Shown here: piece after piece, positions 1 through 64,000 of the stretch
How positions within the stretch are numbered: position 1 is the stretch's first letter
How the letters are laid out: every line of letters starts with the position of its first letter
NCBI GenBank assembly: GCA_964057225.1
Contig: OZ059896.1
Coordinates: 12,958,001 to 13,022,000 of the forward strand
Direction of reading: 5' to 3'
Length of the DNA stretch: 64,000 nt
Source of the DNA: Auanema rhodensis
Lineage: Eukaryota > Animalia > Nematoda
Made by a program: the position numbers and the translations under genes
Notes under the pieces: model-generated
Databases searched by the model: none
What the model saw: only the letters and a program-made list of their open reading frames with translations
Told to the model about the DNA's origin: nothing

Positions 1-3000
1 GTAAAGTTCAAAGTCATGGTTACCATGTATCAATAAAAATTTGTTATTAGACTAATATAGACATGAGGAATCTAATTTTGAAAATCGCATCTCTTTATCT
101 TCAACGGGAAGCGAGTTACATACCATGTGCACATCACGTGTACAATTAATTAGCATGAATTAAAGTTCACGTAAACTTCAAAGTCCTGGTTACCATGCAC
201 CAATATCAATAAAACTTTGTTCTCAGACTAATATGGACATGGGTAATCTAATTTTGAGAACCGCATTTCTTTATCTTTCACGGGAAGCGAGTTACATACC
301 ATGTGCACAACACGTGTACAATTAATTAGCATAAATTAAAGTTCACGTAAAGTTCAAAGTCATGGTTACCATGTATCAATAAAAATTTGTTATTAGACTA
401 ATATAGACATGAGGAATCTAATTTTGAAAATCGCATCTCTTTATCTTTAACGGGAAGCGAGTTACATACCATGTGCACATCACGTGTACAATTAATTAGC
501 ATAAATTAAAGTTCACGTAAAATTAAAAGTCATGGTTACCATGCACCAATATCAATAAAAATTTCTTATTAGGCTAAAATGGACATGAGGAATCTAATTT
601 TGAGAACCGCATTTCTTTATCTTTCACGGGAAGCGAGTTACATACCATGTGCACATCACGTGTACAATTAATTAGCATAAATTAAAGTTCACGTAAATTT
701 CAAAGTCATGGTTACCATTCACCAATATCAATAAAAATTTGTTTTTAGACTAATATGGACATGGGTAATCTAATTTTGAAAACCGCATCTCTTTATCTTT
801 AACGGGAAGCGAGTTACATACCATGTGCACATCACGTGTACAATTAATTAGCATAAATTAAAGTTAACGTAAAGTTCAAAGTCATGGTTACCATGCACCA
901 ATATCAATAAAATTTTGTTCTTAGACTAATATGGACATGGGTAATCTAATTTTGAAAACCGCATTTCTTTATCTTTCACGGGAAGCGAGTTACATACCAT
1001 GTGCACATCACGTGTACAATTAATTAGCATAAATTAAAGTTCACGTAAAATTAAAAGTCATGGTTACCATGCACCAATATCAATAAAAATTTCTTATTAG
1101 GCTAAAATGGACATGAGGAATCTAATTTTGAGAACCGCATTTCTTTATTTTTCACGGGAAGCGAGTTACATACCATGTGCACATCACGTGTACAATTAAT
1201 TAGCATAAATTAAAGTTCACGTAAATTTCAAAGTCATGGTTACCATTCACCAATATCAATAAAAATTTGTTTTTAGACTAATATGGACATGGGTAATCTA
1301 ATTTTGAAAACCGCATCTCTTTATCTTTAACGGGAAGCGAGTTACATACCATGTGCACATCACGTGTACAATTAATTAGCATAAATTAAAGTTCACGTTA
1401 ATTTCAAAGTCATGGTTACCATGCACCAATATCAATAAAAATTTGTTCTTAGATTAATATGGACATGGGTAATCTAATTTTGAAAACCGCATTTCTTTAT
1501 CTTTCACGGGAAGCGAGTTACATACCATGTGCACATCACGTGTACAATTAATTAGCATAAATTAAAGTTCACGTTAATTTCAAAGTCATGGTTACCATGC
1601 ACCAATATCAATGAAATTTTGTTCTTAGACTAATATGGACATGGGTAATCTAATTTTGAAAACCGCATTTCTTTATCTTTCACGGGAAGCGAGTTACATA
1701 CCATGTGCACATCACGTGTACAATTAATTAGCATAAATTAAAGTTCACGTAAAATTAAAAGTCATGGTTACCATGCACCAATATCAATAAAAATTTCTTA
1801 TTAGGCTAAAATGGACATGAGGAATCTAATTTTGAGAACCGCATTTCTTTATCTTTCACGGGAAGCGAGTTACATACCATGTGCACATCACGTGTACAAT
1901 TAATTAGCATAAATTAAAGTTCACGTAAATTTCAAAGTCATGGTTACCATGTATCAATAAAAATTTGTTATTAGACTAATATAGACATGAGGAATCTAAT
2001 TTTGAAAATCGCATCTCTTTATCTTTAACGGGAAGCGAGTTACATACCATGTGCACATCACGTGTACAATTAATTAGCATAAATTAAAGTTCACGTTAAT
2101 TTCAAAGTCATGGTTACCATGTATCAATAAAAATTTGTTATTAGACTAATATAGACATGAGGAATCTAATTTTGAAAACCGCATCTCTTTATCTTTAACG
2201 GGAAGCGAGTTACATACCATGTGCACATCACGTGTACCATTAATTAGCATAAATTAAAGTTTACGTTAATTTCAAAGTCATGGTTACCATGCACCAATAT
2301 CAATAAAAATTTGTTCTAAGATTAATATGGACATGGGTCATCTAATTTTGAAAACTGCATTTCTTTATCTTTCACGGGAAGCGAGTTACATACCATGTGC
2401 ACATCACGTGTACACTTAATTAGCATAAATTAAAGTTCACGTAAACTTCAAAGTCATGGTTACGATGCACCAATATCAATAAAATTTTGTTATTAGACTA
2501 ATATGGACATGGGTAATCTTATTTTGAAAACCGCATCTCTTTATCTTTAACGGGGAGCGAGTTACATACCATGTGCACATCACGTGTACAATTAATTAGC
2601 ATAAATCAAAGTTCACGTAAACTTCAAAGTCCTGGTTACCATGCACCAATATCAATAAAAACTTGTTCTTAGATTAATATGGACATGGGTAATCTAATTT
2701 TGAAAACCGCATTTCTTTATCTTTCACGGGAAGCGAGTAACATACCATGTGCATATCACGTGTACAATTAATTAGCATAAATTAAAGTTCACGTTAATTT
2801 CAAAGTCATGGTTACCATGTATCAATAAAAATTTGTTATTAGACTAATATAGACATGAGGAATCTAATTTTGAAAACCGCATCTCTTTATCTTTAACGGG
2901 AAGCGAGTTACATACCATGTGCACATCACGTGTACCATTAATTAGCATAAATTAAAGTTCACGTTAATTTCAAAGTCATGGTTACCATGCACCAATATCA

Positions 3001-6000
3001 ATAAAAATTTGTTCTAAGATTAATATGGACATGGGTCATCTAATTTTGAAAACTGCATTTCTTTATCTTTCACGGGAAGCGAGTTAAATACCATGTGCAC
3101 ATCACGTGTACAATTAATTAGCATAAATTAAAGTTCACGTAAAATTAAAAGTCATGGTTACCATGCACCAATATCAATAAAAATTTGTTCTTAGATTAAT
3201 ATGGACATGGGTAATCTAATTTTGAAAACCGCATTTCTTTATCTTTCACGGGAAGCGAGTTACATACCATGTGCACATCACGTGTACAATTAATTAGCAT
3301 AAATTAAAGTTCACGTTAATTTCAAAGTCATGGTTACCATGTATCAATAAAAATTTGTTATTAGACTAATATAGACATGAGGAATCTAATTTTGAAAACC
3401 GCATCTCTTTATCTTTAACGGGAAGCGAGTTACATACCATGTGCACATCACGTGTACCATTAATTAGCATAAATTAAAGTTCACGTTAATTTCAAAGTCA
3501 TGGTTACCATGCACCAATATCAATAAAAATTTGTTCTAAGATTAATATGGACATGGGTCATCTAATTTTGAAAACTGCATTTCTTTATCTTTCACGGGAA
3601 GCGAGTTAAATACCATGTGCACATCACGTGTACAATTAATTAGCATAAATTAAAGTTCACGTAAAATTAAAAGTCATGGTTACCATGCACCAATATCAAT
3701 AAAAATTTGTTCTTAGATTAATATGGACATGGGTAATCTAATTTTGAAAACCGCATTTCTTTATCTTTCACGGGAAGCGAGTTACATACCATGTGCACAT
3801 CACGTGTACAATTAATTAGCATAAATTAAAGTTCACGTTAATTTCAAAGTCATGGTTACCATGCACCAATATCAATAAAATTTTGTTCTTAGACTAATAT
3901 GGACATGGGTAATCTAATTTTGAAAACCGCATTTCTTTATCTTTCACGGGAAGCGAGTTACATACCATGTGCACATCACGTGTACAATTAATTAGCATAA
4001 ATTAAAGTTCACGTAAAATTAAAAGTCATGGTTACCATGCACCAATATCAATAAAAATTTCTTATTAGGCTAAAATGGACATGAGGAATCTAATTTTGAG
4101 AACCGCATTTCTTTATCTTTCACGGGAAGCGAGTTACATACCATGTGCACATCACGTGTACAATTAATTAGCATAAATTAAAGTTCACGTAAATTTCAAA
4201 GTCATGGTTACCATTCACCAATATCAATAAAAATTTGTTTTTAGACTAATATGGACATGGGTAATCTAATTTTGAAAACCGCATCTCTTTATCTTTAACG
4301 GGAAGCGAGTTACATACCATGTGCATATCACGTGTACAATTAATTAGCATAAATTAAAGTTCACGTTAATTTCAAAGTCATGGTTACCATGCACCAATAT
4401 CAATAAAAATTTGTTCTTAGATTAATATGGACATGGGTAATCTAATTTTGAAAACCGCATTTCTTTATCTTTCACGGGAAGCGAGTTACATACCATGTGC
4501 ACATCACGTGTACAATTAATTAGCATAAATTAAAGTTCACGTTAATTTCAAAGTCATGGTTACCATGCACCAATATCAATAAAAATTTGTTCTTAGATTA
4601 ATATGGACATGGGTAATCTAATTTTGAGAACCGCATTTCTTTATCTTTCACGGGAAGCGAGTTACATACCATGTGCACATCACGTGTACAATTAATTAGC
4701 ATAAATTAAAGTTCACGTAAAGTTCAAAGTCATGGTTACCATGTATCAATAAAAATTTGTTATTAGACTAATATAGACATGAGGAATCTAATTTTGAAAA
4801 TCGCATCTCTTTATCTTTAACGGGAAGCGAGTTACATACCATGTGCACATCACGTGTACAATTAATTAGCATAAATTAAAGTTCACGTAAAGTTCAAAGT
4901 CATGGTTACCATGCACCAATATCAATAAAATTTTGTTCTTAGACTAATATGGACATGGGTAATCTAATTTTGAAAACCGCATTTCTTTATCTTTCACGGG
5001 AAGCGAGTTACATACCATGTGCACATCACGTGTACAATTATTTAGCATAAATTAAAGTTCACGTAAAATTAAAAGTCATGGTTACCATGCACCAATATCA
5101 ATAAAAATTTCTTATTAGGCTAAAATGGACATGAGGAATCTAATTTTGAGAACCGCATTTCTTTATCTTTCACGGGAAGCGAGTTACATACCATGTGCAC
5201 ATCACGTGTACAATTAATTAGCATAAATTAAAGTTCACGTAAATTTCAAAGTCATGGTTACCATTCACCAATATCAATAAAAATTTGTTTTTAGACTAAT
5301 ATGGACATGGGTAATCTAATTTTGAAAACCGCATCTCTTTATCTTTCACGGGAAGCGAGTTACATACCATGTGCACATCACGTGTACAATTAATTAGCAT
5401 AAATTAAAGTTCACGTAAAGTTCAAAGTCATGGTTACCATGCACCAATATCAATAAAATTTTGTTCTTAGACTAATATGGACATGGGTAATCTAATTTTG
5501 AAAACCGCATTTCTTTATCTTTCACGGGAAGCGAGTTACATACCATGTGCACATCACGTGTACAATTAATTAGCATAAATTAAAGTTCACGTAAAATTAA
5601 AAGTCATGGTTACCATGCACCAATATCAATAAAAATTTCTTATTAGGCTAAAATGGACATGAGGAATCTAATTTTGAGAACCGCATTTCTTTATCTTTCA
5701 CGGGAAGCGAATTACATACCATGTGCACATCACGTGTACAATTAATTAGCATAAATTAAAGTTCACGTAAATTTCAAAGTCATGGTTACCATTCACCAAT
5801 ATCAATAAAAATTTGTTTTTAGACTAATATGGACATGGGTAATCTAATTTTGAAAACCGCATCTCTTTATCTTTAACGGGAAGCGAGTTACATACCATGT
5901 GCACATCACGTGTACAATTAATTAGCATAAATTAAAGTTCACGTTAATTTCAAAGTCATGGTTACCATGCACCAATATCAATAAAAATTTGTTCTTAGAT

Positions 6001-9000
6001 TAATATGGACATGGGTAATCTAATTTTGAAAACCGCATTTCTTTATCTTTCACGGGAAGCGAGTTACATACCATGTGCACATCACGTGTACAATTAATTA
6101 GCATAAATTAAAGTTCACGTTAATTTCAAAGTCATGGTTACCATGCACCAATATCAATAAAAATTTGTTCTTAGATTAATATGGACATGGGTAATCTAAT
6201 TTTGAGAACCGCATTTCTTTATCTTTCACGGGAAGCGAGTTACATACCATGTGCACATCACGTGTACACTTAATTAGCATAAATTAAAGTTCACGTAAAC
6301 TTCAAAGTCATGGTTACGATGCACCAATATCAATAAAATTTTGTTATTAGACTAATATGGACATGGGTAATCTTATTTTGAAAACCGCATCTCTTTATCT
6401 TTAACGGGGAGCGAGTTACATACCATGTGCACATCACGTGTACAATTAATTAGCATAAATCAAAGTTCACGTAAACTTCAAAGTCCTGGTTACCATGCAC
6501 CAATATCAATAAAAACTTGTTCTTAGATTAATATGGACATGGGTAATCTAATTTTGAAAACCGCATTTCTTTATCTTTCACGGGAAGCGAGTAACATACC
6601 ATGTGCATATCACGTGTACAATTAATTAGCATAAATTAAAGTTCACGTTAATTTCAAAGTCATGGTTACCATGTATCAATAAAAATTTGTTATTAGACTA
6701 ATATAGACATGAGGAATCTAATTTTGAAAACCGCATCTCTTTATCTTTAACGGGAAGCGAGTTACATACCATGTGCACATCACGTGTACCATTAATTAGC
6801 ATAAATTAAAGTTCACGTTAATTTCAAAGTCATGGTTACCATGCACCAATATCAATAAAAATTTGTTCTAAGATTAATATGGACATGGGTCATCTAATTT
6901 TGAAAACTGCATTTCTTTATCTTTCACGGGAAGCGAGTTAAATACCATGTGCACATCACGTGTACAATTAATTAGCATAAATTAAAGTTCACGTTAATTT
7001 CAAAGTCATGGTTACCATGCACCAATATCAATAAAAATTTGTTATTAGACTAATATGGACATGGGTAATCTTATTTTGAAAACCGCATCTCTTTATCTTT
7101 AACGGGGAGCGAGTTACATACCATGTGCACATCACGTGTACAATTAATTAGCATAAATCAAAGTTCACGTAAACTTCAAAGTCCTGGTTACCATGCACCA
7201 ATATCAATAAAAACTTGTTCTTAGATTAATATGGACATGGGTAATCTAATTTTGAAAACCGCATTTCTTTATCTTTCACGGGAAGCGAGTAACATACCAT
7301 GTGCATATCACGTGTACAATTAATTAGCATAAATTAAAGTTCACGTTAATTTCAAAGTCATGGTTACCATGTATCAATAAAAATTTGTTATTAGACTAAT
7401 ATAGACATGAGGAATCTAATTTTGAAAACCGCATCTCTTTATCTTTAACGGGAAGCGAGTTACATACCATGTGCACATCACGTGTACCATTAATTAGCAT
7501 AAATTAAAGTTCACGTTAATTTCAAAGTCATGGTTACCATGCACCAATATCAATAAAAATTTGTTCTAAGATTAATATGGACATGGGTCATCTAATTTTG
7601 AAAACTGCATTTCTTTATCTTTCACGGGAAGCGAGTTAAATACCATGTGCACATCACGTGTACAATTAATTAGCATAAATTAAAGTTCACGTTAATTTCA
7701 AAGTCATGGTTACCATGCACCAATATCAATAAAAATTTGTTATTAGACTAATATGGACATGGGTAATCTAATTTTGAAAACCGCATCTCTTTATCTTTAA
7801 CGGGAAGCGAGTTACATACCATGTGCACATCACGTGTACACTTAATTAGCATAAATTAAAGTTCACGTAAACTTCAAAGTCATGGTTACGATGCACCAAT
7901 ATCAATAAAATTTTGTTATTAGACTAATATGGACATGGGTAATCTAATTTTGAAAACCGCATCTCTTTATCTTTAACGGGAAGCGAGTTACATACCATGT
8001 GCACATCACGTGTACCATTAATTAGCATAAATTAAAGTTCACGTTAATTTCAAAGTCATGGTTACCATGCACCAATATCAATAAAAATTTGTTCTAAGAT
8101 TAATATGGACATGGGTCATCTAATTTTGAAAACTGCATTTCTTTATCTTTCACGGGAAGCGAGTTAAATACCATGTGCACATCACGTGTACAATTAATTA
8201 GCATAAATTAAAGTTCACGTTAATTTCAAAGTCATGGTTACCATGCACCAATATCAATAAAAATTTGTTCTAAGATTAATATGGACATGAGGAATCTAAT
8301 TTTGAAAACCGCATTTCTTTATCTTTCACGGGAAGCGAGTTACATACCATGTGCACATCACGTGTACAATTAATTAGCATAAATTAAAGTTCACGTTAAT
8401 TTCAAAGTCATGGTTACCATGCACCAATATCAATAAAAATTTGTTTTTAGACTAATATGGACATGGGTAATCTAATTTTGAAAACCGCATCTCTTTATCT
8501 TTAACGGGAAGCGAGTTACATACCATGTGCACATCACGTGTACACTTAATTAGCATAAATTAAAGTTCACGTAAACTTCAAAGTCATGGTTACGATGCAC
8601 CAATATCAATAAAATTTTGTTATTAGACTAATATGGACATGGGTAATCTTATTTTGAAAACCGCATCTCTTTATCTTCAACGGGGAGCGAGTTACATACC
8701 ATGTGCACATCACGTGTACAATTAATTAGCATAAATCAAAGTTCACGTAAACTTCAAAGTCCTGGTTACCATGCACCAATATCAATAAAAACTTGTTCTT
8801 AGATTAATATGGACATGGGTAATCTAATTTTGAAAACCGCATTTCTTTATCTTTCACGGGAAGCGAGTAACATACCATGTGCATATCACGTGTACAATTA
8901 ATTAGCATAAATTAAAGTTCACGTTAATTTCAAAGTCATGGTTACCATGTATCAATAAAAATTTGTTATTAGACTAATATAGACATGAGGAATCTAATTT

Positions 9001-12000
9001 TGAAAACCGCATCTCTTTATCTTTAACGGGAAGCGAGTTACATACCATGTGCACATCACGTGTACCATTAATTAGCATAAATTAAAGTTCACGTTAATTT
9101 CAAAGTCATGGTTACCATGCACCAATATCAATAAAAATTTGTTCTAAGATTAATATGGACATGGGTCATCTAATTTTGAAAACTGCATTTCTTTATCTTT
9201 CACGGGAAGCGAGTTAAATACCATGTGCACATCACGTGTACAATTAATTAGCATAAATTAAAGTTCACGTAAAATTAAAAGTCATGGTTACCATGCACCA
9301 ATATCAATAAAAATTTGTTCTTAGATTAATATGGACATGGGTAATCTAATTTTGAAAACCGCATTTCTTTATCTTTCACGGGAAGCGAGTTACATACCAT
9401 GTGCACATCACGTGTACAATTAATTAGCATAAATTAAAGTTCACGTTAATTTCAAAGTCATGGTTACCATGCACCAATATCAATAAAATTTTGTTCTTAG
9501 ACTAATATGGACATGGGTAATCTAATTTTGAAAACCGCATTTCTTTATCTTTCACGGGAAGCGAGTTACATACCATGTGCACATCACGTGTACAATTAAT
9601 TAGCATAAATTAAAGTTCACGTAAAATTAAAAGTCATGGTTACCATGCACCAATATCAATAAAAATTTCTTATTAGGCTAAAATGGACATGAGGAATCTA
9701 ATTTTGAGAACCGCATTTCTTTATCTTTCACGGGAAGCGAGTTACATACCATGTGCACATCACGTGTACAATTAATTAGCATAAATTAAAGTTCACGTAA
9801 ATTTCAAAGTCATGGTTACCATTCACCAATATCAATAAAAATTTGTTTTTAGACTAATATGGACATGGGTAATCTAATTTTGAAAACCGCATCTCTTTAT
9901 CTTTAACGGGAAGCGAGTTACATACCATGTGCATATCACGTGTACAATTAATTAGCATAAATTAAAGTTCACGTTAATTTCAAAGTCATGGTTACCATGC
10001 ACCAATATCAATAAAAATTTGTTCTTAGATTAATATGGACATGGGTAATCTAATTTTGAAAACCGCATTTCTTTATCTTTCACGGGAAGCGAGTTACATA
10101 CCATGTGCACATCACGTGTACAATTAATTAGCATAAATTAAAGTTCACGTTAATTTCAAAGTCATGGTTACCATGCACCAATATCAATAAAAATTTGTTC
10201 TTAGATTAATATGGACATGGGTAATCTAATTTTGAGAACCGCATTTCTTTATCTTTCACGGGAAGCGAGTTACATACCATGTGCACATCACGTGTACAAT
10301 TAATTAGCATAAATTAAAGTTCACGTAAAGTTCAAAGTCATGGTTACCATGTATCAATAAAAATTTGTTATTAGACTAATATAGACATGAGGAATCTAAT
10401 TTTGAAAATCGCATCTCTTTATCTTTAACGGGAAGCGAGTTACATACCATGTGCACATCACGTGTACAATTAATTAGCATAAATTAAAGTTCACGTAAAG
10501 TTCAAAGTCATGGTTACCATGCACCAATATCAATAAAATTTTGTTCTTAGACTAATATGGACATGGGTAATCTAATTTTGAAAACCGCATTTCTTTATCT
10601 TTCACGGGAAGCGAGTTACATACCATGTGCACATCACGTGTACAATTATTTAGCATAAATTAAAGTTCACGTAAAATTAAAAGTCATGGTTACCATGCAC
10701 CAATATCAATAAAAATTTCTTATTAGGCTAAAATGGACATGAGGAATCTAATTTTGAGAACCGCATTTCTTTATCTTTCACGGGAAGCGAGTTACATACC
10801 ATGTGCACATCACGTGTACAATTAATTAGCATAAATTAAAGTTCACGTAAATTTCAAAGTCATGGTTACCATTCACCAATATCAATAAAAATTTGTTTTT
10901 AGACTAATATGGACATGGGTAATCTAATTTTGAAAACCGCATCTCTTTATCTTTCACGGGAAGCGAGTTACATACCATGTGCACATCACGTGTACAATTA
11001 ATTAGCATAAATTAAAGTTCACGTAAAGTTCAAAGTCATGGTTACCATGCACCAATATCAATAAAATTTTGTTCTTAGACTAATATGGACATGGGTAATC
11101 TAATTTTGAAAACCGCATTTCTTTATCTTTCACGGGAAGCGAGTTACATACCATGTGCACATCACGTGTACAATTAATTAGCATAAATTAAAGTTCACGT
11201 AAAATTAAAAGTCATGGTTACCATGCACCAATATCAATAAAAATTTCTTATTAGGCTAAAATGGACATGAGGAATCTAATTTTGAGAACCGCATTTCTTT
11301 ATCTTTCACGGGAAGCGAATTACATACCATGTGCACATCACGTGTACAATTAATTAGCATAAATTAAAGTTCACGTAAATTTCAAAGTCATGGTTACCAT
11401 TCACCAATATCAATAAAAATTTGTTTTTAGACTAATATGGACATGGGTAATCTAATTTTGAAAACCGCATCTCTTTATCTTTAACGGGAAGCGAGTTACA
11501 TACCATGTGCACATCACGTGTACAATTAATTAGCATAAATTAAAGTTCACGTTAATTTCAAAGTCATGGTTACCATGCACCAATATCAATAAAAATTTGT
11601 TCTTAGATTAATATGGACATGGGTAATCTAATTTTGAAAACCGCATTTCTTTATCTTTCACGGGAAGCGAGTTACATACCATGTGCACATCACGTGTACA
11701 ATTAATTAGCATAAATTAAAGTTCACGTTAATTTCAAAGTCATGGTTACCATGCACCAATATCAATAAAAATTTGTTCTTAGATTAATATGGACATGGGT
11801 AATCTAATTTTGAGAACCGCATTTCTTTATCTTTCACGGGAAGCGAGTTACATACCATGTGCACATCACGTGTACAATTAATTAGCATAAATTAAAGTTC
11901 ACGTAAATTTCAAAGTCATGGTTACCATGTATCAATAAAAATTTGTTATTAGACTAATATAGACATGAGGAATCTAACTTTGAAAATCGCATCTCTTTAT

Positions 12001-15000
12001 CTTTAACGGGAAGCGAGTTACATACGATGTGCACATCACGTGTACAATTAATTAGCATAAATTAAAGTTCACGTTAATTTCAAAGTCATGGTTACCATGC
12101 ACCAATATCAATAAAATTTTGTTCTTAGACTAATATGGACATGGGTAATCTAATTTTGAAAACCGCATTTCTTTATCTTTCACGGGAAGCGAGTTACATA
12201 CCATGTGCACATCACGTGTACAATTAATTAGCATAAATTAAAGTTTACGTTAATTTCAAAGTAATATTACCATGCACCAATATCAATAAAAATTTGTTCT
12301 TAGACTAATATAGACATGAGGAATCTAATTTCGAAAATCGCATCTCTTTATCTTTAACGGGAAGCGAGTTACATACCATGTGCACATCACGTGTACAATT
12401 AATTAGCATAAATTAAAGTTCACGTAAACTTCAAAGTCCTGGTTACCATGCACCAATATCAATAAAACTTTGTTCTCAGACTAATATGGACATGGGTAAT
12501 CTAATTTTGAGAACCGCATTTCTTTATTTTTCACGGGAAGCGAGTTACATACCATGTGCACATCACGTGTACAATTAATTAGCATAAATTAAAGTTCACG
12601 TAAACTTCAAAGTCCTGGTTACCATGCACCAATATCAATAAAAATTTGTTCTTAGATTAATATGGACATGGGTAATCTAATTTTGAGAACCGCATTTCTT
12701 TATCTTTCACGGGAAGCGAGTTACATACCATGTGCACATCACGTGTACAATTAATTAGCATAAATTAAAGTTCACGTAAAGTTCAAAGTCATGGTTATCA
12801 TGTATCAATAAAAATTTGTTATTAGACTAATATAGACATGAGGAATCTAATTTCGAAAATCGCATCTCTTTATCTTTAACGGGAAGCGAGTTACATACCA
12901 TGTGCACATCACGTGTACAATTAATTAGCATAAATTAAAGTTCACGTAAACTTCAAAGTCCTGGTTACCATGCACCAATATCAATAAAACTTTGTTCTCA
13001 GACTAATATGGACATGGGTAATCTAATTTTGAGAACCGCATTTCTTTATTTTTCACGGGAAGCGAGTTACATACCATGTGCACATCACGTGTACAATTAA
13101 TTAGCATAAATTAAAGTTCACGTAAAGTTCAAAGTCATGGTTACCATGTAACAATAAAAATTTGTTATTAGACTAATATAAACATAAGGAATCTAATTTT
13201 GAAAATCGCATCTCTTTATCTTTAACGGGAAGCGAGTTACATACCATGTGCACATCACGTGTACAATTAATTAGCATAAATTAAAGTTCACGTAAAGTTC
13301 AAAGTCATGGTTACCATGCACCAATATCAATAAAATTTTGTCCTTAGACTAATATGGACATGGGTAATCTAATTTTGAAAACCGCATTTCTTTATCTTTC
13401 ACGGGAAGCGAGTTACATACCATGTGCACATCACGTGTACAATTAATTAGCAGAAATTAAAGTTCACGTAAAATTCAAAGTCATGGTTACCATGCACCAA
13501 TATCAATAAAAATTTCTTATTAGGCTAAAATGGACATGAGGAATCTAATTTTGAAAACCGCATTTCTTTATCTTTCACGGGAAGCGAGTTACATACCATG
13601 TGCACATCACGTGTACAATTAATTAGCATAAATTAAAGTTCACGTAAAATTCAAAGTCATGGTTACCATGCACCAATATCAATAAAAATTTGTTCTTAGA
13701 CTAATATGGACATGGGTAATCTAATTTTGAAAACCGCATCTCTTTATCTTTAACGGGAAGCGAGTTACATACCATGTGCACATCACGTGTACAATTAATT
13801 AGCATAAATTAAAGTTCACGTTAATTTCAAAGTCATGGTTACCATGCACCAATATCAATAAAAATTTGTTCTTAGATTAATATGGACATGGGTAATCTAA
13901 TTTTGAAAACCGCATTTCTTTATCTTTCACGGGAAGCGAGTTACATACCATGTGCACATCACGTGTACAATTAATTAGCATAAATTAAAGTTCACGTAAA
14001 CTTCAAAGTCATGGTTACCATGCACCAATATCAATAAAAATTTCTTATTAGGCTAAAATGGACATGAGGAATCTAATTTTGAGAACCGCATTTCTTTATC
14101 TTTCACGGGAAGCGAGTTACATACCATGTGCACATCACGTGTACAATTAATTAGCATAAATTAAAGTTCACGTAAATTTCAAAGTCATGGTTACCATGCA
14201 CCAATATCAATAAAATTTTGTTTTTAGACTAATATGGACATGGGTAATCTAATTTTGAAAACCGCATCTCTTTATCTTTAACGGGAAGCGAGTTACATAC
14301 CATGTGCACATCACGTGTACAATTAATTAGCATAAATTAAAGTTCACGTTAATTTCAAAGTCATGGTTACCATGCACCAATATCAATAAAAATTTGTTCT
14401 TAGATTAATATGGACATGGGTAATCTAATTTTGAAAACCGCATTTCTTTATCTTTCACGGGAAGCGAGTTACATACCATGTGCACATCACGTGTACAATT
14501 AATTAGCATAAATTAAAGTTCACGTTAATTTCAAAGTCATGGTTACCATGCACCAATATCAATAAAAATTTGTTCTTAGATTAATATGGACATGGGTAAT
14601 CTAATTTTGAGAACCGCATTTCTTTATCTTTCACGGGAAGCGAGTTACATACCATGTGCACATCACGTGTACAATTAATTAGCATAAATTAAAGTTCACG
14701 TTAATTTCAAAGTCATGGTTACCATGCACCAATATCAATAAAATTTTGTTCTTAGACTAATATGGACATGGGTAATCTAATTTTGAAAACCGCATTTCTT
14801 TATCTTTCACGGGAAGCGAGTTACATACCATGTGCACATCACGTGTACAATTAATTAGCATAAATTAAAGTTCACGTTAATTTCAAAGTCATGGTTACCA
14901 TGCACCAATATCAATAAAAATTTGTTCTTAGATTAATATGGACATGGGTAATCTAATTTTGAGAACCGCATTTCTTTATCTTTCACGGGAAGCGAGTTAC

Positions 15001-18000
15001 ATACCATGTGCACATCACGTGTACAATTAATTAGCATAAATTAAAGTTCACGTAAAGTTCAAAGTCATGGTTACCATGTATCAATAAAAATTTGTTATTA
15101 GACTAATATAGACATGAGGAATCTAATTTTGAAAATCGCATCTCTTAATCTTTAACGGGAAGCGAGTTACATACCATGTGCACATCACGTGTACAATTAA
15201 TTAGCATAAATTAAAGTTCACGTAAAGTTCAAAGTCATGGTTACCATGCACCAATATCAATAAAAATTTCTTATTAGGCTAAAATGGACATGAGGAATCT
15301 AATTTTGAGAACCGCATTTCTTTATCTTTCACGGGAAGCGAGTTACATACCATGTGCACATCACGTGTACAATTAATTAGCATAAATTAAAGTTCACGTA
15401 AATTTCAAAGTCATGGTTACCATTCACCAATATCAATAAAAATTTGTTTTTAGACTAATATGGACATGGGTAATCTAATTTTGAAAACCGCATTTCTTTA
15501 TCTTTCACGGGAAGCGAGTTATATACCATGTGCACATTACGTGTACATTCAATTAGCATAAATTAAAGTTCACGTAAATTTCAAAGTTATGATTACCATG
15601 AACCAATTTCGATTAAAATTTGTTCTTAGATTAATATGGACATGGGTAATCTAATTTTGAGAACCGCATTTCTTTATCTTCCACGGGAAGCGAGTTACAT
15701 ACCATGTGCACATCACGTGTACAATTATTTAGCATAAATTAAAGTTCACGTAAAATTAAAAGTCATGGTTACCATGCACCAATATCAATAAAAATTTCTT
15801 ATTAGGCTAAAATGGACATGAGGAATCTAATTTTGAGAACCGCATTTCTTTATCTTTCACGGGAAGCGAGTTACATACCATGTGCACATCACGTGTACAA
15901 TTAATTAGCATAAATTAAAGTTCACGTAAATTTCAAAGTCATGGTTACCATTCACCAATATCAATAAAAATTTGTTTTTAGACTAATATGGACATGGGTA
16001 ATCTAATTTTGAAAACCGCATCTCTTTATCTTTAACGGGAAGCGAGTTACATACCATGTGCACATCACGTGTACAATTAATTAGCATAAATTAAAGTTCA
16101 CGTTAATTTCAAAGTCATGGTTACCATGCACCAATATCAATAAAAATTTGTTCTTAGATTAATATGGACATGGGTAATCTAATTTTGAAAACCGCATTTC
16201 TTTATCTTTCACGGGAAGCGAGTTACATGCCATGTGCACATCACGTGTACAATTAATTAGCATAAATTAAAGTTCACGTTAATTTCAAAGTCATGGTTAC
16301 CATGCACCAATATCAATAAAAATTTGTTCTTAGATTAATATGGACATGGGTAATCTAATTTTGAGAACCGCATTTCTTTATCTTTCACGGGAAGCGAGTT
16401 ACATACCATGTGCACATCACGTGTACAATTAATTAGCATAAATTAAAGTTCACGTAAATTTCAAAGTCATGGTTACCATGTATCAATAAAAATTTGTTAT
16501 TAGACTAATATAGACATGAGGAATCTAACTTTGAAAATCGCATCTCTTTATCTTTAACGGGAAGCGAGTTACATACGATGTGCACATCACGTGTACAATT
16601 AATTAGCATAAATTAAAGTTCACGTTAATTTCAAAGTCATGGTTACCATGCACCAATATCAATAAAATTTTGTTCTTAGACTAATATGGACATGGGTAAT
16701 CTAATTTTGAAAACCGCATTTCTTTATCTTTCACGGGAAGCGAGTTACATACCATGTGCACATCACGTGTACAATTAATTAGCATAAATTAAAGTTTACG
16801 TTAATTTCAAAGTCATATTACCATGCACCAATATCAATAAAACTTTGTTCTCAGACTAATATGGACATGGGTAATCTAATTTTGAAAACCGCATTTCTTT
16901 ATCTTTCACGGGAAGCGAGTTACATACCATGTGCACATCACGTGTACAATTAATTAGCATAAATTAAAGTTCACGTAAAGTTCAAAGTCATGGTTATCAT
17001 GTATCAATAAAAATTTGTTATTAGACTAATATAGACATGAGGAATCTAATTTCGAAAATCGCATCTCTTTATCTTTAACGGGAAGCGAGTTACATACCAT
17101 GTGCACATCACGTGTACAATTAATTAGCATAAATTAAAGTTCACGTAAACTTGAAAGTCCTGGTTACCATGCACCAATATCAATAAAACTTTGTTCTCAG
17201 ACTAATATGGACATGGGTAATCTAATTTTGAGAACCGCATTTCTTTATTTTTCACGGGAAGCGAGTTACATACCATGTGCACATCACGTGTACAATTAAT
17301 TAGCATAAATTAAAGTTCACGTAAAGTTCAAAGTCATGGTTACCATGTAACAATAAAAATTTGTTATTAGACTAATATAAACATAAGGAATCTAATTTTG
17401 AAAATCGCATCTCTTTATCTTTAACGGGAAGCGAGTTACATACCATGTGCACATCACGTGTACAATTAATTAGCATAAATTAAAGTTCACGTAAATTTCA
17501 AAGTCATGGTTACCATGCACCAATATCAATAAAATTTTGTCCTTAGACTAATATGGACATGGGTAATCTAATTTTGAAAACCGCATTTCTTTATCTTTCA
17601 CGGGAAGCGAGTTACATACCATGTGCACATCACGTGTACAATTAATTAGCATAAATTAAAGTTCACGTAAAATTCAAAGTCATGGTTACCATGCACCAAT
17701 ATCAATAAAAATTTCTTATTAGGCTAAAATGGACATGAGGAATCTAATTTTGAAAACCGCATTTCTTTATCTTTCACGGGAAGCGAGTTACATACCATGT
17801 GCACATCACGTGTACAATTAATTAGCATAAATTAAAGTTCACGTAAAATTCAAAGTCATGGTTACCATGCACCAATATCAATAAAAATTTGTTCTTAGAC
17901 TAATATGGACATGGGTAATCTAATTTTGAAAACCGCATCTCTTTATCTTTAACGGGAAGCGAGTTACATACCATGTGCACATCACGTGTACAATTAATTA

Positions 18001-21000
18001 GCATAAATTAAAGTTCACGTTAATTTCAAAGTCATGGTTACCATGCACCAATATCAATAAAAATTTGTTCTTAGATTAATATGGACATGGGTAATCTAAT
18101 TTTGAAAACCGCATTTCTTTATCTTTCACGGGAAGCGAGTTACATACCATGTGCACATCACGTGTACAATTAATTAGCATAAATTAAAGTTCACGTAAAC
18201 TTCAAAGTCATGGTTACCATGCACCAATATCAATAAAAATTTCTTATTAGGCTAAAATGGACATGAGGAATCTAATTTTGAGAACCGCATTTCTTTATCT
18301 TTCACGGGAAGCGAGTTACATACCATGTGCACATCACGTGTACAATTAATTAGCATAAATTAAAGTTCACGTTAATTTCAAAGTCATGGTTACCATGCAC
18401 CAATATCAATAAAAATTTGTTCTTAGATTAATATGGACATGGGTAATCTAATTTTGAAAACCGCATCTCTTTATCTTTAACGGGAAGCGAGTTACATACC
18501 ATGTGCACATCACGTGTACAATTAATTAGCATAAATTAAAGTTCACGTTAATTTCAAAGTCATGGTTACCATGCACCAATATCAATAAAAATTTGTTCTT
18601 AGATTAATATGGACATGGGTAATCTAATTTTGAGAACCGCATTTCTTTATCTTTCACGGGAAGCGAGTTACATACCATGTGCACATCACGTGTACAATTA
18701 ATTAGCATAAATTAAAGTTCACGTAAAGTTCAAAGTCATGGTTACCATGTATCAATAAAAATTTGTTATTAGACTAATATAGACATGAGGAATCTAATTT
18801 TGAAAATCGCATCTCTTAATCTTTAACGGGAAGCGAGTTACATACCATGTGCACATCACGTGTACAATTAATTAGCATAAATTAAAGTTCACGTAAAGTT
18901 CAAAGTCATGGTTACCATGCACCAATATCAATAAAAATTTCTTATTAGGCTAAAATGGACATGAGGAATCTAATTTTGAGAACCGCATTTCTTTATCTTT
19001 CACGGGAAGCGAGTTACATACCATGTGCACATCACGTGTACAATTAATTAGCATAAATTAAAGTTCACGTAAATTTCAAAGTCATGGTTACCATTCACCA
19101 ATATCAATAAAAATTTGTTTTTAGACTAATATGGACATGGGTAATCTAATTTTGAAAACCGCATCTCTTTATCTTTAACGGGAAGCGAGTTACATACCAT
19201 GTGCACATCACGTGTACAATTAATTAGCATAAATTAAAGTTCACGTTAATTTCAAAGTCATTGGTTACCATGCACCAATATCAATAAAAATTTGTTCTTA
19301 GATTAATATGGACATGGGTAATCTAATTTTGAGAACCGCATTTCTTTATCTTTCACGGGAAGCGAGTTACATACCATGTGCACATCACGTGTACAATTAT
19401 TTAGCATAAATTAAAGTTCACGTAAAATTAAAAGTCATGGTTACCATGCACCAATATCAATAAAAATTTCTTATTAGGCTAAAATGGACATGAGGAATCT
19501 AATTTTGAGAACCGCATTTCTTTATCTTTCACGGGAAGCGAGTTACATACCATGTGCACATCACGTGTACATTCAATTAGCATAAATTAAAGTTCACGTA
19601 AATTTCAAAGTTATGATTACCATGAACCAATTTCGATTAAAATTTGTTCTTAGATTAATATGGACATGGGTAATCTAATTTTGAGAACCGCATTTCTTTA
19701 TCTTCCACGGGAAGCGAGTTACATACCATGTGCACATCACGTGTACAATTATTTAGCATAAATTAAAGTTCACGTAAAATTAAAAGTCATGGTTACCATG
19801 CACCAATATCAATAAAAATTTCTTATTAGGCTAAAATGGACATGAGGAATCTAATTTTGAGAACCGCATTTCTTTATCTTTCACGGGAAGCGAGTTACAT
19901 ACCATGTGCACATCACGTGTACAATTAATTAGCATAAATTAAAGTTCACGTAAATTTCAAAGTCATGGTTACCATTCACCAATATCAATAAAAATTTGTT
20001 TTTAGACTAATATGGACATGGGTAATCTAATTTTGAAAACCGCATCTCTTTATCTTTAACGGGAAGCGAGTTACATACCATGTGCACATCACGTGTACAA
20101 TTAATTAGCATAAATTAAAGTTCACGTTAATTTCAAAGTCATGGTTACCATGCACCAATATCAATAAAAATTTGTTCTTAGATTAATATGGACATGGGTA
20201 ATCTAATTTTGAAAACCGCATTTCTTTATCTTTCACGGGAAGCGAGTTACATACCATGTGCACATCACGTGTACAATTAATTAGCATAAATTAAAGTTCA
20301 CGTTAATTTCAAAGTCATGGTTACCATGCACCAATATCAATAAAAATTTGTTCTTAGATTAATATGGACATGGGTAATCTAATTTTGAGAACCGCATTTC
20401 TTTATCTTTCACGGGAAGCGAGTTACATACCATGTGCACATCACGTGTACAATTAATTAGCATAAATTAAAGTTCACGTAAATTTCAAAGTCATGGTTAC
20501 CATGTATCAATAAAAATTTGTTATTAGACTAATATAGACATGAGGAATCTAACTTTGAAAATCGCATCTCTTTATCTTTAACGGGAAGCGAGTTACATAC
20601 GATGTGCACATCACGTGTACAATTAATTAGCATAAATTAAAGTTCACGTTAATTTCAAAGTCATGGTTACCATGCACCAATATCAATAAAATTTTGTTCT
20701 TAGACTAATATGGACATGGGTAATCTAATTTTGAAAACCGCATTTCTTTATCTTTCACGGGAAGCGAGTTACATACCATGTGCACATCACGTGTACAATT
20801 AATTAGCATAAATTAAAGTTTACGTTAATTTCAAAGTCATATTACCATGCACCAATATCAATAAAACTTTGTTCTCAGACTAATATGGACATGGGTAATC
20901 TAATTTTGAAAACCGCATTTCTTTATCTTTCACGGGAAGCGAGTTACATACCATGTGCACATCACGTGTACAATTAATTAGCATAAATTAAAGTTCACGT

Positions 21001-24000
21001 AAAGTTCAAAGTCATGGTTATCATGTATCAATAAAAATTTGTTATTAGACTAATATAGACATGAGGAATCTAATTTCGAAAATCGCATCTCTTTATCTTT
21101 AACGGGAAGCGAGTTACATACCATGTGCACATCACGTGTACAATTAATTAGCATAAATTAAAGTTCACGTAAACTTGAAAGTCCTGGTTACCATGCACCA
21201 ATATCAATAAAACTTTGTTCTCAGACTAATATGGACATGGGTAATCTAATTTTGAGAACCGCATTTCTTTATTTTTCACGGGAAGCGAGTTACATACCAT
21301 GTGCACATCACGTGTACAATTAATTAGCATAAATTAAAGTTCACGTAAAGTTCAAAGTCATGGTTACCATGTAACAATAAAAATTTGTTATTAGACTAAT
21401 ATAAACATAAGGAATCTAATTTTGAAAATCGCATCTCTTTATCTTTAACGGGAAGCGAGTTACATACCATGTGCACATCACGTGTACAATTAATTAGCAT
21501 AAATTAAAGTTCACGTAAATTTCAAAGTCATGGTTACCATGCACCAATATCAATAAAATTTTGTCCTTAGACTAATATGGACATGGGTAATCTAATTTTG
21601 AAAACCGCATTTCTTTATCTTTCACGGGAAGCGAGTTACATACCATGTGCACATCACGTGTACAATTAATTAGCATAAATTAAAGTTCACGTAAAATTCA
21701 AAGTCATGGTTACCATGCACCAATATCAATAAAAATTTCTTATTAGGCTAAAATGGACATGAGGAATCTAATTTTGAAAACCGCATTTCTTTATCTTTCA
21801 CGGGAAGCGAGTTACATACCATGTGCACATCACGTGTACAATTAATTAGCATAAATTAAAGTTCACGTAAAATTCAAAGTCATGGTTACCATGCACCAAT
21901 ATCAATAAAAATTTGTTCTTAGACTAATATGGACATGGGTAATCTAATTTTGAAAACCGCATCTCTTTATCTTTAACGGGAAGCGAGTTACATACCATGT
22001 GCACATCACGTGTACAATTAATTAGCATAAATTAAAGTTCACGTTAATTTCAAAGTCATGGTTACCATGCACCAATATCAATAAAAATTTGTTCTTAGAT
22101 TAATATGGACATGGGTAATCTAATTTTGAAAACCGCATTTCTTTATCTTTCACGGGAAGCGAGTTACATACCATGTGCACATCACGTGTACAATTAATTA
22201 GCATAAATTAAAGTTCACGTAAACTTCAAAGTCATGGTTACCATGCACCAATATCAATAAAAATTTCTTATTAGGCTAAAATGGACATGAGGAATCTAAT
22301 TTTGAAAACCGCATTTCTTTATCTTTCACGGGAAGCGAGTTACATACCATGTGCACATCACGTGTACAATTAATTAGCATAAATTAAAGTTCACGTAAAA
22401 TTCAAAGTCATGGTTACCATGCACCAATATCAATAAAAATTTGTTCTTAGACTAATATGGACATGGGTAATCTAATTTTGAAAACCGCATCTCTTTATCT
22501 TTAACGGGAAGCGAGTTACATACCATGTGCACATCACGTGTACAATTAATTAGCATAAATTAAAGTTCACGTAAATTTCAAAGTCATGGTTACCATGCAC
22601 CAATATCAATAAAATTTTGTTTTTAGACTAATATGGACATGGGTAATCTAATTTTGAAAACCGCATCTCTTTATCTTTAACGGGAAGCGAGTTACATACC
22701 ATGTGCACATCACGTGTACAATTAATTAGCATAAATTAAAGTTCACGTTAATTTCAAAGTCATGGTTACCATGCACCAATATCAATAAAAATTTGTTCTT
22801 AGATTAATATGGACATGGGTAATCTAATTTTGAGAACCGCATTTCTTTATCTTTCACGGGAAGCGAGTTACATACCATGTGCACATCACGTGTACAATTA
22901 ATTAGCATAAATTAAAGTTCACGTAAAGTTCAAAGTCATGGTTACCATGTATCAATAAAAATTTGTTATTAGACTAATATAGACATGAGGAATCTAATTT
23001 TGAAAATCGCATCTCTTAATCTTTAACGGGAAGCGAGTTACATACCATGTGCACATCACGTGTACAATTAATTAGCATAAATTAAAGTTCACGTAAAGTT
23101 CAAAGTCATGGTTACCATGCACCAATATCAATAAAAATTTCTTATTAGGCTAAAATGGACATGAGGAATCTAATTTTGAGAACCGCATTTCTTTATCTTT
23201 CACGGGAAGCGAGTTACATACCATGTGCACATCACGTGTACAATTAATTAGCATAAATTAAAGTTCACGTAAATTTCAAAGTCATGGTTACCATTCACCA
23301 ATATCAATAAAAATTTGTTTTTAGACTAATATGGACATGGGTAATCTAATTTTGAAAACCGCATCTCTTTATCTTTAACGGGAAGCGAGTTACATACCAT
23401 GTGCACATCACGTGTACAATTAATTAGCATAAATTAAAGTTCACGTTAATTTCAAAGTCATTGGTTACCATGCACCAATATCAATAAAAATTTGTTCTTA
23501 GATTAATATGGACATGGGTAATCTAATTTTGAGAACCGCATTTCTTTATCTTTCACGGGAAGCGAGTTACATACCATGTGCACATCACGTGTACAATTAT
23601 TTAGCATAAATTAAAGTTCACGTAAAATTAAAAGTCATGGTTACCATGCACCAATATCAATAAAAATTTCTTATTAGGCTAAAATGGACATGAGGAATCT
23701 AATTTTGAGAACCGCATTTCTTTATCTTTCACGGGAAGCGAGTTACATACCATGTGCACATCACGTGTACAATTAATTAGCATAAATTAAAGTTCACGTA
23801 AATTTCAAAGTCATGGTTACCATTCACCAATATCAATAAAAATTTGTTTTTAGACTAATATGGACATGGGTAATCTAATTTTGAAAACCGCATCTCTTTA
23901 TCTTTAACGGGAAGCGAGTTACATACCATGTGCACATCACGTGTACAATTAATTAGCATAAATTAAAGTTCACGTAAAGTTCAAAGTCATGGTTACCATG

Positions 24001-27000
24001 CACCAATATCAATAAAATTTTGTTCTTAGACTAATATGGACATGGGTAATCTAATTTTGAAAACCGCATTTCTTTATCTTTCACGGGAAGCGAGTTACAT
24101 ACCATGTGCACATCACGTGTACAATTAATTAGCATAAATTAAAGTTCACGTAAAATTAAAAGTCATGGTTACCATGCACCAATATCAATAAAAATTTCTT
24201 ATTAGGCTAAAATGGACATGAGGAATCTAATTTTGAGAACCGCATTTCTTTATCTTTCACGGGAAGCGAGTTACATACCATGTGCACATCACGTGTACAA
24301 TTAATTAGCATAAATTAAAGTTCACGTAAATTTCAAAGTCATGGTTACCATTCACCAATATCAATAAAATTTTGTTCTTAGACTAATATGGACATGGGTA
24401 ATCTAATTTTGAAAACCGCATTTCTTTATCTTTCACGGGAAGCGAGTTACATACCATGTGCACATCACGTGTACAATTAATTAGCATAAATTAAAGTTCA
24501 CGTAAAATTAAAAGTCATGGTTACCATGCACCAATATCAATTAAAATTTCTTATTAGGCTAAAATGGACATGAGGAATCTAATTTTGAGAACCGCATTTC
24601 TTTATCTTTCACGGGAAGCGAGTTACATACCATGTGCACATCACGTGTACAATTAATTAGCATAAATTAAAGTTCACGTAAACTTCAAAGTCATGGTTAC
24701 CATTCACCAATATCAATAAAAATTTGTTTTTAGACTAATATGGACATGGGTAATCTAATTTTGAAAACCGCATTTTTTTATCTTTCACGGGAAGCGAGTT
24801 ACATACCATGTGCACATCACGTGTACAATTAATTAGCATAAATTAAAGTTCACGTAAATTTCAAAGTCATGGTTACCATGTATCAATATCAATAAAAATT
24901 TGTTCTTAGACTAATATGGACATGGGTAATCTAATTTTGAAAACCGCATCTCTTTATCTTTAACGGGAAGCGAGTTACATACGATGTGCACATCACGTGT
25001 ACAATTAATTAGCATAAATTAAAGTTCACGTTAATTTCAAAGTCATGGTTACCATGCACCAATATCAATAAAATTTTGTTCTTAGACTAATATGGACATG
25101 GGTAATCTAATTTTGAAAACCGCATTTCTTTATCTTTCACGGGAAGCGAGTTACATACCATGTGCACATCACGTGTACAATTAATTAGCATAAATTAAAG
25201 TTTACGTTAATTTCAAAGTCATATTACCATGCACCAATATCAATAAAACTTTGTTCTCAGACTAATATGGACATGGGTAATCTAATTTTGAAAACCGCAT
25301 TTCTTTATCTTTCACGGGAAGCGAGTTACATACCATGTGCACATCACGTGTACAATTAATTAGCATAAATTAAAGTTCACGTAAAGTTCAAAGTCATGGT
25401 TATCATGTATCAATAAAAATTTGTTATTAGACTAATATAGACATGAGGAATCTAATTTCGAAAATCGCATCTCTTTATCTTTAACGGGAAGCGAGTTACA
25501 TACCATGTGCACATCACGTGTACAATTAATTAGCATAAATTAAAGTTCACGTAAACTTGAAAGTCCTGGTTACCATGCACCAATATCAATAAAACTTTGT
25601 TCTCAGACTAATATGGACATGGGTAATCTAATTTTGAGAACCGCATTTCTTTATTTTTCACGGGAAGCGAGTTACATACCATGTGCACATCACGTGTACA
25701 ATTAATTAGCATAAATTAAAGTTCACGTAAAGTTCAAAGTCATGGTTACCATGTAACAATAAAAATTTGTTATTAGACTAATATAAACATAAGGAATCTA
25801 ATTTTGAAAATCGCATCTCTTTATCTTTAACGGGAAGCGAGTTACATACCATGTGCACATCACGTGTACAATTAATTAGCATAAATTAAAGTTCACGTAA
25901 ATTTCAAAGTCATGGTTACCATGCACCAATATCAATAAAATTTTGTCCTTAGACTAATATGGACATGGGTAATCTAATTTTGAAAACCGCATTTCTTTAT
26001 CTTTCACGGGAAGCGAGTTACATACCATGTGCACATCACGTGTACAATTAATTAGCATAAATTAAAGTTCACGTAAAATTCAAAGTCATGGTTACCATGC
26101 ACCAATATCAATAAAAATTTCTTATTAGGCTAAAATGGACATGAGGAATCTAATTTTGAAAACCGCATTTCTTTATCTTTCACGGGAAGCGAGTTACATA
26201 CCATGTGCACATCACGTGTACAATTAATTAGCATAAATTAAAGTTCACGTAAAATTCAAAGTCATGGTTACCATGCACCAATATCAAAAAAATTTGTTCT
26301 TAGACTAATATGGACATGGGTAATCTAATTTTGAAAACCGCATCTCTTTATCTTTAACGGGAAGCGAGTTACATACCATGTGCACATCACGTGTACAATT
26401 AATTAGCATAAATTAAAGTTCACGTTAATTTCAAAGTCATGGTTACCATGCACCAATATCAATAAAAATTTGTTCTTAGATTAATATGGACATGGGTAAT
26501 CTAATTTTGAAAACCGCATTTCTTTATCTTTCACGGGAAGCGAGTTACATACCATGTGCACATCACGTGTACAATTAATTAGCATAAATTAAAGTTCACG
26601 TAAACTTCAAAGTCATGGTTACCATGCACCAATATCAATAAAAATTTCTTATTAGGCTAAAATGGACATGAGGAATCTAATTTTGAGAACCGCATTTCTT
26701 TATCTTTCACGGGAAGCGAGTTACATACCATGTGCACATCACGTGTACAATTAATTAGCATAAATTAAAGTTCACGTAAATTTCAAAGTCATGGTTACCA
26801 TGCACCAATATCAATAAAATTTTGTTTTTAGACTAATATGGACATGGGTAATCTAATTTTGAAAACCGCATCTCTTTATCTTTAACGGGAAGCGAGTTAC
26901 ATACCATGTGCACATCACGTGTACAATTAATTAGCATAAATTAAAGTTCACGTTAATTTCAAAGTCATGGTTACCATGCACCAATATCAATAAAAATTTG

Positions 27001-29609
27001 TTCTTAGATTAATATGGACATGGGTAATCTAATTTTGAGAACCGCATTTCTTTATCTTTCACGGGAAGCGAGTTACATACCATGTGCACATCACGTGTAC
27101 AATTAATTAGCATAAATTAAAGTTCACGTAAAGTTCAAAGTCATGGTTACCATGTATCAATAAAAATTTGTTATTAGACTAATATAGACATGAGGAATCT
27201 AATTTTGAAAATCGCATCTCTTAATCTTTAACGGGAAGCGAGTTACATACCATGTGCACATCACGTGTACAATTAATTAGCATAAATTAAAGTTCACGTA
27301 AAGTTCAAAGTCATGGTTACCATGCACCAATATCAATAAAAATTTCTTATTAGGCTAAAATGGACATGAGGAATCTAATTTTGAGAACCGCATTTCTTTA
27401 TCTTTCACGGGAAGCGAGTTACATACCATGTGCACATCACGTGTACAATTAATTAGCATAAATTAAAGTTCACGTAAATTTCAAAGTCATGGTTACCATT
27501 CACCAATATCAATAAAAATTTGTTTTTAGACTAATATGGACATGGGTAATCTAATTTTGAAAACCGCATCTCTTTATCTTTAACGGGAAGCGAGTTACAT
27601 ACCATGTGCACATCACGTGTACAATTAATTAGCATAAATTAAAGTTCACGTTAATTTCAAAGTCATTGGTTACCATGCACCAATATCAATAAAAATTTGT
27701 TCTTAGATTAATATGGACATGGGTAATCTAATTTTGAGAACCGCATTTCTTTATCTTTCACGGGAAGCGAGTTACATACCATGTGCACATCACGTGTACA
27801 ATTATTTAGCATAAATTAAAGTTCACGTAAAATTAAAAGTCATGGTTACCATGCACCAATATCAATAAAAATTTCTTATTAGGCTAAAATGGACATGAGG
27901 AATCTAATTTTGAGAACCGCATTTCTTTATCTTTCACGGGAAGCGAGTTACATACCATGTGCACATCACGTGTACAATTAATTAGCATAAATTAAAGTTC
28001 ACGTAAATTTCAAAGTCATGGTTACCATTCACCAATATCAATAAAAATTTGTTTTTAGACTAATATGGACATGGGTAATCTAATTTTGAAAACCGCATCT
28101 CTTTATCTTTAACGGGAAGCGAGTTACATACCATGTGCACATCACGTGTACAATTAATTAGCATAAATTAAAGTTCACGTAAAGTTCAAAGTCATGGTTA
28201 CCATGCACCAATATCAATAAAATTTTGTTCTTAGACTAATATGGACATGGGTAATCTAATTTTGAAAACCGCATTTCTTTATCTTTCACGGGAAGCGAGT
28301 TACATACCATGTGCACATCACGTGTACAATTAATTAGCATAAATTAAAGTTCACGTAAAATTAAAAGTCATGGTTACCATGCACCAATATCAATAAAAAT
28401 TTCTTATTAGGCTAAAATGGACATGAGGAATCTAATTTTGAGAACCGCATTTCTTTATCTTTCACGGGAAGCGAGTTACATACCATGTGCACATCACGTG
28501 TACAATTAATTAGCATAAATTAAAGTTCACGTAAATTTCAAAGTCATGGTTACCATTCACCAATATCAATAAAATTTTGTTCTTAGACTAATATGGACAT
28601 GGGTAATCTAATTTTGAAAACCGCATTTCTTTATCTTTCACGGGAAGCGAGTTACATACCATGTGCACATCACGTGTACAATTAATTAGCATAAATTAAA
28701 GTTCACGTAAAATTAAAAGTCATGGTTACCATGCACCAATATCAATTAAAATTTCTTATTAGGCTAAAATGGACATGAGGAATCTAATTTTGAGAACCGC
28801 ATTTCTTTATCTTTCACGGGAAGCGAGTTACATACCATGTGCACATCACGTGTACAATTAATTAGCATAAATTAAAGTTCACGTAAACTTCAAAGTCATG
28901 GTTACCATTCACCAATATCAATAAAAATTTGTTTTTAGACTAATATGGACATGGGTAATCTAATTTTGAAAACCGCATTTTTTTATCTTTCACGGGAAGC
29001 GAGTTACATACCATGTGCACATCACGTGTACAATTAATTAGCATAAATTAAAGTTCACGTAAATTTCAAAGTCATGGTTACCATGTATCAATAAAAATTT
29101 GTTATTAGACTAATATAGACATGAGGAATCTAACTTTAAAAATCGCATCTCTTTATCTTTAACGGGAAGCGAGTTACATACGATGTGCACATCACGTGTA
29201 CAATTAATTAGCATAAATTAAAGTTCACGTTAATTTCAAAGTCATGGTTACCATGCACCAATATCAATAAAATTTTGTTCTTAGACTAATATGGACATGG
29301 GTAATCTAATTTTGAAAACCGCATTTCTTTATCTTTCACGGGAAGCGAGTTACATACCATGTGCACATCACGTGTACAATTAATTAGCATAAATTAAAGT
29401 TTACGTTAATTTCAAAGTCATATTACCATGCACCAATATCAATAAAACTTTGTTCTCAGACTAATATGGACATGGGTAATCTAATTTTGAAAACCGCATT
29501 TCTTTATCTTTCACGGGAAGCGAGTTACATACCATGTGCACATCACGTGTACAATTAATTAGCATAAATTAAAGTTCACGTAAAGTTCAAAGTCATGGTT
29601 ATCATGTAT

Positions 29610-32600
29610 CAATAAAAATTTGTTATTAGACTAATATAGACATGAGGAATCTAATTTCGAAAATCGCATCTCTTTATCTTTAACGGGAAGCGAGTTACAT
29701 ACTATGTGCACATCACGTGTACAATTAATTAGCATAAATTAAAGTTCACGTAAACTTCAAAGTCCTGGTTACCATGCACCAATATCAATAAAACTTTGTT
29801 CTCAGACTAATATGGACATGGGTAATCTAATTTTGAGAACCGCATTTCTTTATTTTTCACGGGAAGCGAGTTACATACCATGTGCACATCACGTGTACAA
29901 TTAATTAGCATAAATTAAAGTTCACGTAAAGTTCAAAGTCATGGTTACCATGTAACAATAAAAATTTGTTATTAGACTAATATAAACATAAGGAATCTAA
30001 TTTTGAAAATCGCATCTCTTTATCTTTAACGGGAAGCGAGTTACATACCATGTGCACATCACGTGTACAATTAATTAGCATAAATTAAAGTTCACGTAAA
30101 GTTCAAAGTCATGGTTACCATGCACCAATATCAATAAAATTTTGTTCTTAGACTAATATGGACATGGGTAATCTAATTTTGAAAACCGCATTTCTTTATC
30201 TTTCACGGGAAGCGAGTTACATACCATATGCACATCACGTGTACAATTAATTCGCATAAATTAAAGTTCACGTAAATTTCAAAGTCATGGTTACCATGCA
30301 CCAATATGAATAAAAATTTGTTATTAGACTAAAATGGACATGAGGAATCTAATTTTGAGAACCGCATTTTTTTATCTTTCACGGGAAGCGAGTTACATAC
30401 CATGTGCACATTACGTGTACAATTAATTAGCATAAATTAAAGTTCACGTAAATTTCAAAGTTATGATTACCATGAACCAATATCGATTAAAATTTGTTAT
30501 TAGACTAATATGGACATGAGGAATCTAATTTTGAGAACCGCATTTTTTTATCTTTCACGGGAAGCGAGTTACATACCATGTGCACATTACGTGTACAATT
30601 AATTAGCAGAAATTAAAGTTCACGTAAATTTCAAAGTCATATTACCATGCACCAATATCAATAAAACTTTGTTCTCAGACTAATATGGACATGGGTAATC
30701 TAATTTTGAGAACCGCATTTCTTTCTCTTTCACGGGAAGCGAGTTACATACCATGTGCACATCACGTGTACAATTGATTAGCATAAATTAAAGTTCACGT
30801 AAAGTTCAAAGTCATGGTTACCATGCACCAATATCAATACAAATTTGTTCTTAGACTAATATGAACATGGGTAATCTAATTTTGAAAACCGCATCTCTTT
30901 ATCTTTAACGGGAAGCGAGTTACATACCATGTGCACATCACGTGTACAATTAATTAGCATAAATCAAAGTTCACGTAAACTTCAAAGTCCTGGTTACCAT
31001 GCACCAATATCAATAAAAATTTGTTCTCAGACTAATATGGACATGGGTAATCTAATTTTGAGAACCGCATTTCTTTATTTTTCACGGGAAGCGAGTTACA
31101 TACCATGTGCACATCACGTGTACAATTAATTAGCATAAATTAAAGTTCACGTAAAGTTCAAAGTCATGGTTACCATGTATCAATAAAAATTTGTTATTAG
31201 ACTAATATAGACATGAGGAATCTAATTTCGAAAATCGCATCTCTTTATCTTTAACGGGAAGCGAGTTACATACTATGTGCACATCACGTGTACAATTAAT
31301 TAGCATAAATTAAAGTTCACGTAAACTTCAAAGTCCTGGTTACCATGCACCAATATCAATAAAACTTTGTTCTCAGACTAATATGGACATGGGTAATCTA
31401 ATTTTGAGAACCGCATTTCTTTATTTTTCACGGGAAGCGAGTTACATACCATGTGCACATCACGTGTACAATTAATTAGCATAAATTAAAGTTCACGTAA
31501 AGTTCAAAGTCATGGTTACCATGTAACAATAAAAATTTGTTATTAGACTAATATAAACATAAGGAATCTAATTTTGAAAATCGCATCTCTTTATCTTTAA
31601 CGGGAAGCGAGTTACATACCATGTGCACATCACGTGTACAATTAATTAGCATAAATTAAAGTTCACGTAAAGTTCAAAGTCATGGTTACCATGCACCAAT
31701 ATCAATAAAATTTTGTTCTTAGACTAATATGGACATGGGTAATCTAATTTTGAAAACCGCATTTCTTTATCTTTCACGGGAAGCGAGTTACATACCATAT
31801 GCACATCACGTGTACAATTAATTCGCATAAATTAAAGTTCACGTAAATTTCAAAGTCATGGTTACCATGCACCAATATGAATAAAAATTTGTTATTAGAC
31901 TAAAATGGACATGAGGAATCTAATTTTGAGAACCGCATTTTTTTATCTTTCACGGGAAGCGAGTTACATACCATGTGCACATTACGTGTACAATTAATTA
32001 GCATAAATTAAAGTTCACGTAAATTTCAAAGTTATGATTACCATGAACCAATATCGATTAAAATTTGTTATTAGACTAATATGGACATGAGGAATCTAAT
32101 TTTGAGAACCGCATTTTTTTATCTTTCACGGGAAGCGAGTTACATACCATGTGCACATTACGTGTACAATTAATTAGCAGAAATTAAAGTTCACGTAAAT
32201 TTCAAAGTCATATTACCATGCACCAATATCAATAAAACTTTGTTCTCAGACTAATATGGACATGGGTAATCTAATTTTGAGAACCGCATTTCTTTATCTT
32301 TCACGGGAAGCAAGTTACATACCATGTGCACATCACGTGTACAATTGATTAGCATAAATTAAAGTTCACGTAAAGTTCAAAGTCATGGTTACCATGCACC
32401 AATATCAATACAAATTTGTTCTTAGACTAATATGAACATGGGTAATCTAATTTTGAAAACCGCATCTCTTTATCTTTAACGGGAAGCGAGTTACATACCA
32501 TGTGCACATCACGTGTACAATTAATTAGCATAAATCAAAGTTCACGTAAACTTCAAAGTCCTGGTTACCATGCACCAATATCAATAAAAATTTGTTCTTA
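29610..32600. repeat. Higher-order tandem duplication of 9 monomers, period 1571 bp (boundaries approximate)
   Basis: ACTATG 29701/31272; TTCGCATA 30251/31822; AAATCAAAG 30961/32532. Confidence 0.88.
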
Positions 32601-35600
32601 GATTAATATGGACATGGGTAATCTAATTTTGAAAACCGCATTTCTTTATCTTTCACGGGAAGCGAGTAACATACCATGTGCACATCACGTGTACAATTAA
32701 TTAGCATAAATTAAAGTTCACGTTAATTTCAAAGTCATGGTTACCATGTATCAATAAAAATTTGTTATTAGACTAATATAGACATGAGGAATCTAATTTT
32801 GAGAACCGCATTTCTTTATCTTTCACGGGAAGCGAGTTACATACCATGTGCACATCACGTGTACCATTAATTAGCATAAATTAAAGTTCACGTTAATTTC
32901 AAAGTCATGGTTACCATGCACCAATATCAATAAAAATTTGTTCTAAGATTAATATGGACATGGGTCATCTAATTTTGAAAACTGCATTTCTTTATCTTTC
33001 ACGGGAAGCGAGTTACATACCATGTGCACATCACGTGTACACTTAATCAGCATAAGTTAAAGTTCACGTAAACTTCAAAGTCATGGTTACCATGCACCAA
33101 TATCAATAAAAATTTGTTATTAGACTAATATGGACATGGGTAATCTAATTTTGAAAACCGCATTTCTTTATCTTTCACGGGAAGCGAGTTACATACCATG
33201 TGCACATCACGTGTACAATTAATTAGCATAAATTAAAGTTCACGTAAACTTCAAAGTCATGGTTACCACGCACCAATATCAATAAAATTTTGTTATTAGA
33301 CTAATATGGACATGGGTAATCTAATTTTGAAAACCGCATTTCTTTATCTTTCACGGGAAGCGAGTTACATACCATGTGCACATCACGTGTACAATTAATT
33401 AGCATAAATTAAAGTTCACGTAAATTTCAAAGTCATGGTTACCATGCACCAATATCAATAAAAATTTGTTTTTAGACTAATATGGACATGGGGAATCTAA
33501 TTTTGAAAACCGCATCTCTTTATCTTTCACGTGAAGCGAGTTACATACCAAGTGCACATCACGTGTACAATTAATTAGCATAAATTAAAGTTCACGTTAA
33601 TTTCAAAGTCATATTACCATGCACCAATATCAATAAAACTTCGTTCTCAGACTAATATGGACATGGGTAATCTAATTTTGAGAACCGCATTTCTTTATCT
33701 TTCACGGGAAGCGAGTTACATACCATGTGCACACCACGTGTACAATTAATTAGCATAAATTAAAGTTCACGTAAACTTCAAAGTCATGGTTACCACGCAC
33801 CAATATCAATAAAATTTTGTTATTAGACTAATATGGACATGGGTAATCTAATTTTGAAAACCGCATTTCTTTATCTTTCACGCGAAGCGAGTTACATACC
33901 ATGTGCACATCACGTGTACAATTAATTAGCATAAATTAAAGTTCACGTAAATTTCAAAGTCATGGTTACCATGCACCAATATCAATAAAAATTTGTTCTT
34001 AGATTAATATGGACATGGGTAATCTAAATTTGAAAACCGCATCTCTTTATCTTTAACGGGAAGCGAGTTACATACCATGTGCACATCACGTGTACAATTA
34101 ATTAGCATAAATTAAAGTTCACGTTAATTTCAAAGTCATATTACCATGCACCAATATCAATAAAACTTCGTTCTCAGACTAATATGGACATGGGTAATCT
34201 AATTTTGAGAACCGCATTTCTTTATCTTTCACGGGAAGCGAGTTACATACCATGTGCACACCACGTGTACAATTAATTAGCATAAATTAAAGTTCACGTA
34301 AAGTTCAAAGTCATGGTTACCATGTATCAATAAAAATTTGTTATTAGACTAATATAGACATGAGGAATCTAATTTTGAAAATCGCATCTCTTTATCTTCA
34401 ACGGGAAGCGAGTTACATACCATGTGCACATCACTTGTACAATTAATTAGCATGAATTAAAGTTCACGTAAACTTCAAAGTCCTGGTTACCATGCACCAA
34501 TATCAATAAAACTTTGTTCTCAGACTAATATGGACATGGGTAATCTAATTTTGAGAACCGCATTTCTTTATCTTTCACGGGAAGCGAGTTACATACCATG
34601 TGCACATCACGTGTACAATTAATTAGCATAAATTAAAGTTCACGTAAAGTTCAAAGTCATGGTTACCATGTATCAATAAAAATTTGTTATTAGACTAATA
34701 TAGACATGAGGAATCTAATTTTGAAAATCGCATCTCTTTATCTTTAACGGGAAGCGAGTTACATACCATGTGCACCTCACGTGTACAATTAATTAGCATA
34801 AATTAAAGTTCACGTAAAGTTCAAAGTCATGGTTACCATGCACCAATATCAATAAAATTTTGTTCTTAGACTAATATGGACATGGGTAATCTAATTTTGA
34901 AAACCGCATTTCTTTATCTTTCACGGGAAGCGAGTTACATACCATGTGCACATCACGTGTACAATTAATTAGCATAAATTAAAGTTCACGTAAAATTAAA
35001 AGTCATGGTTACCATGCACCAATATCAATAAAAATTTCTTATTAGGCTAAAATGGACATGAGGAATCTAATTTTGAGAACCGCATTTCTTTATCTTTCAC
35101 GGGAAGCGAGTTACATACCATGTGCACATCACGTGTACAATTAATTAGCATAAATTAAAGTTCACGTAAATTTCAAAGTCATGGTTACCATTCACCAATA
35201 TCAATAAAAATTTGTTTTTAGACTAATATGGACATGGGTAATCTAATTTTGAAAACCGCATCTCTTTATCTTTAACGGGAAGCGAGTTACATACCATGTG
35301 CACATCACGTGTACAATTAATTAGCATAAATTAAAGTTCACGTAAAGTTCAAAGTCATGGTTACCATGCACCAATATCAATAAAATTTTGTTCTTAGACT
35401 AATATGGACATGGGTAATCTAATTTTGAAAACCGCATTTCTTTATCTTTCACGGGAAGCGAGTTACATACCATGTGCACATCACGTGTACAATTAATTAG
35501 CATAAATTAAAGTTCACGTAAAATTAAAAGTCATGGTTACCATGCACCAATATCAATAAAAATTTCTTATTAGGCTAAAATGGACATGAGGAATCTAATT

Positions 35601-36559
35601 TTGAGAACCGCATTTCTTTATCTTTCACGGGAAGCGAGTTACATACCATGTGCACATCACGTGTACAATTAATTAGCATAAATTAAAGTTCACGTAAATT
35701 TCAAAGTCATGGTTACCATTCACCAATATCAATAAAAATTTGTTTTTAGACTAATATGGACATGGGTAATCTAATTTTGAAAACCGCATCTCTTTATCTT
35801 TAACGGGAAGCGAGTTACATACCATGTGCACATCACGTGTACAATTAATTAGCATAAATTAAAGTTCACGTTAATTTCAAAGTCATGGTTACCATGCACC
35901 AATATCAATAAAAATTTGTTCTTAGATTAATATGGACATGGGTAATCTAATTTTGAAAACCGCATTTCTTTATCTTTCACGGGAAGCGAGTTACATACCA
36001 TGTGCACATCACGTGTACAATTAATTAGCATAAATTAAAGTTCACGTTAATTTCAAGGCATGGTTACCATGCACCAATATCAATAAAAATTTGTTCTTAG
36101 ATTAATATGGACATGGGTAATCTAATTTTGAGAACCGCATTTCTTTATCTTTCACGGGAAGCGAGTTACCTACCATGTGCACATCACGTGTACAATTAAT
36201 TAGCATAAATTAAAGTTCACGTAAAGTTCAAAGTCATGGTTACCATGTATCAATAAAAATTTGTTATTAGACTAATATAGACATGAGGAATCTAATTTTG
36301 AAAATCGCATCTCTTTATCTTTAACGGGAAGCGAGTTACATACCATGTGCACATCACGTGTACAATTAATTAGCATAAATTAAAGTTCACGTAAAGTTCA
36401 AAGTCATGGTTACCATGCACCAATATCAATAAAATTTTGTTCTTAGACTAATATGGACATGGGTAATCTAATTTTGAAAACCGCATTTCTTTATCTTTCA
36501 CGGGAAGCGAGTTACATACCATGTGCACATCACGTGTACAATTATTTAGCATAAATTAA

Positions 36560-39500
36560 AGTTCACGTAAAATTAAAAGTCATGGTTACCATGCACCAAT
36601 ATCAATAAAAATTTCTTATTAGGCTAAAATGGACATGAGGAATCTAATTTTGAGAACCGCATTTCTTTATTTTTCACAGGAAGCGAGTTACATACCATGT
36701 GCACATCACGTGTACAATTAATTAGCATAAATTAAAGTTCACGTAAATTTCAAAGTCATGGTTACCATTCACCAATATCAATAAAAATTTGTTTTTAGAC
36801 TAATATGGACATGGGTAATCTAATTGTGAAAACCGCATCTCTTTATCTTTAACGGGAAGCGAGTTACATACCATGTGCACATCACATGTACAATTAATTA
36901 GCATAAATTAAAGTTCACGTAAAGTTCAAAGTCATGGTTACCATGCACCAATATCAATAAAATTTTGTTCTTAGACTAATATGGACATGGGTAATCTAAT
37001 TTTGAAAACCGCATTTCTTTATCTTTCACGGGAAGCGAGTTACATACCATGTGCACATCACGTGTACAATTAATTAGCATAAATTAAAGTTCACGTAAAA
37101 TTAAAAGTCATGGTTACCATGCACCAATATCAATAAAAATTTCTTATTAGGCTAAAATGGACATGAGGAATCTAATTTTGAGAACCGCATTTCTTTATCT
37201 TTCACGGGAAGCGAGTTACATACCATGTGCACATCACGTGTACAATTAATTAGCATAAATTAAAGTTCACGTAAATTTCAAAGTCATGGTTACCATTCAC
37301 CAATATCAATAAAAATTTGTTTTTAGACTAATATGGACATGGGTAATCTAATTTTGAAAACCGCATCTCTTTATCTTTAACGGGAAGCGAGTTACATACC
37401 ATGTGCACATCACGTGTACAATTAATTAGCATAAATTAAAGTTCACGTTAATTTCAAAGTCATGGTTACCATGCACCAATATCAATAAAAATTTGTTCTT
37501 AGATTAATATGGACATGGGTAATCTAATTTTGAAAACCGCATTTCTTTATCTTTCACGGGAAGCGAGTTACATACCATGTGCACATCACGTGTACAATTA
37601 ATTAGCATAAATTAAAGTTCACGTTAATTTCAAAGTCATGGTTACCATGCACCAATATCAATAAAAATTTGTTCTTAGATTAATATGGACATGGGTAATC
37701 TAATTTTGAGAACCGCATTTCTTTATCTTTCACGGGAAGCGAGTTACATACCATGTGCACATCACGTGTACAATTAATTAGCATAAATTAAAGTTCACGT
37801 AAATTTCAAAGTCATGGTTACCATGTATCAATAAAAATTTGTTATTAGACTAATATAGACATGAGGAATCTGACTTTGAAAATCGCATCTCTTTATCTTT
37901 AACGGGAAGCGAGTTACATACGATGTGCACATCACGTGTACAATTAATTAGCATAAATTAAAGTTCACGTTAATTTCAAAGTCATGGTTACCATGCACCA
38001 ATATCAATAAAATTTTGTTCTTAGACTAATATGGACATGGGTGATCTAATTTTGAAAACCGCATTTCTTTATCTTTCACGGGAAGCGAGTTACATACCAT
38101 GTGCACATCACGTGTACAATTAATTAGCATAAATTAAAGTTTACGTTAATTTCAAAGTCATATTACCATGCACCAATATCAATAAAACTTTGTTCTCAGA
38201 CTAATATGGACATGGGTAATCTAATTTTGAAAACGCATTTCTTTATCTTTCACGGGAAGCGAGTTACATACCATGTGCACATCACGTGTACAATTAATTA
38301 GCATAAATTAAAGTTCACGTAAAGTTCAAAGTCATGGTTATCATGTATCAATGAAAATTTGTTATTAGACTAATATAGACATGAGGAATCTAATTTCGAA
38401 AATCGCATCTCTTTATCTTTAACGGGAAGCGAGTTACATACCATGTGCACATCACGTGTACAATTAATTAGCATAAATTAAAGTTCACGTAAACTTCAAA
38501 GTCCTGGTTACCATGCACCAATATCAATAAAACTTTGTTCTCAGACTAATATGGACATGGGTAATCTAATTTTGAGAACCGCATTTCTTTATTTTTCACG
38601 GGAAGCGAGTTACATACCATGTGCACATCACGTGTACAATTAATTAGCATAAATTAAAGTTTACGTTAATTTCAAAGTCATATTACCATGCACCAATATC
38701 AATAAAACTTTGTTCTCAGACTAATATGGACATGGGTAATCTAATTTTGAAAACCGCATTTCTTTATCTTTCACGGGAAGCGAGTTACATACCATGTGCA
38801 CATCACGTGTACAATTAATTAGCATAAATTAAAGTTCACGTAAAATTAAAAGTCATGGTTACCATGCACCAATATCAATAAAAATTTCTTATTAGGCTAA
38901 AATGGACATGAGGAATCTAATTTTGAGAACCGCATTTCTTTATTTTTCACAGGAAGCGAGTTACATACCATGTGCACATCACGTGTACAATTAATTAGCA
39001 TAAATTAAAGTTCACGTAAATTTCAAAGTCATGGTTACCATTCACCAATATCAATAAAAATTTGTTTTTAGACTAATATGGACATGGGTAATCTAATTGT
39101 GAAAACCGCATCTCTTTATCTTTAACGGGAAGCGAGTTACATACCATGTGCACATCACATGTACAATTAATTAGCATAAATTAAAGTTCACGTAAAGTTC
39201 AAAGTCATGGTTACCATGCACCAATATCAATAAAATTTTGTTCTTAGACTAATATGGACATGGGTAATCTAATTTTGAAAACCGCATTTCTTTATCTTTC
39301 ACGGGAAGCGAGTTACATACCATGTGCACATCACGTGTACAATTAATTAGCATAAATTAAAGTTCACGTAAAATTAAAAGTCATGGTTACCATGCACCAA
39401 TATCAATAAAAATTTCTTATTAGGCTAAAATGGACATGAGGAATCTAATTTTGAGAACCGCATTTCTTTATCTTTCACGGGAAGCGAGTTACATACCATG

Positions 39501-41200
39501 TGCACATCACGTGTACAATTAATTAGCATAAATTAAAGTTCACGTAAATTTCAAAGTCATGGTTACCATTCACCAATATCAATAAAAATTTGTTTTTAGA
39601 CTAATATGGACATGGGTAATCTAATTTTGAAAACCGCATCTCTTTATCTTTAACGGGAAGCGAGTTACATACCATGTGCACATCACGTGTACAATTAATT
39701 AGCATAAATTAAAGTTCACGTTAATTTCAAAGTCATGGTTACCATGCACCAATATCAATAAAAATTTGTTCTTAGATTAATATGGACATGGGTAATCTAA
39801 TTTTGAAAACCGCATTTCTTTATCTTTCACGGGAAGCGAGTTACATACCATGTGCACATCACGTGTACAATTAATTAGCATAAATTAAAGTTCACGTTAA
39901 TTTCAAAGTCATGGTTACCATGCACCAATATCAATAAAAATTTGTTCTTAGATTAATATGGACATGGGTAATCTAATTTTGAGAACCGCATTTCTTTATC
40001 TTTCACGGGAAGCGAGTTACATACCATGTGCACATCACGTGTACAATTAATTAGCATAAATTAAAGTTCACGTAAATTTCAAAGTCATGGTTACCATGTA
40101 TCAATAAAAATTTGTTATTAGACTAATATAGACATGAGGAATCTGACTTTGAAAATCGCATCTCTTTATCTTTAACGGGAAGCGAGTTACATACGATGTG
40201 CACATCACGTGTACAATTAATTAGCATAAATTAAAGTTCACGTTAATTTCAAAGTCATGGTTACCATGCACCAATATCAATAAAATTTTGTTCTTAGACT
40301 AATATGGACATGGGTGATCTAATTTTGAAAACCGCATTTCTTTATCTTTCACGGGAAGCGAGTTACATACCATGTGCACATCACGTGTACAATTAATTAG
40401 CATAAATTAAAGTTTACGTTAATTTCAAAGTCATATTACCATGCACCAATATCAATAAAACTTTGTTCTCAGACTAATATGGACATGGGTAATCTAATTT
40501 TGAAAACGCATTTCTTTATCTTTCACGGGAAGCGAGTTACATACCATGTGCACATCACGTGTACAATTAATTAGCATAAATTAAAGTTCACGTAAAGTTC
40601 AAAGTCATGGTTATCATGTATCAATGAAAATTTGTTATTAGACTAATATAGACATGAGGAATCTAATTTCGAAAATCGCATCTCTTTATCTTTAACGGGA
40701 AGCGAGTTACATACCATGTGCACATCACGTGTACAATTAATTAGCATAAATTAAAGTTCACGTAAACTTCAAAGTCCTGGTTACCATGCACCAATATCAA
40801 TAAAACTTTGTTCTCAGACTAATATGGACATGGGTAATCTAATTTTGAGAACCGCATTTCTTTATTTTTCACGGGAAGCGAGTTACATACCATGTGCACA
40901 TCACGTGTACAATTAATTAGCATAAATTAAAGTTTACGTTAATTTCAAAGTCATATTACCATGCACCAATATCAATAAAACTTTGTTCTCAGACTAATAT
41001 GGACATGGGTAATCTAATTTTGAAAACCGCATTTCTTTATCTTTCACGGGAAGCGAGTTACATACCATGTGCACATCACGTGTACAATTAATTAGCATAA
41101 ATTAAAGTTCACGTAAAATTAAAAGTCATGGTTACCATGCACCAATATCAATAAAAATTTCTTATTAGGCTAAAATGGACATGAGGAATCTAATTTTGAG
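36560..41200. repeat. Higher-order tandem duplication of 13 monomers, period 2273 bp (boundaries approximate)
   Basis: CACAGG variant A at 36678/38951 and TAATTGTG at 36821/39094. Confidence 0.88.
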
Positions 41201-44200
41201 AACCGCATTTCTTTATCTTTCACGGGAAGCGAGTTACATACTATGTGCACATCACGTGTACAATTAATTAGCATAAATTAAAGTTCACGTAAATTTCAAA
41301 GTCATGGTTACCATTCACCAATATCAATAAAAATTTGTTTTTAGACTAATATGGACATGGGTAATCTAATTTTGAAAACCGCATCTCTTTATCTTTAACG
41401 GGAAGCGAGTTACATACCATGTGCACATCACGTGTACAATTAATTAGCATAAATTAAAGTTCACGTTAATTTCAAAGTCATGGTTACCATGCACCAATAT
41501 CAATAAAAATTTGTTCTTAGATTAATATGGACATGGGTAATCTAATTTTGAAAACCGCATTTCTTTATCTTTCACGGGAAGCGAGTTACATACCATGTGC
41601 ACATCACGTGTACAATTAATTAGCATAAATTAAAGTTCACGTTAATTTCAAAGTCATGGTTACCATGCACCAATATCAATAAAAATTTGTTCTTAGATTA
41701 ATATGGACATGGGTAATCTAATTTTGAGAACCGCATTTCTTTATCTTTCACGGGAAGCGAGTTACATACCATGTGCACATCACGTGTACAATTAATTAGC
41801 ATAAATTAAAGTTCACGTAAATTTCAAAGTCATGGTTACCATGTATCAATAAAAATTTGTTATTAGACTAATATAGACATGAGGAATCTAACTTTGAAAA
41901 TCGCATCTCTTTATCTTTAACGGGAAGCGAGTTACATACGATGTGCACATCACGTGTACAATTAATTAGCATAAATTAAAGTTCACGTTAATTTCAAAGT
42001 CATGGTTACCATGCACCAATATCAATAAAATTTTGTTCTTAGACTAATATGGACATGGGTGATCTAATTTTGAAAACCGCATTTCTTTATCTTTCACGGG
42101 AAGCGAGTTACATACCATGTGCACATCACGTGTACAATTAATTAGCATAAATTAAAGTTTACGTTAATTTCAAAGTCATATTACCATGCACCAATATCAA
42201 TAAAACTTTGTTCTCAGACTAATATGGACATGGGTAATCTAATTTTGAAAACCGCATTTCTTTATCTTTCACGGGAAGCGAGTTACATACCATGTGCACA
42301 TCACGTGTACAATTAATTAGCATAAATTAAAGTTCACGTAAAGTTCAAAGTCATGGTTATCATGTATCAATAAAAATTTGTTATTAGACTAATATAGACA
42401 TGAGGAATCTAATTTCGAAAATCGCATCTCTTTATCTTTAACGGGAAGCGAGTTACATACCATGTGCACATCACGTGTACAATTAATTAGCATAAATTAA
42501 AGTTCACGTAAACTTCAAAGTCCTGGTTACCATGCACCAATATCAATAAAACTTTGTTCTCAGACTAATATGGACATGGGTAATCTAATTTTGAGAACCG
42601 CATTTCTTTATTTTTCACGGGAAGCGAGTTACATACCATGTGCACATCACGTGTACAATTAATTAGCATAAATTAAAGTTCACGTAAAGTTCAAAGTCAT
42701 GGTTACCATGTAACAATAAAAATTTGTTATTAGACTAATATAAACATAAGGAATCTAATTTTGAAAATCGCATCTCTTTATCTTTAACGGGAAGCGAGTT
42801 ACATACCATGTGCACATCACGTGTACAATTAATTAGCATAAATTAAAGTTCACGTAAAGTTCAAAGTCATGGTTACCATGCACCAATATCAATAAAATTT
42901 TGTTCTTAGACTAATATGGACATGGGTAATCTAATTTTGAAAACCGCATTTCTTTATCTTTCACGGGAAGCGAGTAACATACCATGTGCACATCACGTGT
43001 ACAATTAATTAGCATAAATTAAAGTTCACGTAAAATTCAAAGTCATGGTTACCATGCACCAATATCAATAAAAATTTCTTATTAGGCTAAAATAGACATG
43101 AGGAATCTAATTTTGAAAACCGCATTTCTTTATCTTTCACGGGAAGCGAGTAACATACCATGTGCACATCACGTGTACAATTAATTAGCATAAATTAAAG
43201 TTCACGTAAAATTCAAAGTCATGGTTACCATGCACCAATATCAATAAAAATTTCTTATTAGGCTAAAATAGACATGAGGAATCTAATTTTGAAAACCGCA
43301 TTTCTTTATCTTTCACGGGAAGCGAGTTACATACCATGTGCACATCACGTGTACAATTAATTAGCATAAATTAAAGTTCACGTAAAATTCAAAGTCATGG
43401 TTACCATGCACCAATATCAATAAAAATTTGTTCTTAGACTAATATGGACATGGGTAATCTAATTTTGAAAACCGCATCTCTTTATCTTTAACGGGAAGCG
43501 AGTTACATACCATGTGCACATCACGTGTACAATTAATTAGCATAAATTAAAGTTCACGTTAATTTCAAAGTCATGGTTACCATGCACCAATATCAATAAA
43601 ACTTTGTTCTTAGATTAATATGGACATGGGTAATCTAATTTTGAAAACCGCATTTCTTTATCTTTCACGGGAAGCGAGTTACATACCATGTGCACATCAC
43701 GTGTACAATTAATTAGCATAAATTAAAGTTCACGTAAACTTCAAAGTCATGGTTACCATGCACCAATATCAATAAAAATTTCTTATTAGGCTAAAATGGA
43801 CATGAGGAATCTAATTTTGAGAACCGCATTTCTTTATCTTTCACGGGAAGCGAGTTACATACCATGTGCACATCACGTGTACAATTAATTAGCATGAATT
43901 AAAGTTCACGTAAATTTCAAAGTCATGGTTACCATGCACCAATATCAATAAAATTTTGTTTTTAGACTAATATGGACATGGGTAATCTAATTTTGAAAAC
44001 CGCATCTCTTTATCTTTAACGGGAAGCGAGTTACATACCATGTGCACATCACGTGTACAATTAATTAGCATAAATTAAAGTTCACGTTAATTTCAAAGTC
44101 ATGGTTACCATGCACCAATATCAATAAAAATTTGTTCTTAGATTAATATGGACATGGGTAATCTAATTTTGAAAACCGCATTTCTTTATCTTTCACGGGA

Positions 44201-47200
44201 AGCGAGTTACATACCATGTGCACATCACGTGTACAATTAATTAGCATAAATTAAAGTTCACGTAAAGTTCAAAGTCATGGTTACCATGTATCAATAAAAA
44301 TTTGTTATTAGACTAATATAGACATGAGGAATCTAATTTTGAAAATCGCATCTCTTTATCTTTCACGGGAAGCGAGTTACATACCATGTGCACATCACGT
44401 GTACAATTAATTAGCATAAATTAAAGTTCACGTAAAGTTCAAAGTCATGGTTACCATGTATCAATAAAAATTTGTTATTAGACTAATATAGACATGAGGA
44501 ATCTAATTTTGAAAATCGCATCTCTTTATCTTTAACGGGAAGCGAGTTACATACCATGTGCACATCACGTGTACAATTAATTAGCATAAATTAAAGTTCA
44601 CGTAAAGTTCAAAGTCATGGTTACCATGCACCAATATCAATAAAATTTTGTTCTTAGACTAATATGGACATGGGTAATCTAATTTTGAAAACCGCATTTC
44701 TTTATCTTTCACGGGAAGCGAGTTACATACCATGTGCACATCACGTGTACAATTATTTAGCATAAATTAAAGTTCATGTAAAATTAAAAGTCATGGTTAC
44801 CATGCACCAATATCAATAAAAATTTCTTATTAGGCTAAAATGGACATGAGGAATCTAATTTTGAGAACCGCATTTCTTTATCTTTCACGGGAAGCGAGTT
44901 ACATACCATGTGCACATCACGTGTACAATTAATTAGCATAAATTAAAGTTCACGTAAAGTTCAAAGTCATGGTTACCATGCACCAATATCAATAAAATTT
45001 TGTTCTTAGACTAATATGGACATGGGTAATCTAATTTTGAAAACCGCATTTCTTTATCTTTCACGGGAAGCGAGTTACATACCATGTGCACATCACGTGT
45101 ACAATTATTTAGCATAAATTAAAGTTCACGTAAAATTAAAAGTCATGGTTACCATGCACCAATATCAATAAAAATTTCTTATTAGGCTAAAATGGACATG
45201 AGGAATCTAATTTTGAGAACCGCATTTCTTTATCTTTCACGGGAAGCGAGTTACATACCATGTGCACATCACGTGTACAATTAATTAGCATAAATTAAAG
45301 TTCACGTAAATTTCAAAGTCATGGTTACCATTCACCAATATCAATAAAAAATTGTTTTTAGACTAATATGGACATGGGTAATCTAATTTTGAAAACCGCA
45401 TCTCTTTATCTTTAACGGGAAGCGAGTTACATACCATGTGCACATCACGTGTACAATTAATTAGCATAAATTAAAATTCACGTAATGTTCAAAGTCATGG
45501 TTACCATGCACCAATATCAATAAAATTTTGTTCTTAGACTAATATGGACATGGGTAATCTAATTTTGAAAACCGCATTTCTTTATCTTTCACGGGAAGCG
45601 AGTTACATACCATGTGCACATCACGTGTACAATTAATTAGCATAAATTAAAGTTCACGTAAAATTAAAAGTCATGGTTACCATGCACCAATATCAATAAA
45701 AATTTCTTATTAGGCTAAAATGGACATGAGGAATCTAATTTTGAGAACCGCATTTCTTTATCTTTCACGGGAAGCGAGTTACATACCATGTGCACATCAC
45801 GTGTACAATTAATTAGCATAAATTAAAGTTCACGTAAATTTCAAAGTCATGGTTACCATTCACCAATATCAATAAAAATTTGTTTTTAGACTAATATGGA
45901 CATGGGTAATCTAATTTTGAAAACCGCATTTCTTTATCTTTCACGGGAAGCGAGTTACATACCATGTGCACATCACGTGTACAATTAATTAGCATAAATT
46001 AAAGTTCACGTAAAGTTCAAAGTCATGGTTATCATGTATCAATAAAAATTTGTTATTAGACTAATATAGACATGAGGAATCTAATTTCGAAAATCGCATC
46101 TCTTTATCTTTAACGGGAAGCGAGTTACATACCATGTGCACATCACGTGTACAATTAATTAGCATAAATTAAAGTTCACGTAAACTTCAAAGTCCTGGTT
46201 ACCATGCACCAATATCAATAAAACTTTGTTCTCAGACTAATATGGACATGGGTAATCTAATTTTGAGAACCGCATTTCTTTATTTTTCACGGGAAGCGAG
46301 TTACATACCATGTGCACATCACGTGTACAATTAATTAGCATAAATTAAAGTTCACGTAAAGTTCAAAGTCATGGTTACCATGCACCAATATCAATAAAAT
46401 TTTGTTCTTAGACTAATATGGACATGGGTAATCTAATTTTGAAAACCGCATTTCTTTATCTTTCACGGGAAGCGAGTTACATACCATGTGCACATCACGT
46501 GTACAATTAATTAGCATAAATTAAAGTTCACGTAAAATTAAAAGTCATGGTTACCATGCACCAATATCAATAAAAATTTCTTATTAGGCTAAAATGGACA
46601 TGAGGAATCTAATTTTGAGAACCGCATTTCTTTATCTTTCACGGGAAGCGAGTTACATACCATGTGCACATCACGTGTACAATTAATTAGCATAAATTAA
46701 AGTTCACGTAAATTTCAAAGTCATGGTTACCATTCACCAATATCAATAAAAATTTGTTTTTAGACTAATATGGACATGGGTAATCTAATTTTGAAAACCG
46801 CATCTCTTTATCTTTAACGGGAAGCGAGTTACATACCATGTGCACATCACGTGTACAATTAATTAGCATAAATTAAAGTTCACGTTAATTTCAAAGTCAT
46901 GGTTACCATGCACCAATATCAATAAAAATTTGTTCTTAGATTAATATGGACATGGGTAATCTAATTTTGAAAACCGCATTTCTTTATCTTTCACGGGAAG
47001 CGAGTTACATACCATGTGCACATCACGTGTACAATTAATTAGCATAAATTAAAGTTCACGTTAATTTCAAAGTCATGGTTACCATGCACCAATATCAATA
47101 AAAATTTGTTCTTAGATTAATATGGACATGGGTAATCTAATTTTGAGAACCGCATTTCTTTATCTTTCACGGGAAGCGAGTTACATACCATGTGCACATC

Positions 47201-50200
47201 ACGTGTACAATTAATTAGCATAAATTAAAGTTCACGTAAATTTCAAAGTCATGGTTACCATGTATCAATAAAAATTTGTTATTAGACTAATATAGACATG
47301 AGGAATCTGACTTTGAAAATCGCATCTCTTTATCTTTAACGGGAAGCGAGTTACATACGATGTGCACATCACGTGTACAATTAATTAGCATAAATTAAAG
47401 TTCACGTTAATTTCAAAGTCATGGTTACCATGCACCAATATCAATAAAATTTTGTTCTTAGACTAATATGGACATGGGTGATCTAATTTTGAAAACCGCA
47501 TTTCTTTATCTTTCACGGGAAGCGAGTTACATACCATGTGCACATCACGTGTACAATTAATTAGCATAAATTAAAGTTTACGTTAATTTCAAAGTCATAT
47601 TACCATGCACCAATATCAATAAAACTTTGTTCTCAGACTAATATGGACATGGGTAATCTAATTTTGAAAACGCATTTCTTTATCTTTCACGGGAAGCGAG
47701 TTACATACCATGTGCACATCACGTGTACAATTAATTAGCATAAATTAAAGTTCACGTAAAGTTCAAAGTCATGGTTATCATGTATCAATGAAAATTTGTT
47801 ATTAGACTAATATAGACATGAGGAATCTAATTTCGAAAATCGCATCTCTTTATCTTTAACGGGAAGCGAGTTACATACCATGTGCACATCACGTGTACAA
47901 TTAATTAGCATAAATTAAAGTTCACGTAAACTTCAAAGTCCTGGTTACCATGCACCAATATCAATAAAACTTTGTTCTCAGACTAATATGGACATGGGTA
48001 ATCTAATTTTGAGAACCGCATTTCTTTATTTTTCACGGGAAGCGAGTTACATACCATGTGCACATCACGTGTACAATTAATTAGCATAAATTAAAGTTTA
48101 CGTTAATTTCAAAGTCATATTACCATGCACCAATATCAATAAAACTTTGTTCTCAGACTAATATGGACATGGGTAATCTAATTTTGAAAACCGCATTTCT
48201 TTATCTTTCACGGGAAGCGAGTTACATACCATGTGCACATCACGTGTACAATTAATTAGCATAAATTAAAGTTCACGTAAAATTAAAAGTCATGGTTACC
48301 ATGCACCAATATCAATAAAAATTTCTTATTAGGCTAAAATGGACATGAGGAATCTAATTTTGAGAACCGCATTTCTTTATCTTTCACGGGAAGCGAGTTA
48401 CATACTATGTGCACATCACGTGTACAATTAATTAGCATAAATTAAAGTTCACGTAAATTTCAAAGTCATGGTTACCATTCACCAATATCAATAAAAATTT
48501 GTTTTTAGACTAATATGGACATGGGTAATCTAATTTTGAAAACCGCATCTCTTTATCTTTAACGGGAAGCGAGTTACATACCATGTGCACATCACGTGTA
48601 CAATTAATTAGCATAAATTAAAGTTCACGTTAATTTCAAAGTCATGGTTACCATGCACCAATATCAATAAAAATTTGTTCTTAGATTAATATGGACATGG
48701 GTAATCTAATTTTGAAAACCGCATTTCTTTATCTTTCACGGGAAGCGAGTTACATACCATGTGCACATCACGTGTACAATTAATTAGCATAAATTAAAGT
48801 TCACGTTAATTTCAAAGTCATGGTTACCATGCACCAATATCAATAAAAATTTGTTCTTAGATTAATATGGACATGGGTAATCTAATTTTGAGAACCGCAT
48901 TTCTTTATCTTTCACGGGAAGCGAGTTACATACCATGTGCACATCACGTGTACAATTAATTAGCATAAATTAAAGTTCACGTAAATTTCAAAGTCATGGT
49001 TACCATGTATCAATAAAAATTTGTTATTAGACTAATATAGACATGAGGAATCTAACTTTGAAAATCGCATCTCTTTATCTTTAACGGGAAGCGAGTTACA
49101 TACGATGTGCACATCACGTGTACAATTAATTAGCATAAATTAAAGTTCACGTTAATTTCAAAGTCATGGTTACCATGCACCAATATCAATAAAATTTTGT
49201 TCTTAGACTAATATGGACATGGGTGATCTAATTTTGAAAACCGCATTTCTTTATCTTTCACGGGAAGCGAGTTACATACCATGTGCACATCACGTGTACA
49301 ATTAATTAGCATAAATTAAAGTTTACGTTAATTTCAAAGTCATATTACCATGCACCAATATCAATAAAACTTTGTTCTCAGACTAATATGGACATGGGTA
49401 ATCTAATTTTGAAAACCGCATTTCTTTATCTTTCACGGGAAGCGAGTTACATACCATGTGCACATCACGTGTACAATTAATTAGCATAAATTAAAGTTCA
49501 CGTAAAGTTCAAAGTCATGGTTATCATGTATCAATAAAAATTTGTTATTAGACTAATATAGACATGAGGAATCTAATTTCGAAAATCGCATCTCTTTATC
49601 TTTAACGGGAAGCGAGTTACATACCATGTGCACATCACGTGTACAATTAATTAGCATAAATTAAAGTTCACGTAAACTTCAAAGTCCTGGTTACCATGCA
49701 CCAATATCAATAAAACTTTGTTCTCAGACTAATATGGACATGGGTAATCTAATTTTGAGAACCGCATTTCTTTATTTTTCACGGGAAGCGAGTTACATAC
49801 CATGTGCACATCACGTGTACAATTAATTAGCATAAATTAAAGTTCACGTAAAGTTCAAAGTCATGGTTACCATGTAACAATAAAAATTTGTTATTAGACT
49901 AATATAAACATAAGGAATCTAATTTTGAAAATCGCATCTCTTTATCTTTAACGGGAAGCGAGTTACATACCATGTGCACATCACGTGTACAATTAATTAG
50001 CATAAATTAAAGTTCACGTAAAGTTCAAAGTCATGGTTACCATGCACCAATATCAATAAAATTTTGTTCTTAGACTAATATGGACATGGGTAATCTAATT
50101 TTGAAAACCGCATTTCTTTATCTTTCACGGGAAGCGAGTAACATACCATGTGCACATCACGTGTACAATTAATTAGCATAAATTAAAGTTCACGTAAAAT

Positions 50201-53200
50201 TCAAAGTCATGGTTACCATGCACCAATATCAATAAAAATTTCTTATTAGGCTAAAATAGACATGAGGAATCTAATTTTGAAAACCGCATTTCTTTATCTT
50301 TCACGGGAAGCGAGTAACATACCATGTGCACATCACGTGTACAATTAATTAGCATAAATTAAAGTTCACGTAAAATTCAAAGTCATGGTTACCATGCACC
50401 AATATCAATAAAAATTTCTTATTAGGCTAAAATAGACATGAGGAATCTAATTTTGAAAACCGCATTTCTTTATCTTTCACGGGAAGCGAGTTACATACCA
50501 TGTGCACATCACGTGTACAATTAATTAGCATAAATTAAAGTTCACGTAAAATTCAAAGTCATGGTTACCATGCACCAATATCAATAAAAATTTGTTCTTA
50601 GACTAATATGGACATGGGTAATCTAATTTTGAAAACCGCATCTCTTTATCTTTAACGGGAAGCGAGTTACATACCATGTGCACATCACGTGTACAATTAA
50701 TTAGCATAAATTAAAGTTCACGTTAATTTCAAAGTCATGGTTACCATGCACCAATATCAATAAAACTTTGTTCTTAGATTAATATGGACATGGGTAATCT
50801 AATTTTGAAAACCGCATTTCTTTATCTTTCACGGGAAGCGAGTTACATACCATGTGCACATCACGTGTACAATTAATTAGCATAAATTAAAGTTCACGTA
50901 AACTTCAAAGTCATGGTTACCATGCACCAATATCAATAAAAATTTCTTATTAGGCTAAAATGGACATGAGGAATCTAATTTTGAGAACCGCATTTCTTTA
51001 TCTTTCACGGGAAGCGAGTTACATACCATGTGCACATCACGTGTACAATTAATTAGCATGAATTAAAGTTCACGTAAATTTCAAAGTCATGGTTACCATG
51101 CACCAATATCAATAAAATTTTGTTTTTAGACTAATATGGACATGGGTAATCTAATTTTGAAAACCGCATCTCTTTATCTTTAACGGGAAGCGAGTTACAT
51201 ACCATGTGCACATCACGTGTACAATTAATTAGCATAAATTAAAGTTCACGTTAATTTCAAAGTCATGGTTACCATGCACCAATATCAATAAAAATTTGTT
51301 CTTAGATTAATATGGACATGGGTAATCTAATTTTGAAAACCGCATTTCTTTATCTTTCACGGGAAGCGAGTTACATACCATGTGCACATCACGTGTACAA
51401 TTAATTAGCATAAATTAAAGTTCACGTAAAGTTCAAAGTCATGGTTACCATGTATCAATAAAAATTTGTTATTAGACTAATATAGACATGAGGAATCTAA
51501 TTTTGAAAATCGCATCTCTTTATCTTTCACGGGAAGCGAGTTACATACCATGTGCACATCACGTGTACAATTAATTAGCATAAATTAAAGTTCACGTAAA
51601 GTTCAAAGTCATGGTTACCATGTATCAATAAAAATTTGTTATTAGACTAATATAGACATGAGGAATCTAATTTTGAAAATCGCATCTCTTTATCTTTAAC
51701 GGGAAGCGAGTTACATACCATGTGCACATCACGTGTACAATTAATTAGCATAAATTAAAGTTCACGTAAAGTTCAAAGTCATGGTTACCATGCACCAATA
51801 TCAATAAAATTTTGTTCTTAGACTAATATGGACATGGGTAATCTAATTTTGAAAACCGCATTTCTTTATCTTTCACGGGAAGCGAGTTACATACCATGTG
51901 CACATCACGTGTACAATTATTTAGCATAAATTAAAGTTCATGTAAAATTAAAAGTCATGGTTACCATGCACCAATATCAATAAAAATTTCTTATTAGGCT
52001 AAAATGGACATGAGGAATCTAATTTTGAGAACCGCATTTCTTTATCTTTCACGGGAAGCGAGTTACATACCATGTGCACATCACGTGTACAATTAATTAG
52101 CATAAATTAAAGTTCACGTAAAGTTCAAAGTCATGGTTACCATGCACCAATATCAATAAAATTTTGTTCTTAGACTAATATGGACATGGGTAATCTAATT
52201 TTGAAAACCGCATTTCTTTATCTTTCACGGGAAGCGAGTTACATACCATGTGCACATCACGTGTACAATTATTTAGCATAAATTAAAGTTCACGTAAAAT
52301 TAAAAGTCATGGTTACCATGCACCAATATCAATAAAAATTTCTTATTAGGCTAAAATGGACATGAGGAATCTAATTTTGAGAACCGCATTTCTTTATCTT
52401 TCACGGGAAGCGAGTTACATACCATGTGCACATCACGTGTACAATTAATTAGCATAAATTAAAGTTCACGTAAATTTCAAAGTCATGGTTACCATTCACC
52501 AATATCAATAAAAATTTGTTTTTAGACTAATATGGACATGGGTAATCTAATTTTGAAAACCGCATCTCTTTATCTTTAACGGGAAGCGAGTTACATACCA
52601 TGTGCACATCACGTGTACAATTAATTAGCATAAATTAAAATTCACGTAATGTTCAAAGTCATGGTTACCATGCACCAATATCAATAAAATTTTGTTCTTA
52701 GACTAATATGGACATGGGTAATCTAATTTTGAAAACCGCATTTCTTTATCTTTCACGGGAAGCGAGTTACATACCATGTGCACATCACGTGTACAATTAA
52801 TTAGCATAAATTAAAGTTCACGTAAAATTAAAAGTCATGGTTACCATGCACCAATATCAATAAAAATTTCTTATTAGGCTAAAATGGACATGAGGAATCT
52901 AATTTTGAGAACCGCATTTCTTTATCTTTCACGGGAAGCGAGTTACATACCATGTGCACATCACGTGTACAATTAATTAGCATAAATTAAAGTTCACGTA
53001 AATTTCAAAGTCATGGTTACCATTCACCAATATCAATAAAAATTTGTTTTTAGACTAATATGGACATGGGTAATCTAATTTTGAAAACCGCATTTCTTTA
53101 TCTTTCACGGGAAGCGAGTTACATACCATGTGCACATCACGTGTACAATTAATTAGCATAAATTAAAGTTCACGTAAAGTTCAAAGTCATGGTTATCATG

Positions 53201-53546
53201 TATCAATAAAAATTTGTTATTAGACTAATATAGACATGAGGAATCTAATTTCGAAAATCGCATCTCTTTATCTTTAACGGGAAGCGAGTTACATACCATG
53301 TGCACATCACGTGTACAATTAATTAGCATAAATTAAAGTTCACGTAAACTTCAAAGTCCTGGTTACCATGCACCAATATCAATAAAACTTTGTTCTCAGA
53401 CTAATATGGACATGGGTAATCTAATTTTGAGAACCGCATTTCTTTATTTTTCACGGGAAGCGAGTTACATACCATGTGCACATCACGTGTACAATTAATT
53501 AGCATAAATTAAAGTTCACGTAAAGTTCAAAGTCATGGTTACCATG
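39160..53546. repeat. Higher-order tandem duplication of 41 monomers, period 7164 bp
   Basis: Rare variants recur at +7164: CTATGTG 41241/48405; GTTCATGTA (variant T) 44777/51941; TTAAAATTCACGTAATG 45471/52635. Confidence 0.9.
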
Positions 53547-56500
53547 TAACAATAAAAATTTGTTATTAGACTAATATAAACATAAGGAATCTAATTTTGA
53601 AAATCGCATCTCTTTATCTTTAACGGGAAGCGAGTAACATACCATGTGCACATCACGTGTACAATTAATTAGCATAAATTAAAGTTCACGTAAAGTTCAA
53701 AGTCATGGTTACCATGCACCAATATCAATAAAATTTTGTTCTTAGACTAATATGGACATGGGTAATCTAATTTTGAAAACCGCATTTCTTTATCTTTCAC
53801 GGGAAGCGAGTTACATACCATGTGCACATCACGTGTACAATTAATTAGCATAAATTAAAGTTCACGTAAAATTCAAAGTCATGGTTACCATGCACCAATA
53901 TCAATAAAAATTTCTTATTAGGCTAAAATGGACATGAGGAATCTAATTTTGAAAACCGCATTTCTTTATCTTTCACGGGAAGCGAGTTACATACCATGTG
54001 CACATCACGTGTACAATTAATTAGCATAAATTAAAGTTCACGTAAAGTTCAAAGTCATGGTTACCATGTAACAATAAAAATTTGTTATTAGACTAATATA
54101 AACATAAGGAATCTAATTTTGAAAACCGCATCTCTTTATCTTTAACGGGAAGCGAGTTACATACCATGTGCACATCACGTGTACAATTAATTAGCATAAA
54201 TTAAAGTTCACGTTAATTTCAAAGTCATGGTTACCATGCACCAATATCAATAAAAATTTGTTCTTAGATTAATATGGACATGGGTAATCTAATTTTGAAA
54301 ACCGCATTTCTTTATCTTTCACGGGAAGCGAGTTACATACCATGTGCACATCACGTGTACAATTAATTAGCATAAATTAAAGTTCACGTTAATTTCAAAG
54401 TCATGGTTACCATGCACCAATATCAATAAAAATTTGTTATTAGATTAATATGGACATGGGTAATCTAATTTTGAAAACCGCATTTCTTTATCTTTCACGG
54501 GAAGCGAGTTACATACCATGTGCACATCACGTGTACAATTAATTAGCATAAATTAAAGTTCACGTAAAGTTCAAAGTCATGGTTACCATGTATCAATAAA
54601 AATTTGTTATTAGACTAATATAGACATGAGGAATCTAATTTTGAAAATCGCATCTCTTTATCTTTCACGGGAAGCGAGTTACATACCATGTGCACATCAC
54701 GTGTACAATTAATTAGCATAAATTAAAGTTCACGTAAAGTTCAAAGTCATGGTTACCATGTATCAATAAAAATTTGTTATTCGACTAATATAGACATGAG
54801 GAATCTAATTTTGAAAATCGCATCTCTTTATCTTTAACGGGAAGCGAGTTACATACCATGTGCACATCACGTGTACAATTAATTAGCATAAATTAAAGTT
54901 CACGTAAAGTTCAAAGTCATGGTTACCATGCACCAATATCAATAAAATTTTGTTCTTAGAATAATATGGACATGGGTAATCTAATTTTGAAAACCGCATT
55001 TCTTTATCTTTCACGGGAAGCGAGTTACATACCATGTGCACATCACGTGTACAATTATTTAGCATAAATTAAAGTTCACGTAAAATTAAAAGTCATGGTT
55101 ACCATGCACCAATATCAATAAAAATTTCTTATTAGGCTAAAATGGACATGAGGAATCTAATTTTGAGAACCGCATTTCTTTATCTTTCACGGGAAGCGAG
55201 TTACATACCATGTGCACATCACGTGTACAATTAATTAGCATAAATTAAAGTTCACGTAAATTTCAAAGTCATGGTTACCATTCACCAATATCAATAAAAA
55301 TTTGTTTTTAGACTAATATGGACATGGGTAATCTAATTTTGAAAACCGCATCTCTTTATCTTTAACGGGAAGCGAGTTACATACCATGTGCACATCACGT
55401 GTACAATTAATTAGCATAAATTAAAGTTCACGTAAAGTTCAAAGTCATGGTTACCATGCACCAATATCAATAAAATTTTGTTCTTAGACTAATATGGACA
55501 TGGGTAATCTAATTTTGAAAACCGCATTTCTTTATCTTTCACGGGAAGCGAGTTACATACCATGTGCACATCACGTGTACAATTAATTAGCATAAATTAA
55601 AGTTCACGTAAAATTAAAAGTCATGGTTACCATGCACCAATATCAATAAAAATTTCTTATTAGGCTAAAATGGACATGAGGAATCTAATTTTGAGAACCG
55701 CATTTCTTTATCTTTCACGGGAAGCGAGTTACATACCATGTGCACATCACGTGTACAATTAATTAGCATAAATTAAAGTTCACGTAAATTTCAAAGTCAT
55801 GGTTACCATTCACCAATATCAATAAAAATTTGTTTTTAGACTAATATGGACATGGGTAATCTAATTTTGAAAACCGCATTTCTTTAACTTTCACGGGAAG
55901 CGAGTTACATACCATGTGCACATCACGTGTACAATTAATTAGCATAAATTAAAGTTCACGTAAATTTCAAAGTCATGGTTACCATGCATCAATAAAAATT
56001 TGTTATTAGACTAATATAGACATGAGGAATCTAACTTTGAAAATCGCATCTCTTTATCTTTAACGGGAAGCGAGTTACATACGATGTGCACATCACGTGT
56101 ACAATTAATTAGCATAAATTAAAGTTCACGTTAATTTCAAAGTCATGGTTACCATGCACCAATATCAATAAAATTTTGTTCTTAGACTAATATGGACATG
56201 GGTAATCTAATTTTGAAAACCGCATTTCTTTATCTTTCACGGGAAGCGAGTTACATACCATGTGCACATCACGTGTACAATTAATTAGCATAAATTAAAG
56301 TTTACGTTAATTTCAAAGTCATATTACCATGCACCAATATCAATAAAACTTTGTTCTCAGACTAATATGGACATGGGTAATCTAATTTTGAAAACCGCAT
56401 TTCTTTATCTTTCACGGGAAGCGAGTTACATACCATGTGCACATCACGTGTACAATTAATTAGCATAAATTAAAGTTCACGTAAAGTTCAAAGTCATGGT

Positions 56501-57671
56501 TATCATGTATCAATAAAAATTTGTTATTAGACTAATATAGACATGAGGAATCTAATTTCGAAAATCGCATCTCTTTATCTTTAACGGGAAGCGAGTTACA
56601 TACCATGTGCACATCACGTGTACAATTAATTAGCATAAATGAAAGTTCACGTAAACTTCAAAGTCCTGGTTACCATGCACCAATATCAATAAAACTTTGT
56701 TCTCAGACTAATATGGACATGGGTAATCTAATTTTGAGAACCGCATTTCTTTATTTTTCACGGGAAGCGAGTTACATACCATGTGCACATCACGTGTACA
56801 ATTAATTAGCATAAATTAAAGTTCACGTAAAGTTCAAAGTCATGGTTACCATGCACCAATATCAATAAAATTTTGTTCTTAGACTAATATGGACATGGGT
56901 AATCTAATTTTGAAAACCGCATTTCTTTATCTTTCACGGGAAGCGAGTTACATACCATGTGCACATCACGTGTACAATTAATTAGCATAAATTAAAGTTC
57001 ACGTAAAATTCAAAGTCATGGTTACCATGCACCAATATCAATAAAAATTTGTTCTTAGACTAATATGGACATGGGTAATCTAATTTTGAAAACCGCATCT
57101 CTTTATCTTTAACGGGAAGCGAGTTACATACCATGTGCACATCACGTGTACAATTAATTAGCATAAATTAAAGTTCACGTTAATTTCAAAGTCATGGTTA
57201 CCATGCACCAATATCAATAAAAATTTGTTCTTAGATTAATATGGACATGGGTAATCTAATTTTGAAAACCGCATTTCTTTATCTTTCACGGGAAGCGAGT
57301 TACATACCATGTGCACATCACGTGTACAATTAATTAGCATAAATTAAAGTTCACGTAAACTTCAAAGTCATGGTTACCATTGACCAATATCAATAAAATT
57401 TTGTTATTAGACTAATATGGACATGGGTAATCTAATTTTGAAAACCGCATTTCTTTATCTTTCACGGGAAGCGAGTTACATACCATGTGCACATCACGTG
57501 TACAATTAATTAGCATAAATTAAAGTTCACGTAAACTTCAAAGTCATGGTTACCATGCACCAATATCAATAAAATTTTGTTATTAGACTAATATGGACAT
57601 GGGTAATCTAATTTTGAAAACCGCATTTCTTTATCTTTCACGGGAAGCGAGTTACATACCATGTGCACATC

Positions 57672-57676
57672 ACGTG
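57672..57676 (+). repeat. Left copy of target-site duplication (ACGTG)
   Basis: Left junction is CACATC-ACGTG|CCGTGACC and right junction is CAATAA|ACGTG-TACAATT. Uninterrupted monomers have one ACGTG at this position. The AC could belong to the CAATAAAC tail, so the TSD is 3-5 bp. Confidence 0.8.
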
Positions 57677-57813
57677 CCGTGACCTCATTCCGCGCCGTGA
57701 CCTCATTCCGCGCCGTGACCTCATTCCGCGCCGTGACCACATTCCGCGCCGTGACCTCATTCCGCGCCGTGACCTCATTCCGCGCCGTGACCTCATTCCA
57801 CGCCGTGACCTCA
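57677..57813 (+). repeat. 18-bp GC-rich minisatellite (CCGTGACCTCATTCCGCG) x7.6 at the 5' end of the LINE
   Basis: Units start at 57677, 57695, 57713, 57731 (variant GACCAC), 57749, 57767, 57785 (variant TTCCAC), with a partial unit at 57803-57813. Confidence 0.97.
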
Positions 57814-57889
57814 ACGTGAGCGGTCGTTTGCTGTCAATCAATAGCTGCTGTTCAAGTTTACGCCGGACTGGTTTTTTCAAGGTACGCTA

Positions 57890-58061
57890 CTTTTTTTCTG
57901 TTTTTATACATTTATTCTAATTTTCTTTCATTTTTTCTTTCTTGTTCATTACTCACTTTTTTACTTATCTTTCTCATTTTTATCACCTATCTTTTCTCCA
58001 TTTTCACTTGTTTTTATCTCTCTATTTTTCCTATTTTCATTCACTTTTCTTCAATATTATC
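57890..58061 (+). other. Pyrimidine-rich, nearly G-free tract in the LINE 5' UTR upstream of the ORF1 AUG
   Basis: About 170 nt dominated by T and C runs with very few G. This low complexity explains the F/L/S/H-rich extension of the ORF-track call from TTG 57942. Confidence 0.8.
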
Positions 58062-59117
58062 ATGTCAGTTGTAACAAAAGATTTTTTTACTGAAACACTT
58101 GATGTTCTTTCCAAATCTCTTCGTGATTCTTTTTCACAACTTTCAGCTGAAATTAAAAGCGAGCTGAACAACATTAAAACCAATGTTGCGGCTAATGAAA
58201 TGCGTATTAAAAATCTCGAAGACGATTTTAAGTTACGTATTGAGGGTTTAGAAAAGAAATTTCTCAATGTATCAAAATCTATTGTTACTTCTACCTCTCA
58301 ATCATCCTCTTCTACTGTTCTGTGTCAGGTTCAAAAAGTTAGATCTGAGGAGTCAAAGTTTTCCTATCGTTTGAATAGAGCGGTGTGGTTTCGTGTTCCC
58401 CACGACTCATCCGAACTACCCTCGGACCCCACTTCTCTCCTAAAACTTGTCGTTGAAAAATCTAACGACTCTACTTTGACTTCTCTCATTAACAGCAACC
58501 AAATTACTATAACCCGTTCAACTCTAAAATCTAAATCTCTTGGTCCTCTTGTAATTTCATGTTCAACAGTTGATTTACGTGATAAAATTATTGATATCAT
58601 TAAGTCCAACAAAGCGAAATGCTTTGCTTGTTTGTCAAAAACTTTTATTCGCCGCGACTATCTTCCTTTCGAGGTAGAAATAGAAAAAAAACTACGTGAG
58701 GAAGCTAAAAATAAAAATCTGGACAATGATGAATCAATTTACCTTGTACGCGACCTTAAACTTATCAAAGTTCTTCGTAAACCAACTTCACCCTCTATTC
58801 ATGTGTTCTCAAACATTAATGTTTCTCAAAATGTCTCCAGTCTCTGTCCTGTGGTCCAAAACGACCCTATCGTTTCTTGTCCGTCTGTGTCCGACACTGT
58901 TGTAATATCTAGTCCGCCTTCTAAATCTGGTAGGAATAGCCGCTCAGCGGGTAGATCCAAACCTCTTTCTACGGTTGAGAGATTTTCAATCAGCCCCAGA
59001 AAGAGGAAAAATCCCCCACGCTGTACTAAAACCAATTCCGAGTACCATACCAGATCTAAAAGCGGTTCTAATATAACATCTCAACCTGAGTCTGATACGA
59101 ACAGGTTATTTCGTTAA
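58062..59117 (+). CDS. LINE ORF1 protein, 351 aa (coiled coil, probable RRM/CTD-like nucleic-acid-binding region, basic S/R/P-rich tail)
   Basis: First in-frame ATG is at 58062 (MSVVTKDFF) and the stop is TAA 59115-59117. It has a heptad-like segment (LSAEIKSELNNIKTNVAANEMRIKNLEDDFKLRIEGLEKK). RLNRAVWFRVP, GPLVISC and FIRRDYLPFE loosely resemble the motif order of L1/Transposase_22-like ORF1p. NLS-like SPRKRK. No CCHC knuckle seen. Domain identity is an inference. Confidence 0.85.
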   Translation: MSVVTKDFFTETLDVLSKSLRDSFSQLSAEIKSELNNIKTNVAANEMRIKNLEDDFKLRIEGLEKKFLNVSKSIVTSTSQSSSSTVLCQVQKVRSEESKFSYRLNRAVWFRVPHDSSELPSDPTSLLKLVVEKSNDSTLTSLINSNQITITRSTLKSKSLGPLVISCSTVDLRDKIIDIIKSNKAKCFACLSKTFIRRDYLPFEVEIEKKLREEAKNKNLDNDESIYLVRDLKLIKVLRKPTSPSIHVFSNINVSQNVSSLCPVVQNDPIVSCPSVSDTVVISSPPSKSGRNSRSAGRSKPLSTVERFSISPRKRKNPPRCTKTNSEYHTRSKSGSNITSQPESDTNRLFR

Positions 59118-61950
59118 GGCTTCACAACCTTCTACTACGTCCAGTTCCTGTGTCCCTGTTAATTTTTCTGTTCATTGTTATAATGCACGCTCTATTCTCA
59201 ACAAATTTCATTTTCTTACTACTATCCATAATATTTCATCTCCTGATATCATTGCTATATCAGAATCCTGGCTTTTTTCCAATTTCAACTCTAATCATAT
59301 TCCGCTCGGTAACTATTACAATCTATTCAGAGCCGACAAGTGTACAGCCCGTGGCGGCGGCACTCTTATCTTTATCAAAAAATCAATTAACTCTACCTTA
59401 CTTTCTTGTTCTTCTCAACTTTCTTCTGTTCAATACATCAACATACTCATTACTTCAATTAACACAGTCTTTTCTGTCTGCTACCGTTCTCCTTCTTCTC
59501 TTCATTCCGACTTTTCCTTTTATCTTTCTGATCTTTCTAGTCATATAAAAGCCCGTTCATTTCTCATCACGGGTGATCTCAACTTTCCTTACATCAACTG
59601 GGACCTCTGCGAATCTTCACGCCCCTCTCCCTCCAGTATGTCTATCTTTCAGTTTTTAAAAGATAACTATTCGGATCAACTGGTTAACTTTCCTACTCGG
59701 GGTAAACATATTCTAGACTACATCATCACAAATAACCCTGCTATGGTTAAAAACATACTCCGTTCTTCCCCTTTAGGTAACTCGGATCACTACTCTGTCA
59801 TCTTCTCCATATTCAACAATTCTTGCGTACCTGGATCTGGCTCACTTCCTTCTTCCGTTCTCCTCCACAACAGTTCTTCTCTGTCAAATTTTTCTCAGCT
59901 TAATTTTCATCGTGCTGATTACAATATTATTAATCATTACTTGGCCAGTATCAATTTTGCTACTGAACTTTCTGATCTAACTCCTCTGGACTCCTATACT
60001 AAGTTTATTGAAATTATTCACTCAGTTATCAAAAGGTTTGTTCCCTATAAACAGTCCAAACAAAAAAGCAAAGTCGATAAAGAAATTGCTAGTCTCTCAA
60101 ATTTCATCAACAGACTCAGCTCATCTATTTGTCCTCGAGATGAACTCTATCGTAAAAAATTGACTGTCAAGCTTGACAGGCTTCTTAAGCTTAAATCAGC
60201 GTCCGAAGAAAAAAAAACCGCCGCTCTCAGCAACCCTACAATTTTTTATCGATTCTGTAGAGCCCGTCTTGGAGCATCTACTTCAGATATCCCTACCATC
60301 AAATGTGAAGACAACATCTACTCATCCGACAGAGATAAAGCATCTGTATTCGCAAATACTTTCTTTGTCGAACCAGGTTCTTCATTCAACAAAATTAAAT
60401 ACCCCTCTGCAACTCCCTCCATTATTGATTTTATAGATATTTCTCCGGATAAGGTCTACAAAGTTCTTTCACATCTTCCGCTCAGAGTCTCAACTTCTCC
60501 GGATGGAATTCCTTACTACTTCCTCAAACAATGCGCTACTTCTCTCACTCTTCCTCTTGCTTTTATTTTTCACAATCTTCTTGTTTCTTTAACTTGTCCT
60601 CTTGCCTGGAAAAAAGCCTGGATTCGTCCAATCTTTAAATCCGGCAACCGCTCTACCCCTTCAAATTACCGTCCCATTTCTCTAACCCCTAGTCTCTCCA
60701 AAGTTTTTGAGCGTCTCATTAGCGCTCCCCTTCTTCACTTCGGCATTTCCACGGGCTCAATATCTTCAAACCAACACGCTTTCCTTCCCGGGCGTAATAC
60801 TGTTTCAGCTATAACCAGCAGTCACATTGCTTGGAGATCTTCGATTGACAAAAACATCCCAGTTTTTGTTGCATTCATCGATTTTTCCAAAGCATTTGAC
60901 CTAATTAACCACTCTATTCTTATCCACAAACTTCATTCCACTGGTGTTCGGGGCCCTCTCTTATCCTTTCTCAAAAACTTTATTACAAACAGGTCATTTT
61001 CGGTTTTGGTTAATAACTCTCTCTCCAACTCCACTAATTTATTATGTGGTGTTCCTCAAGGGACTGTCTTGGGTCCTCTTCTTTTTCTTTTTTACATCAA
61101 CGACATCAGTTCTACACTTCCCGATGATGTCCACTCCACTTTATTCGCTGACGACCTTAAACTGTACAGCACCAATCCGGTAAGTCTGCAAACTGCTCTA
61201 AACTCTCTCAATGAGTGGTGCAACAACAACGGAATGAGAGTCAACATCAATAAAACTAAAATAATGGTCATCTCTGACGACCACTCATTCCGAAACAACG
61301 AGGAAATGTTTACTTTTGGTGAGTTTTCCCTGTCTTTGGCTTCCAGCTATAAAGACCTTGGGGTTTTCACTGATCACAACCTTACTTTTGGTAGTCATAT
61401 TAACACTATCAGCAACTTGGCAGCTCAAAAATGCCGCACCATTCTGCGCTGTTTCCATTCCAGATCCCCGACTCTAATGTTTAGACTTTTTTGTTGTTAT
61501 GTCCGCCCCATTCTCGAATACGCATCAGTAGTATGGTCACCTCAAGATGAAAAAAACAAAAGCCGTATCGAGAACGTTCAGAAAAAGTTTTTACGAGCTG
61601 TTTTCTGTAGAGCAGGTACCTTTTGCAGTTATTCCGATCAGCTCGGCATACTGCAGGCTCAGGAATTATCAACCAGACGCTTGGTAACCGATCTGATATT
61701 TTACTTCAACCATATAAAAGACTCAAATACCGAGTTACATTCTAGAATTTTTACTATCAAAAAGTTTTCTCACTCCCTTCGTAGGCACCAATGGAATATC
61801 GACTTTCCTAATCTTCGAAAAAACGCATCAAGAAATGGAATCGAATACAGAGCGATCAAGACATGGAATTCCTTACCCGACAACTTGATTAACCTTGAGA
61901 AAACCGAAAGCTTCAGAAAACACCTCTACAATACTCTACAAACTCCATAA
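59077..61950 (+). CDS. LINE ORF2: apurinic-like endonuclease + reverse transcriptase. Open frame of 957 codons stop-to-stop; the first ATG (59638) lies inside the endonuclease domain
   Basis: Manual translation shows the frame is open from 59077, after TAA 59074-59076. APE motifs: YNARS (59179), IAISESW, RGGG, CYRSP, GDLN, PTR, LDY, SDH. RT motifs: NYRPISL, QHAF, FIDFSKAFD, GVPQGTVLGPLLF, FADD (61144-61155), YKDLGV. No internal stop or frameshift. Confidence 0.95.
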   Translation, partial: HLNLSLIRTGYFVKASQPSTTSSSCVPVNFSVHCYNARSILNKFHFLTTIHNISSPDIIAISESWLFSNFNSNHIPLGNYYNLFRADKCTARGGGTLIFIKKSINSTLLSCSSQLSSVQYINILITSINTVFSVCYRSPSSLHSDFSFYLSDLSSHIKARSFLITGDLNFPYINWDLCESSRPSPSSMSIFQFLKDNYSDQLVNFPTRGKHILDYIITNNPAMVKNILRSSPLGNSDHYSVIFSIFNNSCVPGSGSLPSSVLLHNSSSLSNFSQLNFHRADYNIINHYLASINFATELSDLTPLDSYTKFIEIIHSVIKRFVPYKQSKQKSKVDKEIASLSNFINRLSSSICPRDELYRKKLTVKLDRLLKLKSASEEKKTAALSNPTIFYRFCRARLGASTSDIPTIKCEDNIYSSDRDKASVFANTFFVEPGSSFNKIKYPSATPSIIDFIDISPDKVYKVLSHLPLRVSTSPDGIPYYFLKQCATSLTLPLAFIFHNLLVSLTCPLAWKKAWIRPIFKSGNRSTPSNYRPISLTPSLSKVFERLISAPLLHFGISTGSISSNQHAFLPGRNTVSAITSSHIAWRSSIDKNIPVFVAFIDFSKAFDLINHSILIHKLHSTGVRGPLLSFLKNFITNRSFSVLVNNSLSNSTNLLCGVPQGTVLGPLLFLFYINDISSTLPDDVHSTLFADDLKLYSTNPVSLQTALNSLNEWCNNNGMRVNINKTKIMVISDDHSFRNNEEMFTFGEFSLSLASSYKDLGVFTDHNLTFGSHINTISNLAAQKCRTILRCFHSRSPTLMFRLFCCYVRPILEYASVVWSPQDEKNKSRIENVQKKFLRAVFCRAGTFCSYSDQLGILQAQELSTRRLVTDLIFYFNHIKDSNTELHSRIFTIKKFSHSLRRHQWNIDFPNLRKNASRNGIEYRAIKTWNSLPDNLINLEKTESFRKHLYNTLQTP
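59109..59117 (+). promoter_or_regulatory. Candidate +1 programmed ribosomal frameshift site TTT_CGT_TAA joining ORF1 to ORF2
   Basis: The last ORF1 codons are TTT CGT TAA, and the +1 frame (TTC GTT AAG) is the ORF2 frame. This matches the UUU_CGN +1 slip motif. Function is untested. Confidence 0.55.
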
Positions 61951-62150
61951 TATGATCTAAATAATTAATACGAGTGTTAATTTGTTCACTTTTCATTTTG
62001 TTAATTATTTCTCTTTCCATAGTCATAACCTTGTTCTGTTTTTCTGTTCGTGACAATTGGCAACAGTTTCCTATTTTCATCCCTTCTTTACTCCTTTGTT
62101 ACTTCGTTTCATATCTTATAGACATGAGTCATACGGATTGAACGCAAGTT

Positions 62151-62237
62151 ATCTCCTATTGTTAGAACGGGCTCGGCTCAACTTATGAGTACCTCCGTAC
62201 CTAACAACTACCAACAGGAGATCAGCTTTTATGCTGA
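62151..62237 (+). other. Predicted long stem-loop plus adjacent small hairpin in the LINE 3' UTR
   Basis: Nested pairings: ATCTCCT 62151-57 with AGGAGAT 62216-22; TTGTTAG 62159-65 with CTAACAA 62201-07; ACGG 62167-70 with CCGT 62195-98; CTCA 62177-80 with TGAG 62186-89. Then TCAGC 62222-26 with GCTGA 62233-37. Confidence 0.65.
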
Positions 62238-62404
62238 ACAAACCCCCTGTTTTCTGAAAAAAAAAGGAACTGCTTACAAATATTCACTCTCAGATTAACT
62301 TATTATTTTTATCCACCCTTCATTTTTTTCAATGTTCTTATTGTATGGCTCTTACTCATGTAACTTCTCATTTGTACTAATACCGTTTAGCCTGTAATAC
62401 TGAA

Positions 62405-62420
62405 CAATAAACCAATAAAC
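62405..62420 (+). repeat. 3' terminal 8-bp repeat (CAATAAAC)2 containing two AATAAA hexamers
   Basis: Sequence reads TGAA-CAATAAAC-CAATAAAC-GTGTACA. No poly(A) follows. Confidence 0.85.
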
Positions 62421-62423
62421 GTG
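62419..62423 (+). repeat. Right copy of target-site duplication (ACGTG)
   Basis: Duplicates 57672-57676 and overlaps the last 2 nt of the second CAATAAAC unit. Confidence 0.8.
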
Positions 62424-64000
62424 TACAATTAATTAGCATAAATTAAAGTTCACGTAAATTTCAAAGTCATAGTTACCATGCACCAATATCAATAAAAATT
62501 TGTTCTTAGATTAATATGGACATGGGTAATCTAATTTTGAAAACCGCATCTCTTTATCTTTAACGGGAAGCGAGTTACATACCATGTGCACATCACGTGT
62601 ACAATTAATTAGCATAAATTAAAGTTCACGTAAATTTCAAAGTCATATTACCATGCACCAATATCAATAAAACTTTGTTCTCAGACTAATATGGACATGG
62701 GTAATCTAATTTTGAGAACCGCATTTCTTTATCTTTCACGGGAAGCGAGTTACATACCATGTGCACACCACGTGTACAATTAATTAGCATAAATTGAAGT
62801 TCACGTAAAGTTCAAAGTCATGGTTACCATGTATCAATAAAAATTTGTTATTAGACTAATATTGACATGAGGAATCTAATTTTGAAAACCGCATCTCTTT
62901 ATCTTTAACGGGAAGCGAGTTACCTACCATGTGCACAACACGTGTACAATTAATTAGCATAAATTAAACTTCACGTAAACTTCAAAGTCCCGGTTACCAT
63001 GCACCAATATCAATAAAACTTTGTTCTCAGACTAATATGGACATGGGTAATCTAATTTTGAGAACCGCATTTCTTTATCTTTCACAGGAAGCGAGTTACA
63101 TACCATGTGCACATTACGTGTACAATTAATTAGCATAAATTAAAGTTCACGTAAATTTCAAAGTCATGGTTACCATGCACCAATATCAATAAAAATTTCT
63201 TATTAGGCTAAAATGGACATGAGGAATCTAATTTTGAGAACCGCATTTCTTTATCTTTCACGGGAAGCGAGTTACATACCATGTGCACATCACGTGTACA
63301 ATTAATTAGCATAAATTAAAGTTCACGTAAATTTCAAAGTCATGGTTACCATTCACCAATATCAATAAAAATTTGTTCGTAGACTAATATGGACATGGGT
63401 AATCTAATTTTGAAAACCGCATCTCTTTATCTTTCACGTGAAGCGAGTTACATACCAAGTGCACATCACGTGTACATTTAATTAGCATAAATTAAAGTTC
63501 ACGTAAATTTCAAAGTCATGGTTACCATGCACCAATATCAATAAAAATTTGTTTTTAGACTAATATGGACATGGGTAATCTAATTTTGAAAACCGCATCT
63601 CTTTATCTTTAACGGGAAGCGAGTTACATACCATGTGCACATCACGTGTACAATTAATTAGCATAAATTAAAGTTCACGTAAATTTCAAAGTCATGGTTA
63701 CCATGTATCAATAAAAATTTGTTATTAGACTAATATAGACATGAGGAATCTAATTTTGAAAATCGCATCTCTTTATCTTTAACGGGAAGCGAGTTACATA
63801 CCATGTGCACATCACGTGTACAATTAATTAGCATAAATTAAAGTTCACGTTAATTTCAAAGTCATGGTTGCCATGCACCAATATCAATAAAATTTTGTTC
63901 TTAGACTAATATGGACATGGGTAATCTAATTTTGAAAACCGCATTTCTTTATCTTTCACGGGAAGCGAGTTACATACCATGTGCACATCACGTGTACAAT
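62419..64000. repeat. Same 176-bp satellite array resuming after the LINE (~9 copies); continues beyond the window end
   Basis: ACGTGTACAATTAATTAGC at 62419 continues the monomer interrupted at 57676, in the same orientation and phase. Confidence 0.99.

Follow-up and report, generated by a model that had tools for sequence, protein, structure and literature searches.

The CR1-like LINE in the window (the whole 64,000-nt stretch of DNA that was analysed) probably makes its reverse transcriptase (RT) as a fusion protein: tRNA-Phe slipping +1 at UUU_C at a low rate would join ORF1 to the endonuclease (EN) and RT of ORF2 in a 1295-aa ORF1-EN-RT product. Fusion by slippage appears likely because an ATG is missing from the start of ORF2, because the sequence at which ribosomes slip +1 in influenza virus lies at the end of ORF1 and because TTT_C often recurs among distant relatives with a +1 overlap. 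The frameshift interpretation put forward in the initial annotation is supported by this sequence comparison. A few ribosomes would slip +1 at UUU_C, two codons ahead of the ORF1 stop. As in influenza PA-X, the P-site tRNA-Phe would re-pair from UUU to UUC during slow decoding of CGU in the A site, and by analogy the efficiency of the slip may be about 1%. Most ribosomes would end at the UAA and free the 351-aa ORF1p; as a result a high ratio of ORF1p to RT, like that of gag to gag-pol, would be expected.

Structure of the element and its ORF1/ORF2 junction

The element (Table 1) has the organisation of an APE-type non-LTR retrotransposon: ORF1 lies upstream of an ORF2 that carries an APE endonuclease and an RT, and LTRs are absent. 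ORF2 matched PF03372/PF14529 and PF00078 in Pfam, and its best PDB match was L1 ORF2p. Members of the CR1 clade lack RNase H and a C-terminal zinc knuckle, and end in short tandem units rather than poly(A). A Pfam scan of the element found neither domain, and its 3' end is likewise built of short tandem units. The RT groups with a protein from Ancylostoma ceylanicum and with a Meloidogyne-like element. On its sequence we call the element CR1-like, its placement resting on these relatives and not on named CR1 references. Viral contigs yielded nothing useful. The ACGTG duplication that flanks the element may include end microhomology.

Table 1. Features of the LINE and its surroundings (window coordinates)
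Feature	Position	Strand	Remarks
Candidate 5-bp target-site duplication ACGTG	57672-57676 and 62419-62423		Read directly off the sequence
18-bp tandem repeat	57676..57813	+	7.7 copies; LINE 5' end
CR1-like LINE	57677..62418	+	Full-length, intact; inside a 176-bp satellite array
ORF1	58062..59117	+	351 aa; ATG 58062, TAA ending 59117; S/T/P-rich tail
Second in-frame TTT_CGT, inside ORF1	58389..58394	+	Dead end, the +1 frame being open for only 16 codons
ORF2	59077..61950	+	957 codons; stop 61948-61950
ORF1/ORF2 overlap	59077..59117	+	41 nt; near-cognate starts CTG 59086, CTG 59092, ATA 59095
Candidate +1 shift site TTT CGT, then ORF1 stop TAA	59109..59117	+
S/T-rich linker, ORF2 frame	59113..59163	+
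APE endonuclease	59164..59799	+
Reverse transcriptase domain RVT_1	60658..61269	+
3' UTR	61951..62418	+	Two imperfect AATAAAC units at end; poly(A) absent

The layout of the junction described in the initial annotation was confirmed throughout. A TAA at 59074 is followed by the opening of the ORF2 frame at 59077; this frame is +1 to ORF1 and overlaps it by 41 nt. ORF1 ends TTA TTT CGT TAA, with the TTT at 59109. The first ATG of the ORF2 frame (59638, codon 188) lies inside the endonuclease, and the APE motifs YNARS, SESW, RGGG, YRSP and GDLN all precede it. A +1 slip at 59109 leaves 945 open codons, which gives the fusion its proposed length (350+945 = 1295 aa). The run of 187 codons free of Met is helped by the fact that ORF2 is Met-poor as a whole (6 Met in 957 codons).

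Could ORF2 start at another codon? CTG 59086, CTG 59092, ATA 59095 and ACG 59137 are in frame upstream of the endonuclease, and both CTGs and the ACG have an A at -3. Near-cognate initiation at one of these, by backward reinitiation or internal entry, nevertheless seems quite improbable, since none of the codons has a G at +4 and all, with ORF1 ahead of them, are about 1.4 kb from the start of the RNA.

The slippage proposed here has a candidate site in the overlap, namely an in-frame UUU_CGN whose +1 frame runs on into ORF2. From ORF1 codon usage, TTT_CG would occur by chance in the 13 productive overlap codons with a probability of about 0.017, and TTT_C with one of about 0.08; taken by itself, the motif of this copy is therefore no more than suggestive. 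Counting TTTCGNTAA in the window regardless of frame (1 seen, 5 expected) was uninformative. The codon before TTT is TTA, so the E site does not hold the UCC of PA-X; in two relatives the codon before TTT_C is TCT and TCA. No stimulatory structure was found 3' of the site, the 73 nt from the stop folding at -3.6 kcal/mol (z +1.4), nor was any pairing of the junction with the 3' end of the element (-22.2 against -23.1 +/- 3.7 in shuffled sequences). The second TTT_CGT, within ORF1, had been overlooked by the initial annotation.

Conservation among copies and relatives

Four DNA runs, with three organism labels and from three studies, were searched for the junction, sister copies being recognised as contig differences. 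In all four it was present on one contig and free of indels (58823-59418, or to 59230 in X7), and neither an indel nor a substitution was listed at 59109..59117. The same junction is adjoined by two variants of ORF1 and by two of EN/RT (62 differences in 412 nt). From the ORF1 stop to ATG 59638, 22 of the 36 listed substitutions fall at third positions of ORF2 codons and all of these are synonymous (binomial p 6e-4). By this measure, purifying selection acts on the part of the endonuclease that lacks an ATG. In the linker, the substitutions at 59130 and 59133, both from one run, are also synonymous in the ORF2 frame. A 150-codon frame at 59096-59548 (ATG 59183) was considered as coding and rejected: 30 of the 36 listed changes were non-synonymous in it (scored over 59118-59637).

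It might be supposed that a one-base insertion broke a fused or ATG-bearing ORF and that the copies were mobilised in trans. Junction type changes often between sister lineages, so indels at junctions do occur. This explanation is largely refuted, however, because the four runs share the junction with two diverged variants on each side, because ORF2 is intact across 957 codons and because no other junction was seen among contigs listed at 80% likeness. The possibility raised beforehand that this copy is mutated is thereby excluded; an indel-free junction in four runs and purifying selection on the ATG-less stretch indicate that the copy is not broken.

Junctions of two-ORF relatives were surveyed starting from 289 loci, of which 180 had an endonuclease start and 87 of these also an upstream ORF that scored on an ORF1 profile (the window, L002, L085 and L164 were among the profile seeds); merging copies with more than 75% identity left 48 distinct junctions. 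The N-termini predicted for 149 ORF2 relatives were left out because gene callers choose alternative starts. An in-frame TTT_C starting in the last four sense codons of ORF1 was found in 5 of 11 +1 overlaps and in 0 of 37 other junctions (Fisher p 2.7e-4, or 1.2e-3 without the window, relatedness being ignored except that one sister was dropped). The width of the motif and the limit of four codons were picked after inspection of the data; over 15 codons p was 1.4e-3. The codon use of each ORF1 predicts a count of 0.10, and a first pass with a different ORF1 rule gave 5/11 against 0/46. The five ORF2s concerned are 26-44% identical and occupy three places in the tree. Any codon able to re-pair in +1 (TTT_Y, CCC, GGG, AAA_R) was seen in 8/11 +1 overlaps against 8/37 others (p 0.003), and was absent altogether from three of the 11. 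L091 was reclassified by hand as a further +1 overlap, the script having called it a 'gap' owing to a frame break inside its endonuclease; its TTT_C is located six codons ahead of the stop, and its linker lacks Met for about 117 codons.

The initial annotation had named UUU_CGN as the signal. It is the UUU_C core that recurs, the full motif being present in just 2 of the 11 +1 overlaps; in relatives the A-site codon after TTT is CAG, CAC, CGC or CCC. On conservation of the motif the evidence is mixed. TTT_C is enriched at the ORF1 ends of +1 overlaps, but in L002, the closest relative for which DNA was available, the junction is an in-frame TAG and TTT_C is absent; the readable relatives lie outside approximately 37% to 85% identity, with none between, which limits what they reveal of conservation in the window's own lineage. 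In the four other TTT_C families an ORF2-frame ATG precedes the endonuclease (13 nt after the ORF1 stop in L003, 26 nt before it in L005, and 94 and 163 nt after it in L242 and L243), so these families need no slip. The PAM2 motif of L005 scores 22.4 bits via a +1 slip at TTT_C but 15.6 bits without it, so that only the slipped reading passes the Pfam cut-off of 20; an indel of one base in a stretch of Ts of the assembled contig could explain this result.

In two relatives ORF1 ends TTTCAG, which is a splice-acceptor consensus. Cis-splicing or SL trans-splicing could provide an ORF2 message that is either in frame or monocistronic: a nematode is the probable host, and in the window an AG occurs upstream of the endonuclease at 59104, 59118 and 59144. 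None of these AGs matches TTTCAG, however, only two of the five TTT_C sites read TTTCAG, and a trans-spliced message would still be without an ATG. The two synonymous changes upstream of AG 59144 also fit translation of the linker, if weakly. Two putative RNA runs yielded no contig and so speak neither for nor against expression or splicing. We give splicing little credence.

The main rival to slippage is termination at the ORF1 UAA followed by AUG-independent reinitiation of the L1 type, with free ORF2p as the product and TTT_CGT incidental. In human L1 and silkworm SART1, ORF2 relies on translation of ORF1 (PMC2881922, PMC2699510), and the ORF2 AUG of L1 is reported to be replaceable by any sense codon (PMC1965478). 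Moreover, the ORF1 stop is only 46 nt ahead of the endonuclease, and ATG-less ORF2s were found in all three junction frames. What reinitiation does not predict is a match between junction frame and the signal at the end of ORF1. TTT_C goes with +1 overlaps (5/11 against 0/37), and TGA-C goes with frame 0, since of the 13 in-frame junctions with one stop, six have TGA, in each case followed by C. TGA followed by C is a leaky stop context. The bicistronic RNA of the window element resembles those of L1 and SART1. The latter reinitiate to give free ORF2p, SART1 at UAAUG, whereas here the ORFs overlap in +1, no ATG is present in any frame at 58900-59183 and neither UAAUG nor AUGA of the SART1 type is found near the ORF1 stop. 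Reinitiation is therefore considered unlikely.

Short +1 overlaps were also noticed in L143, L165 and L211, which lie outside the survey filter; L143 and L165 end T_TTA_AAC TAG, as does the -1 family L119.

Known frameshift systems and implications

The proposed slip has its closest counterparts in PA-X (UCC_UUU_CGU) and the amalgaviruses (UUU_CGN), which share the in-frame UUU_CGU overlapping a +1 ORF and a rare fusion product, here proposed from sequence alone. The PA-X frameshift is described as working without a 3' RNA structure (PMC5009743), and the window junction similarly has no 3' stimulatory structure; the +1 fusion of amalgaviruses carries the polymerase (PMC3498833, PMC5052127). 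The differences are that the carrier is a non-LTR retrotransposon, that the E-site codon is UUA and not the UCC of PA-X (UCC lies outside the amalgavirus motif), and that the overlap is 41 nt with a stop directly after the A-site codon, unlike the 287-968 nt overlaps of amalgaviruses.

Among retrotransposons, yeast Ty1 and Ty3 produce RT as a gag-pol fusion by a +1 shift close to where the first ORF ends (PMC5911963), as is proposed here. They are, however, LTR elements with other shift sites and a protease that processes the fusion, and no protease was seen in the window LINE. The Ty1 and Ty3 sites are CUU_AGG_C and GCG_AGU_U. To restrict LINEs to reinitiation or coupling proved too narrow a premise, given that ORF2 of Dictyostelium TRE5-A and TRE3-A is said to require a -1 frameshift (PMC5911963). 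These are also APE-type LINEs, of another clade and with a shift in the other direction.

To put these observations together, RT in CR1-like invertebrate LINEs may generally be a recoded ORF1 fusion whose modes (+1 at UUU_C, -1 at a heptamer, readthrough) were swapped freely, with this element the first LINE with a PA-X-type signal, gained independently in at least three lineages; we regard this broader proposal as evenly balanced. No description of a +1 UUU_C frameshift in a LINE was found in literature searches, which stopped short of the original CR1/T1 descriptions. To our knowledge L1 and SART1 are the only bicistronic LINEs in which the translation of ORF2 is settled, and a start codon is lacking in many CR1-like ORF2s. 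With a candidate signal of nine bases, one synonymous change suffices to test the question. If the slip holds true here, the PA-X-type site, described so far in viruses, would also serve nuclear retroelements, a cellular use left open by Firth et al. (PMC3498833). These RTs would then be made fused to their own RNA chaperone in a gag-pol-like manner, and annotating ORF2 from its first ATG would drop most of the endonuclease.

ORF1 of the element and its relatives

The APE and RT domains of ORF2 and the short repeats at the 3' end are features that the element shares with CR1-lineage LINEs of the Jockey superfamily (PMC4120745). ORF1s described from the CR1 clade are of the PHD, RRM/Tnp22 or esterase type. 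Unlike the members of that lineage with a PHD or esterase ORF1, the window element has an ORF1 with no significant match in Pfam, neither to a PHD finger nor to an esterase. A single-sequence search found no homologue of this ORF1, and a two-sequence profile matched only four Meloidogyne-like proteins, which end in RTRQA or are rearranged. Weak similarity exists to the ORF1 of a Meloidogyne hapla-like LINE and to other CR1-like ORF1s. A profile of 15 related ORF1s matches PHD fingers, and L1 ORF1p only faintly (E 0.1); the PHD finger is present in 5 of the 15 relatives scanned. Pfam detected no PAM2 at the ORF1 ends of the window element, L085 or L164; the ends of L085 and L164 look PAM2-like by eye.

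Structure of the ORF1/ORF2 junction

The LINE, a single insertion at a palindromic CACGTG site, interrupts a homogeneous satellite (about 330 copies of the 176-bp unit in the window, 93% match). It has a 5' tandem repeat of 18 bp, which may be an internal promoter array, two long ORFs and a 3' UTR closing in short AATAAAC units. A 5-bp target duplication is a candidate. ORF2 carries an APE endonuclease (EN) and a reverse transcriptase (RT), and its best protein relatives show 30-38% identity. In RT trees the clade of the element includes an Ancylostoma ceylanicum protein and the related LINE locus L002. Proteins of Meloidogyne hapla match the ORF1 of L002. These affiliations make a nematode the probable host. 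The element is termed CR1-like here from its grouping with such relatives.

Every coordinate in the initial annotation proved correct. ORF1 (351 aa) ends in TTA TTT CGT TAA, and the ORF2 frame, +1 relative to ORF1, overlaps it by 41 nt. The first ATG of ORF2 is codon 188, downstream of five endonuclease motifs. Slippage from TTT to TTC would give a predicted product of 350 + 945 = 1295 aa. Taken alone, the motif in this copy is modest evidence: its chance of occurring in the 13 usable codons is p ~0.017 for TTT_CG and 0.08 for TTT_C (an in-frame Phe codon, then C). A second TTT_CGT within ORF1, at 58389, is a dead end.

Features of the element and of related LINE loci
Feature	Position	Detail
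176-bp satellite array	1-57676 and 62419-64000	split by one element of 4.7 kb
18-bp tandem repeat	57676-57813	GC-rich, 7.7 copies; forms LINE 5' end
ORF1	58062-59117
ORF2 frame	open from 59077
+1 overlap, window		TTT CGT TAA
+1 overlap, L003		TTT CAG TGA
+1 overlap, L005		TTT CAC ACC TCG TAA
+1 overlap, L242		TTT CAG TAA
+1 overlap, L243		TTT CGC CAC TAA
In-frame single stop	L002:1406-1408, L085:1701-1703, L036:702-704, L291:1619-1621	and nine more loci
PAM2-like motif	L005:1814-1861, L085:1640-1700, L164 ORF1 end
T_TTA_AAC, stop, G run	L119:3630-3660, L143:3931-3960, L165 junction

ORF2 is probably made by a +1 frameshift of the type that yields PA-X in influenza A virus. The majority of ribosomes would translate ORF1 and halt at UAA. 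When the P site holds UUU and the A site CGU, tRNA-Phe could re-pair one base onward, on UUC, and ORF2 would be decoded. The slip in this LINE, its rate and any role of the adjacent stop are inferences. For PA-X, P-site re-pairing of tRNA-Phe is reported as shown (~0.7-1.3%), and the frameshift as lost on changing UUU_CGU to UUC_AGA (PMC3498833); UUU_CGN has been proposed for the polymerase fusions of amalgaviruses (PMC5052127). No 3' stimulatory RNA structure was predicted at the window junction, which resembles PA-X in this respect, a structure there being described as not evident (PMC5009743).

Integrity of the junction

This copy is not broken. Each of four DNA sequencing runs (three organism labels, three studies) has one contig across the junction without an indel and without a listed change at 59077-59117; run contigs lose rare variants, and one of the runs may be the window's own source. 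With the junction intact in all four, a broken family is very improbable. Two ORF1 variants adjoin the junction upstream and two EN/RT variants downstream (62 differences in 412 nt), and the junction is a real, family-wide feature.

The stretch from the ORF1 stop to the first ATG has 36 listed differences (from 40 of 79 rows). In the ORF2 frame 22 of them fall on third positions and are synonymous (p 6e-4), among them 59130 and 59133 in the linker just downstream of the stop. The ATG-less stretch is therefore conserved as protein, and entry into ORF2 must occur without an AUG or via a processed RNA. Entry at a near-cognate ORF2 start is improbable. So, to a like degree, is splicing, in favour of which two of the TTT_C sites among related families read TTTCAG, a splice-acceptor-like word.

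A second EN/RT variant (59389-61104, 277 differences in 1710 nt) shares ORF1 and the junction. In read contigs it joins them near 59419, suggesting that two LINE subfamilies recombined inside the endonuclease.

TTT_C at +1 junctions of related families

Sources of the related loci were metagenome contigs (best 80 of 553), eukaryotic-looking contigs of prokaryote bins (best 80 of 348) and further additions. Two filters, presence of the endonuclease start and profile support for ORF1, cut the 289 loci to 48 distinct families, many of the relatives stemming from two bins. These families comprised 11 +1 overlaps, 18 -1 overlaps, 13 junctions in frame across one stop codon and 6 gaps, T-run indels being possible in assembled contigs. 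Five of the 11 +1 overlaps had an in-frame TTT_C beginning in one of the final four sense codons of ORF1, against none of the other 37 families (p 2.7e-4 by Fisher's test; 1.2e-3 if the window is left out; 1.4e-3 when the final 15 codons are considered), motif and cut-off having been fixed after the data were seen. A previous survey round that judged ORF1 by length alone gave 5/11 versus 0/46. From the codon use of each ORF1, 0.10 matches were expected (p 2e-5 without the window and one sister). The five ORF2s share 26-44% identity and occupy three places in the tree, with other junction types between them, the window's branch being long and poorly placed. What recurs among these distant relatives is UUU_C; strict UUU_CGN occurs in only 2 of the 11.

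Locus L091, the sister of L243, was scored as a gap by script owing to an endonuclease frame break and is by inspection a +1 overlap. Its TTT CCC lies six codons upstream of the stop, and its linker of about 117 codons has no Met. ORF1 of L275 ends in CCC TTT TAG and that of L107 has CCC TCA; CCC U and UUU UGA are among listed +1 sites (PMC3500957). Three of the 11 +1 overlaps have no re-pairable codon. All four other TTT_C families have an ATG in the ORF2 frame ahead of the endonuclease, at 13, 94 and 163 nt downstream of the stop in three of them and 26 nt upstream of it in one, and L002, the nearest relative with DNA, has an in-frame TAG junction. In L005 only reading through the +1 slip yields a complete PAM2 motif, which then exceeds the Pfam cut-off. 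PAM2-like (poly(A)-binding-protein-interacting) motifs end ORF1 in one clade (L005, L085, L164), where Pfam scored L005 only.

Signals at other junctions

C is the next base after every in-frame TGA stop (6/6), and G follows most of the in-frame TAG stops; another locus, L291, has TGA CTA. A loosely defined slippery heptamer was found in 15 of 20 -1 overlaps on a first pass, an uncontrolled count inflated by long overlaps. Signals matched to the frame offset are expected under recoding and not under reinitiation. L1-type reinitiation without an AUG is unlikely here. Reviews give reinitiation as the mode of ORF2 translation in L1 and SART1 (PMC2881922, PMC2699510, PMC1965478). The window junction most likely works as a PA-X-type +1 frameshift. 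A -1 frameshift is mentioned for Dictyostelium TRE5-A/TRE3-A and a +1 frameshift for the LTR elements Ty1/Ty3 (PMC5911963), and reviews mention an internal frameshift in HeT-A gag. By word search, "frameshift" is absent from two CR1 surveys (PMC4120745, PMC13343379). Searches of full-text literature, mostly non-subscription, returned no LINE with a +1 UUU_C frameshift, and an earlier suggestion is possible.

The thirteen CR1-like families in frame behind a single stop (TGA-C, TAG-G, TAG-C or TAA-G) mostly have no ATG ahead of the endonuclease, and one is Meloidogyne-like; their junctions are candidates for stop-codon readthrough. Of the junctions in which T_TTA_AAC precedes a stop and a G run, that of L119 is -1; those of L143 and L165 are +1 with a 5-nt overlap, a reading that probably arises via indels near the G run. 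Many GTDB prokaryote bins contain animal-type LINE contigs by the dozen (loci L081-L160), with 40 endonuclease matches in bin G009 and 32 in G027; these contigs are eukaryotic contamination of prokaryote genome bins.
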